DNA of 15,910 nt, taken from positions 1-15,910 of the forward strand of contig NW_021825260.1 in the NCBI RefSeq assembly GCF_006345805.1, written 5' to 3'. Below are positions 1-15,910 of this stretch, in pieces. The notes beneath the pieces were generated by a model, which did not search any database, was not told the origin of the DNA, and saw only the letters and a list, made by a program, of their open reading frames with translations. The stretch comes from Octopus sinensis. Its lineage: Eukaryota. The translations under genes and the position numbers were made by a program. Numbering within the stretch: position 1 is the first letter of the stretch; every line of letters begins with the position of its first letter.

Positions 1-252
1 TATATATTATTATATATAACACACACATTTACCCACACAGTATAGTGCATGTCCTTGCGTGAGAGTATGTGTGAGTGCGTGTGGTTGGGTGAATATATAT
101 ATATATGCACACACACACATTAACACAAACACATGCACATATGGTGTTTGAAGTATATGTGAATGTGAGAGCGCGTGTATGGGTGGGTGTGAGTACGTGT
201 GTGTATGTGAGTGTGTGTGTGTGTGTGTGTGGTAGTCTGTGTTTGTGTGTGT
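1..252. repeat. Low-complexity TA / CA / TG microsatellite mosaic
   Basis: (TA)n at 1-20 and 95-106, CA runs, and a (TG)n tract at about 200-252. Explains ORFs 29..277 and 105..320. Confidence 0.9.
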
Positions 253-455
253 ACACGTTCTTCAGTTGGAGATCCATGCGATCCCTTAAATTTCAATGTA
301 ATTTAGTGTTTCTCTATTAAACGAATGTGTCCTTTACATCAGATGATATGATGTGAATTAGGGATTTGACTAGAGTTTATACCAAAACCATTGCCGATGT
401 TGTTATTATTGTCGTAACAGTTGTTTAAACTATTATTGTTGGTGGTGGTATATTT

Positions 456-600
456 CTAGAAACGTTGGAAAAATTGCTTTGTGGTACTTGCTGCGTCATT
501 TTACGTTCTGAGTTCAAATCTTCTCTTTCATGTAATGTACCTGTAAAACAGTGCATGTAATCGAGTATCCTTTTCCCTAAAATCTGCTGACTTTGCGTCT
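456..600 (+). mobile_element. Highly degenerate tRNA-derived SINE copy
   Basis: TTTACGTTCTGAGTTCAAAT (about 508-527) matches the B-box region of the SINE at 2793-3020. CATGTAATCGAGTA...AAAATCTGCTGACTTTG matches the family 3' half. A trinucleotide tail follows at 602. Confidence 0.45.
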
Positions 601-601
601 C

Positions 602-705
602 AGTTATCATCATCATCATCATCATTGTCATCAACACCACCACGATCATCATCATCATCATCATCATTATTATTATTATTGTTATTGTTGTTGTTGCTGT
701 TATTA
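602..705. repeat. Compound trinucleotide microsatellite (CAT)n-(TAT)n-(TGT)n
   Basis: Direct reading. Source of the poly-H/M/S/L ORFs 425..667, 593..787 and 625..852. Confidence 0.95.
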
Positions 706-820
706 TTTACATTTAATCTACATATTTGTTACAATCACTTGCCGAGAAACACCCAGTGTCGTAGGGCGAGTGAAGGATACAGTATGACCGAAAGCTTGTT
801 ATATAATAATAGAATGCAAT

Positions 821-1212
821 CAATCTACTGTAAACTATATTACTTTATGTAATTTTCATAATATATTACATATATTTAATATTTTGCAATGTTATATTTT
901 TTACTATAATTTGTTTCTAAAATTCAAAATATGATACATTAGAATATGTTATACTTTTATCAATTTCATTATGGTATATATAACGATATATACTATATTT
1001 CATATATTATATAATTTTATATGTATTATATCATATTAGGCTACAATATAAAATATTATTTATATATATATAATGTTATATCATATTTCATATATATATA
1101 CATATATATATATATACAAAGTTATATTATTATATATTATATTAATCATAATATGTTATATTATATTGTATTATATCACATTGTATTATATCATATTCTG
1201 TTATATTATATC
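821..1212. repeat. AT-rich low-complexity tract (TATAT/TATTA motifs)
   Basis: Almost exclusively A/T with degenerate (TA)n and TTATA units. Source of the Y/I-rich ORFs 1021..1263 and 1073..1336. Confidence 0.9.
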
Positions 1213-1380
1213 AGTTTCAAATTATGGCACAAAGCCAACAATTTCGTGGGTGGGTCAAGTTGATTACATCGACCCCAGTTCTCAATGTACTTATTGTAAA
1301 GAACCCGAAAGGATGAAAGCAAAGTTGACCCCTTAAAGTTTGAAGAAAGGCCGCTAAGCATTTTGTCTGCACGCTGCCTT
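1213..1380 (-). mobile_element. Degenerate SINE copy (same superfamily as 2793-3020), internally deleted
   Basis: GATTACATCGACCCCAGT...GTACTTATT...ACCCGAAAGGATGAAAGCAAAGTTGACC and GCCGCTAAGCATTTTG align by eye with 2858-2990. Ends in GCCTT, the reverse complement of the head start. Confidence 0.7.
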
Positions 1381-1454
1381 ATTATATTATATAATATTGC
1401 ATTTCACAAGGAGGCTCCATTGTTAGATCGATGAAGCCTTTTAGTGTTTAATTA

Positions 1455-1720
1455 CGGTCGTTTAGTTTCTGAGTCGAAATCTGGCCAATTTTAACTTTGC
1501 TCTTTATCCTTCGGTGTCGATAAAACAATTTACTTGAATGTATATGTGTGTGCATTTTTGTGCATGTGGGTGTATGTATGACTATAGAAAATTTTTTAAA
1601 TAGTCTAAGTAAAAAAAATGAAGCAACATGAAGACATTTGCACAAAAGGGCGTTCGGTGTCGATAAATTAATTTACAAGTCAAATAATACGGCTGATTTC
1701 ATCAACTGAGCCTTGATGTC
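1455..1720 (+). mobile_element. SINE fragments (B-box/core region, core partly duplicated)
   Basis: TTTCTGAGTCGAAATCTGGCC...AACTTTGCTCTTTATCCTTCGGTGTCGATAAA at about 1465-1525. TTCGGTGTCGATAAA recurs at about 1652-1666. Confidence 0.4.
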
Positions 1721-2149
1721 ATACTTCTTGTCTTATGTCTATACAAGAAACTATTATATTGTAATATATTGTTTTATAGTGTATTATAATATATTAAGTT
1801 ATGTAACACTATACTACAATATGTTTTACCAAAATCTTATCAAATTTTTCATGTATAACATGAAACAGAAGCGTAGACAATTCACCCGGCATTAGAACTT
1901 TATGGTAAGTAGGCAATCAAATATGGTTGGATAAGAGAAGATCCCTTCAGTTTGGCCTGACATATGAAACAGTTGGCGTCCCGTCAATTTCACTGAAATT
2001 ATAAAACTTATCAATTTATAAAAGTGATCGTGTTCAGCAAGTGATGTCATAACGGTTTAACACTACAGACCCTGGAATTCAGATACTCTGGAGTGGTATT
2101 ATGCCTATCGTAATAGGTAATCCGTCTTCATAAAAGTGGTAGTCTCATT

Positions 2150-2600
2150 CTTGTTGTACCAGTTATAAGTGAGACGATGATATATTTCTTGATAACCATA
2201 ATATCTTTATTTCTAATTCAAGCTCACTCTAATTTTTAGAACTTTCAGTTACTTCTATACATTATAGTTATTTCGTATTGCTATATCAATTACTAATACA
2301 CGATTGTCGTTCTGTTCCTGGACAATGATATCATGCTTGTTATACTGGTCTGTCTAAATATCTCACATTCCACAATGTTTTCCCATTATCATTGTTTAAA
2401 TGAGATGGATATTCTTATGCGTACAACAGAAACTTTTCTCTTAGGAGTTGAAAAAGAGTTGTCAGACATATATAGAACATGTTTCCTTGCGTTATTGTGT
2501 CTCTAGTTTGATGGTGATATGGTGTAAAATATCCTGTAACAATATTCTCTATACTTGTTTGTCTAAATACACTTCACGGTCATCTGCGTTTGTTACCTAA
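2150..2600 (-). pseudogene. Very old remnant of an R4/Dong-type LINE (knuckle-to-RLE region)
   Basis: Manual minus-strand translation across frameshifts gives ENIVTG...RHNNA...KTLWN...NKHDIIVQEQNDNRVLVIDIAIRNNYNV...ELEIKILW. This parallels NRPDIVVRDHQEKKCFLIDVSIPADDNV...DLEIEVTRMW of ORF 6263..6523. Absent from the ORF track; boundaries approximate. Confidence 0.55.
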
Positions 2601-2700
2601 ATTGCAAGAATTGTTAATATTTCTTTCCATATATACACAGGTGACAGCCTGATCCTCTAGCGCGAATATTGATCGGTCCTCACCTCATTAACACAAGATT

Positions 2701-2790
2701 GATATTATTATTATTGTTAGTAGTAGTGGTAGTAGCAGCAGCAGCAGTAGCAGTAGTAGTAGTAGTAGTACTACTACTACTACTACTATA
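2701..2790. repeat. Compound microsatellite (TAT)n-(TAG/CAG)n-(CTA)n, self-complementary about AGTACT at 2767-2772
   Basis: Direct reading. A (TAG)n run abuts its own reverse complement (CTA)n. Confidence 0.9.
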
Positions 2791-2792
2791 CC

Positions 2793-3020
2793 TATTTCTT
2801 TACTGCCCGCAAGGAGATAAACACAGAGGGGACAAACAAGGACAAACGGATTAAGTCGATTACATCACCCCAGTGCGTAACTGGTACTTAATTTATCGAC
2901 CCCAAAAGGATGAAAGGCAAAGTCGACCTCGGCGGAATTTGAACTCAGAAAGCAGCGACAGGCGAAATACGGCTACGCATTTCGCCCGGCGTGCTAACAA
3001 TTCTGCCAGCTCGCCGCCTC
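2793..3020 (-). mobile_element. Full-length tRNA-derived SINE with 11-bp target-site duplication
   Basis: Minus-strand head GGCGGCGAGC TGGCAGAATTGTT (A-box-like), B box GTTCAAATTCC (plus 2934-2944), 5' GGCGG able to pair with CCGCC after the B box, and an 8-bp stem at 2961-2968/2979-2986. Core GCCTTTCATCCTTTTGGGGTCGATAAA resembles the MetaSINE-type central domain from memory (unverified). Flanked by the direct repeat ACTACTATACC at 2782-2792 and 3021-3031. Confidence 0.9.
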
Positions 3021-3090
3021 ACTACTATACCATTTAGAATAGCCTCTGGATGGTGCCTGTACCACTTATCATGGGATCTAAATTTGTAGC

Positions 3091-3152
3091 TATTATTATT
3101 AATTTTGTTATCATTAACAACTACCGCAGCAACATTAGTAGTAGTAGTTGTT

Positions 3153-3188
<36 letters not shown>

Positions 3189-3346
3189 GTAGCAGCAGTA
3201 CTACTACTACTACTACTACTATTGCTGTGGTAGTTGTTAATGATAACAAAATTAATTATAATAATAGTAGTAGTAGTACTACTACTACTACTGCTACTAC
3301 TACTAATTCCAATACTGCTGCTGCTATTATTATTGTTATTATTATT
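3091..3346. repeat. Palindromic microsatellite complex with 34-bp unique inverted arms
   Basis: 3099-3132 is the reverse complement of 3222-3255 (33/34 match), enclosing (TAG)n then (CTA)n. A second (TAG)n/(CTA)n flip occurs at about 3275-3280. Confidence 0.9.
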
Positions 3347-3347
3347 A

Positions 3348-3531
3348 GGGAGGCGAGCTGTCAGAGTTGTTCGTACGTCGGACAAAAAGCTTAGCGACAT
3401 TTCTTCCGACTTTATGTTATGAGTACAAATGCCGCTGTGATCATCTTTGCCTTCATTCTTTTGGAGTCGATAGTACTAGTCAAGCCATGCGTTCCATGTA
3501 ATTGACTACCGCCAACCTCAAGCCTTGTTCC
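3348..3531 (+). mobile_element. Diverged SINE copy, interrupted near its 3' end by the DNA transposon; residual tail at 5270-5285
   Basis: GGAGGCGAGCTGTCAGAGTTGTT head, decayed B box GAGTACAAATGCC, core CTTTGCCTTCATTCTTTTGGAGTCGATA and 3' motif AGCCTTGTTCC (compare GGCTTTGTGCC in the 1213-1380 copy). Confidence 0.7.
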
Positions 3532-3761
3532 GGATCTTTTCAATTGTGTGGCCAGGAGCCCAGATCTTTCTACTTAACTAAATAATTTGAAACTTCGTAT
3601 GCTGGTACAGTGTTTCAAAACAAGACACAAGTTGGAACTAGTTTATTTGAGAAAAATCTATTTTATGACTTTAATCGTAGATTAAAACTGCGAATTTTTA
3701 ACCAATGAGATTGCTTGTTTTCATATTTAATACGTTACTGCATTCTGTTAGTGTGACGTAG

Positions 3762-3983
3762 AAAAGCAGTTTTTCCCTCATCATCCCTCTTTCTCTCTCA
3801 CTCTTTCTATCTGTTCATCTCTCTATCACAGTCTGTCAGCCTGTCTCTTTCTTTCTTCCTCTTTCTCTCACTCTCTCTCCCTCTCTTCATCTCTATCTTT
3901 ATCTCAGTTTCTCTCTCTCCCTCTCTCGCTCATCATCTCTCACTCTTTCTATCTGTCCGTCTCTCTATCACAGTCTATCTGCC
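3762..3983. repeat. CT-rich low-complexity segment with an internal ~45-bp duplication, present only in the left arm of the transposon
   Basis: CTCTCACTCTTTCTATCTGT.C.TCTCTCTATCACAGTCT occurs at about 3795-3835 and 3937-3976. The right arm joins GTGACGTAG directly to TAAACATATGG. Confidence 0.8.
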
Positions 3984-5025
3984 TAAACATATGGTATGTA
4001 AACAAATGTAAACAAAACAATAACGATGACATTTTTTACTCGGTGTATGTGTATATGTATGAATGTATGTATGAATGTATGTATGTATGTGTGTATGTAT
4101 CTATGTATGTGTGTGTGTATGTGTGTGTATGTATGTGTGTGTATGTATGTATGTATGTATGTATGTATGTATGGCCGATTCGGTGTTTACTTTATTTCGA
4201 GTTAAAACGAAAGATTATCAAAAAAAATTTTGTTTATATCTTCGATCACTGTCATTATTCCATTGAGTCAACCTCATTATTTTTTACATAGCAAAGGTAA
4301 TCTTTCGTTTTAACTCGAAATAAAGTAAACACTGAATCAGCCATACATACATACATACACACACACATACATACATAGATACATACACACACACACACAT
4401 ACATACACACACATACATACATAGATACATACACACACACACACATACATACAGATACACATACACCGAGTATTCACTCGAAAAAACTAAACACTGAATC
4501 GGCTATACATACATACATACACACACACACATACATACACACACATACACACACATACATAGATACATACACACACACACACATGCATACATATACACAT
4601 ACACCGAGTAAAAAATTTCATCGTTTTGTTTACATTTCACATCCCATGTGTGACATACACACACACACACACATACATACATACACACACACACACATAG
4701 ATACATACACACACACATACATACACACACATACATACATAGATACATACACACACACATACATACATAAAGATACACATACACCGAGTATTCACTCGAA
4801 AAAACTAAACACCGAATCGGCCATACATACATACATACATACATACATACATACATACACACACATACATACACACACATACACACACACACACACATAC
4901 ATAGATACATACACACATACATACATACATTCATACATACATACATTCATACATATACACATACACCGAGTAAAAAATTTCATCGTTATTGTTTTGTTTA
5001 CATTTGTTTACATACCATATGTTTA
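3984..5025. repeat. Inner palindrome of the transposon: one left unit, 80-bp loop, four tandem inverted units built from TATG/TG microsatellite plus short unique spacers
   Basis: 3984-4201 is a near-perfect reverse complement of 4796-5025. 4195-4217 pairs with 4298-4320, leaving a loop at 4218-4297. Spacer ACACCGAGTATTCACTCG at about 4463 and 4781; spacer ACACCGAGTAAAAAATTTCATCGTT at 4601 and about 4963. Confidence 0.9.
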
Positions 5026-5285
5026 CTACGTCACCAAATTGGTGGTCGAGACGGAGTCAATAATATGAAGCCGAAAGACGGAATACCATTGGTTAAAATT
5101 CTAATTATTAAACAATGTTAAACTTAGAAATTACAATTCCGTTTTCATTCTGGTTTACAATTAAGTTTACTTATGACACATTCTACCAGTATACGAAGTT
5201 TCAAATTGTTTGGTTCAGTAGGAAAAATTTGAAAAAACTGGCCTCACAAATGAAAAGATCCCTTGTTCCTAGAGTAGACACAAAA

Positions 5286-5328
5286 ATTATTATTATTATT
5301 GTTGTTGTTGTTATTATTATTATCATCA

Positions 5329-5401
<73 letters not shown>
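5286..5401. repeat. (ATT)n microsatellite, i.e. (TAA)n on the minus strand
   Basis: Direct reading; a few GTT and ATC variant units. Confidence 0.97.
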
Positions 5402-5956
5402 GAGTGAGAGAGCAGTGCATGCCATCAAAGTGACACTGGGGTAAAATATGCGAAGCCCAATATACCCATCATGACTACCCGTCTGATAAGGGTACACCAG
5501 GCACATGCATCACAACCATATGTGCGCGACATGGTGATCTCATATCAAGATAAACAACGCATGACCTTGCAGGTGGGGCCCAGTTAGAATTTTCTTCAGG
5601 TTGAGTAGCCCATCCCGCTCAAAAGGTCCCTGAATAAGGGTTGTTTAAGGATGTTGAAAGAACCACCCATGTTTCCAGAGGTGAAATATTCAAACCCCAA
5701 AGAATCCCTCTCAACACATGGCTATGATGCTCCCCCACTACTTCTGCTCGTGATCAGAGATGCACATATCGTCAGTCACTAAGGGACATGCTCAACTGGT
5801 CATGGTCAAACAACTGACAAGCAAATTTGTTGTATTGAGCAGAATATTTGCTGTAGCCCATCTTTTATACCAAGACAAAACAATGTACATGATAACACTT
5901 CCAATCAGTTAAGATCAGAAGCCATGTGAGCCACTGCCTGGTCTCTGCATCAGGGC
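5402..5956 (-). mobile_element. Element X copy 1: 555-bp unclassified non-coding repeat bounded by (TAA)n on both sides (longest copy)
   Basis: The same sequence recurs at 6818, 12905 and 15740 with an identical left boundary ATT|GAGTGAG. Strand is inferred from the constant left end and variable right end. No credible ORF. Confidence 0.85.
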
Positions 5957-5975
5957 ATTATTATTATTATTATTA

Positions 5976-6068
<93 letters not shown>
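5957..6068. repeat. (ATT)n microsatellite
   Basis: Direct reading. Confidence 0.97.
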
Positions 6069-6071
<3 letters not shown>

Positions 6072-6748
6072 TAGTTTTTTATTTTTATAGCGTGCTTTCA
6101 CTTCACTACCGAGCGCAGCTCTATGTGCCTTGGGTATGTGCTGTGATTTGTTCTGATGCTCTGATGGTTATTGTATGGAAAGTGTTCTGCGTAGGATGTG
6201 TGCAGTGCCTAGTAGTGCAATTTTCTGTATGTTATATGTGTTTGTAAGTCCTGGTGTTTTTGTTATGTATTTGTCTGAATATTTGTTTTATCATGCCTAA
6301 TGATAGGACTTGTTTCTGTTTTTAGATTCCACATTCTGGTTACCTCTATTTCGAGGTCTTTGTATTTTGAGAGTTTCTCCATTTCTTTTAGAGACACGTT
6401 GTCATCAGCCGGTATTGATACATCAATTAGAAAGCATTTTTTTTCTTGATGATCTCTGACAACTATATCTGGTCTGTTGGCCTTAATTTCTCTATCTGTG
6501 TGTATCGGCATATCCCAGAGCATGGTTGCTTTCTCGTTTTCTGTGACCTTTTCTGGTGTGTGCCTATACCATCTTTTTTCTGTTGTTATTCCATAATGTT
6601 GGCATAGCGTCCAATGTATGTAGGTTCCAACTCTGTTATGTCTGTGAATATATTCCTTCTTAGCCAGGACTGGGCAGCTAGAGATAATATGATTTATTGT
6701 TTCTTGTCCATCTCCACATATTCTGCAGTTACTTGTAATTTTTTTTTT
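6069..6748 (-). mobile_element. LINE A: 5'-truncated R4/Dong-clade non-LTR retrotransposon (RLE domain plus 3' UTR)
   Basis: ORF 6263..6523 ILWDMPIHTDREIKANRPDIVV...FLIDVSIP...EKLSKY carries the PD-D-K restriction-like endonuclease motif. C-terminus LLGTAHILRRTLSIQ with stop at 6168-6170. About 100-bp 3' UTR with AATAAA joins (AAT)n. An 11-bp deletion relative to LINE C shifts the frame. Confidence 0.9.
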
Positions 6749-6764
6749 ATTATTGTTATTATTA

Positions 6765-6817
<53 letters not shown>
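6749..6817. repeat. (ATT)n microsatellite
   Basis: Direct reading. Confidence 0.97.
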
Positions 6818-7237
6818 GAGTGAGAGAGCAGTTCATGCCATCAAAGTGACACTGGGGTAAAATATACGAAGCCCAATATACCTATCATGACTACCCGTCT
6901 GATAAGGGTACACCAGGCACATGCATCACAACCATATGTGCGCGACATGGTGATCTCATATCAAGATAAACAGCACATGACCTTGCATGTGGGGCCCAGT
7001 TAGAATTTTCTTCAGGTTGAGTAGCCCATCCCGCTCGAAAGGTCCCTGAATAAGGGTTGTTTAAGGATGTTGAAATAACCACCCATGTTTCCAAAGGTGA
7101 ATTATCCAAAGCCCAAAAGAATCCCTCTCAACACATGGCTATGATGCTCCCCCACTACTTCTGCTTGTGATCAGAGATGCACATATCGTCAGCCACTAAG
7201 GGACAGGCTCAACTGGTTATGGTCAAACAACTGACAA
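6818..7237 (-). mobile_element. Element X copy 2 (5'-truncated, 420 bp)
   Basis: Colinear with 5402-5820 at roughly 95% identity by eye. Similarity stops after CAACTGACAA, where LINE B sequence begins. Confidence 0.9.
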
Positions 7238-10200
7238 TAGTTTCCTTAAGATGTGCAGCTTTTTGCAAGAAATCAATCTTTCATGGGATTTCCAGTTGCC
7301 TTAAGTAGTCTTGAAGTTTCAATGGAAATGAGCCCAACGCTCTAATCACCACTGGTATCACTTTTACATTACCCTCTCGCATTCCATACAGTCTTGCCAT
7401 TTCTACTTTCAGTTCATAGTACTTGGTGATTTTTTCAACCTCTTCACTCACAACATTCATGTCATTTGGTATGGCTACATCAATGATCTGACAGTATCTA
7501 TCTCTCTTACTCAATATGACAATAACCGGCCAACAGTGTTTGATTACATGATCCGTCTGAAAATCATAGTCCCAGAGTATCGTTACTTTTCCATCCTCCT
7601 GCATAAATTTACTAGGTACATGCTCATACTAGTTCTCTCTTACTTCATATTGGTATTTATGGCATAAGATCCTGACGGTGCCTGTATTCTTTTTTTGCAT
7701 GACTCTCATATCCACTAACCAACTGGGTCATATTTTCCACACTCTTTCCACAGAGTCTGCATTTCTGGACGTCAGAAGTTTTATAGATATTATACTTCAT
7801 CGAATTGGTAGCCAGAGCCTGGGTTTGTGCAGCAATGATCAGACTTGCGGCGATACGCCTCAAATCACTTCGCTCAATCCATGCCCACGATGCTGTATTA
7901 TCCTAAACGCTTTGTGTATTCCTTTCAAACTGTCCATGCATTCCCATTTCATGGTTTTCTTTCTTTTCTCTCTCCCCAACTCTTTGGTTAAACTATGCCA
8001 TCCCCATCATTTTATCTGCATTTGCAACACCCATATGTTTCGCTGCATATTGCAGCAGGTCTTCATCACTATTTATCAAATACTCGGCAAGCGTTCTCCT
8101 TTCATTCCTTTGGTCTATACTAATTAGTCTTCTGCCACCATTCTTTCTTTTCATAGACAGTCTATTTGCGTTTGCTTTATGGTGCAGCGCCCCATGCAGG
8201 GTCATCAATTTCTCACCCTTCTATTCAGTGTTGATATTTACTTCTTAGTCCATTTCAGGATAGACGCACTATCTCTGACCACCGCAATTGCCCAGATATT
8301 CATTGCAGTAATCGAATTTTGGCACTAAGGTTGGATTTCAACACCATCTTCAGCCTTTTTTGATACGCCTCGTTGATCTTAACTTTCATTTTTCTGTGTA
8401 GAATGTCATCCAGCTCCAAAATCTCTAAATATCTATACCCACTACTGTCTGGTCCACCCACGGTCTCTCCTGATGGTAACCGCAATCCTCTGCAGGCTGG
8501 TTTCTTCCCTCTATTCATATTAAGTACTGAGCATTTGCTGATCCCAAATTCCATACCGATGTCCCTACCACATTTCTACACTGTTTTGGTTAAGGAATCT
8601 ATCTACTTTTCAAAGTTCCCAAACCATTTCAGGTCACCCATAAACAGCTGATGGTTCAATGATGGGCCTTTTTTCCCACATCGTTAACCTATCTTAACTT
8701 TCTTAAGTGTTATTATTATGGGTATTAGTGTAATTACAAAAAGTAACGGAGAAAACGAGTCACCTTGGAAGATTACCCTTTTAATATTAACTTCTCTAAG
8801 GAATACATTACTTGAATACTATTTGGTTTTCCACTCTTTGATACTATGCATTAGAAAATTTGTGATGTTGTCAGCAACACCAAACATCTGCAGGCATTCA
8901 ACGATCCAAGAATGAGACATCATATCAAATGCCTTCTTAAAGCCAATCCAAGCCATTGATATGTTTGTATGTTGTTTTTTACAATGCCTCAAAACTGCTT
9001 TATCGATGACTAGGTGATCCTTGGCACCCTGAGAACTCTTCCTACATCCTTTTTGTTCCTTTGGTAGTATTTCTTCCTGTGCCGGGAAGGTGTATATCTC
9101 TGCCGCACATATTCCAGTGAGTATCTTCCAGATTATGTTTAGGCATGCTATGGGACGGTAGTTTCCCACAGTATTCTCCTTTCTTCTGTCTTTCATTACA
9201 AGTGATGTCCTCCCAGTCACCATCCACGCGGGGACTGTACCTTTCTGTACACATTCATTCAATTGGACTGCTAGTCTTTCATGCACCGTGTGGTATCTCG
9301 TGTGGTATCTCTTCAGCCAGAAGCCATGAATCCGATCTGGTCCGGGGTATTTCCAGTTAGCCACTTTACCCACTTTACCCGTGCTTATGACAATATTCCC
9401 TTCTTTCTTTCCTCCTTGTAATTCTGTCTTGATAGTTCCTATCCACATTGCAGCCCTTTTATGCACCACATTGTTTCCCCATAATCCGCTCCAGAACTCC
9501 TTGGCTTCATTTGCATCAGGAGCAACATTTTCCTCTCTGTCTCCTAACGTTCGGAAGAATTGCTTCGGGTTATTTTTGAATAAACTGTTCTCGAATCTTC
9601 TGATCTTCTGGCTCTTTAATCATGATCCTCTGTTTTAACTACATCAAACCAATTCTTCCGTATTTTATGTTTCTTCTCTAATTTTTCTCGGTCGCTTTTT
9701 TTCCCATTTTTCCAGTTTCCTCTTAACCACTGCTCAATTTTTCCTAGATCTTGCCTTGCCTGCATTATGTCCCTTTCCATGCGTCGTTTCCACCATGATT
9801 CTTTTGCTCCACCATTTTTTATTCACTTAAGTTGTAATTTCTCCTCAACAAGTTGCGTAATAGCTCGGAGAATATTCCCTGTTTGTGTTATGTTCTCCGT
9901 CTGGATGTATGGTATGACAGTATTTAACTTTTGTGTTACATTATTTATCATACTCCTATATACTCTTCTCATATTCATGGAGCTTTTTTTCTTCTGGAGC
10001 ATTCAGTCTGTGAGTCGTCTTTGAATTTCAAGCAATTCATTATCTAGTTGGTTCATTTCCCCTGCATGTCTACCCACGACAGTGTCTGGGTTCACTGTAT
10101 AACGTTCCAGTTCCTCATCCTTAACAGCCCCATCACTATTCCCCTGTTCCTCCTCTACTCTTCTCCCTGCTTTCAACTCCGACCATCCTTTGTATCCCAT

Positions 10201-10590
10201 CCTAGATATTTCTACTTCAATTAAGTAACTCTTCCTTCTAATCACTCTCACTTGGTTCATCAGTTTATTTTCTGACATTGAACACATGTCCTTTTCCATC
10301 CAAATTTCAAGGTAAGTCGGCCTACTCTGCGACTTCTTTCCAGCTTTGCTCTTCCATGACATTCAGTTAGTGTATCGTACTCTTCCTTCGTCTACTTCTG
10401 TTTTTGCGCACACCGTGTATGTGATCTGTAGTGACATACCGACTGCCCGAGGCCAGATCACTGCCCCTCATGCGGGTGGTTTCGGACGTGCCATGATCGG
10501 CTATACCTTTATTCTCGGCGTTAATTCTTCCTTGTTGTGTTGCATCATGATTTCATGTGTCGTTCGTGGGGTTCCCACGAGTGTTGTTAT
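7238..10590 (-). mobile_element. LINE B: nearly full-length but decayed R4/Dong-clade non-LTR retrotransposon lacking its 3' UTR
   Basis: Minus-strand order: N-terminal IWMEK...SENKLMNQVRVIRRK (10003..10362); NPKQFF...EFWSGLW; RT motifs YPGPDRIHGFWLK, NYRPIACL, EQKGC, WIGFKKAFD, IFQGDSFSP, FMGDLK (8633-8644), MEFGISKC; knuckle CRLCGK (7657..7863); RLE ILWDY...WPVIV...IDVAIPND...VIRALG (7281..7604). Multiple stops and frameshifts; 5' boundary approximate. Confidence 0.92.
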
Positions 10591-10703
10591 TGATATCTCA
10601 TCTCTCTCTTCCACTCTTTATTTGTATACACATGTGCTCATGTATGTACATACACATATATATATAAATATTTTACTTGCATTGTGTCACCTCCATAAAC
10701 ACA

Positions 10704-10704
<1 letters not shown>

Positions 10705-10781
<77 letters not shown>
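10705..10781. repeat. (ATT)n microsatellite (3' tail/target of LINE C)
   Basis: Direct reading; near-perfect run. Confidence 0.97.
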
Positions 10782-10784
<3 letters not shown>

Positions 10785-12817
10785 TAGTTTTATTTTTATA
10801 GTGTGCTTTCACTTCACTACCGAGCGCAGCTCTGTGTGCCTTGGGTATGTGCTGTGATTTGTTGTGATGCTCTGATGGTTATTGTATGGAAAGTGTTCTG
10901 CATAGGATGTGTGCAGTGCCTAGTAGTGCAATTTTCTGTATGTTATATGTGTTTGTAAGTCCTGGTGTGTTTTGTTATGTATTTTTCTGAATATTTTTTT
11001 ATCATGCCTAATGCACCTACTATGATAGGAATTGTTTCTGTTTTTAGATTCCACATTCTGGTTACCTCTATTTCGAGGTCTTTGTATTGAGAGTTTCTCC
11101 ATTTCTTTTAGAGACACGTTGTGTCATCAGCCGGTATTGATACATCAATTAGAAAACATTTTTTTCTTCATGATCTCTGACAACTATATCTGGTCTATTG
11201 GCCTTAATTTCTCTATCTCTGTGTATCGGCATATCCCAGAGTATGTTTGCTTTCTCGTTTTCTGTGACCTTTTCTGGTGTGTGCCTATACCATCTTTTTT
11301 CTGTTGTTATTCCATAATGTTGGCATAGCTTCCAATGTATGTAGGTTCCAACTCTGTCATGTCTGTGAATATATTCCTTCTTAGCCAGGACTGGGCAGCC
11401 AGAGATAAAATGATTTATTGTTGCTTGTCCATCACCACATATTCTGCAGTTACTTGTTATATTTCTTTTCATTACATGTTTTTGGTAATTTCTGGTGGGG
11501 AGGCTTTGGTCTTGTGCTGCAATTAAAAATCCCTCGGTCTCTGCTTTGAGTCCTGAGCTTCTCAACCATTGCTGGGATTTTTCTATGTCTATTTCTTTTG
11601 CATTTAGTTTTGTCCAGTATTTGCCATGAAGGGGCTTTTCTTGCCATCGTTTTATCATGGTTCGTTGCTGTTCTATTTTTAGTTTGGATTTCATTTGTTT
11701 TATAGCTTTTGTTGTTTTCTTCTTCTTCTTCTTCTTCTTTTTCTTCTTCTTCTTCTCTTCTTCTTCTTCTCTTCTTCTTCTTCTCTTCTTCTTCTTCTTC
11801 TTCTTCTTTTCTTCTTCTTCTTCTTCTTCTTCTTCTTCTTCTCTTCTTAACATTTGTTAGGTGGTATGATTTTTTGTTTGTATTTGTCAGCTTCCTTAAA
11901 TACTGAGAACAGTTTTTTGTTTTGCTCGTGTTTTTGCCGCTATCTGGATCAGTTTCCTTCCTTCTGAAGTAGATATTTTTGCAGTCCTATGGTGGTTATT
12001 TCATAGTAGTTTTCCAGCTGTATAAGACCTCTACCACCATCTATACCTTGTATATATAGCCTTTCTATGTCAGATTTTTGGTGATGCATCCTAGATCCGG
12101 TCATCATTTTTCTTGTTTTCCTATCTATTTTGGTCAGTTCATTTCGTGTCCAGTTAAGAATATTGTAGCTGTAACTTATAACTGGGACAGCTAAAGTGTT
12201 AATACCTATTATCTTGTTTTTAGCATTGAGCTCTGATTTTAGTATTGATCTAACTCGTCTATAATATTCTTTTTTTATTTTCTCTGTCATTTGTGTGTGT
12301 TGTATCTTATCTAGTTCATGGATTCCTAAGTATTTGTAAGTTTGGCTTTGGTCTAATTCTTTTAGTTCATTGGTTTTATCTAGTGTGATGTTGCTACTCT
12401 TAATTAGTTTTCCTCTTTTCAGGGTTACTTTGGTGCATTTTTCTAATCAAAATTTCATATCTATTTCTTTGGTAAATCCATGAACTGTCTTTAATAGTGT
12501 TTCCAGCTGTTTGTCATTTGTAGCGTATAGTTTTAGGTCATCCATATATAAAAGGTGGCTGATCTTTTTGGCGTAACATTTATATCCGCATCTAGTTCTG
12601 TTTAGCATACCAGATAGAAGGTGACAGTCCCAAGCAGAAAAGGAGTGAAGAGAGCGAGTCTCCCTGGAATATTCCTCTTCTAATGGGGATGGCTTTGGTT
12701 TTCATGAGTCCCTCTTTTGTTTGGAGCTGTAGCACTGTTTGCCATTTATTTATAGAGTGTCCTATGTACTTTATAATTGTTAGTGCAACTTTGTTCATGG
12801 TTAGTGTTTCGAGAACC

Positions 12818-12818
<1 letters not shown>
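10782..12818 (-). mobile_element. LINE C: 5'-truncated R4/Dong-clade element, same family as LINE A
   Basis: 10782-11460 is colinear with 6069-6740, including the same 3' UTR end CTACTG|AAT. Contains IFQGDSLS (12592..12798), HLLYMDDLKLY (about 12525-12558), thumb LYIQGIDGGRGL (11949..12290), knuckle CRICGDGQATINHFISGC and RLE start (11149..11853). Small frameshifting indels in the RLE. Confidence 0.93.
11716..11848. repeat. (TTC)n / (GAA)n expansion inside the LINE C coding region
   Basis: Direct reading. LINE-like peptide continues on both sides (LIQIAAK...YKQK before; TTKAIKQMKSKLK after). Confidence 0.95.
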
Positions 12819-12855
<37 letters not shown>

Positions 12856-12904
12856 TATTATTATTATTATCATCATCATCATTATTATTATTATTATTAT
12901 TATT
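12819..12904. repeat. (ATT)n microsatellite with (ATC) interruptions
   Basis: Direct reading. Confidence 0.97.
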
Positions 12905-13271
12905 GAGTGAGCGAGCAGAGCATGCCATCAAAGTGACACTGGGGTAAAATATACGAAGCCCAATATACCCATCATGACTACCCGTCTGATAAAGGTACAC
13001 CGGGCACATGCATCACAACCATATGTGCGCGACATGGTGATCTCATATCAAGATAAACAGCACATGACCTTGCAGGTGGGGCCCAGTTAGAATTTTCTTC
13101 AGGTTGAGTAGCCCATCCCGCTCAAACGGTCCCTGAATAAGGGTTGTTTAAGGATGTTGAAAGAACCACCCATGTTTCCAGAGGTGAACTATTCAAACCC
13201 CAAAGAATCCCTCTCAACACATGGCTATGATGCTCCCCCACTACTTCTGCTCGTGATCAGAGATGCACATA
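12905..13271 (-). mobile_element. Element X copy 3 (5'-truncated, 367 bp)
   Basis: Colinear with 5402-5768. Similarity ends after AGATGCACATA. Confidence 0.9.
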
Positions 13272-13614
13272 CGCTCTTGCATTGTTTCTTTTGTGCTCTA
13301 TAATCACATTTCATTTCTTTATTTCAACAGTAAGGTTAGTATTTAATACATATTCTCTATCACAACCTCTGGTTCGTGTTTATACCACATTTCTACTGCT
13401 TTGGCACAAACACTCGTCTAACAAACCAACACATTCTTTTATTAACGCAACCATGCATGTACTTATACTCTTTTTGCGCTAGTTTCTACATTCACACCAA
13501 AAATTGTAAATACGTTGTCGCCTTTTCAAGAGATTCTGCGTTTGCTCTCAGACTGGAATATTATCAATCTTGTCTTTATCAGATTCGTCCTGGCGGCAGG
13601 TTCCTGAGCGGATC
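13272..13614 (-). pseudogene. LINE D: degenerate R4/Dong-type fragment (knuckle-to-RLE linker)
   Basis: Manual minus-strand translation gives VPKAVEMWYKHEPEVVIEN and IEHKR, homologous to KRWYRHTPEKVTEN...IKANRPD in LINE C. Many stops. (ATT)n begins immediately at 13615. Confidence 0.6.
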
Positions 13615-13650
13615 ATTATTATTATTATTATTCATATAATAATATATATA

Positions 13651-14000
13651 TGATTCCAAAAGGTAGTTGCTGCAAATAGTAGCAGTGAGATATGGTTATG
13701 GTTGCAGAAAGGAAGGCTGAAAAAGGAGACGAAAAGTTTCTTAGTAGCAACACAAGATCAAACACTAAGGACTAATTGAGTAGAAGCCAAGATAAACAAA
13801 AACCAAGTAGATTCCCGATGTAGGTTATACAGCTCAAAAGAGTAAGTAAATGTAGCATGCTGGCAGAAAAAAAAGAAGAAAAAATACAAGAAAAGACATG
13901 ACAACCTAAGGAGTGTAATCCACAGGGAGTTATGTAGAAAGCTAGGATTTGATCATACTGATAAATGGTATGAACATCAACCTAGTAATGTACTAGAAAG
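13651..14000 (+). repeat. 350-bp inverted duplicate of LINE E positions 14456-14804
   Basis: Base-by-base reverse complement with about 8 differences. The inserted block is bracketed by the direct repeat ATTATTATTATTCATATA (13621-13638, 14022-14039) and a perfect 26-bp inverted repeat (13637-13662, 14003-14028). Confidence 0.92.
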
Positions 14001-14033
14001 CACTTTTGGAATCATATATATATTATTATTATT

Positions 14034-15545
14034 CATATACACACAACAGATTAGGCTGCTGGAAAAGAATACTTCCTAACACAGGGCTACAAGTTATCTT
14101 AGATGTTAAGAACCCTCCTAAGTATCCTAGCTGTCCCTAATAACATTGTTTTCTAGAGATGTACTGAACTGGGTTTTATGCTTGTTTCCGGTATCCACCT
14201 GTTCAATATACCTATAACTACTGGGATACATTTTACCTGCACTTTCCATAGTCTCTGTAATTCAATGGCTACGTCCTGGTACTTTGCTATTGCTTCTGTA
14301 CTTCTCGTATTGCTTTTCTCCATCATTTGAGACAGTAAAGTCAATTATCTGGCACTTTCTATTCTCTTTGTCTACTGCTACCAAATCAGGCCTTCTAGTT
14401 TCTATTACTCTGACAGTCAGAATGTTAAAGTCCCACAACATCTCGTATTTTTTTACTTTCTAGTACATTACTAGGTTGATGTTCATACCATTTATCAGTA
14501 TGATCAAATCCTAGCTTTCTACCTAACTCCCTGTGGATTGCTCTCCTTAGGTTGTCTTGTCTTTTCTTGTATTTTTTCTTCTTTTTTTGTGCCAGCATGC
14601 TACATTTACTTACTCTTTTGAGCTGTATAACCTACATCGGGAATCTACTTGGTTTTTGTTTATCTTGGCTTCTACTCAATTAGTCCTTAGTGTTTGATCT
14701 TGTGTTGCTACTAAGAAACTTTCCGTCTCCTTTTTTAGCCTTCCTTTCTGCAACCATAACCATATCTCACTGCTACTATTTGCAGCAACTACCTTTTGGA
14801 ATCAACAATGCGAAGCCTTCTCCTGCCAGTCAGATAACTTTTGTTATTTTTCTGGTTTTTAATTTCGCTTGGCTTTTTGGTTTTCCTATGTCTTACTGCG
14901 ACTCAGGCAGCTCTTAATAAACTTTCTTTACTATTACCTACATAGGAGTTTATATCTACTCTAGCTAACTCCATGCAGTCTTGTACTAATATTAACCCTC
15001 TTCCACTTTCCTTCGTAGGTAAGTATAATCTTGTTACACGTGATCTTGGGTGGGGGTCCTCCATTCATATTGAATTCCTTCCTAATTATTCTGTCTAGAA
15101 TTGCTAATTCAGTTTTCCTCCAATCTACAAAAGCTACTGAATATCTAAGTGATGATACCGCCAAAGTATTTACAGCCTTCATTAGATTCGGACCATTTCA
15201 CTTTGACTTCAAGAGCTTCCGCTCCCTTCTAATGTACTCTTTCTCAATTTTCGTTTTTATTTCTATAGTTAGTATTCTGTCAGATTCTAATTCTCCTAAA
15301 TACTTATAACTCTCTCCTCCTTTCAATGATTTTAATGTCAGGCCATCTGGTAATTGGAAGCCTTCACTGTTGGCTACCTGTTCCCTTCTTATGACTAATA
15401 TTGCACACTTATCTATGCCAAATTCCATACCTATATCTTTACTGAAGAGTTTTACAGTCTGTATTGAGGAATCAGTCTTTTTTCATTCTTGATAAAAAGC
15501 TTCAGATCATCCATTTTTCTTCTTATTTCTTCAAATTTTCTTCCA
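14034..15545 (-). mobile_element. LINE E: 5'-truncated, decayed R4/Dong-clade element of a further family
   Basis: MDDLKLF (about 15495-15515), MEFGIDKC...YKYLG (15198..15428), AVNTLAV...W (14961..15182), FLVATQDQTLRTN, WYEHQP, RLE tail IELQRLWKVQVKCIPVVIG (14153..14344). C-terminus LLGTARILRRVLNI with stop at 14099-14101. 65-bp 3' UTR ending GTATATG|AAT, unlike the LINE A/C UTR. 5' boundary approximate. Confidence 0.88.
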
Positions 15546-15712
15546 TTTCTCGCCGAGTGTTTTCCGTACATCTACGGCAGAGAAGTTCATTCCCAGATTA
15601 CGCACGCAAATTCACAGGTAAAAGATGTATTTAAAAATTAATAAATAAATAAATTCATGAATGGTTGTTGCTTTCACAGCGATAATGCACTTGTCAGTAC
15701 ATGAGTCGTTCC

Positions 15713-15739
15713 ATTACTATTATTATTATTATTATTATT
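15713..15739. repeat. (ATT)n microsatellite
   Basis: Direct reading. Confidence 0.9.
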
Positions 15740-15910
15740 GAGTGAGAGAGCAGTGCATGCCATCAAAGTGACACTGGGGTAAAATATACGAAGCCCAATA
15801 TACCCATCATGACTACCCGTCTGATAAGGGTACACCAGGCACATGCATCACAACCATATGTGCGCGACATGGTGATATCATATCAAGATAAACACCACAT
15901 GACCTTGCAG
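15740..15910 (-). mobile_element. Element X copy 4 (runs off the window edge)
   Basis: Colinear with 5402-5572; same ATT|GAGTGAGAGAGC boundary. Confidence 0.9.

What the first reader, a model, noticed from the sequence alone, without database searches (positions are those of the whole stretch)
5402..5956. Element X: a non-coding element that behaves like a TAA-targeted retroposon but has no recognisable SINE head
Seen: four copies (5402, 6818, 12905, 15740), roughly 95% alike, share the same left end on (ATT)n. The right ends differ (555, 420 and 367 bp; the fourth is cut by the window). No convincing ORF, no A+B box pair, no TIRs, and no visible similarity to the 3' UTRs of LINEs A/C or E. 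Known: a fixed 3' end with variable 5' truncation is the signature of target-primed reverse transcription, and Dong-type R4-clade elements target TAA repeats. Inference: X is either a non-autonomous parasite of a TAA-specific RLE LINE or the unusually long 3' UTR of a further family. A site-specific, non-tRNA partner of R4/Dong would be unusual.
Basis: partly seen in the sequence, partly recalled or inferred. Interest (0 to 1): 0.78.

Follow-up and report, generated by a model that had tools for sequence, protein, structure and literature searches.

The report
Structured 3' end of TAA-targeting LINE
Element X is most likely the last eight codons plus a 390-base, strongly folded 3' untranslated region of a TAA-repeat-targeting, R2-like (Dong-type) LINE retrotransposon, seen once still joined to its LINE body and otherwise as short truncated copies; this is an ordinary pattern, except that one copy carries an unexplained 136-base head.

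Summary
The four copies are real. They lie on the minus strand, are 96-98% identical, and all end ...CTCTCTCACTC(AAT)n, with different 5' ends. X has no tRNA, 5S or 7SL head, no A/B boxes and no long ORF.

Copy X2 (6818-7237) is not a separate insertion next to LINE E. LINE E's reading frame runs in phase across 7238/7237 and stops 8 codons later at 7211-7209 with ...CLTITS*. That is the ending (L[ST][ILVM]x0-3*) of 81 of 97 complete homologues. So X positions 137-555 are the ORF end plus a 390-nt 3' UTR of LINE E.

LINE E carries an RT, a CCHC finger and a PD..D..K nuclease that match solved R2 proteins. The sense RNA of this UTR is unusually stable (z = -4.5; antisense +0.4), which fits an RT-binding 3' UTR of the R2 kind. 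X3 and X4 are 5'-truncated copies.

X1 alone has 136 extra 5' bases. They are unrelated to LINE E, non-coding, and fold into a 101-nt hairpin from base 1. This could be the head of a SIDE-like parasite or unrelated sequence, and one copy cannot decide. No copy of X outside the window could be retrieved.

Verdict: an ordinary LINE 3' end of a known kind, low interest.

The parts
5286..5401 (-). (AAT)n tail/target array 3' of X1
   Evidence: TRF period 3, 39 copies; sequence read
5402..5791 (-). X1: 390-nt 3' UTR module (X positions 166-555)
   Evidence: Shared at 96-98% with X2, X3 and X4. The sense RNA (5402-5793 was the stretch folded, i.e. the UTR plus 2 bases of the stop codon) folds at -141.7 kcal/mol, z = -4.53; antisense z = +0.37
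5792..5820 (-). X1: remnant of the last 8 codons (VSCLTMTS) plus stop TGA (5794-5792)
   Evidence: Same frame and sequence as the LINE E/X2 ORF end
5821..5956 (-). X1-only 136-nt head: non-coding, first 101 nt form one hairpin; it is unresolved whether it belongs to X
   Evidence: No nucleotide similarity to LINE E upstream of 7238 or to anything else in the window. No tblastn hit from 120 homologues. Hairpin 5856-5956 has z = -3.24, antisense +0.14
5957..6068 (-). (AAT)n: 5' flank of X1 and tail of the LINE A copy
6069..6737 (-). LINE A, 5'-truncated copy: CCHC + RLE end, own 194-nt 3' UTR ending ACTACTG(AAT)n
   Evidence: tblastn 87% to P0001. Relatives L001 and L002 have the same tail. 3' UTR fold z = -0.13
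6738..6817 (-). A10 run plus (AAT)n: tail of LINE E/X2
6818..7208 (-). X2: 3' UTR of LINE E
   Evidence: 96% identical to X1; follows the stop codon at 7211-7209
7209..7237 (-). X2: last 8 codons VSCLTITS plus stop, in frame with LINE E
   Evidence: Homologue alignments run through 7237 to 7212-7230 and reach the homologues' last residues. The ending motif is found in 81 of 97 homologues; background is 7e-4 per codon
7238..10704 (-). LINE E body: decayed ORF with N-terminal region, RT, CCHC finger and PD..D..K nuclease
   Evidence: RVT_1 E = 2e-9; frame map; tblastn to homologues; profile hit to R2 proteins in the PDB
10705..10781 (-). (AAT)n: 5' flank of LINE E and tail of LINE A'
   Evidence: TRF 25.7 copies, 100% matches
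12819..12904 (-). (AAT)n tail of X3
12905..13271 (-). X3: 5'-truncated copy (X positions 189-555), abutting an unrelated, 3'-truncated old LINE fragment with no TAA between them
15713..15739 (-). short (AAT)n tail of X4
15740..15910 (-). X4: copy cut by the window end (X positions 385-555)

Best explanation
X (positions 137-555) is the native 3' end of an autonomous, TAA-microsatellite-specific LINE of the restriction-like-endonuclease (R2/R4/Dong) type. LINE E in this window is a copy of that LINE. The module consists of the last 8 codons, the stop codon, a 390-nt 3' UTR and an (AAT)n tail.

Inferred mechanism, by analogy with R2 and Dong. The LINE protein binds the folded 3' UTR of its own transcript and nicks a (TAA)n tract. 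It then primes reverse transcription from the nick on the RNA's (UAA)n end. Reverse transcription often stops early, so most copies are 5'-truncated and dead on arrival. Each new tail is itself a TAA tract, so later elements land in earlier tails and build a same-orientation chain.

Shown here:
- The copies and their shared 3' end.
- In-frame continuity of LINE E into X2.
- The RLE-type domain set of LINE E.
- The strand-specific stability of the UTR RNA.
- TAA tracts on both flanks of X1 and of LINE E/X2.

Inferred:
- RT binding to the UTR.
- Priming on TAA.
- That the short copies came from LINE E-family transcripts.
For: 1. Homologue alignments to LINE E cross 7238/7237 without a frame change and end at the homologues' own C-termini. 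Examples: P0083 residues 230-380 of 381, P0023 216-364 of 364, P0047 181-331 of 331, P0090 102-252 of 252.
2. The frame stops at 7211-7209 after ...CLTITS. Of 97 complete homologues, 81 end L[ST][ILVM]x0-3*. That motif occurs at 7e-4 per codon in the six-frame translation of the window.
3. LINE E has RVT_1. A profile of the family's C-termini matches solved R2 proteins 9nl3_A, 9dou_A and 9nl2_A at E = 2e-6 to 2e-5, over the CCHC finger and the PD..D..K region.
4. The three measurable 5' ends all differ: one copy attached to the LINE, one at position 1 and one at position 189.
5. The sense-strand UTR RNA folds with z = -4.53 and the antisense with z = +0.37.
6. There is a chain of same-orientation elements, each following the (AAT)n tail of the previous one.
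7. Another LINE in the window starts at its last 11 codons right after X4's tail. Extreme 5' truncation of LINE 3' ends is therefore common in this locus.
8. Dong inserts in TAA repeats (PMC3774820).
Against: - Only one copy (X2) is attached to a LINE body, and no copies outside the window could be obtained.
- The well-conserved ...LLGTAxILRK... motif is only partly recognisable in LINE E (AAHLKETI). The alignment of the last dozen residues is therefore ambiguous. Under the alternative alignment, the LTITS* match would be a coincidence.
- X3 shows that a 5'-truncated X can end up next to an unrelated 3'-truncated LINE with no TAA in between. An accidental juxtaposition at 7237/7238 is therefore not impossible.
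- X1's first 136 nt are unrelated to LINE E and non-coding, which a simple truncated LINE E copy does not explain.
Confidence: 0.65

Rival explanations
1. X is a distinct non-autonomous, non-Pol-III retroposon, a SIDE-like parasite. Its full length is 555 nt: a 136-nt hairpin head plus a 3' module copied from the LINE E family, which lets it borrow that LINE's protein. X1 is a full-length copy and X3/X4 are truncated copies. LINE E merely shares the tail.
For: - X1's head begins exactly at the (AAT)n boundary. Its first 101 nt form one hairpin closed by bases 1-4 and 98-101, with z = -3.24 on the sense strand only.
- The head is non-coding and unrelated to LINE E, while the next 419 nt are 96% identical to LINE E's end.
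- R2 SIDEs have this two-module layout: a 5' processing module plus the parent's 3' UTR (PMC3774820).
Against: - The head is seen in one copy only.
- It has no Rfam hit, including the HDV-like ribozyme families, and no P1 partner inside the head.
- It does not match the 5' end of LINE E in the window.
- The hairpin window was chosen after seeing the fold; the full 136 nt give only z = -1.83.
- The head could equally be the stump of another element whose 3' part was deleted on insertion, as happened upstream of X3.
Confidence: 0.2
2. The LINE E/X2 contact is accidental. X2 is a 5'-truncated insertion whose integration deleted LINE E's true 3' UTR and last codons. X would then be the 3' UTR of a further LINE family not present in the window.
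For: - A deletion-type 5' junction exists at X3.
- No TAA units remain at 7237/7238.
- LINE E lacks a clean ILRK motif.
Against: It requires three coincidences together:
- Truncation of LINE E within 2-9 codons of its natural end.
- Joining in frame.
- A new frame that stops after 8 codons with the family's usual L[ST][ILVM]x0-3* ending, whose background is 7e-4 per codon.
Confidence: 0.1
3. X is a classical SINE with a degenerate tRNA, 5S or 7SL head.
For: - A 12-nt stretch in the head (GCAGTGGCTCAC) resembles the 5' part of 7SL/Alu. This is a resemblance from memory only.
- There are weak A-box-like matches.
Against: - ARAGORN finds nothing.
- Rfam finds nothing at gathering score or at E<=10.
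- No B box lies in X, and A-box hits are only slightly above chance over the whole window (63 found, 49 expected; 5 of 200 shuffles reach 63), the few inside X being 2-mismatch matches with no B-box partner.
- The 5' ends are not uniform.
Confidence: 0.03

Closest known systems
Dong (Bombyx mori; R4 clade of RLE-type non-LTR retrotransposons)
   Same: - One LINE with an RT followed by a CCHC finger and a restriction-like endonuclease.
- It inserts in, and is tailed by, (TAA)n.
- It gives 5'-truncated copies.
   Different: - Clade membership by RT phylogeny was not tested here.
- Dong has an HDV-like self-cleaving ribozyme at its 5' end (PMC3774820). None was detected at the 5' end of LINE E or in X1's head.
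- The 390-nt, very stable 3' UTR is a feature of this family. The co-resident LINE A family has an unstructured 194-nt UTR.
R2 3' UTR (the RNA element bound by R2 protein to start target-primed reverse transcription)
   Same: - A long, folded 3' UTR downstream of an RLE-type ORF.
- The protein's C-terminal domains are homologous to those of R2.
   Different: - No sequence or covariance-model match to the Rfam R2 element.
- The target is a microsatellite, not 28S rDNA.
- Protein binding to the UTR is inferred, not shown.
R2 SIDEs (short internally deleted elements of Drosophila R2)
   Same: If X1's head is real, the layout would match: a 5' RNA module plus the parent LINE's 3' UTR, with no coding capacity, mobilised in trans to the same target.
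   Different: - SIDE heads are the parent's ribozyme, whereas X1's head matches nothing in LINE E and no ribozyme family.
- Only one copy has the head.
Stringent-type LINE/SINE tail sharing (for example UnaL2/UnaSINE1), and the I element, which also ends in TAA repeats (PMC3747384)
   Same: A shared 3' end is the recognition handle, and a simple-repeat tail is present.
   Different: - X has no Pol III head.
- The I element is APE-type, whereas the LINEs here carry an R2-like nuclease.

Membership tests
RLE-type LINE (R2/R4/Dong/NeSL group): applies to LINE E and LINE A | Reverse transcriptase domain | tested here: met
   RVT_1 E = 2.3e-9 on 8819-9469 and 3.8e-9 on 8822-9619
RLE-type LINE (R2/R4/Dong/NeSL group) | CCHC zinc finger and PD..D..K restriction-like endonuclease C-terminal to the RT | tested here: met
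   Profile A2 hits R2 proteins 9nl3_A, 9dou_A and 9nl2_A at E = 2e-6 to 2e-5 on these two segments. zf-RVT is found by Pfam. LINE E aligns over the same region
RLE-type LINE (R2/R4/Dong/NeSL group) | No N-terminal AP-endonuclease domain | tested here: inconclusive
   No Exo_endo_phos hit in the open N-terminal segments of LINE E. However, the copy is decayed and only fragments could be scanned
Dong / R4 clade | RT groups with Dong and R4 in a phylogeny | not tested
   No named reference sequences were on hand. All three searches with the search for homologous proteins, the only protein search that shows source names, were used, and the names it returned carried no clade label
Dong / R4 clade | Insertion within (TAA)n, with a TAA-repeat 3' end | tested here: met
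   (AAT)n follows every copy. X1 and LINE E/X2 have (AAT)n on both sides. X3 lacks it at the 5' junction
Dong / R4 clade | HDV-like ribozyme at the element's 5' end (PMC3774820) | tested here: inconclusive
   No Rfam hit at E<=10 in 5250-6100 and none at gathering score in the whole window. A crude P1/P3 descriptor gave nothing usable. LINE E may be 5'-truncated
LINE 3' UTR (X as part of LINE E) | Contiguous with, and in frame after, the LINE ORF, with the stop at the family's usual place | tested here: met
   one copy only
SINE | 5' head derived from tRNA, 5S, 7SL or snRNA, with an internal Pol III promoter | tested here: not met
   ARAGORN found 0 genes. Rfam found none. No B box in X, and A-box hits are only slightly above chance over the whole window (63 found, 49 expected; 5 of 200 shuffles reach 63), the few inside X being 2-mismatch matches with no B-box partner
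SINE | Most copies share one 5' end | tested here: not met
   The three measurable 5' ends are all different. The sample is very small
SIDE-like non-autonomous derivative | 3' module identical to the parent LINE's 3' UTR | tested here: met
   X1 positions 137-555 are 96% identical to the end of LINE E
SIDE-like non-autonomous derivative | A recurrent 5' module (the parent's 5' end or ribozyme) shared by many copies | not testable with these tools
   The head is present in one copy. It has no match to LINE E's 5' region.

The most novel reading that the evidence does not exclude
X1 represents a true non-autonomous element. It would consist of a 136-nt head (a 101-nt hairpin of unknown origin, with neither a Pol III gene nor a recognisable ribozyme) fused to the 3' module of a TAA-specific Dong-type LINE. 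That would make it a SIDE-like parasite of a microsatellite-targeting RLE LINE. No such partner is known to me for the R4/Dong group; this rests on my own knowledge and on the literature searches, which found none.
Probability: 0.2. Interest if true: 0.55.

Novelty: new member of a known kind. Interest (0 to 1): 0.25.

Why it matters
For annotation, X should be merged with LINE E into one family consensus. It should not be filed as an unknown or SINE-like repeat. Otherwise copy numbers of 'unclassified' short repeats are inflated and the LINE family appears to lack a 3' end.

Biologically, the window gives a compact picture of how a TAA-specific RLE LINE builds same-orientation nested chains in its own tails. 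It also shows that two co-resident TAA-tailed families have very different 3' UTRs, one highly folded and one not. This hints at separate RNA-recognition handles that would keep the families from cross-mobilising.

Only the X1 head leaves room for something less ordinary.

Tried and rejected
- **Fetching more X copies through spurious ORFs.** The 40-aa X peptide found nothing in the 5.8-billion protein set. Exact look-ups of two window ORFs were not on record.
- **Exact X k-mers.** Three different k-mers were searched: two body k-mers in metagenome and bacterial/archaeal genome contigs, and one body and one head k-mer in viral contigs. All gave 0 hits. Six k-mers in the paper library also gave 0 hits.
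- **Close relatives of LINE E, to read their 3' UTRs.** Only 37-44% identical proteins exist in the set. The one locus fetched (L003) is a distant relative with a (GAT)n tail.
- **Organism.** It was not identified. The nearest LINE A relatives are a Logan contig from SRR7158634 (91% amino-acid identity) and a contig of GCA_024449705.1 (78%), and no paper names them. My first guess was a cephalopod, because octopus genomes are rich in Dong-R4 and unclassified SINEs (PMC13282606 and PMC9115989). This is unverified and is not used as evidence.
- **X1's head as a diverged C-terminal coding region.** There is no nucleotide similarity to LINE E (77 of 150 identities against 76.6 +/- 3.5 in shuffles) and no tblastn hit. 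The only trace is a faint 'TANILLNT' resembling the family's 'TAHILRKT' in the right frame. This reading was rejected as unsupported.
- **Covariation in the UTR fold.** The copies are too similar: 0 compensatory pairs among 87.
- **HDV-like fold by a home-made descriptor.** The descriptor was too permissive in this AT/GT-rich DNA and was run without a positive control.
- **Segmental duplication as the source of the copies.** Rejected, because the flanks differ and only X plus the simple repeat is shared.

Full report
**1. The observation**

The repeat search, a MAFFT alignment and BLASTN of X1 against the window show four copies, all on the minus strand.
- X1 is 5402-5956 (555 nt).
- X2 is 6818-7237 (X positions 137-555, 96.0% identical to X1).
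- X3 is 12905-13271 (positions 189-555, 97.5%).
- X4 is 15740-15910 (positions 385-555, 97.7%) and is cut by the window end.

Every copy ends ...CTCTCTCACTC followed by (AAT)n. In the sense orientation, the 'shared left end on (ATT)n' is therefore a shared 3' end with a TAA-type tail, and the variable 'right ends' are 5' ends. The copies share nothing beyond X and the simple repeat, so they are insertions and not a segmental duplication.

**2. What X lacks**

- ARAGORN finds no tRNA in the window.
- Rfam gives no match at gathering score anywhere. At E<=10 in 5250-6100 it gives only low-complexity artefacts against CrcZ.
- A B-box search with two mismatches finds nothing inside X. A-box-like matches are only slightly above chance over the whole window (63 found, 49 expected; 5 of 200 shuffles reach 63), and the few inside X are 2-mismatch matches with no B-box partner.
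- All six frames of X1 contain several stops.

**3. The neighbourhood**

Read on the minus strand, the window is a head-to-tail chain:

X3, (AAT)n, LINE A' (10782 to about 12800), (AAT)n, LINE E (7238-10704) + X2, (AAT)n, LINE A (6069-6737), (AAT)n, X1, (AAT)n.

Further upstream lie X4, a short (AAT)n, a LINE starting at its last 11 codons (15712-15677, TTHVLTSALSL*), and a third LINE family with a 65-nt UTR and an (AAT)3 tail near 14030-14100.

The LINEs have an RT (RVT_1). After the RT comes a C-terminal region that is conserved across many animal phyla. A profile of 27 of those C-termini matches solved R2 retrotransposon proteins (9nl3_A, 9dou_A, 9nl2_A) at E = 2e-6 to 2e-5. The match falls on the CCHC finger and the PD..D..K nuclease segment. 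These are therefore restriction-like-endonuclease LINEs that end in, and insert into, TAA repeats, which is the behaviour described for Dong (PMC3774820). Two outside relatives of LINE A (L001 and L002) have an intact ORF end, the same UTR end ...ACTACTGA and a TAA-type tail.

**4. The key point: X2 is not a separate element**

When 120 homologues are aligned to the window by tblastn, the alignments to LINE E do not stop at 7238. They continue in the same frame to 7212-7230 and reach the last residues of the homologues. Examples are P0083 230-380 of 381, P0023 216-364 of 364, P0047 181-331 of 331 and P0090 102-252 of 252.

The frame reads ...LQKAAHLKETI|VSCLTITS*, with the stop at 7211-7209, which is X positions 163-165. 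Among 97 homologues with a complete C-terminus, 81 end L[ST][ILVM] plus 0-3 residues. The same pattern occurs at 7e-4 per codon in the six-frame translation of the window. X1 has the same codons (VSCLTMTS*).

X positions 137-162 are thus the last eight codons of an RLE-LINE ORF, and positions 166-555 are its 390-nt 3' UTR. LINE E has no other 3' UTR and no tail of its own. The simplest reading is that LINE E + X2 (6818-10704, 3.9 kb) is one insertion, flanked on both sides by TAA arrays.

The alternative is that X2 was joined by accident to a LINE E that had lost its end. That needs three things together: truncation within 2-9 codons of the natural stop, an in-frame junction, and a new frame giving the family's typical ending.

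I do not regard the alternative as excluded, for two reasons.
- The conserved LLGTAxILRK motif is only partly visible in LINE E (AAHLKETI), so the alignment of the last dozen residues can be drawn in two ways.
- X3 shows that accidental contacts happen. Its 5' end abuts an unrelated, old, 3'-truncated LINE fragment (WYKHEPEVVIEN at about 13352-13402) with no TAA in between.

**5. The RNA**

The sense (minus-strand) RNA of the UTR folds at -141.7 kcal/mol against -119.0 +/- 5.0 for dinucleotide shuffles (z = -4.53; 0 of 100 shuffles as stable). The antisense strand gives z = +0.37. This strand asymmetry is what an evolved RNA fold produces and a mere base-composition effect does not. It fits a 3' UTR that serves as the handle for its own reverse transcriptase, as in R2. 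Binding itself is inferred.

The LINE A UTR is not unusually stable (z = -0.13), so the two TAA-tailed families in this locus differ in this respect. The four copies are too alike to test the fold by covariation: 0 compensatory changes in 87 pairs.

**6. The loose end: X1's head**

X1 alone continues 136 nt beyond position 137, up to the (AAT)n tail of LINE A.
- This stretch has no more identity to the corresponding part of LINE E than shuffled sequence has (77 of 150 against 76.6 +/- 3.5).
- It matches nothing else in the window.
- It gives no tblastn hit with any homologue, and it has two stops in the ORF frame.
- Its first 101 nt form a single imperfect hairpin closed by bases 1-4 and 98-101, with z = -3.24 on the sense strand and +0.14 on the antisense. 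I chose that window after seeing the fold. The whole 136 nt give z = -1.83.
- No ribozyme family matches it, and bases 1-7 have no pairing partner within the head of the kind an HDV-like fold needs.

Three readings remain:
- the head of a SIDE-like non-autonomous derivative. R2 SIDEs are a 5' processing module plus the parent's 3' UTR (PMC3774820);
- the 5' stump of another element whose 3' part was lost when a truncated X inserted, as at X3;
- extra sequence picked up by template switching.

One copy cannot separate these.

**7. What could not be done**

No copy of X from outside the window was obtainable.
- A peptide search, exact ORF look-ups, k-mer scans of three DNA collections and a scan of the paper library were all empty.
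- LINE E has only 37-44% identical relatives in the protein set.
- The organism is unknown to me. A cephalopod origin is only a guess and carries no weight here.
- Clade assignment by RT phylogeny was not done.

**8. Verdict**

- The TPRT reading is right.
- The SINE reading is excluded.

That makes the finding an ordinary part of a Dong-like LINE family: a new member of a known kind, possibly already in repeat libraries. There is roughly a one-in-five chance that X1 marks a SIDE-like parasite of a microsatellite-targeting RLE LINE, which would be moderately interesting.

Noticed in passing
window 13651-14000 and 14456-14804: There is a 97% inverted duplication of about 350 nt (I1/I4). Both arms are LINE coding fragments in opposite orientation (tblastn). 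The plus-strand arm lies between an (AAT)n/(AT)n patch at about 14011-14041 and another at about 13615-13650. It looks like a rearrangement or a twin-priming-type inversion inside the third LINE family.
   Followed up: no
window 15677-15712 (minus strand): Directly after X4's short (AAT)n tail, another LINE begins at its last 11 codons (TTHVLTSALSL*). This is an extreme 5' truncation of a different family, and it shows that very short LINE 3' ends are common in this locus.
   Followed up: partly
window 11717-11848: A (GAA)n/(TTC)n microsatellite of about 130 nt lies inside the LINE A' reading frame and is translated as a poly-E/K run. The relative in L001 has no such expansion at that place.
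   Followed up: no
window 3984-5025: There are large (TGTA)n and (CATA)n arrays forming inverted arms up to 167 nt long at 93% complementarity. A 138-nt higher-order period lies between them.
   Followed up: no
window 6738-6747: An A10 run lies between the (AAT)n tail of LINE E/X2 and the 5'-truncated start of LINE A. It may be untemplated addition at the 5' junction.
   Followed up: no
window 6069-6262 versus 5402-5791: Two co-resident TAA-tailed RLE LINE families have very different 3' UTRs. LINE A's is 194 nt with no excess stability (z = -0.13). X's is 390 nt and very stable (z = -4.5).
   Followed up: partly
L003 4500-4780: A distant relative of LINE E (37% identity) on a JGI metagenome contig ends ...ILRKVLM*. 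This is followed by a 3' UTR of about 140 nt and then a (GAC/GAT)n tail instead of TAA. Tail or target repeats therefore vary within this group.
   Followed up: partly
window 5918-5932 (minus strand, X1 head positions 20-31): GCAGTGGCTCAC resembles the 5' region of 7SL/Alu. This comes from memory only. Rfam gives no SRP match at E<=10, so it is probably chance.
   Followed up: partly
P0083 residues 261-331: The nuclease segment of a homologue weakly matches Pfam L_protein_N, a viral PD-(D/E)xK endonuclease, at E = 8e-4, below the cut-off. This is consistent with the restriction-like fold.
   Followed up: no
window 7281-7283 and 7629-7631: LINE E has in-frame stops (IP*KID and REN*YEH) and at least one frameshift near 7668, with further frame changes upstream. 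The copy is dead, which is compatible with the roughly 3% private divergence of X2.
   Followed up: partly
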